A stretch of DNA of 64,000 bases from Patellaria atrata CBS 101060 (taxonomy: Eukaryota): the NCBI GenBank assembly GCA_010093705.1, contig MU006089.1, positions 3,250,061 through 3,314,060 of the forward strand. The letters are read 5' to 3'. The notes beneath the pieces were generated by a model. It was not told the origin of the DNA. It saw only the letters and a list, made by a program, of their open reading frames with translations, and made no database searches. A program made the position numbers and the translations under genes. Below are positions 1 through 64,000 of the stretch, piece by piece (position 1 is the first letter of the stretch; every line of letters begins with the position of its first letter).

Positions 1-710
1 TCCTAGTAAAGAGCTTAGAGCAGTATATATACGATATATCCCTGTAGCTTTTCGTCACGCAGATACAGAGCAGACGAGACGGACAGACACGCAAAATATA
101 TAAGTAAGAGGAGGGGAGGGAGGTAAGAGTATTTGGATAAGATAGATAATCCAGCTATATACTACGTTTCGTAGTGCAGCAGAGCGACTTTTACTCCATA
201 AACGTCAAGGGAAATAGCGAGGGAGGGAGGCTATATACTACGAATAATACAGCTTGTAGCATACGAATCGGCCCCCAGTTACGTGGCCAACAAAGGGGTT
301 CTTTCTCCTCTTTGTACGTAGATAGGTTTTTTCCCACAGCATAGGTTAGTCTGCATGGAACCTTGCTTGGGACCGCATCAGACATTAAACAAGAATCAAT
401 AAATAATATGGAAGATTATCTTTCTAAAGGAGTTTCACTAATATCACTCCATAGAAGATCTAATGTTCCACATTTACCCGTGATCTTTTATCGGTTTACC
501 TAAATACTGTACAGTTTGAATCAACCAGGTATAGCACAGCCCCTTTTCGCCTGTACTTTCTAGAATTACTCTTCCCTAAACACCAAAATATGCAAATTCT
601 GTAATCAAAAGCTCCTCCGTAGCATTATGGTAAGGAGAGTGCTTAGTGAATGAGAGTTTTAACCGGGCTGACGGTCATGTATTCGGTTCAGAGTTAAGAT
701 ACTGAGACCT

Positions 711-1860
711 TCAGGCGTCTTCGGTTTTCTTCGATTTTCTACCCCTATACCATTATTACTAAAGTGGAACATTAGGTGGATTTGATCAAGTACCTCTTCT
801 GTGGGGGAGCTTTCTATGAGTTAGACAATTAGCATCACCAATACAGCAAGTTGTACCATTTTCAAGAGAGGGCTTACCTCGTTTCCGGCTGCCTTCTTGC
901 TTTTCGCTTTCGGTTGCGCTTTTGACATGGGTGCTGGAGCTTCCTCAGCAATCTCATCAGCGGAGTTATCGTCCTTAACGTTTGCTGCGGACTTCTTCGA
1001 AGACTTGGCTCTCTTGCTCTTTGGTGCGGGCTGCTCAACCTCGGAAATTGCGTCATCGTCTTCTTCAATCGCGACAGTCTTTTTCGGTTTAGCTTTGGAT
1101 TTCTTCGCAGCAGTTTCCTCTTTGCCAGTGCTCTTATTGGGCTTAGCTTTCGACTTATTTTCAACGGGTTTATCTTCGGGAGGTTGGGCTTTCTTTAGGT
1201 GTCCACGAGCTTTGGGAGCTGGCTCATCGTCCTTTTCATCTACCTCATCGGCCTGCTTCTTGCCCTTAGCCCGCTTTTTGGGCGCCGGAGCATCTTCCTC
1301 GTCCTCTTCATCTTCGTCACCTCCTTTACGTTTCTTTGATGCGGGAACTTTGAAACCTTTCTTGCCCGGTCTGTTCAATTCCACGTCCTAGTAAATGAGT
1401 TAGATGAGAGTGGCTCCCCGTAGACGAAATACTAACGCCGTTCCACTCTTCGTCATCGACGTGCCCTTGTTCTAATGCTTTCCGCACCTTCTCTTGGATG
1501 TCGGAGGATAACTCTTCGAAGCCATCAAAAATCTCAAAGTCACCTTCAATGAACTTGTTGACATTCTCGATAACTTGTGGACTCAAGCAACCCCTAGAAT
1601 CAATTAGTGATAGCGTAGAGAATTAAATAGCAATATTTACCAGTGTCTCCACTGCCAGCTGGTATGATCCATGATGGTGACCAAGGTGCCAAACCGGATT
1701 TCACCCTTCTTGATTTTGATCTTATCTTTCTTACATGCTGCATTGTTGCAGCCTGCCCTGTTGTTTGGTGAGACCTCTGTACTGGATTAGTAGATTTTTC
1801 AAAGGACAAAGACGTTCTCTGAGATTAAAATGTATTACCAATTCTGTAAGAGGTCGGCAT
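711..1860 (-). CDS. PARP-type zinc finger (zf-PARP) protein with Lys/Glu-rich tail, 6 exons
   Basis: Exons 1860-1839, 1776-1641, 1593-1437, 1387-878, 813-794, 744-711, all GT-AG. Spliced product MPTSYRIEVSPNNRAGCNNAACKKDKIKIKKGEIRFG...WRHWGC has the zf-PARP pattern (RAxC-x4-C...IxKGExRxG...HWxC) and ends KRGRKSKKTEDA*. The last two exons are less certain. Confidence 0.85.
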
Positions 1861-1925
1861 GCTTGCAGTAAATTCCTATGTGTGTCCTGTCAGTAGCAAA
1901 CTTCAAAAGAGATCGATGGTGAAAG

Positions 1926-2111
1926 ACGCGTGACTTAATTAGGGTTTAAGGTACAATAGTTTGCTAGGTTCATGGAGTTTGTAAGTATGATATGTTATCG
2001 ACTCACTGATGATGGGTATCCTCAGAGATTGTTATGTCAATACAAATAAGAGAAGAATGAGGTGTTGAGAAAGTTGATGGTAAGCTACAGTATCTCAGTC
2101 GCGTGTCGCGT
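1926..2111. promoter_or_regulatory. MCB-like elements in the divergent promoter
   Basis: ACGCGT at 1926-1931 and TCGCGT at 2099-2104 and 2106-2111, between the zf-PARP gene and the 967-aa gene. Confidence 0.3.
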
Positions 2112-2227
2112 AGCGAGAGAACTATTTCTGCTAACGTCATTTCTACACTAGGAACACCAAATGTCAAACCTCAGGTCCGCACTACTGTACCTCCAGCTCA
2201 TGTTCGTGAACTACCATCTCCAGTTCG

Positions 2228-5131
2228 ATGCATAGCAACTTTCGCGGGATCATATCCACACTCCTCGCAATACCTCTCGCTCGCTCCACTAGAACTCTAC
2301 CCATCCCAGAATTCCTCGCTCCCCGAATCGTACGCAATGCCCGCAAACGCTATATTTCGACCTCCATCGAGCACCATGTATCGCTATCTCGCGACGTACA
2401 TCAACCCCACGTTAGACCAAAGGTTGAGGATAAAAAGTTCGCAGGGCATCTGCCTCTTCTCTGCGACCGACACGCTCCTGACGCCTGGATAGAGGCTCTG
2501 GAAAAAGTATTACCGGAGCATTTAAGACTATCCACATCAGGGATAACAACAGAGTCTTTCATTTTCGAGGAACCAGTTCAATATGTTTCGTATATTCTCT
2601 CACAAGCCATGACACAGACTCAGATTGACCTATTGACCGTCCTCGGGGTTGAGAAAGGCCGATGGGAAGTTGTGATGTGGATTGTCAGGAGTCTCGTCGA
2701 GAAAAAAGCTTCCACACCTATATTGGAGGAATTCATCAAATCAGCAACATTTCAGTCGCCTGTGGAAGGATCCCTAGATGATATTACTAGGAATCACTGG
2801 GTAGACTTATCTGTTCATTATCCACCTACATCATACGCGTTAGACGAAATGGTAGATTCACCAATACATGACCTATATAAGGGGAAGCACACTCTTGGAC
2901 AAGTCTGGCATAGCCTTGGTAATATGATCATTTGCGCAGCTGAAGAAACATTGGACAATGACGAACTAATCATGCCGCATGTCCTTGAAATTCTTGCATA
3001 CCTCCATCACATGGAGCTCATCTCCGATCAAATTTATAGCGATAATCCAAACCGAGACTTGCTTGCTTTGCGACAACCTCCCGCTTTGCATCTTCTCTCC
3101 TCCCAAATCTTTACCTCTCTTTCTGATGCTGCGTGGAATGCTCACGAAACTGCTGCCCAGAAAGCAAAAAGCTCTCAAGTTGTCCAATACGATTGGATCG
3201 GGCGCGAAATCCCTGGGTCGCGCTATAAAGTCCAAGTGAGTTCGTTGGGTCCGGAAATATGGCTGGAACTAGTGCTTTGGTCCTGTCTATACGGTGGGTG
3301 GATATCCGAAGGAGCCGAGATTATTGCCAAATTGAAACAGTCCTCTGGAGAGAAGAGATGGTCACTAATCTGTTGGCGTGATATGCTTGCTGCAGTGGAA
3401 AATCCTGGTAACCAAATACCCGATAAAGCCTATCGTGATCGGAAATTAGTCGAGAAGACAATCAGCAGTGAAGTTGTAGCTGCATATGTCGATGCGTTAC
3501 TCAATGATATTCGAATTAATGTTGGCGCAAGAGGCATGGCTCCGCAAATTGCGCTCGATCATATTAGGAACTTAAAGCGATTTTTAGACGCTCAGAACAT
3601 GAGTCTTGCCCCAACCTCCTGGGGCGCAGTTGTATCACGGTACCTTGACTGGGAGGGTGTGGTTCTTGAACGAGCCCCATCACTTGCCTCACTAGCGCTC
3701 CGGTTACTCCCAGCCTTTAGGGAAGAGATCGAATCTATTAACGTATCTCCCAATGGCGCCTTAAGTGAGTCCACCAGCTACTATACTTTCGAACCTTCTG
3801 CGGCCCCCCTTGGTCTCCTTAATCGGACGTTGAACGGGTTTGTAGAAAAGGGCGATATAAATGGTCTTCTCACGGGGTTTGACAGGCTCCAGAAGTATAC
3901 GGACGTCAATAAACGAAGATCCTTGGAAGTCCTCTTATCGAGAGCGAGGTCGTCAACTCAGGACGGAAGAGACCTCGTCAAAGGGGTCTTTGACAGCAAC
4001 CTAGATGCGTCGCAGTTCCCTGCGTTCTATCCACAGATCCCGCCCCATATTTTAAGTTCCATTATGGATCTCATCACAAGCTCGAAAGCTTATGAGTTTG
4101 GTAGATGGCTTCTATACTCTACAGATATTGATGGCCCAATCATTCCAGACTCCATGTATAACAATGCCAAAATTGCCAAGTCATTAATCACATTTGCGTT
4201 CGCGTCTGGAGACAAGCAATTATTCGCAAAGATTCTGGATAGACAGAAGTTAACTACCGGCGAGAATAATGAAAAAATATCCAATGAAGTCCTACTTGCC
4301 CTTCTGGAAAGCCAGATCTCTTCACGAGATTGGGGGTCCGTACAGAATCTTCTGAAATACATGGGTCAATCTCCTACAGGCTGGAACGTGACAGCTGCAG
4401 TTCTGTTAGCACGCGAGCTACTGCGACTCGAATCTGAAATTTCACTCAGTGGCAATGAGGAAAAAGAGCAATCCTTCTCCCAAGTGAAGGAATTGTTCCG
4501 TTTCCTGGTACAGAATGGCTATGGCAACGTTGAAAAGGGAGGTCATCTCACGATCACATCGATTCTCGGGTTCTTAGCATGCACCAACAGAGAATGGGCT
4601 ATATTCTCCTCTACACTTCGCTCACGGTCGACTGCACAAGCTGTTAGCATGAGCACTCAACAGTTCAACATTCTACTTGAGGGCGCTGTGCAGAGAGCTG
4701 GTAGTGGAGAGGGTACAAGGCTGGTGAAGATGTGGAGTCGGGATATCATGCCACCGAGTCCAGAGAGTGGCGGTCTGGTCACACTTCCTGCTACTCGTCC
4801 GAAACACCACAATGAAGTAGATTCATTGTCTCCTCTGGAGATCGACGCTTGTATCGAATCGCACGAACCCTTCCTGTTTTACGGACGGGTGGAGACAGAC
4901 CTGAGCACACTACGGATCATTCTAAGCGCTTTCATCAAGGAGAACATAGACGGCATGGAGCAACGTAACGTCGGTAACTATCAGCTTCAAGAAGACTTGA
5001 AGATGTTTAATTGGCTCAGAAAGAAAATGAAAGCATTCGGTCTAACTGCTACAGAAATAGAACATGAGGTGGATGGTATTATCGCTATAGAAGCGAGGAA
5101 AAGTACAGTTTCTCGCAAAGTCGGACCCTAG
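2228..5131 (+). CDS. Uncharacterised 967-aa protein, probably mitochondrial and helical-repeat (PPR-like)
   Basis: Single-exon 967-codon ORF. N-terminus is Arg-rich and nearly acid-free (…NARKRYIST), like a presequence, and the body is leucine-rich and helical. The function is inferred only. Confidence 0.85.
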   Translation: MHSNFRGIISTLLAIPLARSTRTLPIPEFLAPRIVRNARKRYISTSIEHHVSLSRDVHQPHVRPKVEDKKFAGHLPLLCDRHAPDAWIEALEKVLPEHLRLSTSGITTESFIFEEPVQYVSYILSQAMTQTQIDLLTVLGVEKGRWEVVMWIVRSLVEKKASTPILEEFIKSATFQSPVEGSLDDITRNHWVDLSVHYPPTSYALDEMVDSPIHDLYKGKHTLGQVWHSLGNMIICAAEETLDNDELIMPHVLEILAYLHHMELISDQIYSDNPNRDLLALRQPPALHLLSSQIFTSLSDAAWNAHETAAQKAKSSQVVQYDWIGREIPGSRYKVQVSSLGPEIWLELVLWSCLYGGWISEGAEIIAKLKQSSGEKRWSLICWRDMLAAVENPGNQIPDKAYRDRKLVEKTISSEVVAAYVDALLNDIRINVGARGMAPQIALDHIRNLKRFLDAQNMSLAPTSWGAVVSRYLDWEGVVLERAPSLASLALRLLPAFREEIESINVSPNGALSESTSYYTFEPSAAPLGLLNRTLNGFVEKGDINGLLTGFDRLQKYTDVNKRRSLEVLLSRARSSTQDGRDLVKGVFDSNLDASQFPAFYPQIPPHILSSIMDLITSSKAYEFGRWLLYSTDIDGPIIPDSMYNNAKIAKSLITFAFASGDKQLFAKILDRQKLTTGENNEKISNEVLLALLESQISSRDWGSVQNLLKYMGQSPTGWNVTAAVLLARELLRLESEISLSGNEEKEQSFSQVKELFRFLVQNGYGNVEKGGHLTITSILGFLACTNREWAIFSSTLRSRSTAQAVSMSTQQFNILLEGAVQRAGSGEGTRLVKMWSRDIMPPSPESGGLVTLPATRPKHHNEVDSLSPLEIDACIESHEPFLFYGRVETDLSTLRIILSAFIKENIDGMEQRNVGNYQLQEDLKMFNWLRKKMKAFGLTATEIEHEVDGIIAIEARKSTVSRKVGP

Positions 5132-7057
5132 CATTGACGGACGAATCAAGACTTCTGGGGTACAAAAGGTACGTCCCTAGCAAGGCGAAGGAATTGACTT
5201 CTTTATAAAGCGCGCTGACAACAAAGAATTGCTATTTCAAAACTTTGCATAGTGTAAGGATGGGGAGCTCCGTCATTCGCCAGAGGTCCTGGCGGCTCAA
5301 GTGCGTCGTGTGCTTAAGTATCAATCCTGCTAGGTCGAGTATTGCCGATATTTGACGTTCGATCAGCAAATTTTTACATTAGCCCATCAACACAGATTTC
5401 TCCTTGCTGTCAGCTTGTGATGAAGGGCGATATCGCAACCAGGATCGAGGTATATGTACCTGATAGTGAAGGCGGGGCATATGTCACTCTAGCAAAGTCA
5501 ACAAACAATGAAGAAGTGGAAGAAGATTGAGAGTATCCACCCACGTTACTTACTTTACTTGCTTCGGCGCCGCCAAGTGTTGTTGAAGAGCGACTCCGAG
5601 CAAAAGGGGAAAGTTGTCATGTTGATAAATTCATACTTGATACTTGCGGTCCATAGCGCGGCTCACGGCAGGAGCATTTTCGCAGTAACTTAACTTGTTA
5701 CCTTGTATCACCTGTTACACGCGGGCCGTCGCGCTCAACGAGGTCAACCAGGCTGCTGTTGCACGCCTTTATGTGAGAGGCTTGCAGCAGCCTCTTGCAC
5801 ACCGCTTCTCTAGCGAGCATACTAGTAGACACAATTGACTTAAGAAAAAGGAGCAAGATGAAGAGGTTAAGATTGGCTTGCCGTCGGCTTTGGCAATACT
5901 TCAGGTCAGATATATCTCGATAGGAGGGACAACTCTTTGCCATGATGCAACACGAGCGCTGGTCTGCAGATTACCTTATTAAATTGATATGATTCCCCGG
6001 AATCCAAAGTCCAGAAGAAAGATATGCTGAGCGTGACTCTGTTAGAAAAATTAATATATGCCGGGTGAAGTGGGACATGTTGTCAGCTTTTCCGTTCTCC
6101 TGATGTACCTGATTGGTAGTGAGGGCAACGGCGGGGTCCCTTTTCAGTTTTAACAAAAGGCCGCACAAAAACCAGCGGCGCCTCTAACAACAAGCGCCAT
6201 AACGGGGGCCAGTTTTTGATTTCCAGTGTCAGTGGCTGTACAAAATACTGAAAATAACAGAATTACAAGTATTAGAACCAATAGAGCGAGAAAGGCCGGA
6301 TAGTGGGCCAATTGTACAAGTTTTTTGGTAACTTTTGTCAGTTTTGTGTGTGATTCACCGCCGATGTAAATCTTGGCACGCTAAAAATTATCGTCTCATG
6401 GGATAGAGTTAAGGTATTCAGATCCTCTTGCTCTTGCCCTCTCTTTCTCTTCTCTTTTTTCTCGACAACAAATCTATCACCCAAGACAAGAGTCACCACA
6501 ATACATATTAAATAACTATTACAAATCCCCATCAATACTTATCTTCGTCGAGAAACAATGCCTCAGGCCATCGCTGAGCTATAACTTCCTACTGGAGGTC
6601 ATACGCCAATCGTGTGACCTCCAGTCGCAAGCTCAACGAGAATTTCAACGACTCTTCGAACGATACTAATTCGACTGCTTAAGGCACTCTATGCTTTCGA
6701 TCGAATTGGCCTGACTGTCTACACCGATATTGACCCCGAACTCTTTCTGGGTTTCTCTACCACAAGGCGCTGTTTCTACGTTTGTTCCATATCAAACACG
6801 ACGAAGTCTCTCAGACTCGATATTTTCACTCTCCCGTGCATTCGAGTCCTAGAAACCACATTATCCATACCTGCAATCGTCCATAGGCGATCCTCATATT
6901 CCTCTCGTAAACCCCTCCGACCTTTCTCCATTCCTCGAATCCTCATTATACAAGCTATTCTTTCTAGGAGGATCTCCGAAATTCACGCAGTAATTTACAA
7001 TTGGGAACAGTACATATTGCCATCCCGTAAGGTAATTGCATTATATTCTGCAGCAAG

Positions 7058-9314
7058 ATGGCTGCAATTGGGAATAACTTTTACCCACGTCGTCATGCTG
7101 GGAAGAAACCCCACCACAAGTATCTCCAGGGGTCCAGTAATGATGCATTCACTACCACTTCTCGAAAGGCGCCTTCTCAGAAAGCGACCATATCTGATAC
7201 TACGAAGAACACAGGTGTAGAAGAAGAAGAAAGTGGAGACGGATGCTGTGATGAAGATAGTGACAGTAGTGATGAAGATAGCGATGAGCAGGATGAAGAT
7301 GATCCGGAAGAATTTGCCCCGTCTGACGGCCCTGCTGTTCATATCGACAGCGTTGACACCAAGGGAGGTGCTACGCCGAACAGCAGTGACCGTGGGGCGG
7401 GGCTTATAACTAACAGACTTTCTGTTACAACATTCGAATCTCCCTCAAAAAAGCGAACATTTAGCAACGTGAGCAACACTTCCCTTCTATACGGTACTAG
7501 TGACAGCGATGGACAAAAGAGATCGATGCAATATCCCCGGAAGAAATTACTTAGACGATTGAGCAATAACCCACAGGGTCTATTATCTTATGAAGGAGTT
7601 CTCCCAAGCAAGAAGCTCTTAGAACAAGGCCTTCAGGTATCAGACAACGCTATTGAAAGCTCTGATGACGACTACGCAGGCGTCGAGCTCGTCAGTGATT
7701 CTGAGGATAATGAGCCTGATATGGAGAAGCTTGAGGAGCAGATGATCATTAATTCTGAAGCAGGCCTCGACCTTTTCAGCAGACGTGATAGTATCTCTAG
7801 CATTGGTAGTGATATGTTTGATTTCGCCCTCATCGGTGGCGAGCCTCTCGACCCTGAGGGCGATTTCTTTGACATACCATCCACTATTGAAGAAGTAGCA
7901 GAGCTCACCGGATTTGACCCGTTCAAAGCGACACCAACTAGTAACGGGAGAAAACCATCTGATGGTTCCACCAGACGAGTTCGTTTTGATCTTGAGGACT
8001 CTAAGGTCCCTGAAGATGCTGAAGTTGCTGAGGTTTCAGACTCTTCAAGCTCTACCTCGTCAGGAGCTGACAGTGCTCTCTTCCCCGATCTCTTCTTGCA
8101 GCAAGATCAACTTGACCCTAGCTTTCGTTATATGATCGAGAATGAAATGGATCTTGACATAGGCAATACAACTGCTAGCGATGGAGAGTGGGAGTTGAAT
8201 GGAGACGCAAGCAATGTTTCTCACGGCATTCGTACTGAATCCGAGGGGTCGGGGGATTCTGAAGCCGGGTCTAGTGGATACGAAAGTAAGGTTTCTCCTT
8301 TCTTCTTCACCTTCTGTCTAACCCTATGCCCTAGCGGACGATGGAGAAACTACCGACGAGGACCTTCCACCGCCAGCTACAGTTCACAGGCCCAGTGCAT
8401 TGCTCCAGCGCCAACCATCCGTCAATCTTGGTGAGAAGTCTAGCCCCAAACCATTCAAGCGCTCGAAACCCCAACCCCCTAAACGGAAAGGGCCCGTGAT
8501 GGGTCAATGGACAGTTGATCCGAATAAGGCTTACGCGCTAATTGACAGCTCCGGTAAGAAATTGATACTTTATGCACCTCGTAATACTACGAAAGAAAGT
8601 GTATATTGGAATGAAAGTAGCGGGAGTAGCACTGTTAACAACAGCCCCCGTACTCCCTACCGTCCTCTTACTACCGAAGACAGTGACTTGGGCGACATTG
8701 CAAGCCATCAGTTCACCATGGCTCCAGACCTCATGCTAGGCGGCTTCTTTGGAACGGGTTCTGGGCCGGGTAGTCTCCTTGCTGGTCAAGTGATCGGGCC
8801 AGAGGAAGCGTTTTATCCATTTATTAATATTGACACCAATGGCTTCATTGTCCCCTCTGAGGAGAGCTATGACGACGAAGACGATGATGAAGATAACTTT
8901 GATGAAGATCTCGATATCCAAAACTTCATCGATTTTGGAGACGGCAACTCTGATAGTGATGATATGGAAGTGCTCGCCTCTCCTGCTACATCCACTGCTA
9001 CTCAAATCGTCTCCACTCCAGTGAAACCTGTCGACAAAACACCCGCGGCTAAGATTCTCGAGCATCTCGATCGGAGTAACGTTACAGCATTTAGAAGCAA
9101 TCAACACCGTTCTCGTAAACTCGCTAGCCTCCCGCAACATCCTAGTCACCGGCGTGCAAGTATGCGACCTGTTCGACTCGGAGGCTCAGTGGAGACCCCT
9201 ATCACTCCGGTAAGAAGGAGAAAGTCTAGTAACGTGGATTTACACTCCAGTCCTCTTGCTACCAAACCTTTGAGCCGCAAACTGCGTAGCTCTAGAAATC
9301 ACCGAGGCACTTAA
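7058..9314 (+). CDS. Acidic low-complexity protein, Ifh1/Crf1-like (candidate ribosomal-protein gene co-regulator)
   Basis: Exons 7058-8285 and 8335-9314 (intron GTAAGG…CTAAC…CTAG). The junction gives SSGYETDDGETTDEDLPPP, reminiscent of the CK2-phosphorylated Fhl1-binding motif (STDED…LP) of yeast Ifh1/Crf1. Other blocks: KKRTFS, RRVRF, LFPDLF. The gene is well supported; the family call is tentative. Confidence 0.7.
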
Positions 9315-10644
9315 CCACCAAATTACCTTTCCACAGTACATAACTCAACGGTTCGAAAATCCCGGGATGTCGTATGAACCTTCGGGCTCATTGCTCTACT
9401 GGAATTTCATGATTTATGACTTTGACGGCCATGGTAGAAAAAAAACGCACAAAAGTTCAGGCCAGTTTACTTTTTGATTCTCTTCTTTCATTACATAGCG
9501 CGTATACGGGAAAAGATTCTGACGTCAAGGTCTTGTAAGATCAAAGTACACGCCTCTAATGGTAATGACTAGGACCTGCGGATTTAGTACAGCGCAATCA
9601 TTCGCTCTTTGCGGATTTATCCCTACTTGCCCATTTCTGGATTTCAGGGGATATTCTTACTAGGGCTTTGCCGCGAGCATTTCCTTTTGTTATATCATTT
9701 CTGTCAGTAGGTCGATGTCATTAGGGGGGGCTTTTGAGATGTCTCTGGGCAAGTGCTGCTTTCTTCGTGTCGTGTATGATTATCAGTTGAGCTCGTTTTC
9801 AGAAAAGTAATACAATGAGATTCCATTCATTCACGGCGCCATTGTGATGTCGAACTTCCAATTCGCTTCACTGTATCCCTTCCCCAATGATTATATCTAT
9901 TACCAATTCCAATGCCAGCACCACGCCAATAAATAGGTGTTCTTAGGGTAGCAGAACGGTTGGATTTAACTTCGAATTCGAATATCGAATTTACTCTGTA
10001 GTTCCATTATCCCTTGACCAGTGTCTCCTGGTTCTTCCATCACAAGCTTCAATTTACCACCTCAGCCAATTCTAACCCCGCCGAACCTCCCGTTTACCTC
10101 TTTCGATCTACCCAATCCCCGTTCACACTTTCTCTCATCCCCCTTTCCCTCAACCCCCTTTCCCAGCGGAAATTCCTTTTTTCCATCATCCCAGTAAACG
10201 ATTCTCAAATTCGAGGCATGGAGATATGTACAGTACTGTAAAATTAAAGAGGTTGGGGATTAGGGGTAATCTGGGGTGGTGGCTACGATATGGACGAGAA
10301 AGCCTCCTTGCTCTAATCCACGGAGCGTGTATTGGAGTTTGAGTTCAATCTTTCAAATACGACGGGATGAGTTCGCAAACCAAACGCAACAGAGCGATGA
10401 AACTAAAAAGCCTCCCATCCCTTCAGACGATCTTCACATAGCTATCTACTCTACTGCTGAGAACTTGGGGTTTAAAGTGAGAGAGTGGGATTCACGGGAA
10501 GCGGTCTGGAGGTTGGGGGTTCGGAGACAGGAGGTTTGTGGGGAGGCTTTACGTGTTTGGGGGTTCCGGGGGTGGTGTTGGGTACGATTTGGATTGTTTG
10601 GACTTGGTCTAAGATCTTGGGGGTTGGGCTGGGTTAATTTGACT

Positions 10645-10927
10645 GGGTTGTTTGGATTGTTTGGGTTGTTTGAATTTTGTGTGTTCTGAGTGGGTATATT
10701 ATGAGAAGAGTGTATGCTCTGATGAGAGTGTATGCTCTGACGGGAGTGCATGCTCTGAGGGGACTGGATGCTCTGATGGAAGTGTGTGTTCTGAGGGGAG
10801 TTTATGCTCTGAGGGGACTGTACGCTGAGGAGACCGGTCAGTTTGACCCGAGTGTACAGTTTGATCTAATTGTACAATTGATCCAGCTGTAAAATTCGCC
10901 CTGATTGTGCAATTGACTTCACCGTAC
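10645..10927. repeat. Degenerate minisatellite: seven 18-bp units plus flanking 9-bp and 17-18-bp repeats
   Basis: Units such as tctgatgagagtgtatgc, tctgacgggagtgcatgc and tctgaggggactggatgc at 10700-10825. gggttgttt/ggattgttt repeats at 10645-10680. Looser a(g/a)tt…gtac units at 10840-10927. Confidence 0.85.
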
Positions 10928-11864
10928 ATACTGCTGAGTTTCTAAATTGATTTTATTGTGCATATGAACCCGAACTCTTAAGATTTGAACTGACTACGTA
11001 AATTGACTTAGCAATTCGGCTCGACTAAATGTATAAAATGACTTCAAGCTGTATACAGGCGTGGACTGTTTGGGGGAGGGGATCCACAGTGAATCGGATG
11101 TTGACAGGGGAAGCACTAGGTGTGCAGCAAGAATGGAGCAAACAGCGAATATCAGGAGAAAACAGTCCAGTCTTTCCATGTTATCAATCCACATCGTACC
11201 CTCCCCAGATTTCAACGCTTCTATGCGGATGTCAAGAGGAGCTCACGATAATATTGTATGGAACTAAGGAGAGAATAACAGATCTCGGTAGGATCGTATT
11301 TGGTATGGCATATTAAGTAGTGGACAGATTTTCGTCCTATTAAGGTTTTCCAGGCGTATACAACGCTTCATCGGGTACGAACAACTCTAAAGAAAAATAA
11401 AGTAGAACATAGTGATAAATCGTGGACCTTTATGAAGAGAACAAAATGGAATTGACTGAATGACTACCATAGAATTGCGGAGTCAGCACAGAAGGAAAAT
11501 ATTCTCGTTGAAGTACTACAATTAAGCGTTTCGTACTTTGACAGCAGGACTTACAGAATTTAGATGTACCTACGTTGTACAGTACTGATGTGAAATTGGT
11601 AACTTTGTTTTTATCTCCGCACATCTGCGGAGGATCGACCACACTGACACGGATGGCGCGTCAAGGGATGAACTTCTGCCAAGGCGATCGGTTCAAATTA
11701 CAGAAATTATTAAGGTAATGGTGTTTGAGACTCTCAACACCCCTTCATGTTACATCATTTGATATGACCTGTACATACTGATACTTCGATCTGACTACAT
11801 CACTTCCCTTCAATCAATTGAATACACAACGCTACAGAAGCCCGCGAGCCAGTCCTATATCAAC

Positions 11865-13634
11865 ATGGCATCCGCGGCGCGGAGGGTATCTACACGTCCC
11901 CGCCAATCTATGGCAGGAGGTAACGACGAGGGGAAGAAAGATATATGGAGCTCTATGCTAGAAGGGGTTTCCAGCAGCAAAAAGCTCCCGGAAAAGAGCC
12001 TCATTGTACTAGGTACTGTGCATTCCCGTTGCGAATATGATCCAGTTTTGAAGCTCTATGTCTGACGATCAGCGGGTAGGTGGCACACCTGAAACCCAAC
12101 GTGATTTCCTAGAGTCTTTATCGATAGATCCGATAAGTAAGAGAAGACCACCAGATAGATCAAGGAGGCCCCCGATAGCGAATTCCTTTGCTTTAGGATA
12201 TACGTACCAAGACGTGTTAGATGCGGACCATGAAGGTACGAGACTCAAATTCATTCAAATCCAATAGGCGGCCTAATCGGTATAATAGATATCCTCGCGC
12301 GCCTTTCTTTATACCTCCTCTCCGACCCGTCACCTTCTTTTATGCCGCTACTCAAACCGTACCTGAATCCGCGAAGTCTACCGAATACACTCGTAGTTAT
12401 ACTTCTAGATTGGGGACAACCATGGTCTTGGGTACGGCAGTTAAGAGATTGGATGCGAGTGCTACGGTCCCTCATGATCTCATTAGATGACGGGTGCAAA
12501 GAGGTATTGGAAGAGAATATCACAAAATGGCGCGATAGGGGACGGCACGGCAATATCGACGGTAGTTCCACAAATAATTTTGACAGCAACGTCACCATAC
12601 CGCTAGGTCCTGGAGAATGGGATGAGCCGCTAGGATTGCCCCTTTGCGTGGTCTGTCAAAACGCGGACAAGATCGAAATACTGGAACGGGAGAGAGGATG
12701 GAAAGAGGAGGAGTTTGATTTTGTGCTCCAATATCTCAGGACGATTCTACTGAAACACGGATCTTCTTTAGTGTACACCATGCCATCAGCTCCGGGTTCG
12801 CTACAAACGCTAATACATTCCTCTCTGGGTATACAATCTACGTTGAAGAAGCAGGAGCTCAAGTATAATACCATAGATAGGGACAAAGTACTTGTTCCCC
12901 CTAATTGGGACTCGTGGGCTAAAATAAGGATTCTACGGGAAGGATTCGACTTCGAAGGTGTCAGCCAATCATGGTCCATCGATATCCAAGGACAGCATCA
13001 CGAACAGGTAAATGGTAACCACGTAAATGGCGAGCAAGAGGAAGACCGCCCGCACCAGCAAGAATCAGAATCTGAGGAAGGAAGCGCAGTAGCAATGTAC
13101 GAGGATACCATCCGTGATCCCGAGCGAGACTCCGCCTTCTCGCAAGCCTTAACCTCTAGTACGACGTCCAGAATCGAAATCGACACGACAGATTCCCAGT
13201 CTTTCCTTGCAAAGCAGCTCGACGTGATCGAGCAGTTGAAGTCAGAAGATGACTCGAATGCGGCACTGTCGAAGTCACGGAAGGGCGCGACTTCCATTAT
13301 GCATAATGATATTGGCAGTGGTGTTGTGGAGGAGCATATTGGGCCGGTGCAGTTCAATATGGGCGGGATTCAGGTCAATGCAGATGATATGGTACAGAAG
13401 TTAAAGGTAAGATCGTGCTATTTTTATGAATGGACTAGATGTTGATATTATACACAGGATCGGGAAACCCAAAGAGCAAATGAAGTGATAGAGACTCCGC
13501 CACCGGCGCCTACCGGTCCTTTGGGGGACAATAAGTCGGAGAACGAGCAGCTAGCGGCTTTCTTTGAAAACCTGATGAAGAGGACTGGAAGCACGCCTGC
13601 GGCAGCTAATACCCCTCGTCGTCCTGAAATGTAG
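11865..13634 (+). CDS. Cytoplasmic dynein light intermediate chain (DLIC)
   Basis: Exons 11865-12012, 12080-12235, 12289-13406, 13458-13634. Motifs LGYTY, LLDWGQPW, LGLPLCVVCQNAD, FVLQYLRTILLKHG, DRDKVLVPPNWDSWAKI, and the C-terminal adaptor-binding helix LAAFFENLMKR. Confidence 0.93.
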
Positions 13635-13908
13635 CAAGAACTTTGGTAGCTGCTGGTTGGGTTATGTGTCGTTCGAGGCGTACCGTTCGGGTAAATCATT
13701 GTGATCTGTTATGTAGAAAGCGCTACAAGATACCCAGTTTATCAATGTATCCAATGGTCTTCACATGGGAATAAGGCATAATTTGTGGAATCTTTTGCAT
13801 CCAATGCATCCCGTAATATGCGAATATGGGTATAAAGTATCAACATAATATCTCCATCAGAAGGAGAGCAAGCCTGACCATCGGCAAACCAACCGGAAAA
13901 ACCCCCAT

Positions 13909-14844
13909 TTATATCGCCGTACCTCTCTCAAAACTATCTCTGATATCGCTCGTATACTTATTATAAAACCTCGCTAGTTTGTCGTTGAACTGCTTGTTCT
14001 TGTCGTTGATGTACGTGACATCACCATCCTCATCACCCTTACCCCTATCCCGCCTATTCCTCAAGCGCAACTCCTCCGCTTTCTGCAGTTCCGCAACCAG
14101 CCGCTCTACGGCCTCCTTACTCGGCTTGTTTTGCGCAAAGTCAGTGCTTTCCGCGGTGGAATAAAATCTCCCTTCTTTATCAACAGCGATGAGCTCTCCA
14201 TCTTCTGTTTCTACGACTTCTAATCCTCCGCTCTGGACTGCTCTCTCCACCGCTTCCAACTTTGCTTTCTCGTACGCGGAGAGATCGACGTTCATCTGGC
14301 GGATCTGCCGCTTGTAAACCTTCCTCGCCTCCTGAGTGTAGTCTTGGAACACGACCTCGTCTCTGTGCGCCGCCTTTTTCGCTAGCCGCTTGTCCCACTT
14401 CTCGCTCTCCTCTACCGTCCAGTCCCAGGCCCGCTTCCGCTCAAAGTCCTCGCCTGAGGCTGCTGCATCGGCTTTTAGCAGCTTGTGCGAGGCGATGGCT
14501 TGCTTGCGGGCGAGAGTATTGAGGAGCTCTGGATTGGTGGCTGCACGTTGCGCTTCTGCGGTTGATTCTTTCAGATTCTGTTTTCGTGAAGCTGCTTGTC
14601 GGGCTTGGAGTGCTTTGAAGCGTTCCTGTCTGGAGAGAGTAGATGATGGTGCAGAGGAGGATTCTGCGGTTGGTTGGGAGGGGGCAGATGATTCTGCCGC
14701 GGGAGATGTTGAGGCGACGAGTACTTCTGGAGCTGACGTGGATTCTGATTCTATGGGAGCTTCGCTTTCTATGAAACGCCGTTTGGTAGGTCCATCAATG
14801 GGTTGTTCATGAAGAGACGATTTGCGTTTGTGTAGTGTAGACAT
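13909..14844 (-). CDS. SYF2: Pre-mRNA splicing factor SYF2
   Basis: Single exon from ATG 14844. Contains GEDFERKRAWDWTVEESEKW and the C-terminal YINDKNKQFNDKLARFYNKYT…SFERGTAI signature. Confidence 0.95.
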   Translation of the reverse strand: MSTLHKRKSSLHEQPIDGPTKRRFIESEAPIESESTSAPEVLVASTSPAAESSAPSQPTAESSSAPSSTLSRQERFKALQARQAASRKQNLKESTAEAQRAATNPELLNTLARKQAIASHKLLKADAAASGEDFERKRAWDWTVEESEKWDKRLAKKAAHRDEVVFQDYTQEARKVYKRQIRQMNVDLSAYEKAKLEAVERAVQSGGLEVVETEDGELIAVDKEGRFYSTAESTDFAQNKPSKEAVERLVAELQKAEELRLRNRRDRGKGDEDGDVTYINDKNKQFNDKLARFYNKYTSDIRDSFERGTAI

Positions 14845-15115
14845 TGTGAGCGTTCTGTTAACGAGGGTGGAGATGCGGTATGGATAGTAACTGGGAGTAT
14901 ATGTGGATTTTGGGTTGTGGAGCGTCAGCAAGGGGGTGTGAGGATGGGTATAAGGAGAAGATGCTGTTCAAATGCTGAGTGACGTTACGAGGGTTTATGG
15001 ATGTTCGATGTGATGCCAAGCTTCCTTAGTCAGCACAAAGTTTCCTGTCTTAATCATGGGTTGCGGGTCGAATCCATAATCAACGATTTGTACCTTTCGG
15101 TAACCATATTTCCAA

Positions 15116-16528
15116 ATGCTCCAGCGATACAGTAAAACACTCTGTATCTTCTGCAAACGCCAGACTGCCTCATTGGCACGCCGCAATGTCAGGAATGTAA
15201 GCACAACTAATTGTATTAGAGATGACTATTGGCAGCTTAATCGGGAGGTTCAACATCAGATAGGTCTCGCCAGTCCAGTCAAAATATTAGAAGAAAGACT
15301 TCTTGATGGGGAATCGAAGAGAGCATGGAACACGAAATTACGAAAAAGTGAGAATGAAAAGAGACTATATCAACAAGACAGGACAGCTTCCTCAGTGATC
15401 CGAGAGGCTCTCATAAATCAACGATCCGACCGATTTTCCCATGAAGATCAACTACCACAACATGTAACTGTTATAAGACGAGTTCTGCGTGACCAGTTGA
15501 GAGAATGTGTATTTTCTAAAGACTTGATACGAGTTATCAGAGTCTCCATAGAGCAGCCGAGGGTTGCGCAAGAACTTGTACACATTCAGCCGACTATTAA
15601 ACAACGCTTAAAGGTCATCCGCAAGAACGAAACCTCCGAAGCGTTCTCTACCACAGTCAACCAAATAATCTACATGATGGAGGCTAAAAGTCTTGTTGTT
15701 AGCTCTGAAATTTGGGCCATCGGGCTAGCATCAGCATCGCACACAGACTCGCTGCCGGGCATAAAAAGATATCTGAAAGCACATAGGGATAACGGTATTA
15801 TCATACCCTCACACTTATTTATGGCCCTAATCACTAGGCTGGATCCTGGGATGGTTGGGGACGAGTCTAAGGAGCTCCGCTTGCGGAAGGAGAAAATGTC
15901 TAAGGAGCTGCGCTTGTGGAATAATGAAGAGTTTAATGATTTCTGCTTGTGGAATAAGGAGGAGCTGTTCCAACTACTTCTTGGCTTTCCGGACTCCTCT
16001 GCGGATCAAGCCCATCATTTGGGATCATTCTTGGATCGAGATAATTGGCCAATATATCAAGCTTGGATTCAATTGCTTGCAAACTGGGGAGCAGGTAATG
16101 AAGTGTGGAAGGAGTGGGAATGGTGGGAGAATAGCAGTACCCGACAATCGAAGACGCTATCGAAAGATCCGCAGGGGAATTCAATCACAGCACAGGCACT
16201 GGGAGACCAATGGTTCATTGAGCAGCTCTTCCATACAGGAAACCTAGAAAGGGCCTCCCAGGTGGTCAAGTCGTCCGGAATAGATTTTAGTATGCTGAGC
16301 TTTGAGGTAAGGAATGGGCTGCTAGACAACCCGGAATATGCCACATTATGGAAACACGAGATCAGTGAAGAGATGAAGGAGCAATATAGCGGTAAGCTAC
16401 AGAAGATTGAAGAGACCCTCGGCATACAATGGGTCAAAGATGGCGATACTGGGCACCATGTGTTCTTATCGGATGCGTTCGGACCGACCCCCGACTTTAC
16501 GAAACTTCCCCCTGGAGACTCAAGTTGA
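15116..16528 (+). CDS. Uncharacterised 470-aa protein, probably mitochondrial
   Basis: Single-exon ORF with a basic, acid-free N-terminus (MLQRYSKTLCIFCKRQTASLARRNVRNVST). No family recognised. Confidence 0.8.
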   Translation: MLQRYSKTLCIFCKRQTASLARRNVRNVSTTNCIRDDYWQLNREVQHQIGLASPVKILEERLLDGESKRAWNTKLRKSENEKRLYQQDRTASSVIREALINQRSDRFSHEDQLPQHVTVIRRVLRDQLRECVFSKDLIRVIRVSIEQPRVAQELVHIQPTIKQRLKVIRKNETSEAFSTTVNQIIYMMEAKSLVVSSEIWAIGLASASHTDSLPGIKRYLKAHRDNGIIIPSHLFMALITRLDPGMVGDESKELRLRKEKMSKELRLWNNEEFNDFCLWNKEELFQLLLGFPDSSADQAHHLGSFLDRDNWPIYQAWIQLLANWGAGNEVWKEWEWWENSSTRQSKTLSKDPQGNSITAQALGDQWFIEQLFHTGNLERASQVVKSSGIDFSMLSFEVRNGLLDNPEYATLWKHEISEEMKEQYSGKLQKIEETLGIQWVKDGDTGHHVFLSDAFGPTPDFTKLPPGDSS

Positions 16529-16716
16529 AGGGTTTTGCGAATTGAATGAACAGTCATTGGAAAGAGTTCCTTCTGTCCCACGTTGCCAAATTTAAAGGCG
16601 CTCTTCGGATCGAGTGTATGATCTCGATGCTCATGAAGAATTGTATAGTACGTGTTTATATAAACTTGAAGAACTATTTACCGTCAATACTTCATTGCAA
16701 CTAACTCGGCCCTGAT

Positions 16717-18187
16717 TCAGAAATTTGAAGATGTAAGAGCATTGCTATCATTCCCAATTGTCGCAACCGGCAATCTCGATCGTAATCTTTCTATAACTTC
16801 ACTCTCAAGGCCACAGACATCTCTCAAATATTGCTCGGCATTCCCGTATGTCCTGTTCAATGCTTCCAAAGCCGCTATCATATTTTCTTTCCTATATAAC
16901 GCAATTAATTCTCAAAGAGTAGTGTCATTTTTGAGTAACAAACCCCCTTGGTTGCCTGCAAGGCGGGAGCTGTGCTTACCTTGCCGTAACCATCCTCAAT
17001 ACCGCTTCCCGTCCCTCTTCTCCTCGGTCTTTAAATACCGGATTTGCGCTTAGCTTCTCAATAAAGAACGGCATCAACTCCGTCAGTCTGCTCACGTTAG
17101 CTTCGGCTTCCTTTACCAGCGCTCCAGCTCCAACTTCCAATTCGTGCTTCTTCCTTGAGGGTTCAACAGATATTAAAGCTCAACCTTCAATTAGAAGGTT
17201 TACACAGAGACTCACCCAGCAATAGTCAATTCATACTCCTTTGCCACATCCTCATCCCCCACCCCTAACATTGATAACAGCACCGCAACGAAGATACCCG
17301 TTCGGTCCTTCCCCGCAGTACAATGAATCACGCAAGCAGAGTCAAGGGTCCCGAAATCAGCGATCCAGCGAAGTATTCTCGCAACGGTGCTTGGTCCAGC
17401 GGCGAGCATATCCATATACGCCCTTGCAAAGCCCTACTATCGATGTTAATACGGGGTACTTTAGGGCTTTCTTCCTTTCAGGGGCAGCTGTGATGGTGAC
17501 GGATGATGAGGGAAAGAGTGATGGCATACGTCTGCACCTCCGTGTCCATAATCTCGGTATCTCACTGCGATCTTTTCGGGCGAGTAGTCTTCGTCTCTGA
17601 AGGCTGGGGTCCAGATTCTTTCTATGTCGGTAACGGGACCGTCGCCAGTGGTGAAGGGCTTGAGCTTTCCATCGGAGGTTAGTTGCTCTGAAGATGTTAG
17701 ATTAAGTGTAATTGGTGCATCCTATCAAAAAAAGACCTTAATACGAAAGAAGGCGCTCTAGTCAGATGCTTCCTACCTAGATCTTCTATGCTACCACTGA
17801 AATTAAAACCACTAATATACTCTCTACATTCAAATTCATCCCACTAACCCCACTGTCCCCTTTTCCTCTAACATGAAAACCATATCCTTCCCCCCTTCGC
17901 AGTTCCCTCATTCACCAGAGAACATCGCCAAACGCAAATTAAGCAAGACACAAAAGGAGTAGTATCTTACCCGCCTTTTTCAACTCAACAGTGCTCCTTA
18001 AATCAAACACCACTTTCACCCTGAGGCCTCTCAGCCGCTTAATCCCCTCCGCAGTAACCGCATCCGGTCCGGCACACCTGTAAACAATTCCTCGTTTGAC
18101 AGTTTGCGTTACCGGGCCGTGGATGTCGCGGAAGTTATGGATGCCGGGGATATGGTGGAAGGGAGGTGAGGGAAGGGGTGAAGCCAT
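16717..18187 (-). CDS. Protein tyrosine/serine phosphatase (Y_phosphatase3 / IphP-like)
   Basis: Exons 18187-17971, 17687-17530, 17433-17216, 17087-16980, 16891-16717. Motifs NFRD, FDLRS, catalytic HCTAGKDRTG, EYELT, YGNAEQYL. Confidence 0.9.
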
Positions 18188-18648
18188 GGCCGAGTATAGT
18201 ATGGGGGTATCAAAGTACGGTACCAGTTACGTAGAACAAAAGTCAATTTTTATAGATTCGCAATTTCTCTATTACTCTTCATGCATCTCTATTTATTATA
18301 CTTGACAAGCGGCCGAGGTAGGAGGCGAGGATATGCGCCGTGGTGGAGACTGCGGTCTCGGCTGTTGATCCGGTTTCCGCTTCCGGTAGTCTAGATTGTG
18401 AGATGTCGCTAAGATGCAGATAGGAGAATGCGGCAGTGAGATTTAAGTTCGCGAAATATATCTCTTATGTCAGTATCTAATCGATTGTATAACGGTGTGG
18501 TATCTCTTCAGTGTGAATAACAGTATGCACACCCCCTATCCACACATCTTCGGACTGGTATTCCGCGGACACCTGTAAATGCAGACACCATAGGAGAACA
18601 GAGAACACCACGCCTGTAACGCCCATGCTCCGTAGTAAAGTCGAGAGT

Positions 18649-19824
18649 TCAGTCCTCGAGGTAGCGTCTCCATCCTTCTCTATACACTACCCTCTTGCCA
18701 TCCTCCCCATATCCTACCACAAACTTCTCCCACCGCGCATCCTGTCCTGCACCAATGACGAGAACAACTTCATCGCTCACCCATGCAGCTATGCCCTTAG
18801 GTGGCAATCCGCCAGGAAGGCCAGGAATTGGCGCATTCCATGCAAGTGAACTCGAACTGCGAGCTCGCGCTTGTTGTAGCAGCGGTTCCTCTCCGATTTC
18901 AAAGTGCGTTGAGCAGGACGAATACGTATCTGAAAAGACGCGTGGCATCAAGGGGATTTTGGCTAGAATACCCCATTTCTGCTTGTGCTCATTTGAATCA
19001 TCTGAGGTATGATGAGGGAACTCGGGGCGAGGAGACGATGACGCCGGACGTGCAGGGTGTGGAAGCTCGAAGATGTGGAGGGTTGACTTGTCAGATGTAA
19101 CGGCTAACAGAGAGCTGGAGGGAGAGATTGATAGTGAGAATATGGTGGCAGGGTCGACACCACGCCGAAACTCTGCGAGTTTGGCGCAGTTTGCCGTACT
19201 GTATAGTCGGATGAGAGTTCCAGTTTCGCTAGCAGTAGCTAGTAATTCCCCGTCCGTGCTGATTGTGATTGCACGGAGAGGCGTATTATGAGCGGGCATG
19301 ATACTAACGTTACGAGTGGATAACTCAACTAGTTGCACCTGGCCAGGGGTTCGTCCCGGAAACGCGAACTTCTTCTCTCCCAAAGAGCAAAGTCCAAAGG
19401 GATTGTTAGCCGTCTCGAAGACAGCAATCTTGGTGGGGGAAGAAGAGAGGGGATACAAATTCACACTGTTATGCAATACCACGACGATATGAGACCGTGA
19501 TAGACGCACGCCTTGCACCGGTGTACGAAACTCCATCTTACAGACCTCCCTCTGCTTCTTGTCATCCCATATTACGACCTTGTTCTGCGGAAACTTGGGC
19601 TGCTTGCCACCTCCAACAAGGGCAAGTAAGTTAGACGTACCCACCATCTCAGCGCAACCTATGCCCGCACCTAGCTCTCGAACGACGAAACGGTCGCATG
19701 TGTTCGACCGGTATATGTGAAAGCCTGTGTCTAGGGCAACGGAGAAACAGCTGTTGTTCCCATTGAAAGAGGCTGAGAGCGCGGCTGGTCCAGTAGACTC
19801 ATCGATAACTCTTCGAGTATTCAT
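18649..19824 (-). CDS. HSV2: PROPPIN WD40 phosphoinositide-binding protein, Hsv2/WIPI3-4 type
   Basis: Single-exon 391 aa with LALVGGG, PQNKVVIWDD, ATASETGTLIR, the FRRG lipid-binding motif and SDKSTLHIF. The MNTR N-terminus fits fungal Hsv2 rather than Atg18. Confidence 0.9.
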   Translation of the reverse strand: MNTRRVIDESTGPAALSASFNGNNSCFSVALDTGFHIYRSNTCDRFVVRELGAGIGCAEMVGTSNLLALVGGGKQPKFPQNKVVIWDDKKQREVCKMEFRTPVQGVRLSRSHIVVVLHNSVNLYPLSSSPTKIAVFETANNPFGLCSLGEKKFAFPGRTPGQVQLVELSTRNVSIMPAHNTPLRAITISTDGELLATASETGTLIRLYSTANCAKLAEFRRGVDPATIFSLSISPSSSLLAVTSDKSTLHIFELPHPARPASSSPRPEFPHHTSDDSNEHKQKWGILAKIPLMPRVFSDTYSSCSTHFEIGEEPLLQQARARSSSSLAWNAPIPGLPGGLPPKGIAAWVSDEVVLVIGAGQDARWEKFVVGYGEDGKRVVYREGWRRYLED

Positions 19825-20392
19825 ATTCGAATATCAGGAGGGTAAAAGTCTAGGTTATTGATAGTTAGGTGGGAGGAATCCGTGGATGTCTAGATTTGGT
19901 CCGGCCTAGTACTGATGAGCGCTTCAAAGAGATTAGTCATGAAACGTGCGGATAAGATGCATCTTCAGCAGACAAGCAGCGCCTGCCAAGCAGATCAACT
20001 GCATATACTGCACACTGAGAGTAGGTGTTGTCAGGTATGAAGATGTTGCCTGAGAGCCTGCAGAGTGCAGACGTGATGAATGGAAGCTGAGCTAACGACC
20101 GTTGAGGGTTTCGGGGAAATCAGTTAGTCACGTGAAAGAGGAATAAAGTTTCGCCGTTCCCCCAGATAGCTGCGCACAGACCAGTATGTTTCCCAAGGGG
20201 AAAGTGCAAGGGTCTCCTTTTTTTGGGACGTCAAAAGAGTAGAAGGTGCAACTGTGAAGCTGTTCCATCTGCTCAACATCGTCGTCAACATCACCCATCA
20301 CACTTGAGTCGCGGCTCATCTTCCATTACAACCCCTTCAGACATTTGATATTTCTCCAATTCAGCGCGCTCAACACCTCAGTTGAGCGTTCA

Positions 20393-21990
20393 ATGAGTTT
20401 TACTGCTAGACCGCAGTACAACATGTCTTCACCTTCCAATGCTGTGAGCCAGTCCCAACCCTCTTCCAGACTCTACCACACATAACATTGGCCGGTCAAT
20501 GTACTTAGGCGCGCAATAAATTGGACACATAGACTGACATTTGTATTTCAATCCAACACAGATCAAGATCCGCAGGAAGAAGAATGTCAAGAAGGGTATC
20601 CAGTTCTGTTTGATGGTCTGCGGTGCTTCAGGCACAGGTATGCAGCTTGTCCCACCAGTCACACCAGCGAAGCCGGAGGTGGAGACGCTGACAACAATCT
20701 CTGCATAGGCCGAACAACTTTTGTCAATACCCTTTGCGGCAAGAAAGTCCTCGCTCACAAAGATTCGGATGACCCGTCCAGTGCACACTTGGAAGAGGGT
20801 GTCAAAATAAAACCAATCACAGTCGGTATGTCGTGCAACGAGCGTCTGAGCATTAGGCGATGGCCACGCGAGCATCGTTAACACATACTAGAACTTGAAC
20901 TTGACGAGGAGGGCACGCGTATTTCGCTCACCATTGTCGACACGCCAGGTTTTGGAGACCAGATCGACAACGAAGCAAGGTGCGCCACCACAAAGTTTTC
21001 ACATCCTGCTGGAGTCATGAACTAATTACGCTCCAATTAGCTTTTCTGAAATTGTTGGCTATCTCGAGAGGCAGTACGATGATATTCTGGCCGAAGAGTC
21101 TCGTATCAAGCGTAACCCTCGATTCCGCGATAACCGCGTGCATGTTTTGCTTTACTTCATCACCCCTACTGGCCATGGGTAGGTCTCCGATGGAGTTAAG
21201 ATCTCCACATGATGCATATGCTAACTACGTTAGTCTCCGCGAACTCGACATTGAACTGATGAAGCGGCTCTCGCCGCGTGTGAACGTCATTCCCGTCATT
21301 GGAAAGGCCGATTCCCTCACCCCAGCCGAACTGGCAGAGTCTAAGAAACTTGTCATGGAGGATATTGAGCATTACCGCATTCCCGTATATAACTTCCCCT
21401 ATGACATCGAGGAAGACGACGAAGACACTGTCGAGGAGAACGCTGAGCTGCGTGGCCTAATGCCATTCGCAATTGTTGGGTCAGAAGATGTAGTTGAGGT
21501 CAACGGTAGACGAGTCCGTGCCAGACAATATCCGTGGGGTATTGTTGAGGTCGACAACCCTCGCCACTCAGATTTCCTTGCAGTAAGGAGTGCGTTGTTG
21601 CATAGCCATCTTGCTGATCTTAAGGAAATCACGCATGATTTCCTGTATGAAAACTACCGTACTGAGAAACTTAGCAAGAGTGTTGAAGGTGGTGCCGCTG
21701 CGTATGTGGATCCTAGACACTTTACGAGTAAAGGATGATTGCTAACAATTGCTTGCAGAGATTCCTCCATGAACCCTGAAGACTTGGCCTCACAGTCCGT
21801 GCGTCTAAAGGAGGAGCAGTTGCGTCGGGAAGAGGAAAAACTCCGTGAAATTGAGGTCAAGGTACAGAGGGAGATTAACGAAAAGAGACAGGAACTCCTG
21901 GCTCGTGAAAGCCAACTCAAGGAGATCGAGGCGAGGATGCATAGGGAGCAGAGCGGCGCGCTACCTGACAACGATGGCGACGAGGCTTGA
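20393..21990 (+). CDS. CDC11: Septin Cdc11/AspA
   Basis: Multi-exon; in-frame ATGs at 20393 and 20423. Polybasic RRKKNVKKG, P-loop GASGTGRT (Arg for Lys, typical of Cdc11), DTPGFGD, GKAD, RQYPWG, YENYR, and a C-terminal coiled coil. Confidence 0.93.
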
Positions 21991-24627
21991 AGGATCCAAT
22001 GTTAATGCAGATTGGGGACCGGTGCTCTGTTCCGGGTATGGAAGCTGCATAATCGAACGGGCGCCATGCTCTTTGCAAAGCATGTTAGGGTATGCTAACG
22101 GTCTTTGAAGCAGTTTCATTGGTTGTGGGTGTTGGAGGTGTTTTTCTACCGTGTCCAAAATGAAAGGGCTGTTGTGGGTTCTATCATACTATGCTGGTCA
22201 AACCTTTCTTATGTCGTTCTACCCTTCTATACTATTCCCCCTTCTATATAGGAATTGATAATCGATCGATGATCTTTGCACATCACCCTGTTTTTGATAT
22301 GAATTGTTCTGTTTTAGGCGACCGCTAAACTGTTACAGCTGAGCCGAGCTCGGCTTGATCTGGAGCAACGTCTTCAATAGACAAGTCAAGCCGAGAAAGG
22401 GATACACAGCGGCTCTGTTTCGAAGAATTTTTCACTTGTTTGTCCAGGGGTTTTTTTGAACGGGATTCTGTATATGGATCTTTGTGGGTATCTGGGGTTG
22501 TCCGCGCCAATTGCGCCATGATGGAAAGCCTTCTCTTGACGTCCAGAAGACACGGCAACAGTGCTTACACGCCCCATGTACTTTCCCTTCCTACATGATT
22601 GACCTTATCATTGAAATCTGCGGACTACAACATTAAGGTTCCAGGACCTGTTGGTCTTTCTCTCAGAAGTTCGTACTGAATAGCTGCATATGGGGAAGGG
22701 AATTCGCCGGGAACTATTCAAGCATAGTTCAGCTCAAGCAGCGGCCTACAAGCATACGGAATATCAGCAGACAATCAGAACATTTGAAAGTAATACGCTA
22801 GACCAGCCAGTTGATGTATGTCTCAGAGCTAGAGCAAGGAGAAGAAGAAGACCAGTGCCGCCACGGCTTGCTGGCTCGAGTTGAGGCAGTATGGTAAATG
22901 GTAGAGATTGGTCAACAACCGCAATTGCCACGTTCGCATCGATGAGCCGTTCGTCGATCAAGTATGAAAAGCAGTTCACTTAGGAAACTTGATTCAGTAG
23001 ATATGGGGTAGCTGAGAGTCGAAATTCTCTGCCATATCTGCATCATCCGCGAGTAGCCTGTACTGGACAGTAACAAGGCTAGAACAACTAGATACTGTAC
23101 GTACCCCTCATTATTCCCACTCCCCTCCCCCCCAATTCTCATTCCCATCCGCCAATACCCCAGTCTTCTCCTCCACGATCCGTACCCCTCCCCTAATCAC
23201 TACGCCTCCACAATAACGAAACAGATGAAAGGTGTGGGCGGCTTGCGCGGTCCTGATTGCTTCTCTTACCCCATAATTCTTTTCTCCACAGATAGCAAAT
23301 CGGCTTGCGGTGGCCCCTTGCTAACTGCACCTAGAACCCCATCTACCACGAACACCACGAATACCACGAATACCTCGAGCCAAAATGACGTGCAGGCCAC
23401 TTGTGTCTTGCTCAGCGCAACTTTTGGTCCGTTCCCATGTCACTAATGGACCCAACATATCCTTCTTCCATGTCTCTTGGGAAAAGATGGCGCGTCTGCC
23501 GCACCCTCTGCTAACCGAGACAAGCTTCCAGGTGATCTATCAAGATATGCACACGACCAGCGAGAGAGCATATAGACGCTGCTGAGATTCGACTTCTCCA
23601 AGGTGACATGATGGAATGGGGCCTGAACGATGATCGACTCGCTAGTTCTACGACCAGCCACTTCTCTCAAACTCGGTTTCCATGTTTCTGCATGAGTGTG
23701 CCAGAGAAATCTTTATTCCTCGCATGCAGGGACAGCCGTAGCTTCACACGCTTGATGCGGTGATGCACGGCAATAGCGAAGTTGTTGAGTACGTATAGAT
23801 TGTCTTGAAAATCTCACCAATTACGAGCGCCATCACCTGATTGGGACATACTGTGGCCCATATTGTATGCTTTGACCTTTGCTTGCACCCGTTAGTCTCT
23901 AAACAAACTTCATGTGAAGTCGGGGTGGTTAGCCGCCATACTTCATCAGGCACACCTTTACACACTGTTCCCTCTGTACCGACGACTTTGGACGTCGATC
24001 CTTGCTGGCGTCGATTCAATTTGCCAATGGCATCCTGCATCAACCGTTATAGTCTCCAGTCTCGGATGAACTACCTCTGCCCCGATAATCAATACCTTCG
24101 GCCTTTCCTTATCCTCCCTTCTCACCTACGGCCTAAACACGAATGTAATCATGATTCTGCGTCAAGAGCGCTTCTCGTAGAAAATTGAGCGTCAGGATAG
24201 CATCCCCTTTAAGACTAATCCCGTTCGCCAAGGTAGCAATTCACTTTTCAAACTGACATCAGAATGTACTGGTTCCACATTTCCATATTATAGGCATCTG
24301 CTTGCTCATCAAGTGGCGTTCTTTTATGTATCCTGTAACTAGGTATCTATCTCCTCGAGTGACATTCTCGTTTTCCTATATGATCATGTTGGTCTATTAT
24401 AACTCCCCCTTCTGCAATTCCTCATTTGTCCGTTTCTTTGTCCGCTGTATGTACTCTCCTATTTGGGTCAGAATGTATATGTCCGCAGAGTAACTTGTTG
24501 ACTTGTCTTCACCGTATCATTGGGGTCAGGATTTTGTGTCTTCAAAAGCTTTTGTTTTACTTCTGCTCGTTTCCTTTTTCAAAACCGCCTCCTTTCTGCT
24601 TCTGTATTCACGAAGAACTCCCTGATC

Positions 24628-25974
24628 ATGGCACCACAAGAAAACATCCCTTTGGTAAGTTCACGGTAAAATTTTGTGTACGTATTCCAATCTGACCTTA
24701 GTTCCCATAGTCTGCGAACATTCTTGGAGTAAGCACTCTTAATTCCACTTATCCTAGAATAACTAAGTCCTGATTCCTATATTCAGACGATTGGCACAAG
24801 TACGTTGATCTGCTCATGCTCCCGTCTCTTTTGCTAATAATATCCGCAGTGTACGTTATGAAAACCTCTTTCACTCCCGCGTCGTTGCTAACAGTATCTG
24901 TTTGAAGTTGCTGGTGTGTCCAGGTAAGTGTGGAATAACTGCTAAACGTCGAGGATTTATCTCTAACATCATTTGAAGATCATTCCACAGTAAGCACTAA
25001 ATATCCTCAATTGATCTATGTTTCTAAGAAGATTAGAATATGGTACAACTGGCACCGTAAAGATACCGAAGGCCTCCCCGGAATGATGTTGTTTTTGTGG
25101 GCAGCAGGTGAATCTTTCTACCAAGAGATGAAAAATAGTTATGTCTAATAGAAATCAGGGACCGTACCCCTTGGAGCCTATGCGGTTGTACAAGTGAGAG
25201 GATAGAGATATCTTAAGATAAACAGGTACTGACTTGTCTAGAATTTCAATATACCAATTCAAATCCAACCACAGGTCTTCGGAGCTCTAACAATGATATG
25301 CTGGGCTCAAACATTGATCTATCATAAGTATAAGAGCATCAACTCCTTTTGCACTATATATCATGCTGATGTATATTTCTAGCCGCTGGCGGGTTTGGAC
25401 CGCAAGCCTATTCGTCACAGCAGTAGCGATTCTCTTCGCAGGTGCTGAAGCAATATTGATCTTAACGCTTCGTGTAAGTATAAATGCTTTTACTTGTAAG
25501 TCAGGGTCTAATACATAACAGGGACCGTACTCCAGAGGTATATCTTGGCCAGTGACAATGGTAGGCATTATATCTGCTGTTGTTCTTGCGGCCGGACTCA
25601 TTCCGCCCTACTTTGAACTGTGGAAACGTAGTGGACGGGTAATCGGAATTAATTTCGTCTTTCTGACCATCGACTTTGCGGGTGGCTTCTTCTCCCTCAT
25701 GGCTCTCGTCGCTCAACAAACATTCGACTACCTAGGCGGTGTACAATATATTATCTGCTTGATCCTTGAAATAGGTATCTTTGGTTCCCACTGGATCTGG
25801 CTATACCGTACTCGAACCATACGAAAAGAAGCCAAATCGGTTAGCAAGTCTTACGACGAGTACGTCGGTGAAAAGGAAGGAAAAGTTAAGAATGAATCAC
25901 TAGATGTTGACCTTGAAAAGGGGATGACAGAGAAAAGGCTGAGCATCGAAACCAAGTCAACAAGCTCGGTATAA
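24628..25974 (+). CDS. PQ-loop membrane protein (yeast ILT1/YDR090C-like), 11 exons including a 1-nt exon
   Basis: Exons 24628-24654, 24711-24728, 24787-24799, 24850, 24908-24923, 24979-24989, 25037-25107, 25159-25193, 25242-25327, 25383-25473, 25522-25974. Product MAPQENIPLSANILGTIGTICWCVQIIPQIWYNWHRKDTEGLPGMMLFLW…IQPQ…LIPPYFELWKRSGRVIGINFVFL. Confidence 0.9.
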
Positions 25975-26846
25975 TAATAACGACATATCACTCATCAATA
26001 ATCTTAATAAGAAAGACAATGATAAAGCGGCGCTTTGTCTCACGGCAATGGGTTAATGACGGAGGTTTATTTGATTTTTGGGAACGTCTTACGACGGAGG
26101 AAATCTGATTTTGAACGGACACATTCAACGATGGAGGTATTTGTGCTTCAATTTATCGACATCTGGCGCGTGGGAGGCTTTTTGATCTAAAATTCTCTGT
26201 TCTTTGGGAGGATATTCTTTGCGACTTTTATCTCGTTGGTTTTGGTATGCACTTATGGGCCCGTTAAGACATTTCCTGTACACGCAGTGGAGAAGTGCCG
26301 GTCGAACCCCTGAGAAGATACCCCTAGCTCATACAGCAGGCCAGATAGTCTTTTTCTATGGTAAGCATACAGCTAGCTAGGATATCATGACCCGGGAGAA
26401 AGTTATTGGGGTCTTTCATTGTTGTTCTTCGTGGAATCTTACAGTACATCTTGATTTATGTAGTATTGGGAGAGGTTAGTGGTGCTCTTAATTTCGATAT
26501 GGAGTACACCCGAAAACAATAGTAGGAGGAGTGGAATAGTGCAAGTACAACGTTCTTTTCAATCCATCATGATGATCTTTGCTCGAAATACATAGAAGTT
26601 GGTGGATGAGTCGTCGTGATTGAGGTTGCTTAAGGGTCAAGCCCTTATTGGTCAGATGATCAATGTGGAACATAGCTCTTGGCGTCGCGCTTTGACCATC
26701 AAGTGGGAGACACCAGCTTAAGATCCGTCATCACCTCCGCATCAGTCACAACGTCAATATCAACCTCTGACCTAGTGAATTCCATACCTTTCTGCATCAG
26801 CAGAACCACTTTCTAACTCTCACCCATACATCTTTCGATTTGCACG

Positions 26847-27799
26847 ATGGCCGCGAATACGAAATATCAGCCAGCTCCTCAGCGGGATTCCTTTGAAGAT
26901 GAGCCGGGCTACAACCAGCCGCCACCCTCATATCAAGCTGAGGCATCCACCAACGCTGGCCTTTATGGAGCGGTTCCTCGCAGCGAGGATGATAATCTTC
27001 CAGATGACTTCAAGGTCGGTGAAGCACCATTTCTTCTTCTGTTTTGTGAAAATGGTATTATGACAACCCGCTGACAGTGTTACAGTTCGGAGGTGTTGTG
27101 TCTGAAGCCACTCTGGATATCAGAATGCAGTTCATTCGCAAAGTCTATGCTATTCTGTAAGTTCTAGTTCATCCTTATGCATGTACATCGGCTAATCATC
27201 CAAGTACTGTCCAACTGTTGGCCACCGCAATTCTAAGCTCGATATCGTTCTACAGCTCTGGTTATAAATCCTGGATCCAGTCGCATGGTTGGATGATGTG
27301 GATATCTCTCATCGGAGCCATAGGATTCCTACTTCTCACATTCTGGAAGCGCAAGTCATACCCTACGAACCTTCTTTTTCTCGCTGGCTTCACGGCTATG
27401 GAAGCGTACTCCGTCTCTGTCATAACCTCCTTTTTCGATTCCGCAATTGTCATCGAGGCCGTTGTGTTTACACTCGGAATCTTCATTGCTTTGACCCTTT
27501 TCGCTTGCCAGACCAAATATGATTTCACGTCTTGGATGCCATACCTGTTTGGAAGTCTATGGGTCTTGATTCTCTTTGGTTTCGGATACATGTTCTTCCC
27601 CTACAGCAGCACCGTTGATCTCGTATACGGAATTGTTGCGGCGCTGATCTTCAGCGGATACATCCTCGTTGATACTCAACTCATCATGAGACATTATCAT
27701 GTCGAGGAGGAGATCGCAGCAGCTATTTCCTTGTACTTGGACATAATCAACCTTTTCCTCGCTATCTTGAGGATCCTCAACAGCCAGCAGAACAATTAG
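26847..27799 (+). CDS. BXI1: Bax inhibitor-1 family (Bxi1/TMBIM) protein
   Basis: Exons 26847-27014, 27086-27156, 27205-27799. Motifs PPSY, IRMQFIRKVYAIL, SYPTN, QTKYDFT, DTQLIM, LYLDIINLFLAILRIL. Confidence 0.93.
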
Positions 27800-28654
27800 A
27801 GTACTCAACATAATGGCTGTAAGTTGGTCTGTCTAGTTTCGTAGCGCGGATAAGATTCGAAGATAATATTAGGTTTTGCATCACGGTTAGGGGCAAAGGG
27901 AATCCCTAATGAGATGGTCAGTTTCCTCCCCTTTTCCGGTCTCTTTGGCGTGACACTGGCAATGGTCTTTGTATTTGTATGGTTCTAGATCAACACTATT
28001 ACGTCTGTTCCTATATTAATGAGACATGCACGTGATTATGGTTTTTTTATCAAAAGGTTGCATTGCATCACAAAAGTATTCTGGAAGGTGATATCGCATA
28101 AAAAGGCAACGGGGAATACTGGAAGATTATGATTGGTTGAGTTGGTTTTATATTTCGCCGAGGCCAGTGAACTTTGCAGATCGAATGGGAGTGCATTGTC
28201 AAAGCCCTCTTCAACACCAAATCATTCTCCTCACAACTCCACATACCCCCTGTGATAATAGCAACAACTTTCTCGTTCATTCCCTGTCGCACGCTGGTAA
28301 TAACTAATAAAGATTCTCGCTTTCGCTTTTACTCTTTTACAGACCCATCTATCTACCGGAAATTCTAATTGACCGACCGCTACCTAAACCTCTCCTACCA
28401 GCAGAGAAAAGGAAAATCTTCCCCACATTCTCTCAATTGGCCCACACACCGCCTATCTTTTCTCAAGCCCAGAATCCCTTGGCTATCCCTACCTCGAATC
28501 TACCCCTATCTACAATTTTGCGATTGTTCGAAGCTCCCATTCGCGCAGAAATCCCATCACACCAAGGTACAGCTGGAGTCAGGACCCAAATGACGGTGTA
28601 TATATAACTCCTTCTCTACCCCACGCTCGTTTCGCTGGTTTTGGAAGTTTTGGA

Positions 28655-30369
28655 ATGGAAATGGTTGTAGAAAAAGATATGCCAGGTGTCTCTACAGAGC
28701 TATATACCCACCCTGCGCCCAAGAGAAATCACCTCCCCAATGGTCAAGAGAAATTGGTTCAGCATGCACACCCTGATGACGGTGCTAGACCTCTAGAAAA
28801 GGGCAGACGGCGTAGTTCAAAAGCAGAGAAACCAAAGAAGCAAGATGATAGTCTAATAGGGAGCCTCTGCAGCACCATTGTGGACCATCAGATAGGTACA
28901 GTGCTCTTAATAGCTCTTCTTCTAAACCTAACGCTGACCATTACAATCGCAGGTCTCTCAGTAAACCTCCTTCTACTCCTCGTACTCACCCACATTTGTT
29001 TTCCCCGTGCTCGTAGGCGCACTCGCAAATTTCTCTCTCTCTCCTATTATGACCCCGAAACTGGCCTTTATACCCAGGGGCTCGATGATATTCCGTTCGT
29101 CGTGTTTTGGATCATCGTTTTCACTGGATTAAGAGTTGTTGTTATGGACTATGTCTTGATACCGTTCGCGAGGTGGGGCGGCATCAGGAAGGAAAAAGCC
29201 ATGGTTCGTCTAGCAGAACAGGGTTGGTTGCTTGTGTATTATTCGGTGTTCTGGACGCTAGGAATGGTCAGTCGGAAATCCGGACAATTCGTGCATACAT
29301 ACCATGCGAATGGGTCCTAAGATTATGGACACCGTGCTGATATTAGAGTAGTACATCATGTACAATTCGGATTACTGGCTTAATCTCAAAGAGTTGTGGA
29401 CGGATTTTCCGACGCGCTCGACCAGTGGGCTCATGAAGTGGTATTACCTCGTCCAATTCGCATTCTGGATTCAGCAAATCATTGTTGTAAATATTGAGGA
29501 GAGACGAAACGACTATCATCAGATGTTTACGCACCACATCATTACCTGTATCCTCATGCTCTTCAGCTACGGTTACTACCAGACTAAAGTAGGCAACCTG
29601 ATCCTTTCACTCATGGATTTAGTGGATATTGTTCTCCCAGTAAGTTTCCGCTCACTCAATCATCATTTCCGGGATTGATTCTCTAATGAAACTCCAGCTC
29701 GCCAAAATTCTCAAATACTTCCGCTTTCAAACAGCCTGCGACGTCGCTTTCGGCGTCTTCATCCTCACCTGGGTCGTCACCCGCCACATCTTCTATCCCA
29801 TGGTCTGCTGGTCCATCCACGCCGACGTACCCAGCATCATGCATTACGGCTGCTACGACTCCACCACCGGGGCCAAAATCTCCTCCTCCGGCGGCAGCGA
29901 CATCCTAAAACACATCTTCCAAGGCTACACGAACCCAGGTGGCGAAGTCTGCTTCAACGAACGAATCCGATGGGCCTTCCTCGGATTACTTCTCGCGCTA
30001 CAAGTAATCACACTGATGTGGTTCATCATGATCGTCTCTGTCGCCGTCAAAGTCCTAAGCGGCAAGGGCGCAGACGACAGCAGGAGCGACGACGAAGAGT
30101 GCGGTGACGAAGACGACTTACTCAGCGACATCGAGACCGCGGTCAAAGACGGCATGACGCACGTCCCGCAGTCCGCGAAGCCGCTGGAGAAGGAGGTCGG
30201 CGTGGAAGGCCTGAATTTCACGCGGCAGAGCAGTCCGAGGGTGAAGGGGAAGGCGTATAGACAGAGTAGCGGTGGGATCGGCGGCAGAGCGAGCGGGATC
30301 AGTATACCGGGCCATGGGGACCGGAAGGAGCTTTTGGGTCGCATCGGGTGCGATAAGACTACTTCTTGA
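28655..30369 (+). CDS. Ceramide synthase (TLC/Lag1 domain), BarA/Bar1-type
   Basis: Exons 28655-28895, 28953-29266, 29352-29639, 29698-30369. Lag1p motif RNDYHQMFTHHIIT, DDSRSDDE, and C-terminal RKELLGRIGCDK. The clade assignment is from memory of the motif variant. Confidence 0.9.
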
Positions 30370-31643
30370 GATTTTCGGTAGAGGAACAAAAGAGAAGAGG
30401 GTTCAGATAGTTTTATTGTTTGGTGGAAAAAGGGGCATATACCTTTTGTTGTTTACACTAAGACGCACCCGCCGCTTGAGAGAGGGGAATTGTATTTGTC
30501 CTACCTTATTATTCCCCCCTTAATTCTCTCGAAAAGTGCGATATTGAGACTCGAACGTTTGGCACGTGCAAATGGCAAATGCGGTTAGCGTGGGCTATGT
30601 TTTTCTCTCGGCTAATATTGGATCGGAGGACCCTTATTCAGCGCCACAAGGGGGTCCGTGATCTCATCCTGCAGTTATAGGTTTTTACCGTCACCGTTTG
30701 AAAATGGGAGGGTGGTCAGCAATTCCAACCTAACTTACCAAGGTACCTCCTTACTTTCCATATGATAGGGGAGTCGAGTATATGCGTATGGACGGAGTGA
30801 CATTGACGCGAGGCCATTGGGTTAAGGTGGTGTTGGTGTAAGTGGAGGGGGCGGAGGTACCTCAGGAACGAGATGCTTTTTTACTGTACATTATTGATTG
30901 ATACATGGCGGGATACATACTTGGATCTCACTCCAATAAGGTAGAGATGCGAGTTCCCTATCCGGAGCGGCATAGGTAGATATCACACTTCACTCCACCG
31001 CACCATCTTCAGATCGCTGGTATTAGAACTCGAAGGGAGACATGGATGGGACATTGTTCGAATATCTGTGATTTGTAGCATAGATTTTTCCCTTCGCCCC
31101 AAGTTTGTGTCAAGCACATGCACTCTACTATAGAACTACCTTAGTTCTCCAGAAGACTTCCCCTCCAACTTCCAAACAAAAAAAAGAAGTAGATGGTCTG
31201 ATAAGCCCGACGTCTATGGCCGTCTTCCTTCCCTTCCCCGACTGTCCCATCTGAAGTTTCTGAACAAAAGCTTCCAAATCATGCAATCAACATAATCGGT
31301 TTCAAAATAAGTAAGCATATCTAGCTTTGTGATAAAAAGTGTTAAGAAGTTGGGTGTAATAGTGAATAAAGCCCAACCTTCCCTTCGAAGAAAAAACCCA
31401 TTCGTAGATCGCAAATACGCCAGCCCACAAAAACAACCCAAACAAGCCTAGCCGCCATGCAGATGGAGTGAGGAGAAAAAGGGGTGGTTTTTCGTGAGAT
31501 TTCGTATGTCGTAATATAGTTGGGAGAGAGACACACCGTCAGAGACCCAATTGATGGACGTTTTCTTTTTTACAAAGAGTTTTGTAGATGAATTATTTTG
31601 GGAAGTTAAATTATGCCACTTTTCGAATCAGTGATAACACCCC

Positions 31644-33898
31644 TCAGTATGCTCGATGGTTGGCCGCATGTAGCTTCGACGCTGCTCGCCTCTTCTCCCC
31701 GATACTCGCAGCTTCCGTTCCGTCATCTTTCATGGTCTCTTTGAACCATGGATGCTTCAGTGCCTGCTTAGCTGTGATTCGTTTCTCCGGATTGTAGACG
31801 AAGATCTTCTTGAGAAGATCAAGGAACTTCTTGTTGAATTCTGTGTGAGGGGGAATGGTTTCCTACGACTATTAGCATGGCATTCTTCACCAAAATCCTG
31901 ATATACCACTTACATGTAACTTCTTCATCGCTTTCACGTATTTCCTTGATGCTTTTGGTGTTTCCGTGTTTGGGTAATCGAGTTTCTGACCTTTGAAATA
32001 TCTAGGCCAATGTTAGCTAACTTTAATGAAATTGGAGAAAATAAAAACATACTGTGCAGCCTGATTGGGGTTCCTCGACCGTCCCTCTGATCTACAAACC
32101 GCTCTGATCAAATCCTTGTCTAGCTTGCCACCACAGACCGCTTCCATCATTGCTAGATGCTCGAGGTTGTCGTGAGTCTGAAATAAAGCATCACCTGTGA
32201 AGAATTCCACTAAGATACATCCAATACTCCACATATCACACGGGAAGCTCCACCCAAGATTGAGGATGATTTCTGGTGCTCGGTAATGCCGTGTTGAAAC
32301 CACAGAGGAGTGATATTCGTCATTGAAAGTGGCAGATCCAAAGTCGATTAACCTGATCTCGGGGTCCAGAAGAACTTTCCTCTGGCGTGCTGAACGAGCT
32401 GTAGTAGTTGATGAAGATGGAATAGTTCGATTATAGGTGAATGTTTGGTATGCGTTGTTGACCAGAAGAATGTTCTCTGGCTTGAGATCGGTGTGGATGA
32501 GGTTCAGATCGTGGAGAACTATCATAGATCAGTAACGGTATCCGGCACAAAAAGAGAAGTAATGGCTTACAAGCAACGCTGGTGAGAAGCTGACGAGCGA
32601 AGGACTGAATATGGGTATTTGGGAATGGTGTGAATTGGTTCGATTTCAGGAAGTCGAACACGCTTTGACCATATAGATCGGTGACAATACAGATGTGGTT
32701 TCTGAAGTCGAAACAATCCCTGAGATGAATACATTTGTTCCGGTTCTGTTTGTCGTTTGACGCCAAGGTGGAGAGAACTCGTAATTCGATTCGAGAGGCA
32801 TCTCGATACTTTTGAACGGAGCGAATGACTTTGATAGCACACTTTGTGCCTTTTCGCCTATCGTAGGCTTCAACGACTTTACCGAACGTACCTTGACCGA
32901 GAAGTTTTACGATTTGATCTAATTCTTGTCACTATAAGATCCAAACTGAACATGAAAAGGTACTTACATCGCTCAGTAAGAGGCTGCTCGGGAACAACAA
33001 TATAATGTCCATCTTCATCATCACATTTTTCTCCTTTCAGGTAGTGAGTCTGGTTTCTGTTAGCTCCAGAACCTCCAACGAATTTGCAGGTTGATAATCT
33101 TACATCAGGAATTGTTTGAACATAGACTTCCTTTGCCTTTATGGGGGGTTGAGGTGGTGGAACGTAACAAGAGAAAGGATCCATTGCAGCCTCCTTCTCA
33201 CGCCTCTTTGCCTCTTTCTCTTCATCTGCTGCTGCTTGTCGTGTTCTCTTCCTCTTCTGGCCGACAACGCTCTCTCCTAGAGGCTCAACATATGTTCCGG
33301 TACGCTGTGAATCTAACGAAGTAGCAGCAGTGGTGTGGTGAGCTGAGGTTGTGCGGTCAGTTGAAGCGGTGTTATTTCCTGAGGAGTGTTCGTAATATGG
33401 AGTTTGGGTCGAAGAGTACGTGTGGCTGTAGACTGGATCGTACGCAGTTGAGGCTGCTGTCCTTCGTTTCTTATCCATGTGCCTTGAAGTTCCATTGGTG
33501 GCAGATTGACGTGGTTGTGGGACTGGTTCTGGAGTATCGTCTTCAATGACGATGATTTCCTTGGGTATGCCATTTTTGTAGAAATCGTTCCAATCAACAG
33601 GTGCTTTTGGCCTGGAATATGGCATCTCGGTTGAAGATGATTGTGAAGGACCTGTGGAATATGTGGGCTGTTGGTTTTGCGATTGTCGAGAATTGACAGT
33701 GGCAGTTCGTCGTAACTCGGAGGGGACTGTTGTGTTCGGGTAATTCGTGTAGTGTGAGTTAGGTGCTCTGCTCGAACCACTCATGATAGGTCCATTTACA
33801 TGGCTGTAATTCGTAACGGTCTGTGGATAAGATTGGTGATGAGAAAAGTATTGAGGATGACCTGCAAGCGTAGCAGTGGCTGTGGAAGGTGTAGACAT
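31644..33898 (-). CDS. LAMMER (CLK/Kns1/Lkh1) dual-specificity protein kinase
   Basis: Multi-exon. [35 protein letters not shown], signature EHLAMME; last exon ends ALKHPWF…HRAY*. Confidence 0.95.
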
Positions 33899-36059
33899 TG
33901 CAGAGGGTCCACAGATGCTGCCTCTGCGAGTGTCGAGATTGTGACCAGCCTAATTTGACGTGTTATGAAGAAATAGCAAGATTGTCGTCTAACTCCGTTC
34001 TCGCGTGGGTCTCGTGAAATGCATACGTAGCTGATGGCTTTTAGATCGTCCTTGTGCTTTAATCTGAGTCGAGAAGAGAGCAGTCGTCGCCAGAAAGACC
34101 CGACCGAGTTGCTTGAGGTGGAGACGGCGGAGAATGACGGCAGGCGAAGTAGACGAGTACTATCTACCACCAAAAGGGATGAGAATGAGTTGAGCGAGTA
34201 GTTCAAAGGATGCTGAAGGCAAGAGATGCTTGTTGAGAGGCTGGAGCATTCCTCTAGAGCATAGATTTGAAGATACTGTGTGTAGATTTAGTGACGAGGG
34301 CAGAATCTGAGCGAAGTTGAGTTACAAGTGTTCGCGCTAAGCCCGGACGTTGACCACGGTGACCACCAACTCCTCTCTGATCTTCTGCTGTGATTTGCGA
34401 GCACCCGTAGACCATTTGCCTGAAGAGCTCCAATCCAAGTACTTGTACTAATTTTCTAGGCAGCTCATTCATTCGAACCTATTGTTCATTTGTTCTGCAA
34501 CTTAGTAGCATCAATAGAACCTTTTCCTTTCGGACAATAGATAGAAGTCACGGCATATCACGCAGGCTTGTGACTTGTGATCGCTAGAACTGCATACAAT
34601 AGCGGAACCACAATAGAGCAGAGGACGGCAAGTGAAGACACCAAAATAATCCTCTTAATGATTTTTTTTTACTCTTGATGTCCCAGAGAGGCTCAGTTCG
34701 TAATCTCTTGCAAGATTCATAAGAAAAGGTGGACAATAAAGTAGGCAAAGCAGGCTATGAACCGGTAGTGAGGTAGTGCGCCCCAGATTACAGTACTTTT
34801 TGATTTCCTGATGGACCGCAATACACGCAATTAATTGACCTCTTGACACTATGACCTCCTTCATTGAGCTCAAGTCACCTGCTTCTTACAATGGTTTGCT
34901 GTACGTCTACCTATCTGTACTGTATACTACACTCCTCGTGTCTCCTGTTGGCTCGCCTGTTTGTAGAGATACCTGGTGCTTGCAGTGCGCAGTAATCCCA
35001 TGAGCAAAGAGAAGAGCTCATTCTCCGCTCCGAAACAGCACACCCACTTCAAGACTTTCGCCAAATCCATCGGTGGAGGATCTTCGTAAGCCCTGTCATT
35101 AGCAAGCAAATTCTATCTCTAACGGGTATCGCAGCCTTCCGATCCACGTCCTGTTTCGAAATCTCGAAAGTTTCGAGATACCTTAACATGTGAACTATAC
35201 GCTTTATAGCTGTGACGTCCGCTCTTTTTCAGTCATTAAATAGTGGCTGACTCATTTCGCTTCTTCCACTCAGGCTTTTTGGCTGACGCAGGTACTGTAC
35301 CGTATGTATGTTGAAGGTTCACACGTTCCACAATCTTCTCATTTGGTTGCAGGTCACCTGGGCTTGAAACGCTCTTGGTGTTGGGGAACTCTTTGTGACC
35401 CAGGACGTCGTACAGTACAAGCCGAGACGTCATAAGGGATACCGCTTCGTACAGTTTTTACTCGTTCTTCGAAAAGCAGGAATGAATAAAGTGTAAGTTT
35501 CTTACCTTTTGCGTTATATTGATGAACTTCCTCTCTATAAGGTAGTCACGTGGAAGGTGATGATGGTAATAACAAACAGATATTTTCTTTCAGTCGTACC
35601 ATAGTACCTTATTCGTTCTTCAATAATCAGCACTTCATTGATATATTATTCAAGTTTCCGCAAGTATCTAGTCTCATTCTCCCTTCAAATTGCGGTGAGA
35701 TAACAGTGATATGGAATAGAGTTGGAGGACTCTCTCGTTTAACGACAGATTGGAATCTTCAAGTACTAAATAGCATCAGATAGGAAATACAAAAATGCTC
35801 GAAGCAACGACAGTGATATCTTCTAATCCTTTTTCCCACTCTCGGCAGAGCTCGTATATCAAATACGCGCAACGATTGACCCAGTTGAAGCTCCTTCCGA
35901 ACGAAGTAGTCGCAAATCAAACGTCCTCGTCCGTATCTGTAATATTGCCGAGTATATGTGCTTCATATCGTCATACCATCATCTACAAGGAGGAACTACC
36001 TTTATCTTGCCTAAATGAACGTGAGAATAGTGACCATCAGCTAGAAAGCACCGATCACG

Positions 36060-37849
36060 CTATTTCTTTACCCACGTATCGAAGTAGTCTTGAATGACTC
36101 TTTTGGTGCGGTCGACGATGATTTCAATCTCTGAGGCAGTCACATTATATGCAGGTGCTAGCAAGATATGATCGCCCGATTTACCATCAGCTGTACCAGT
36201 CCCTGAATACAAAGAAATGCTGTATGGTGGTTGCAGACCTTACTGAATCAGTAATGTGATGCTCGAAATGACAGTATAGCAGTCATACCTTTCTCTTGGA
36301 TCCGCCAAGCAATCTGCTCCTTCGGATCGAAAGGCTGCCTCAATGCTTTCTCTTGAACGAACTCAATCTAAAGAGCATATGTGGGTATCATGTTCACTTT
36401 TATCATAGGAAGAATTACTTACACCCCAGAAGAGGCCACGGCCCCGAATGTCACCTACGTTCGGGTGTTCCCCAAGCTGGTCTCTTAGTAACTTTTCAAG
36501 CTTCTGACCCATTTTCTTAACATTATTCATAAGATCTTCTTCCCTTATGATCCGTTGAACCTCTAGTGCAGCGGCACAGGAGACTGGATGCCCTTGATAC
36601 GTTTGGCCATGAGCGAAACTACCAGTACCTGTACGGAGAACATCGACAACGCGATGATTAATAAGAAGCCCTGCGATCGGTGCATATCCTCCTCCGAGTC
36701 CTTTGCCAATGGTCTGAATATCGGGCACAACACCTTCTTGTTGCCATGCATGGATAGTCCCAGTTCGGCCCATTCCGCACATAACTTCATCAAAGATTAG
36801 AAGAGCACCGTACTTTTCGCAAACAGATTTCATAGCTTTGAAGTATCCTGGCGGTGATGTTACGCATCCCAATGCCTATGGAAAATCAGTATCTCTTTAT
36901 ACACTATTCAAATTCATCAAAGAAAAGAATAATAATTCTCCATAACTTCGATAACTCAATAATGTACTGATGAAAATTCTACTACCCAAGTTGTGTAGCT
37001 CGTTCCAGAGAGTATATCCCAAGGATAATGTTCATGCAAAATTGGAAGATTGACTCACCGCTCCGACTACCGGCTCAGCAATAAAAGCGCACACGGTCTT
37101 CGGATCCACCCTAACGAATTCCGCATCCAGCTCCGCACGTAGCCTTTCTACATACTGACCTTCGGTTTCGCCGTCTTTCATTCCACGATAAGAATTGCAA
37201 GCGGAAACTTGAGACGTAATCTTCGCGAGTAACGGTTCGAAAGGTCCGCGTCGAGCTTTATGGCCACCTGCGGCCAACGCACCTAATGTTATGCCATGAT
37301 ATGATTCATGTCTCGAAATGAACTTGTCTCTCTTCAGTTGAGGAGGCTTCAGTTCAAGATAATATTGTCTCGAAAGTTTCAAGGCGGCCTCCATAGACTC
37401 CGACCCTGGATGAATTGAGCACATTGACCATAGTCTTAGTTCTGACACGTACCAGATCCTACTATGAAGGCTTTAGCCATCTGACCGTTGGTAGAAGCGA
37501 TGAGTTCTTCTGCGAGACCTTCTGATGCCGTGGTGCTAAAGAACATAGAATGACAGTATGAGACGCCAATGTCCATTTGGGCCATAATAGCTTTCTGAAC
37601 CCGTTGGCTGCCGTGTCCAAGGCATGAAACCGCTGCTCCGCCCGTTGCGTCTAAGATTTCCTGGCCATTACTCAACTGCAGGTTTATACCACTAGCAGCG
37701 ATGACTTTAAGAGGATCAACTTTCAGCGAACGATGGAGTACCGCACTGCCAGAAGAAAAGGAAGAAGATGATGAGAAAGATGACGGAGTCGTGAACGTCT
37801 GCTCTCCATCTTCATCCGTACTGTAATCAGAAAGAACTAACGGAGACAT
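36060..37849 (-). CDS. Class-III PLP-dependent aminotransferase
   Basis: Five exons. LDATGGAAVSCLGH, SGSESMEAALK, SYHG, AEPVVGA, DEVMCGMGRTG, PLP lysine in GKGLGGG, HGQTY, RGRGL. An alternative in-frame ATG lies at 37969. Confidence 0.93.
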
Positions 37850-39581
37850 GTTTTCGTGTTTAGGAAAGTCAATTATTGAAGATCTCACGGCCGAGATGCC
37901 AATACATATAGTGAGGCCATTCCTTCTATGAGGGGACCCACAAACCGAGTACCCATTATTTATCGCCATTCGCGTCAGATAACTCCGCCTGCTTGTTCTG
38001 ACTATCGAATGAGGGCTTGACAACAGGTTGAACTCAAAGTATTAGTCGGGTGCAGGAGTACGTAGTACCCGGCACTAATCTTGGTACAATGTTCTCATGC
38101 AACCAGACATGGTGTGCCGGTAGTCTCCCCGTAGCTTACGGCTTCCCGACTGTTGAGCCTCTTGCTTACTGCCTTCGGGCCGGATATACATATATAATTA
38201 CACGGCGACTTGATATATAGTGAGGAACCGCTCTTGAAGGTGAGAAACATGAATCGTAAGAGAAAAGGATGGCGTATGACGGAAGACAGAGACATTCTCA
38301 AGGTAAAAAGAAAAAATTCCCACATGCTGCAGCTGCATACAACGTACATGGAGGTATCCCAGGCCGCTTGATTGAGAACTAGCTTGAACTAAAATTTACT
38401 GATAATCAGTGTATCCGGCCTGAAGCTACACAAGCCATAGGGTCGGTTCGTATACATGGGTAACTCATGAAGGGTGGGCAAATCCAAAGCACTGTTTAGA
38501 TGAAATTTTGTTGCTCCAAAGAGTTAGATGCTCCAATTGGTACGATGCTGTCGTTGTCCGAATTACCCGTTATGGATCTGATGTACACTTTGATCCATTA
38601 ACCGCACATTGTCACAGGATGACATGGTCAAAGTCAGTATGTTCCCCGCTTTCACATTGACATAGCTATCAACGGCCCGATGACTCAAGGAAGACAGCAT
38701 GATCCTCTTCAGGGCCCGATTTCATCAGAGGTCTTCATGATACGAACGGAGACACTAAGAAAATTTCGGCAAGTGTATCGATTGGACACCTACGAGTCAG
38801 GGGTCAAACGTGTGAAGCCGACCGCTGTGGCCAGTACGTAGCCGGCCGATAGTAAGAGTCACGAGCGAATTAAAAGTTGACCTGGTGCATTTTGATAAAC
38901 AGCAGGTGACCAGGCATTCCACAACTAGAGGCTGTTTAGACTGTCAACAGCTAGCCGATCCGAAAGAAGTATGTGGCAGCGGTTAAGAGAGGTCTGATAG
39001 GTTTCCCGCTGCCCGAGATAGCGGTCTACGGAGTCCTGCTCGATGCACGATACTACCCGCCTACTGCTTAAGCGGGATCTCCAAGCTACCACACTGTGTA
39101 ACCAAAGAAATGATATTAGAGTAAAGTAAGATAGCTCACTCTGCTGAGCGCGTTTACTGCCCTAACCCGCTCACCGACCGTCCTGTATCATCGGAACGAT
39201 AAATGTAGTCAAATTGGGGGCCTGAGCTTTCGAGCCGAAAACAACTTCCCTTCGGCAAGCTCTATGTAACCAACCAAGACTATTGCAAGCAGGTCCGTAA
39301 TAACTGTAAGTGCGTGGGTAGTCAGTCTACAGTAGAAGGCCTAGATCAGACAAGAGCGTCCGTTAGATTTTAATCATAGCAATCATGAATGAAGCAACGG
39401 ACTCGGTTTCCGGAAAGAGATTTTCCGGACCGAAATCTTGGCATGTGGGAGTCCTCCCCACCAAGTGTAGTTTTACTTCCATTTGTTAATTCAGCTTCCA
39501 TATCTTTTTGCAACATCAGTTTAGGAGCACAGTTCCCATTATCCCGTTCCAACTCCAGCTAGATAGAGATCAATTCCTATT

Positions 39582-40503
39582 ATGGCTCATCACGCACGGA
39601 TTGAAGAGGTCTCTGACAGTGATAGTGACCCTGATGTCATGGATCCCGCAGACTTCGACCCAGGCCATTACTCAAACAGCATCATATCCCCTACTAACAT
39701 TCCATCTACCTCGAATGCGCCTTCCGAGCCTATGCTACAGCCGACTATCAGATCAGAAGGTCAACAAAATGCCGACCGTGAACGTTCAAAGAATTGGCAG
39801 GCTGTTTACCCATGTTACTTCGACAACACCCGTTCAAGAATAGAGGGGCGACGAGTCAAGCAAAATGAGGCTATAGCGAACCCATTAGCTCGAGAAATTG
39901 TTGACGCTGTACAAAGTCTTGGTTTAGTCCCCATTTTTGAGCCGGGAAAGACACATCCAAAGGATTGGAGCAACCCAGGCCGTGTGCGGGTTCAGATTAA
40001 GAAAGAGGGACGACCCGTCACCCGTAATATCAAGAATAGTAGGTCAATACAGATGAACTGCTCCTCTATGTCCTAAGATTTACTATGCGGTCGTATTGCT
40101 CGTTTGTTTGCTCCTATATCACCATGTTTTCAAGCGGCTTATTACATGAATGATCATTGTGCATATTGTGACTCTCCACCAACCGACTAACAACACGTCA
40201 GAACACCATCTTTATAAATTGATAGCTGCATATCTTCAATCACATCCCACCAATCCCTCTACGCCTCTTCGCCTCCGGGTTGCAGGTCTACCCCCGCCAA
40301 AAGAACCCAACCCCCCACCTGCGGTTCCGCGTGGCTGGAAGATTGGCACTATTTTACCATTGCACTCTCCAGCGCTGAGTGGTGGTGGCGTAAGCGATAA
40401 CATTCTCAAAGACATGATGGCAGAAATGCAGGGTCAGTTACCAGAAGGCAGCGGAAGTGCTGAAGCCAGGAAGAAAAAGGAGAAAAAGAAGGTTAAAGGG
40501 TGA
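39582..40503 (+). CDS. SEC65: Signal recognition particle 19-kDa subunit (Sec65)
   Basis: Exons 39582-40038 and 40202-40503. Motifs VYPCYFD…EGRRV, EPGKTHPKDWSNPGRVRV, KNKHHLY, LPLHSPAL. Confidence 0.93.
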
Positions 40504-41876
40504 GGAATAGCTGCTAGAGAAGGTATTACCTACCAGATTGAGAAAAAGAATTTAAACTTTAGATACGTCTCCGACCTGATGCAATAGCAATCACCGTCGA
40601 AGCCACGATATGCCGAATGAAGATGGTACGCGAGCGCCAAATGCAGGCGGCCCGAAGCGTAGCGGCATGCACATCTATTAGCAGAATGGATCGCTATGGG
40701 AAGGACTCTACGGTGGTTCACGTGAACACATGTTCTGTAGATCTACTTCTGTGGGTGTAGGGTTCCACTATAGCAACAATAGGAACAGATCTTAGCACGA
40801 GGAGGTAACCTTACTGGGTTTCCTTTAGCGAGCTGTAATCGAGTTCTACCCTATCAGATCATTATAAGTTGCGACCGAATCAGCTTCTTCACGCAGCTGG
40901 CATAAGCCGTGCAACATGGGGTGGACACTGCTTTGTCCATGCATTAGGTTACACCTGCATCATAAAGTACTGCGCAAGTCTCAGCTTCCCCTTTCCACTA
41001 GAACAACTCACAGTTTGGTTCATTATGTACGTCATCAGTCTCGGCGTATCAGATATATTCTCGAATTTCTTGCCTGACGTAGCCGGCTCTGCTGTTACCG
41101 ACCCTGAGTTAAAGCAGGCAACATGAATATACCTGGGTCCTTGATTGGAACCAGCATTTTGCCTTAATTTAACATGGTATCTCATACTCGACGCTGTTTC
41201 CCCTCGGGGGGGCGATATACAATAACACGAGGAAATTCTATGCGGCAATCATCAACAAGCGATTGAAGATTGTGGGTTTGCATTTGTTTTAGTTCTGGCT
41301 CTCTGTTGAGTTCACTACAGCCCCCTCAATTACCCCTTAAAACTTATCACACCAATATCTAATGGTTCACCGTCCCAAGTGAATTATATCCCGAACTTTT
41401 ACGTTCTGAAATAACTCACATATGCGAATAAATTTTTCATCATCATCCCGCACCTCTCGAGGTCTTTCTATAAGACCAGATGTACATGACTAGAAGTAGA
41501 ATCGCGGAGAACGAAAACATGTTCTACCTATCCAATTTCTCAAAACCTGAGACAACACATCGAAGGATATTCATGTTTATATTACTCGACTCCCCCTCAC
41601 AAGTACCATGTATATAAAAACCTAACACAACAACAAAGACCCACTACTATTAGTAATTGCTTCTCACAAACAACACCCCCTTACTGTCCCCACTACCATC
41701 AATCCTCGCACCACGTCTCCCCACAACATCGAACCACCACCCCTTTATCCAACAACAACAACAGCAGCAAAAAAGAGAAACCAGAAAAAGAAGAGAGAGA
41801 ATCCAATAATACGACTCGTCCCTCCGTATTTCCCTCAGGGGCACAATCCTGAGACCCCCCTCCCCATTCTGGCCTT

Positions 41877-41973
41877 TGGCAAGGCCGGGAATCTAACCCG
41901 TGGCGCCGGGGAGACCACAACACTTGGGTGGCATGATGCGAACCTGGGGCTCATACCACTTGACCACCGTGTG
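41877..41973 (-). pseudogene. Degenerate tRNA-like element (pseudo-tRNA or SINE-head remnant)
   Basis: The minus strand has an A-box TGGTCAAGTGG and a B-box-like GGTTAGATTCC inside a cggg/cccg stem, followed by ccttgccA. All four stems pair imperfectly, the C56 equivalent is A, and there is no oligo-T terminator. Confidence 0.4.
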
Positions 41974-43642
41974 GATTTATATGTTCAGTGTTTCCGCCAA
42001 AGTGATATATAAAACATTGGCCTTGTTTGGGTTTTTGGTAGGCGAGGTGAGATGAACGGAGTGCAAACGTTCTACGTCACCAAAGCTGTTCCCAGTCTGT
42101 AAATGCACGAAACGATCTCACCACCCCAAGCATTTGTCTGCCTTCACTACACCTACCAGTATGGGAGTATGAGGAGGAAAGTTAAATCCTCCTGCAACCC
42201 TGTTGAGCAACTGACTGAAGAACTTATTTCCGCCTTTGAAAGGGGGACAGGGGGGAAATATTGGGATAGACTTCACGGTTGGTGTAGTGGGATCTGGGAC
42301 ACACTTTAGGGGATGTGGTGTGAGATCGATACAAGAATAGCTGACAATGGGCTCTGGCGATAAATCTATCCCCCATCCCCAATTTCCTCAACCCCCCAAT
42401 CCTAAGACGCTCGTAACCTCCAATTGCTCAATACCCCGACTCGAACGTCCGATCGGCTTGACGCACTTCACCAATACCTGAATCTCACCAAAATCTCATC
42501 CGAACCTCATAACCAAACTAGCACTTCTAGGTCACATGGAATAACTCTTTCAGCCATCGTACACCAACAACCCACCAACTAGACCATCCATCTAACATCA
42601 AAACCTCAAGCCCAAAACCCTCCATCCTTTCCGGGACCGGGGTAACTAGATGACCGGGCCGAGAGGCGGGCCTCTCCACCTCGGCTCGGAAATTACAATA
42701 TAGCACTGGCTGTGCTGGGTGAACAATCCGAGACGGCGCAGGACGGCGGTAGTCGTATGGTAGTATGATATATGCTCGTACCTTATGGAAAGTACCTGGC
42801 TTTTTCTTTTTCTTCCTTTGTGTTCGGGGTTAAGGTTCCGATAGGGATTAGGGAACAAAGGCCGACGTTAAGTGTTGTGGATATATTTCACATGTACTTT
42901 TCTCGTCTCGATGCGATACTCCTTTCCTCGGGGAGCTTCACTAGTTCCGAGCTCAACAACATACCTACCTTAACATCTTCTTTACCTATAACTACTTTAT
43001 ATCATGCGGGGATGGCCTGTCAAGATCTCTACAACCTAGTCGGGCCCTGGCTCCTATGAAATTATAGCCATCAAGGTACTCAATTTACAAGCTTTCCGAA
43101 AGCAGGAAATAACTCTCTTTCACTGCTCAAGTAGCGATCCACATTAGGATCACAGGAGTTATATATTTGAAATCGTACAAATCCCTCATGTCATTTCTAT
43201 GCTACATATCGGGCAGTAAAACAGACAGATGAGAGAGTAAAAACGCCGTACAATGCGACTGGAAAAAGAAAGGGTATGGTGTCTAGAATCGAAAGTATGT
43301 CCAGCATGCAAATGATCGTGTATGCGTCAGTGGCCTCTCCCCTTCATACCTCGTGTCTATTCGTGATGGCTGTCATTCGAAACCGTAGAGGACCCCTAAA
43401 ACCTCCTTCCCCGGTAAGCGATTGTAGAGTTAGGGCTGATAGTACCTAAAGAAAAAGAAAAAGATTAGAAAAGGAGAAAAACACCGGAATATGGGTTGTG
43501 GGAGGAATGGAGAGTAGGACAAGAACAATTTCTTGAAAAAGAAGAAAAGTTCCAGGCCCAAGGAGGTTTCCAAGCGTGAACGAGTCGAGCTTAGGTTGGA
43601 GCGATTAGGAAGGGGAGGGGGGGAGTTGGCTCTTGCGAGCTT

Positions 43643-45082
43643 TTAGACCGTACCAGGTTGTTGTGCGAAACCAATTCTTGGTGGAGTTGTTCCGACATCG
43701 TGGACCACATATTGAGACTTCAGGAAGATATCACCTAGAATCGAAAATCCAATACCCTCGTCACTCTGAAGTCCACCGAAGCAAGTTGTCTCAGCCTCAT
43801 CGATAGGTGCATAGTTGATGTAGGATCCAGGAGTGGTCCGCTTCTGACCAGCGATGGTAAGAGAGAAAGAGGGCATTTCTGCTGCGCAGGGATGGGTATA
43901 ACCTCCATAATCACCGTTATACTGCGCTCCGGGGACTTTGCTATAATAATCTCTGATGATAGCAGTTGGAAGATATGCAAGCGAAGTGCCTGTATCGGCA
44001 ATGGCATCAATGTTGGCCTGGACAGCACTTCCATTGCCAATGGAGTAAGCCGTTGGCGTGAACTCCCAGAAGCCATTTGTGGTGATCACATCAGCATAGG
44101 CAATGGAGCCTACGTATTTTGATTCGTCAATGTAACCAAAGTCATAGGTTCCAGGGGCACCTTTCTTCAGAGTCACAGCAAAGAGAGGTGCAGCAAGTTC
44201 TTCCCTTACTGTGTCGAAGAACGTGGTCTCTCGATTCGGCCGGACAGTATTGAGAACACTAAAGGACAGACCGAGTAGTCCATCATTGTCCACATCTTGT
44301 TGGAATTGGGCTGAGACAGAGGTTGCGGCCTCAACAGCTTGTGAAGTTGCTGTGATACCACCAACGACAACTTTGTCTGCATAGACAGTGCCACGAGCGC
44401 CGCTACCATCACCGTATTGGATTCTCCAGGTTTGTCCCTCCTTCTTCACGGCGGTGGTTGACTGAGAAGGATCATAGATTGCATGACCAGATTGCTGAGC
44501 TGTGGGTAACAAGGATGAGAATACCCAGCTGGAAAGAATTAGCAACAAGAACTGACGATATTATAGACTACTTAAAGTGAAAATAGATAATGCTGAGTAT
44601 CGAGGGCTTGTCATAGAAGTCAAGATGCCCAGTAAATAAATGATGTGGTAAGAGATACCCCGGTATACAAGTACCGACACGTTGGTATCATGCAGGGTCT
44701 GGGATGCTAGAATGATGCAATTGATTCGGAAAATGATAAGAATCACTCACAGGTCAGCAGAGCCAGTATCGAAATCAAGCTCTAGTATTTTGCCGCCGAT
44801 CTCAACGGGAGAGAGATAATAAATATCGAACTGGCCGGGAATAGCTGCGACGCTTCCTGTGACCGAGGCTTCTGCAGCAACGCGAGCTGCAGATGGTGGC
44901 TCTTTACCATATTTGGCAAAGGTTTTCGCAACTTCTCGAGGGCCGTTCTTGTAATAACCCCTCTCGGCTGTTTGGGCAATGGAGAACGTCTTTCTCTTTT
45001 GTAATTCTTCAATCTTGACAGGCGTGGCAATAACAGCACCCAGGGCAGCCGTAAAGGTTACCAAAGAACGAAGGGAAGGCAT
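43643..45082 (-). CDS. Secreted pepsin-family aspartic protease (aspergillopepsin/endothiapepsin-like)
   Basis: Signal peptide MPSLRSLVTFTAALGAVIA, a propeptide, catalytic DFDTGSADL|W and IADTGT, IQYGDGS, ILGDIFLKSQYVV. One intron of about 220 nt. Confidence 0.95.
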
Positions 45083-45240
45083 GATAGTGATTCTGACAAG
45101 GTGAAATATAGGAGCAAGTAAAGAGTGACTTCAAAAGGCAAGATGAGACTCTTTACCTTCAGGTTTCCTCAAGATCGAGTGAGGTCAAGAGGTTGAGGAG
45201 TCGGCTGCCGTCTCTCGTCGATATGAAAGTTATGCTTGTC

Positions 45241-46060
45241 TTTTATATTTCTCCACCCCCGAAAAAAGGAGCGTTCGTAGAGGGAAGGCACGATCGACGT
45301 GATAGGATCAACAAAAGAGGCAATAATGTTTCTGTCCAGTAAGAGGGTCGTTCAGAAACAGGACCCGTACCTTACGCATTATGCACTGGGTCAAGGTACT
45401 TTGGAGTTTCTATCATGGCCAAGAATACCTTCCAGTTTAGGATCCTCCCGACATAGCAGCCCTGTATATCTAGCTGATGGGATGAGAAAGTTCATGCAAC
45501 CACAAACGGCGTTTCCTGAGGGTCAAACATTTTGTAAACCAGGCAACTTTCGGCCGCGGAGTCCATCATTACTTGCACGGTCCCTTAAAACATGCTACAT
45601 AAGGACAAGTAGGCGTAGCATTGTGGGCGTCTTGACAGATTGAAACTGCCGTCTGTTTCAGCATGAGCGGCGCTGTATACAACGAGAACGAATCGCTTAT
45701 TTCCGATGAGTAGCTTGAGCTTGGTAGATGTGCGAGTATTGTTCGCGTGATTATATGATAAAAGCTGACGTGCGGCTGATTGGAGCCATTTAGATTAGTT
45801 CTAAAACATACTGGAGATCTAGGGATATGTTTGGTTAGATGTTGAATGTTTTAAGACGAGTTCAGCGAAGATGCCGATATAACAGGGGCATTATCAAGCT
45901 TCCTCTTTGACCTTGGCAACGTCGATCCTACTTAGACGCATGTCACATCCCACGAATTGAGATAGAGAAAGTATGTGGGGTTAAGGTTATCAGTAGGGAT
46001 AGTAATAGCGCCAAGATAAGGTTGATGTTATTGATAAAGACTTTGAAATGGACTGATAAG
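45241..46060. promoter_or_regulatory. Protease upstream region with TATA, PacC-like and GATA (AreA-like) sites
   Basis: TATAAAA on the minus strand at about 45241-45247. GCCAAG at 45418 and 46010, CTTGGC at 45912. HGATAR/YTATCD at about 45756, 45891, 45960, 45987, 46014, 46032, 46054. Confidence 0.4.
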
Positions 46061-47463
46061 TTTGTTTAGGAACGAAATTTAGAAGTAATCTACATCCTAT
46101 ACCAGGATGCCCGTACAAATGGAAACAGCCCAACTTGGATGCGTCATTACGAGGTGGAACTAACGAGGCTGATGTACAAGCAAAGCCTAGTTAATACAAC
46201 CTTGAATGGATCAAATCTTGCATTGACGAGGGAAGCGCGGAGAGTCGCATTGAATGGCATACAAAATAGTGGCGACGGGGCGATGAAGTGTAACACCAAT
46301 GAGTGTTCAGAACGTTCATTGTTGGTGGAATAGAGCAAACAAAAGTCGCCTCTCGTCTTTGTCGGAGATACCTTTTAATGTCATGGTAAGGTCCTCACAT
46401 ACGGAGGTACTTCTAGTTCTTCAGTTAGTCAAGGAGTCTTGGATTTCTGAAGCGTGACATACTGTTTATGCCGCTCCGCGTTACGTTGTCTGAATCGACA
46501 ATGTAGCACGGAGTAGCCGTTCAATGACGCGGGGTGGTTCAAGACGTTAGCGAATCGAAATCTACTTTTCGTGATACCTTCACGACACCACGTACGCGAT
46601 GTATAGTGGCGCTTAGAACTATTTCCTTCATTATATACTTGAGCCAACCGCTTTGCAGAAGGATAGAGGTTCGAGAAGAATAGGGGACGTCGAAATCCGG
46701 TGTACGCTAGGCATGGCAACCTTCTTTTTCAGGCGTCTTTGGCGAAGCGCCTTTACCACTAGCTCACCGTACCTGCATTACGCAAGATCTAAACCAGACT
46801 GTTTGATCCAACAAGCCGCAATCCAAGAGATCTAACAGCAAGCCACGATAGCTTAGGGCTTCCAAAGGACAACATGACTGCATAACGTATCCCCAATAAC
46901 ACTCCTTACTTTTGGTTTGCTTCGTAATGAATAGTACCTGCCCTTGCGTAACTAAAACCGGGTCTGCGTAACATATTGAGGAATATATACGGTGGTGATA
47001 ATGTGATTCGAAGGCGACTACTAAAAGGGGAAAGACCCGACGTTACCTAGACAATCGAACTTCTTCGTACAACAGTGTTACCGGAGGGGAGAAAAAGGTC
47101 CAGGTCTACGGAAATAACGCGCTGTCCGAGCACCTGCAGCTTGATAGACATGCATCAACGAACACTGCCGTGGCTGACACGCGGTATGTAAATGAGATAT
47201 CGGGTTGTTTGTCTACTGGTGTGCCTCTTACCCTGGATCACTCCAACCGTGCACAAAGGAGATGCAGTAAAGAGAGCTTAAATGGAGACGGTAATGTCGT
47301 GTTGCATTGATACTCCTACGCACTGATAAGTAATCCTAGCTAGGCGGCCTAACAAAATGCTCTTCTTATACGATATACTGGCCGCTCCATGCACTTCAGT
47401 GACACTGGATGTGGCATTCTATTTAAGAGCTACGACCATGTCCGGTGTGTGAATAAAAGATCT

Positions 47464-49742
47464 CTAGCTCGCTTCATTACCTTGGACCGCTAGTCGGAGT
47501 TTGTCCAATGCTTCAACGTAAGCATCCTTGCTCTTGTCACTGAGAGAATTGATATCGAACTTTAGTCTTTGGACCTTGCGATCACTGTTCTTGACTTCTG
47601 GAGCACGCGCTATTGCATTCCAGAACCAGCGTGCCTCGACATCCGTAAAGAAGCTCCAAGCATGTCCGTCCCGTCCAGCTCTAGCCGTGCGGCCGACCCG
47701 ATGGACGTAGTCTGTTAGACTTTTTGGAATATCGTAATTGACGATATGGGCGAGGTTAGGCACATCAAGACCTCTCGATGCCCGATCCGACGCAATGACT
47801 ATCAAGATTTCACCATTCTTGAAAGACCGGAGGAGTTTGCGACGGTAAGCGGAGGATTTTGTTAGCGCTCCAGTGATCTTTGAATATGGTGCGTGTAGGG
47901 TTGAGAGAAGATGACATAACCGCGAAGCGTTCTCGTTGCTATTAGTGAATATTAGAACCGACTGTTGTAGAGTACTTTCTGGCTGGCCCTTAGTATGCGT
48001 CAACTGCTTTCCTCTTGTACTCAGTGTATCATCAAAATCCTCGCTTGAAGATGCTGAAGATGATGAACCATCAGAAGAATTTTCCTCCGCAGATGAGTCT
48101 TCAGAATCACTAGAATCGCTAGGTTCAGAAGAACTAGAGCTACTGTCCGAACTTGACTCACTGTCACTGTGAGAGACTTCTTTCTCGGTCGATTTTTGGC
48201 TTTTGCGATTTTCAGAACGTGGCAATATACGAGTTTGTAACAACTTTAGTAGATATAATGGCTTATCACTGCCATCTCCAACAGGGATAGCCCACTCTTT
48301 CAGAGTTGATGGTAAATTCAGAGCTTTTGCTGTAGCACTACCATTGTTCATTTCGCCGGCTGGATTACCGGTTTCTGGTTTATCGGCGGCCTGAACTACG
48401 ACTAAACGTGGTCTATGAAGATTGAGTTTGTTGAGCTTATTCAAGTCGCGAGTCATTGTCGCGCTGAGTACCACCTTCTTGATTCTTGCGTTACCAACGA
48501 TTTGGCTCTGCTTCGGACGAATTGGCTGCGTGGTACTCGAGTCGAACATATCTGATAATGATGGTACGCTATTGATCTCTGTCATTACTATACCGACCCA
48601 CTCTTGGAAACTTTGATTCAGAAGGTTATCAGCTTCATCAATCACAAACCATGAAAGGTCTTTCAAACTAAATCCTGTCGTAGACTGTATATGTTCTACT
48701 AATCGACCAGGGGTGCATATGAGGATATCCACTTTAGACTCATAGGTCGGGACATAACCGGAAAGTTTGTTAATTGAACCCTTGATACTGGAATCTCTTT
48801 CAACTTTTAGCTTACTGATTCGTACTTTTGCTTCCTCTTGGTTTCGATCACAAAAGCTTGGATCATATCGATTCCCCTTTTTGATAAGATGCGCCTGCTC
48901 TATGTTCAAGGGTTGGGTACCAAATGCAGTGCCAATTTTTAATCCTGTTCCCGCTGTAAATGATTCAGCGACTTCTTTTGCCTGCGCAACGAGCTCTCGG
49001 GTCGGAACTACAATCAAACCCCTTATCATCTTGTTCGGGTATTTCGATTTCAAGCTTTCTATCAGAGGAAGTACGTATGCTAGCGTTTTCCCAGACCCTG
49101 TTGTCGCAGAGATGCATAAGTCTCCTTTGTGTTGTTTTGGTCCAGGGAGTAGAAGCGGAAGTACGGCGGATTGAACAGCAAGTGCTTCCTTATAATTTTT
49201 AGAAGACAAGTCATTCAGGAGCTTCTCGCCCAGGCCTAGAGAGTCAAATGGTACTTTCAGGTCGGATTCTACTACGAGAGGCTGAGCAAGCCATAGGGGT
49301 AAGGTGGAAAATGACGGTTTATAGTCTGGCTCTGGAACTTGTTCCGGTTGTGGAAGGGGTGTTAGGTCTGATCACGATTAGATAATGTCTATTAGTATTT
49401 ACTCGGTATCTCACCGTGAAGCTCAAGAGGTTCCTTCTCTTCTTCATCTTTCTCCTTTGAGGTACTGCTCTTGAAACCTTCCAGTGCTTTAGCTCTTTGC
49501 GAGGACTTTTGGTATTTTGCTAGCACTGTCTTGTGTCGTTTTGAAGGAGTATCATCTTCATCCACGACTCCTTCATTTATACTAGCAGCATCTTTCTCCC
49601 TCTTTCGCTTCGGCTTTTTGCTCTTCTTCTCTTTCTCAGGATCCTCCTCAACTTGATCAGTTGTGGGTATAGTTTGCTTTGGGGCCGGCGCAGATGCAGT
49701 TGGCTTAGGAGGAATGTAGCGTGCGTAGAACGGCCCATGCAT
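47464..49742 (-). CDS. DBP6: DEAD-box RNA helicase Dbp6 (60S biogenesis)
   Basis: Exons 49742-49415 and 49367-47464. N-terminal YARYIPP, TGSGKT, PTREL, TPGRL, DEAD, SAT, SDRASRGLD, HRVGRTARAG, with a Ser/acidic insert. Confidence 0.92.
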
Positions 49743-50040
49743 AATTGCTATATTGTGCGTATTGTTTTCAAAATTTATCGGTGGACTTCAACGAAAATGT
49801 TCGTAAATAGTTCTACGCTACCCAAACTTTTCATAAAGCTCAGAATCCCTGTCAATTGCGGGCTTGGCGAACCTCCGAACTTTGGAACTCAAGGATGGGC
49901 TCATGAATGTTCTTCTTTACCATCTCGACTCGAGTGTGAATCAATCAGTAACACGTGAAAACACTGTGATGATCGCCAGATATGTGTTGCAGCAGTATAT
50001 TCGTACACCGCTCGTTTCCTGAGCAACTTACTTCTTCAAG

Positions 50041-51768
50041 ATGCCTTACAACATTGCGTATGCTCTCCAATACTTCAATTGGAGCTCCCCGTTACTGATG
50101 GGTTATATAGGATGATTAGTGATTTCTTCTTCCCCCAACCGGGTATGTAACTTTGAGTGCTATCCACGCGCGTACGGATGCTGACGATTTGTAGGGGGGG
50201 TTGAAAGTCACATATACCAACTTTCTACAGTATGTCAATCTCATCTCCGTCTGATAGGGGCAATATTAAGAGTTTGGATCTAGAAACTTATAGACCGTGG
50301 CCATAAAGTCATAATCATCACTCATGCGTACTCGGGACGAACAGGCGTTAGGTATCTCACGAATGGCCTTAAGGTGTACCATGTTCCATTCTTCGTCATC
50401 TATCGCGAGACCACCTTTCCAACCGTCTTCTCTTTCTTTCCGATATTCCGAAACATTATAATACGGGAGCAAATAGAGATCGTTCATGGACACGCAAGTT
50501 TAAGTAGCTTGTGCCATGAAGCAATACTTCATGCTCGGACGATGGGACTTCGCACTGTCTTTACCGATCACTCTCTTTTCGGTTTCGCTGATGTAGCGAG
50601 TATTCTAACAAATAAGTTGTTAAAGTTTACATTGAGTGACGTTGATCACGTCATCTGCGTCAGTCACACATGGTATGTATGCTATTCTTCTGAGAAGACC
50701 TTGTACTTATATCTGTACAGCAAAGAAAATACAGTTCTCCGGGCCTCGCTAGATCCCCTGATGGTATCTGTAATTCCAAATGCAGTCGTCGCTGAGAATT
50801 TCAGACCATTGGGCTATCCAAATGTATACCAGGACAGCTCCGTTACATCCCCAATCGACGTACGCCCCCCTCCACCTCAACATTTAGGACCACATGATAC
50901 AATTACGATCGTAGTGATATCTCGATTGTTTTACAATAAGGGTACGGATCTTCTAATTGCAGCAATTCCCCGCATTCTAGCATCGCATCCAAATGTGCGT
51001 TTCATAATTGCTGGTTCTGGACCAAAAGCTATCGATCTGGAGCAGATGTTAGAACGAAACGTTTTGCAAGACAGAGTCGAACTTCTTGGTCCCGTCAGAC
51101 ATGAAGAAGTCCGTGATGTCATGGTACGAGGTCACATCTACCTCCATCCTTCTCTAACAGAAGCTTTTGGTACGGTTATCGTGGAAGCCGCATCTTGTGG
51201 TCTTTATGTTGTTTGCACTCGAGTGGGTGGAATACCGGAAGTTCTCCCCAACCATATGACGGAATTTGCAAAGCCAGAGGAGGACGATATCGTTCTTGCA
51301 ACAGGCCGTGCTATTGCTGCATTACGAGCGAACAAGATCCGTACGGAGCGATTTCACGAGCTGGTACGCTCCATGTACTCTTGGACTGATGTAGCAGAAC
51401 GCACAGAGCGTGTTTACGATGGAATATCGGGCGTGCTAAGTGAAGAAGAATTCTACGGTTACCATGCTCCTGGTGGCTGGAGCGCGACCCGTGGGAGAGC
51501 GGGTGTGCAAAGCTTTGCACTAATCGATCGTTTGAAACGGTATTATGGCTGTGGGATCTGGGCAGGGAAACTCTTCTGTCTTTGCGTCATCATCGACTAT
51601 CTACTGTTCGTATTTTTGGAGATCTGGTCACCAAGAGCGAATATTGATATTGCTCGAAACTGGCCTAAGAAAGTGACTGCACCTGCAGTAGAAAAGCTCA
51701 CCTTTGAGACGGAAGTCCCTATTAGAAAGAGGAGTAATAGACAGAGAGAGAAAAATTGGGAATCCTGA
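50041..51768 (+). CDS. GPI3: GPI-GlcNAc transferase catalytic subunit (PIG-A/Gpi3/Spt14)
   Basis: Exons 50041-50057, 50111-50142, 50195-50229, 50284-50672, 50721-51768. MISDFFFPQPGGVESHIYQLS, FTDHSLFGF, KENTVLRA, EAFG…EAASCGL, and a C-terminal TM segment. Confidence 0.96.
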
Positions 51769-52080
51769 AATTATTACAGTCATATTTTCACCAAAGGAAG
51801 TCAAGTGACGATTTATCAGTTTTCCTTTACATTATCATTCTGAGTTTCTACCTGTCATCCGACCATTTTCGGCGGGTCCTAAATTTCCAGCGAAGGTACG
51901 ACAAAAAGTCCAAGGTAATCCGACCTCGGAAGCAACACCCGACGCCCACCAGGAACGCCAGATAAAGAAGATAAAACCGAGCATATCCAGCTCGAGGGAG
52001 AACGAAAAAAGATTCTTCTCCCACTCTATACAGAGGACAGAACACAAAACATGTGATCCCCACCTCGTCAGACTTTAGGT

Positions 52081-52890
52081 TCACGCATCCTCATACAACC
52101 AATACTCAGCGGCATACTCAACCGTAAAATCAGCATTGAGGCCCTCGCACGTCTTCGGCGCCGCACCACCAGCAGTATTGATCCGATAGACCTCCCTAAA
52201 CCTATACGTCTCCCCCTCGGGTGCGTCCCTCATCCCCAGCTTCAACCACGGCACCGCGCCGTTCCCCTCGCCATTCGGCCCCAACGGCGCGTCCTCAGGC
52301 GCCGCAGTCGCATTCAGCTTCTTCAGCGCGCCGACGCCGAACCGGTGAGTCTCGGTGTTCAGATCGAAGTACGGCACGCTGAAGTTGGCGTCGGGGAAGA
52401 AGTGGTGGCCGATCGTCATGATGTCGACCGGCGACGAGGGTGAGCCCCCGGCCGTCGGGATCGCGTATTGCAGCGCCACGCGCGGCATGTAGGCCAGGAG
52501 GTCGGGATATGTGGCGGCGATGCAGGTCGCGTTGTAGAGGACCGCCACGGCGCCGGCGGCTTTGGGCGTCGATTGCGGGGACGAGAGGTCGCAGGTGTAG
52601 TTTTGGGTGCCGCGGCCCACGACGACGTGGGAGAGCACGAGCCCGGCGGAGGGAGGGGGGAGGGGTGTCGGTGCTAGGGTTTGTTAGGAGGGTTGGGTGG
52701 ATGGAGAGGAGGGGAGGGGAGGGGAGGGGAGGGGATGGGTACCTGGTGGCATCGAGGCGGCGGCGACGTTGCATTGGATGTTTTGCAGGTCTCGCACTTT
52801 GAGGAGCTGGTTCCATGTTCGGCTGGGAGAGGGAGCGGCGGATATGCTCGCCGAGAGCGCGAGGAGGAGGGTGCTAGTTGAGAAGAGCAT
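52081..52890 (-). CDS. Secreted DUF3455-family protein
   Basis: Signal peptide MLFSTSTLLLALSASISA; one C-rich intron at about 52674-52743. Motifs GRGTQNYTC, GHHFF, VPWLKL, YRINTAGG, YAAEYWLY. Confidence 0.88.
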
Positions 52891-53674
52891 TTTGACGTTG
52901 TGGTGGTATGGTAGTCCAGAAGGGTATTGGATCGGGTAGTTGAAACAGGCAAACAGACGTCGAGGTCTATTACTATTCTTCCCGGAAAGTAAAATGGGAC
53001 TGAGGATATATCCGCAAGAAAAAGAACCCGAATAGGAAAATCAACAAAAAGAAATTCGTGAGGAGAAAAAAAAAAAGGCTGAGGGGAGATTGTTTATATC
53101 ATCCGCGTTCGACTGATTTCTTGCTCTCCAACGGAACGGTAACAGGAAAATGTACGGGATGCAAGGTAAGCGTAGGGTAAATGGATTGCAGACTCTTTGT
53201 TTTTCGTTTTCTACCGGAAATTCAAAACAGAAAAGGTACGGGAGGTAGAATTCTGATTCTTATATATAATATAACCGCATTCCATCTGATTATCTTTTTT
53301 TTCGAGAAGGTATCCACTGAAGAAGTGTTCGCCTGTAAGGTGAGGCGCGTAGGCAATCTATTTTCAGACGAGTCGTGTTTGATTGGACGGATGGCGAGCC
53401 GCTTTGATGCGAGTGTGTGGTCCTATTGGTCGAGAGGGGGGGGAGGGGGAAAGGGAAGGGGGAAGGGTCTGGCGCCCTTGGGTACCGGGAAGCCAGAGCC
53501 CGTTTTTCTTGGAATGGTAGTATGAGGTACGCGGATATATTCTATGTATGGATGGAGGTTTGGTTATCTGGAAGTGTACGTGGGGAGTGGTTGTTGGGGT
53601 TTCTTGGGGATGATGGATGTGCTGCTGGGAGAGAATCTGAGAGAGCCGGTGTCGAGAACTCTTTCATGCGGCCT

Positions 53675-53705
53675 CTGTTCTGTACTGTACTGTACTGTAC
53701 TGTAC
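53675..53705. repeat. (CTGTA)n microsatellite
   Basis: ctgtt followed by five ctgta units. Confidence 0.9.
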
Positions 53706-55009
53706 GACAACGTGTATCCACCTTGAAGAGGACCAGAGCATTTTGTACAGTACTGTAGCACTCGAACCAGTATTTCTCCTCCGCATTAACGCAGAGATGG
53801 TACGGTACAGTACAACAGGACCACGCCCATCCCCCAATCCCCCAGAACCTACCATTTCTACTGAACAACCCGCAGAGCCGCCCGTACGACCATCAAGCAA
53901 AGCTTGCGTAATTCCACGACAGCACCTGGGCGCAGGTCATACCACAACCAAGGTCTCCACCATGGCCGACACAAATCCATACAGATAGCTGAAGGTAGTG
54001 CTATCCTTCAACACCACCACCCAAACCGCGGACCATTTCAAGTTAGCGCACCCGATCCACTTAGTCCAGCCGCAAATCCGCCAAGCGTCTCCCCAGTCCG
54101 TTTTAACGTGCGGACCAACAAGAGCGACCGGTTGTTTTTGGACCAGGGCGCTTGCGGGGTGGCGATTGGCCGGGCGGTTACAGGATTAAGAGAGACCCCA
54201 TCGAAGAATTCGAAGGGATATATTCTTTTGCTTTTCTACAGTTTACCTTGCAGTTTGGTAGAAGGACGTTTCATGCAAAGCTCCTGCGTGGTCCTTCATA
54301 GGCCGATACGGATTCTGGCAAGATCGGATACCGGCTCCGAGGCGCCCTTGGAGAGACTTTGGTTGCATGGGTATTCTCTTAACCCTTTTGCATGGGACTG
54401 ACTTGAGCCGGTTGACAGGATGGTAAGGCGTTAGGGTTCTGGTTCGAAGAGGTAGCTTGGGGCGTCTGTGGTGGGCTTTGTTTCTTGTTTCCTCGGAGCT
54501 TGTTTCGTTTCTTTGGTGGCTTTGATTTGAAGGTTGGGGGCTGGGGAGTGTAAACGCGCTTGGATTGTTCGACATGACGTTATTGTCTATAGGAAGAATT
54601 GAGAAACGGATGGTGGTCGGTTTGGCTGTATGCTGTGCCTTGTACGGAGGAAGGGGAGGAATTGCTTTGACACGAGACTTTGACACGAGACCTGTAGATG
54701 TCTCGTTAGAAGTCTAGTCCTGCAAGAGTGCTGTGCCGTGATGTCCAAAACCTTTTTGTTCACCGATAACTTGTCACTGTAGACGATGGAGTCAATTTGA
54801 ATCATATGAGAGGCTTTGACAGCGTGGAATGCACATGAGCGTTCAGAAACCTTCCAGAAAACGATATCGCCGAAAGAGGCAAGGATGAACCGTCCCCGTA
54901 TGGTCTGTATTCGGCGCCAAAATGAACCCTCCACTGCCTTATGACACTCCACAAAATATCTTAAAGTTAATAATACAATCCCTACATCACCTTAAATCTC
55001 CATCAAAGA

Positions 55010-57420
55010 TCACCCACCCTCCTGCAATCCCTCTGGATGCCAATCGGCTGCATGATCGTTATCCATGCCCGCAATAGGTGCTCCAGCCGCCGCAGCGCCC
55101 ACCAGCGCGCTGTCTGCCATTCTGCTCGTGCCACTGCCGATACCCATTGAGTATAACATGCCGAAGACCAGCAGATGCAATGCTAGACAGTACATCGCGA
55201 AGAGATTTCTGCTCGTCCGCGTCGCGAGGACCAGCCGCGTGATTTGAAGGATCACGCGTTCGGGGAAGCTCATACGCTTGAATGCTCGTGCCGACTCCCG
55301 TCCTCTAAACGCCGCGAAGGGAGATATGTTCTGCTCGTATGCCGAACGGTATCTGGATGACGTATCGTCCACATTGATCGTGGACGGGTTTGGGTTCGAC
55401 GAGTATGCAGATGCTGAGGCTCCTCCTCTGTTGTAGGTAGATACATATCGTGTCTTCTCATACAAGTTGAGGTTGTCCTTTTGCAATGCTGCAATCTCAG
55501 ACCTCAGTGCGGAAACATTTTGGTGTGCTTTCGCTAATTCCGCTTCTAACTCACTATTCTTCTTCTTGAATCTGTCCCTCTGTGCTGTTATCATAGGTAG
55601 GATACCTGATCCACCACCCACAGGCTCACCGGCTCGGATGGCGGTCAAGGTATCCTGGGAACCACCATCAAACCCAGATATGATGGATGAAGTTGGAGAA
55701 GACCGCCCTCGTCTTCCACCATATGAGGATTGCGGATATCTGGACGCGTATGTCCCTGCTACAGACATTGCAGATGACGGAAACGTATTGGCAGCTTCTT
55801 GTTGTACCTTAGAAAGGTCATTTTCAAGTGTTGCGGTAAGATTCCTGGATTTCTCTAGCTCCATGTTTGTGTTCGACAAATCCTCTTGTAGAGCTTCTAG
55901 GCGACTCTGCAGGTCTTGGTGAGATACGCGTAGCACAGTCAACTCATTGTTGAGTTTTTTGTTTCGAGCAAGGAGGAGTTGTTCTAAGGTCTCACCCTTG
56001 CGCTTTCCGTCCTGTTGGGGATTACTTGGATCGTGTGCTTTCTCAACGTCGCCATTATCTAGCTCGTCATCGTCTCCTGTCGCGAATTCAATTGCCTAAT
56101 GCACAAGTCAATACCAGTCCAAAAATTCCAGGGTATACTTCTACTTACCTTCAAGACCTCCAATTCTTGTTTCACACTTTCGTAATCTCCCCATTTATGG
56201 ACCTTTTCCTTGAGCGAGTCCCTGTCACTCTTCAACGCGGAGACTTCCCGCTCGAGGGTCCGTAAATCAGATTCCAGTTTTCGTTTTTCGGAATCTTTAC
56301 CCAAGCGCGCGTTGTCCAGACGTCGAAGTAAGGATGAATTTTCTGACTGTAAGCGGAGGAATGCGGGATCGTCTTCTAATTTGGTACGGCCTTGTGCGTT
56401 ATTTGAAGCAGAGTGTGCGATTTCAAGCCGTAATTGCTCATTCCTGGCCTCGACTTCTGCTAGCCTTGTGTTTGCTCGGTCCAACTCAGAACTGACAATT
56501 TCAAGTTCAGCGGCAGTTGCACCTCCATGAGCTGCGCTAGCGTCACTCTCATCTCCCTTTCCGAGTCGTTGAGAAACTTCATAGCTGGCTTTTATTTCCT
56601 TCAGAAGTCGTTCCTGGTTATCAACTTTATCTTCCAAGCTCTTCTCCTTAGCTTCCCAATTTTCCTGTTTTTCGCTCAATACAGCTGACCACGTGGATTC
56701 GATGTCCTTAATTTTTAAATCCCTTGTTTGCTCCAATTCCTGCCGTGTAGATCGCTCACGATCAAGCTGTTTCTCGGTCTCTTCTAATTGAGTTGTGAGA
56801 CTAACCACCGAGTTTTGCAGGCGCTGGTTCTCTTCTTCAATCTTAGGTACCGTCTCTTGCGCTGTGACTAGGGATTCAATGGAGGCTTCGAGTAAGGGGT
56901 AGGGATCGGGAGCTTCGGACAATGGCGAATAAACTTGGAAAAAGGCGGATGATATGGATTTGGATTGATTTGTGAGAAGGTCAATATATGTTTGATATGC
57001 TATAGAAACGTTAGCTCCTTAGTATACGATGTTTCCTTATAGAGGAGCTCACACTTAAGCAACGCCTTGAATTCCGTCAGCTTGCTCGCATCATCCAGCT
57101 TTCTGAAATCCTTGGTTTTTTGAGCGAGATCCTTTCTTTGCGTCAAGGCATCCCGTTGATGGGAAGCTAGATCGGAAGCAGCGCTATCGAGAGTAGGTAT
57201 TAAGGAGGTGAGATCGATATCTGAGGCCGTTCATATTAGCGCATGGTGTTGGTATATATTATCATAGATACAACTGACTTCTCCACGCAGCTATTGCGAT
57301 CTGAAATTTGTTATCCTCCTTAGTAGTATCTTCACCTGTCTCCGTGGCCTCTCCATTCGGGGGTCTCGTCTCGTCGTCAAGGGAGGGTCTCCCTTCACTT
57401 GATGGTGGGGATAACTCCAT
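55010..57420 (-). CDS. COY1: Golgin CASP/Coy1
   Basis: Four exons from ATG 57420. RKDLAQKTKDFRKL, YQTYIDLL, EAPDPYPLLE, long coiled coil, ITAQRDRFK, DNLNLYEKTRY, and a C-terminal TM with YCLALHLLVF. Confidence 0.93.
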
Positions 57421-57674
57421 TGCTTGTATATACCAATTTTTCCTAAGAATCGGTGCCTCTAATTCTCCTCATAACAACGAAATCTGCCGTTGTGGTAGTG
57501 AATTACGCGGTTGCTGGCTTGTAGCTGGGTTTGAAGGTTTGTTCCAACACGCGGCCGGAAGCAACTGACGAAGCCACTCTACGAACCTCTAACGTCAAAA
57601 CACAACGCCTCAACAAATCCATGGAGTACTCTACGTCAGACCCGTAACAATGGAAACCGAGGAATTCATTCAAG

Positions 57675-60600
57675 ATGAACCCTTCATCAGGCGCAGAAAG
57701 CTCCCAAAAAGCTGCAGCAGAGCTATCCCAGAGTGGTTCTTATATCCTTCGCAGTCTAGTTGAAGATGTCCCGCTTTCAGCAGATGGGCAAGCAACGGAT
57801 GTTAGAATCACTTGTGTAGAACTCTGGAGTAAGCATGGAGAACCCTCTTAGATTAAATTCTCCGCGTTAGACAATATCATGCTAATTTATTGGAACCTCA
57901 GATGAGAACCTATACATCGGTACCTCCGGTGCCGAGATCTTACATTTCGTCCTCATACCACCAGATCCAAACGATCCATTGAGTCAACCTACTTTCATAT
58001 TCGCCTCTAGACTACAACCGGAATCTACGGCCTCCTCTTCCGCTGGTATCCAACAGATATTACTGCTCCCGAGCGTTCTCAAAGTTTGCATCCTCTGCAA
58101 TGGAAGCCTTACGTTTTACACGCTCCCCGAGCTCAGCCCAGCCTGGGCAAAGAATAATCCACTCCCATGTACTTGGATCGGAGGAGTTGACCAGAATTTG
58201 GAACTCGAAGAGGAATCTCCAGACGAGGGTGTGGTGATTATGATGTGCCTCAGGAACCGCATCAGATTAGTGAGAATAGGAGATGACGCCAGGAAAGTTA
58301 GAGACATTGAATTTAGAGGATGTCTTAATGTTACCAGACGGGAAGACTTTGCCTGCGTTGCGGATGCTCACTCCTATGCGCTTCTGGATGTGGTGCACCA
58401 GCAGAAGATCCCTTTGATAGCAATATCATCGCTGGATGAGGAAGCTTTAGCCTCAATTGGAGGAGGTGCTCAAGATCTCTCACCATCTACGCAAACACAC
58501 ACAAGAAGCGTTTCCTCCACTGCAGATCCGCCGGGAGGACGAGATCGGGGGCATACTCGCAGCACTAGTCTTGGCATCTTTGCGAGTGGGATGGAAGCCC
58601 TACGCGGGGAATCCCCAAGACCAGCTGCTTCGCGCTATGGCTTTGATACTCCTAGTAGATTCAATAGACTTCGATCCCCTGAACCGTCTAGATCACCGAA
58701 TAGACAACGAGAGAGGTCCGTTAGTCCAGCTGTAAGAGGTACATCACCCGAGAAACCTCTACCGGCCCCTCCACCACCAGAATCCAGTTCGCAGGAGATA
58801 TATTCAGAAATGACTATCACGAAGCGTTTCATACCGTTGAAGCCACACATCGTGTCTCCGACACCTACCGAGTTCCTTCTGACGACCGGCACCTCTCCCT
58901 CTGACCCGGGAATCGGCATGTTTGTAAACCTTGATGGGGAGATTGTGAGGGCACCTTTAGAATTCAGCAGGTACCCTGAGGCGATTGTCATAGATGGAGA
59001 GGGAATAGATCCGTCTACGTCTAATAGTCCTGGTATGACGCCCGATGAAGGATATGTACTTGCCGTTATGCAGCGTCAGGTGGATGATGCCACACAGAGC
59101 GGTGTAGAAATTCAAAGATGGGATCTCGAATCAGGGGAAGATTCTTCGAAGGAGTGGTTGAATCTAGACGTATTAGGACCCACTAAAATTGATGAAGAAT
59201 CTGCAAAATCAGCTCCCGTTTCACTAGGTATTCGGACCATTATATCTCGCAGTGAGGTCGCTGTGCCAGAAGTGGGAGAGAAACTTGCGAAAAAGCGAAT
59301 TAATGTACGATCGAAGACTGAGCTATCTGCGGGACAAGAAGGACGACGTAAAGTAAGAGAAAAGGAGGAATTTGATTTTACATCCCGCTTGTGCAAACTC
59401 CAGACTCGTATAGTGTTATGGGCGAATGGGAAACTTTTCTGGGTCGTCAGAAACCCTTTAGTTGTCCGCCTTGACGCAAAGTTGAATCTGGCACAATCCG
59501 AGAAGAAATCTTCTATCCAGCCCATTCGACAACAAGTCCAAGCTGTGCTTAACGAGATCAGAGGTCAAGAATCGCAAAATGAAACAGATTTCTTTACTCT
59601 CAGATACATTCGGCAGAAAGCATCTATCCTCTTGTTCATCGATCTTGTACTACGGACGTCCTCAAACATTATCATTTTTGAGAACGAGAAACGCGCTACG
59701 GAGCAAGCCTTGACAGAGGGCGAAGTTGATCCGCGTATTGTTCTCTCTCTGGTTCCTACCCTAAATGAAGAAGTTGTTGAAGGTAAAGATGGAATATGGG
59801 TCCCCGGTGGACTTAAGGATCTCCTCGAAACTTTTCAGAGTCAGAACGAGTTAACGAATATAACCCTCGATGCTACAGGGCCCTTCGGTGATAATATCCT
59901 CCAACTCATAAGACAATTTCTCCTGTCCTGGAGAGGTAAGAAGGGATTTGGTAGCATCGAAGATGAACAAGAGGTCTTCCAGACGGTCGACGCCGCACTG
60001 CTTCGTGTGCTACTCATGTTGGACAGCGGAGCAGTTGCAAGTCCCATACGCGGGGAATTGAACAATCTCATGCAAGATGGTGTTGACTGTTTTGATCGCG
60101 CAGTACAGATTCTCGAAGAGTCTAAGCGCCTCTACCTACTGAGCCGATTATACCACAGTCGGAAGATGTCAGCAAAAGTTCTCGAGACATGGAGACGCAT
60201 GTTAGAAGGCGAACCCGACAGTGAATTCAAGGACGGAGAATTGACAGTACGGAAGTATTTAAGCAAGATCCGCGACGCTGCCTTGGTCGAGCAGTACGGT
60301 GCCTGGCTCGCAAACCGCAACCCAGAGCTGGGAGTCCAGGTATTTGCAGACGATAGCAGTAAAGTTAAATTCCAACCTGCTCAGGCGGTCGCATTGCTCA
60401 AGGAGAATGCACCCGGAGCAGTGAAAGAATACCTCGAGCACTTGGTCTTCGATAAAAAGGTAACCAGTTCACTTTTCTTCAAATATCGTTCACACCAAAA
60501 TCGCAACCCCCCTAAACATCCCAAATACACAAAACACTGACCTCCCATCCCAGCTACCTCAATACACCAACGACCTCATAACCTTCTACCTCACCACCGT

Positions 60601-61300
60601 CCTCGACGAGCTCTCCTCCCCCGACTCCCCCGCCAAATCCATCCTCTCCCAAACCTACTCCACCTACCGCGCCCTCCGTCCCCCAAAACCCACATACCGC
60701 CAATTCATAACCGACAACGCGCTCCCGGCCCCCTGGTGGCAAAGCCGGCTCCGGCTCCTCCACCTCCTCAGCACCCCCTCAACGCCCTACGACCTCCCCT
60801 CAATCCTCTCCCGCATCCATCCCCACGCCGACGACCTCGTGCCCGAAACGATAATCCTCGCTGGCCGTCAGGGAAAACACGAAGAGAGTCTGCGGCTTCT
60901 GGTCCATGGGCTCGGGGACTTTGATACCGCGGTCCAGTACTGCCTCCATGCTGGGCCGCCTTCGTCTCAGACTTCCCCATCACAAACCCAAACATCAGCC
61001 CTCTTCACACACCTCCTCCACCTCCTCCTCCACCTCCCCGACCTCACCGACCGCCTCGACCAGACGTCCTCCCTCCTCCGCCGCTTTGGCCCCTGCTTCA
61101 ACGTTGAAGAAGTTCTCGCCCTGGTGCCGGATACTTGGTCCGTCAACTTGCTTGCTGGGTTCTTGTCGGGTGCCTTGGCGAGACTGGTCAGGGAGAGGAA
61201 TGAGAGTACGCTCGCGAGGAGGTTGGGGGCAGGCGCGAATTTGAGAGTTGCGGGTGTTTTGGGGGAGAGGAAGGGGAGGGGTGGGGTTGTGGAGGGTTGA
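57675..61300 (+). CDS. CNH/clathrin-repeat tethering subunit, Vps3/TGFBRAP1-like (CORVET)
   Basis: Exons 57675-57828, 57902-60459, 60554-61300. ITCVELWNENLYIGTS, EFLLTTG…GMFVNLDG, EYLEHLV, HEESLRLLVHGLGDFDTAVQYC, LVPDTWSV. The true start is uncertain (see findings). Confidence 0.85.
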
Positions 61301-61968
61301 TCAAGGGGAGAGGATGGATAGGGGGGAGTGGGGATCGTGGGGTTGCTGATTTCGCTTGTGGAGGGTTTATTCGGGCTGAGTTAACATGTCAGCCGTGTGT
61401 ATGTAAGAGTGTATAGTACCTACATCCCCCATACATGTTTTCATCGATATCACCGCCTCCAACTCCCAAATCTCATCCGTTCCGTTCTGTTCCGTTCGAA
61501 AAATTACATCACAACCGCGACAGCGGTGATGACTTTACTCTAGCGATTGCAACCACGTAATGTGGTGTGGCATAGCGCATATACAATACAGCGCTCTTTC
61601 ACCCATCCATCCTTCCCATCCAACCCTGTTTAAAGGAGCGGAAATACCGGAATCCCACACGCTGTCTCTCCCTCGGCGTTGCGATACATGATAGAAAAGA
61701 CATATCTATTTCCAATTCCCTTCCATACGCGCAGGAATATCCCCAAGCAAACATGCGCACCACCTCTTGTACGATATACACAACCCATCCTAACCAATAG
61801 ACTCGACTCCACCCTCCCAAACCCGAAGTCAAAGCCGGCCGAAGCGCACCATCCATCCCGCTTAAATGCCTAGCCAAGAAAGAAATACCAAACAATGAAA
61901 CAATAAACGCTTCCGGCAAACATCCCTCCCCAACCTAACCCTCGAAAACTGTCAAACAACAAATCCCG

Positions 61969-63729
61969 TCATCGCTCCCTGAGACTCTCCCCCTGCGCCT
62001 CCCTCATACGCTCCGCGACGCTCCCCTGGCGCGCCACCTCCTCATAGCTCGGAATAGGTGGCTCATCCGGGCCCGGTGTCCTCGTCCTCTGCCTCTCGAC
62101 ATCCCTCTCCCTATCCTCGTCCACAGAGTCCCGATGGAAGCGCAGGAGTCTTTCCCTCTCCGGCGTGCCGTCCGGGGACTCGTACTCAGGCGGGGGAACA
62201 TTGAGGCTTTCGAACTGGACGCCCAAACCCGGCGGTTGACGCTGGTGTGAGGGTGACAGCGAGTGTGTCCGAGGCGGATAGTGTTGCTGCAAGCCGGGAT
62301 GCGGTTCCACAACGGCGCTAGTGCCCTCGCCGACGTCGATGACAGACTCCTCTGTATCGACGAGAGAGAGTTGCGCGAGCGAGATGTCGGTCGGGCTCCT
62401 CTGCGGGCCGGGGGATGTGGGTTGGTTCCTCCCGGTGCGCATCTGGGCGCTGGCGCTCCTCCCGTGGTTGGGCTGCCAGCCTTGCGGGAAGTAGCTTGTA
62501 AAGCCTGCGCCTTCTCTTATGCCTTCGCGGCCGCCTTCGAGGAGGATGCTTCCTTGTTCGCTGCCGTAGGGGGGTGGTGGTGCGAGGGAGCCGGTCATAG
62601 GTGCCAGGCCCCACTTCTTGACGTTCGCTTCGATGAAGACGAAACCCATTTGGCCGAAGTTGACGTGGACTTGGCAAGGACCGTTGGCGCCGACGGTGGG
62701 GAAGAGGTTCTGGGTTTTCAGACCGTGGGCGACGTCTTCGAGTTTCTTACCGTTGCGGGTGAAGAAGACGGTTCCGGTTCGCGGTCGGTAACCTACACCG
62801 ATAACGTCACCTTGAACGAACGCGGGTCCATAGGGAGTGGAATAGAATGGTTGATTATATCGGCGAGCGCCGTGGGATGTGTATGCGACGGAAGTCTTAT
62901 GCCAGCCTGTATTGAAAGTCAGATATCGTTCCCACGTGCTATCGGATGGTCCTCGATTGTGGAAACTTACCAGGTAATCGAAATAGGGGGTACGGTTTCG
63001 TTGACATTCCTATTGATATCATAGTCGATTCCGGCTTCTCGTATATCTTGGCTTCCCAGTAATAGACTTCATTTTGCTTTGGTACCGGTAGATTACTCTG
63101 AACACTGCATTCCGAATCAAAGAATTCTATTTCTGTTCTTCCCTCGACGAAGCAATTCGCAATCTCCAACTCGGGCTCGAACTCCCAAGCTGAAACGCCC
63201 TTCTCTTGTATCGCTAAGAACTGTGATAAGGATATATCTGTCGGTGCGGACTCCGGGGGATTTGCTTGTATAAATGCTATATCGCGTTAGTAATCCATGT
63301 TTAATCAGAGTAACGTATGCCAAGTCCACATATGTGTAGCTGTATGTGCCTACCTTTCGCCCTCAAATATTCCGCCTTTGACATTTCATCCATCTCCTCC
63401 AACGCCTCCGCCTCCTCTTTCGCAAACTGCTGCTCATCATCATATTCCCCAGGTCTCCCAATACTATCCAAAAATATGCGCCCGGGTCGTGTGCATCGGA
63501 AGAACCAAACGAGCGCGAATATTAGGACTACGATGCCCGCGGACCCAAACGCCGATAACATGCCAATCAGTATCCCTCTCCCCGTCCCACCCATATCAAC
63601 CTGTGATATCCTCATTTTATCTGCCGCTGCCAAATTCTGCTGGATGATTATTCTTCTCGCGGTCTGTTGTGGCGATAACGTTGATATGGTGGACAGAGTG
63701 GTTGGGAGGATGACGGCTTGCCGTCCCAT
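61969..63729 (-). CDS. SSH4: SPRY-domain Rsp5 adaptor Ssh4
   Basis: Three exons. N-terminal TM GILIGMLSAFG…, GRPGEYDDEQ, IQEKGVSAWEF, SPRY (YYWEAKI, KPYPLFRLPG, FFTRNG, VNFGQMGFVFIEAN), and PPPY and PPEY motifs. Confidence 0.92.
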
Positions 63730-63878
63730 GGTGTGTAGCTCCTTCCACCTCCGCAAACGTCGAGTTGGTGATCTATCTTCCTGTCGGGTTCTAGTATTGT
63801 GTTGAATCGAGGTCGGAAAGAGGTTTGGTTTCGTTGCTCCGAGTGCTTTGGTGCGGTGTTTCTGTTGTTCGCCGAGGG

Positions 63879-63978
63879 NNNNNNNNNNNNNNNNNNNNNN
63901 NNNNNNNNNNNNNNNNNNNNNNNNNNNNNNNNNNNNNNNNNNNNNNNNNNNNNNNNNNNNNNNNNNNNNNNNNNNNNN
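63879..63978. other. Assembly gap (100 N)
   Basis: Run of N. Confidence 0.99.
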
Positions 63979-64000
63979 GGGTGGTGTTAGGTGACGTTTA

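Follow-up and report, generated by a model that had tools for sequence, protein, structure and literature searches.

A probable one-nucleotide exon in the PQ-loop membrane-protein gene of Patellaria atrata, with counterparts in related fungi

The dothideomycete Patellaria atrata CBS 101060 carries a gene for a PQ-loop membrane protein in which one exon, probably a constitutive one, in all probability consists of a single nucleotide. The base concerned is the T at position 24850 of the 64,000-nucleotide stretch of DNA analysed here (the window), and with this base kept the conserved TIGT exon is joined to the CWCVQ exon via one Ile codon. This codon, A-T-T, would be built from three exons: its first base from the end of the 13-nt TIGT exon, its second from the lone T and its third from the start of the 16-nt CWCVQ exon. 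The core of the original prediction, namely the need for a one-nucleotide exon to join conserved exons in frame, is supported by the length of orthologous proteins, by the structure of all 15 interrupted loci (15/15) identified in metagenomes and by the open reading frame of a relative; it is from such relatives that we infer the inclusion of the T in the mRNA of P. atrata.

Joined with T24850, the gene model comprises 11 exons and 10 introns on the plus strand and has an open frame of 273 codons; its exons measure 27, 18, 13, 1, 16, 11, 71, 35, 86, 91 and 453 nt, and all 10 introns are 47–58 nt long. Exon 1 (24628–24654, 27 nt) starts with ATG and encodes MAPQENIPL, which fits the N-terminus of the deposited P. 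atrata protein P0002 and of its orthologues. It is followed by intron 1 (24655–24710, 56 nt, GTAAGT..AG), exon 2 (24711–24728, 18 nt, encoding SANILG) and intron 2 (24729–24786, 58 nt, GTAAGC..TTCAG); in 12 of the 14 distinct sequences compared below, an xxLG exon with a GT donor likewise precedes the TIGT exon by 57–92 nt. Exon 3 (24787–24799, 13 nt, ACGATTGGCACAA) encodes TIGT and supplies the A that opens the Ile codon, and exon 5 (24908–24923, 16 nt, TTGCTGGTGTGTCCAG), beyond the two introns that flank the T, supplies the third base of that codon and encodes CWCVQ. Intron 5 (24924–24978, 55 nt) leads to exon 6 (24979–24989, 11 nt), which encodes IIP and the CA of a Gln codon and thereby the PQ motif, and intron 6 (24990–25036, 47 nt) leads to exon 7 (25037–25107, 71 nt). 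The remainder consists of exon 8 (25159–25193, 35 nt), exon 9 (25242–25327, 86 nt), exon 10 (25383–25473, 91 nt) and exon 11 (25522–25974, 450 nt plus the stop codon), which contains the second PQ-loop half. The 5' end of the gene thus holds a run of five micro-exons (24711–24989; 18, 13, 1, 16 and 11 nt), and in the metagenome locus L076 the first ten exon sizes (27, 18, 13, 1, 16, 11, 71, 35, 86 and 91 nt) are those of the window.

The coding part of the last exon (25522–25971) is 100% identical to the C-terminus of P0002, which is deposited as ‘PQ loop repeat protein [Patellaria atrata CBS 101060]’. P0002 matches the Pfam PQ-loop family (PF04193) with 68 bits in 2 stretches, and the orthologues P0004 and P0006 match it with 71.4 and 66.9 bits, respectively, at a cut-off of 22 bits; the last exon by itself reaches 19 bits, which is under this cut-off. 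In the orthologues the first PQ-loop repeat spans residues 11–69, and the T-exon junction is therefore included in it.

Both introns at the T site are complete. Intron 3 (24800–24849, 50 nt) has a GTACGT donor, a GCTAAT branch motif 12 nt from its 3' end and a CAG acceptor, intron 4 (24851–24907, 57 nt) has a GTACGT donor, a GCTAAC branch motif 16 nt from its 3' end and an AAG acceptor, and exactly one base, exon 4 (24850–24850), lies between them; this layout had been described beforehand for 24800–24907 and matches the letters base for base. Within the interval between the TIGT and CWCVQ exons of the window, AG-N-GT occurs exactly once, and a single merged intron, at 108 nt, would have roughly double the length of the gene's other introns. 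The extra base is required to join two exons whose phases differ by homology. As anticipated, splicing without it shifts the frame, with a stop after 44 codons, and use of the other nearby AG, at 24893–94, also fails, since it leads to a stop. If the T and the 11-nt exon are both omitted, the frame is preserved but the PQ motif is destroyed. Contigs from two DNA runs reproduce 24560–26060 with 0 other letters, 0 gaps and no joints (word depths over this stretch are 326 and 456), so there is no sign of the assembly indel that had been raised as a possible source of error; as the two runs may be the source data of the assembly, this is a check on the assembly rather than independent DNA.

Evidence for the extra residue comes from the orthologous proteins. 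Of 52 orthologues whose N-terminus is intact, 49 have exactly one residue, either Val or Ile, between GTIGT and the [C/F/L]WC motif, and the three orthologues lacking a single residue at the T codon are all predicted proteins; among the orthologues that were obtained from contig open reading frames only (sources lgn or jgi), one residue is present at this codon in 16 of 16. The pattern TxxT-V-CWCVQ-L-IPQ, which the original prediction had given for ILT1-type PQ-loop proteins, is real in these orthologues. Scored against a profile of the 52 orthologues, the model that keeps the T as a one-nucleotide exon reaches 460.9 bits, a model with a GTTGAT donor 454.9 bits, the deposited model 431.5 bits and the model skipping both the T and the 11-nt exon 422.8 bits, and only the T-containing model is colinear with the orthologous proteins.

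The structures of orthologous genes, whose comparison had been proposed as a check, show the same arrangement wherever the T codon is interrupted. Metagenome contigs were scanned with the orthologue alignment, which yielded 410 pattern matches, 147 of them confirmed, and the best 80 of these 147 were classified. In this set of the best 80, TIGT-x-CWC is uninterrupted in 57 loci, interrupted at the T codon by 102–170 nt in 15 and missing together with its region in 8, and one intron alone at the T codon occurs in 0 of the 72 informative loci. All 15 interrupted loci have the structure R/GT..AG/T/GT..AG/N, that is, the exon ends in G or A, and the second AG is followed by the third codon base and TGY TGG. 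There is one AG-N-GT per interrupted interval, with N being T every time, and the upstream and downstream halves measure 47–72 nt and 52–95 nt, respectively. Allowing for near-identical copies (L005/L006 and L079/L080), these loci represent 13 distinct sequences, or 14 with the window.

Across these 14 distinct sequences, the TIGT exon is always a separate 13-nt exon with an AG before it (14/14), and a branch-like motif is located 10–23 nt from the 3' end of the upstream half in 13 and of the downstream half, again, in 13. When the sequences are aligned on the T, positions -2, -1, 0, +1, +2 and +5 are invariant (14/14), the last of these being the G at +5 of the internal donor, position +3 holds A in 12 sequences and G in the other 2, and the flanks vary. 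The sub-introns have a median pairwise identity of 0.56–0.58, so that the internal AG/N/GT is conserved in orthologous genes amid drifting intron sequence. By chance, AG-T-GT[AG]NG should turn up about 0.013 times in 110 nt; all 14 of the distinct orthologous intervals contain it. A conserved acceptor-T-donor inside drifting introns is what a used one-nucleotide exon predicts, and it is predicted by neither of the rival splice models discussed below.

Several further observations concern the introns themselves. Those on either side of the 11-nt exon have disappeared singly in some lineages (L002, L009, L026 and L056; gaps of 15–77 nt vs 109–126 nt elsewhere), and the intron pair around the T is always kept together. 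At 3668–3718, L076 has a GC-AG intron (GCCAGT..CAG) where the window has a GT-AG intron (GTGAGA). The two introns flanking the T in the window, 24800–24849 and 24851–24907, resemble each other more closely than do the members of any other of the 45 intron pairs in the gene, and their similarity lies above that of shuffled sequences (3 of 500 reach the score), as it does in L009 at 3479–3628 (0 of 500). An origin of the pair by duplication was considered and rejected as a general feature, since the likeness is missing in the other 12 distinct sequences; where it is seen, in the window and L009, it could be due to gene conversion between neighbours or to chance.

Transcript-like sequences of relatives also bear on the junction. 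P0006 is an uninterrupted open reading frame of 314 aa from assembled public reads and has Val at the T codon. The genomic contig L076, in which the gene contains 13 introns, encodes 314 aa when spliced with the lone T included, and 305 of the 314 are identical to P0006 in a gap-free alignment. For P0006, uninterrupted and so similar to the 13-intron L076, spliced mRNA from that species or from a sister species is the most plausible source. The 1475-nt contig L012, with an uninterrupted N-terminus and a Didymellaceae-like protein, has the full codon at the nucleotide level; for P0006 and L012 alike, an origin from RNA is suggested by the absence of introns. A blastn comparison among the 80 loci (at least 88% identity) for a genomic and a spliced sequence of one organism returned duplicate genomic contigs only. 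An uninterrupted copy of the gene (278 codons) is also found in L013, at 3629–4465 of a 5074-nt metagenome contig that falls inside a Pleosporales-like clade, the other genomic contigs of which have many introns; this copy may be a transcript contig or a retro-copy.

Against this background, other accounts of the junction have to be weighed, and two of them use in-frame GT-AG introns that the survey of splice options in the original prediction had overlooked. One is the deposited model, which has an intron at 24729–24800, with AG 24799–24800 as the acceptor of intron 2, an exon at 24801–24850 and an intron at 24851–24907. We regard it as very unlikely that this model represents the real mRNA or its major isoform. 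It would take its acceptor AG from the last base of the TIGT exon and the G of the adjoining donor, lose TIGT and gain a hydrophobic insert of 17 residues. All its introns are GT-AG, its frame is open and its product is identical to P0002 residue for residue; the Pfam PQ-loop is still detected (68 bits), and Pfam scores do not tell this model from the orthologues (68 vs 67–71 bits). However, the TIGT exon that it loses is retained in all 14 distinct sequences and in the orthologous proteins, its profile score is 29 bits under that of the one-nucleotide model, and it bypasses the first AG after the branch motif, which is the one with the better pyrimidine tract. Its acceptor also needs A as the last exon base, and this base is G in 10 of the 14 distinct sequences, so that the AG does not exist there. 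The stop-free stretch of 16 codons on which the model relies is not unlikely by chance. The deposited P. atrata protein is in all likelihood wrong at the first PQ-loop helix, an error probably shared by at least 15 of 68 related database entries with the motif (see below).

The other overlooked option pairs a weak GTTGAT donor at 24804 with the 24907 acceptor, making a single intron of 104 nt and replacing the one residue by Ser-Thr. It is GT-AG, in frame and just 6 bits below the best model, and comparable solutions with two or more residues are seen in three deposited orthologues (P0025, P0077 and P0092), but we consider it extremely improbable. Its donor is without the G at +5 that all 14 internal donors have, its intron would be double the length of the remaining nine, and it leaves the invariant internal AG/T/GT and the second branch motif unexplained. 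Almost no weight is given to a third account, under which a one-base displacement to non-canonical splice sites (GT-AA or TA-AG) would yield Ser, or under which the gene is decaying or the assembly contains an indel. A one-base shift would be expected to yield Gly where the last exon base is G, and Gly is indeed found at the T codon in P0039 and P0064, the deposited models of Aaosphaeria arxii and Decorospora gaudefroyi; this Gly may have arisen artefactually when transcripts were fitted to a genome in which a one-nucleotide exon is hidden. The pair of L076 and P0006 speaks against both the donor shift and the one-base shift, in that the former predicts Gly-Lys and the latter Gly for L076, whereas P0006 has Val. 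A decaying gene is at odds with the intact remainder of the gene, and an indel with the two DNA runs, which show 0 differences from the window; a local error is ruled out by the recurrence of the layout in 13 further distinct sequences.

The one-nucleotide exon would also account for errors in other database entries, and the expectation that gene predictors would mis-model this locus has proved correct. P0002 itself corresponds to a model without the TIGT exon in which the first of the T-flanking introns is translated, and footprints of comparable misreadings occur in 15 of 68 database proteins, the set being those with a GTIGT-type motif within the first 140 residues. Frameshifted translation as if the T were skipped is found in 8 of the 68 (e.g. 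from Lojkania, Byssothecium, Ascochyta, Pyrenophora and Sarea), translation continuing from the T into the second intron (GTATG..) in 4, and an extended first donor in 3. In P0050, from Pyrenophora tritici-repentis, 10 of 11 residues match the read-through that is predicted from L079. For P. tritici-repentis, Parastagonospora nodorum, Alternaria and Podospora, the data contain either such footprints or closely related genomic contigs. Judged by these protein sequences, the footprints point to the same layout in the named genomes, and, as listed here, they provide a simple means to find and repair faulty deposited models.

The distribution of the layout was followed in a quick tree of 121 C-terminal columns, which is weakly resolved (29 of 77 forks open). 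Interrupted loci occur in two places of this tree, in a clade with the window and named Dothideomycetes and in a group with Podospora and the sordariomycete Phyllachora. The latter group contains L024, L026 and L056 (SH-aLRT 93), and for these three loci each of the six best named or database matches is either from a Sordariomycetes species or unnamed. Uninterrupted loci cluster with Eurotiomycetes, with Lecanoromycetes and in one deep clade. At least 4 state changes are needed on this weak tree, and two of them concern L012 and L013, which are possibly transcripts rather than genomes. Most likely, to go by this placement, the T-exon layout predates the split between Dothideomycetes and Sordariomycetes. 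The both-or-none pattern of the T-flanking introns fits intron loss via spliced copies, with the pattern comprising only about four changes on a weak tree.

How such an exon might be spliced can be outlined as follows. Short fungal introns are usually recognised one by one, by intron definition, and each of the T-flanking introns is of normal size for the gene and should therefore be recognisable singly. As the acceptor of the first intron overlaps the donor of the second, the two excisions would most likely be consecutive, and whichever intron is removed first would leave an ordinary intron behind. The T site would then resemble a recursive splice site, except that one base is retained. In Drosophila and vertebrates, zero-length exons (ratchet points) are spliced recursively; the introns concerned are very long, and nothing is retained between them. 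The likeness lies in a 3' splice site directly against a 5' splice site and in removal in two steps; the difference is that the P. atrata site would keep one base and lies between introns of about 50 nt. A fused AG/GT, as at a zero-length site, is found in none of the 14 distinct sequences, all of which have the T between AG and GT. The identity of the base is probably fixed because the codon specifies a hydrophobic residue of the first helix, Val or Ile, both with T in the middle. Fungal intron definition may thus be able to hold the smallest possible exon stable over long periods, within a run of five micro-exons.

The original prediction had further suggested that skipping could act as a switch coupled to nonsense-mediated decay (NMD). 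The lone T would then also be a conserved control point: splicing from the outer donor to the outer acceptor would give a frameshifted, NMD-prone transcript, and the ratio between the two pathways would set the level of the transporter. The T-skipped form does contain a premature stop, but we consider a role of this kind unlikely. If it were true, selection would explain why the intron pair has been kept since before the Dothideomycetes/Sordariomycetes split, while neighbouring introns were lost one by one.

One-base exons are already known from Arabidopsis, Fusarium and Coprinopsis, and the PQ-loop case adds a probable, widely conserved example. A literature search on one-nucleotide exons, and on PQ-loop proteins with micro-exon terms, returned no report of a one-nucleotide exon in a PQ-loop gene. 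The statement that such exons are very rare needs softening, in that, as far as the available text of the two reports goes, Coprinopsis cinerea has 13 of them (PMC12230235) and Fusarium CYP621A one (PMC12940212); few are known even so, and the T exon of the PQ-loop gene is an addition supported by comparison across, in our sample, at least two classes of Pezizomycotina. The comparison with stwintrons likewise holds in part. A stwintron has an external intron whose donor, branch point or acceptor is split by an internal one and becomes functional only when the latter has been excised, and the likeness, going by the portions of these papers available to us, consists in abutting U2-type introns, consecutive removal and intron positions one base apart (PMC8469720, PMC6616335, PMC5587772). 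Stwintrons, by the same portions, keep nothing between the introns in the mRNA, whereas in P. atrata both introns are complete and one base would stay. Consecutive splicing is thus a valid parallel, but no splice signal is interrupted at the T site, the signals of both introns are intact and a base remains between them, so the arrangement is not a stwintron.

The Arabidopsis case (Guo and Liu 2015, PMC4674806) is, from what the accessible text describes, also a spliceosomal one-nucleotide exon in a nuclear gene, and differs in that the gene is that of a plant. In C. cinerea, a basidiomycete, long-read annotation gave 13 exons of 1 nt in 13 genes; the available part of this report (PMC12230235) shows that one-nucleotide exons recur in a fungal genome and that the omission of micro-exons breaks gene models, as it does here, without naming the genes or dealing with their conservation between species. 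The nearest counterpart is the one-nucleotide exon of the CYP621A P450 genes of Fusarium, documented with SRA reads of the same species and in 20 orthologues and counted there, in the text to hand, as the second one-nucleotide exon and the first fungal one (Nelson and Syed 2026, PMC12940212). As in P. atrata, a nuclear fungal gene has a single base between AG and GT that provides a conserved codon with its middle base; the interruption is roughly double the usual intron in length, orthologues retain the arrangement and annotation misses it (PMC12940212). The Fusarium base is a G (AGGGT) in a P450 gene of one genus, whereas P. atrata has a T in a PQ-loop gene, within a run of five micro-exons and with the same layout in contigs of at least two Pezizomycotina classes; and while the Fusarium exon is backed by SRA reads of the same species (PMC12940212), the RNA evidence for the P. 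atrata exon comes from relatives only.
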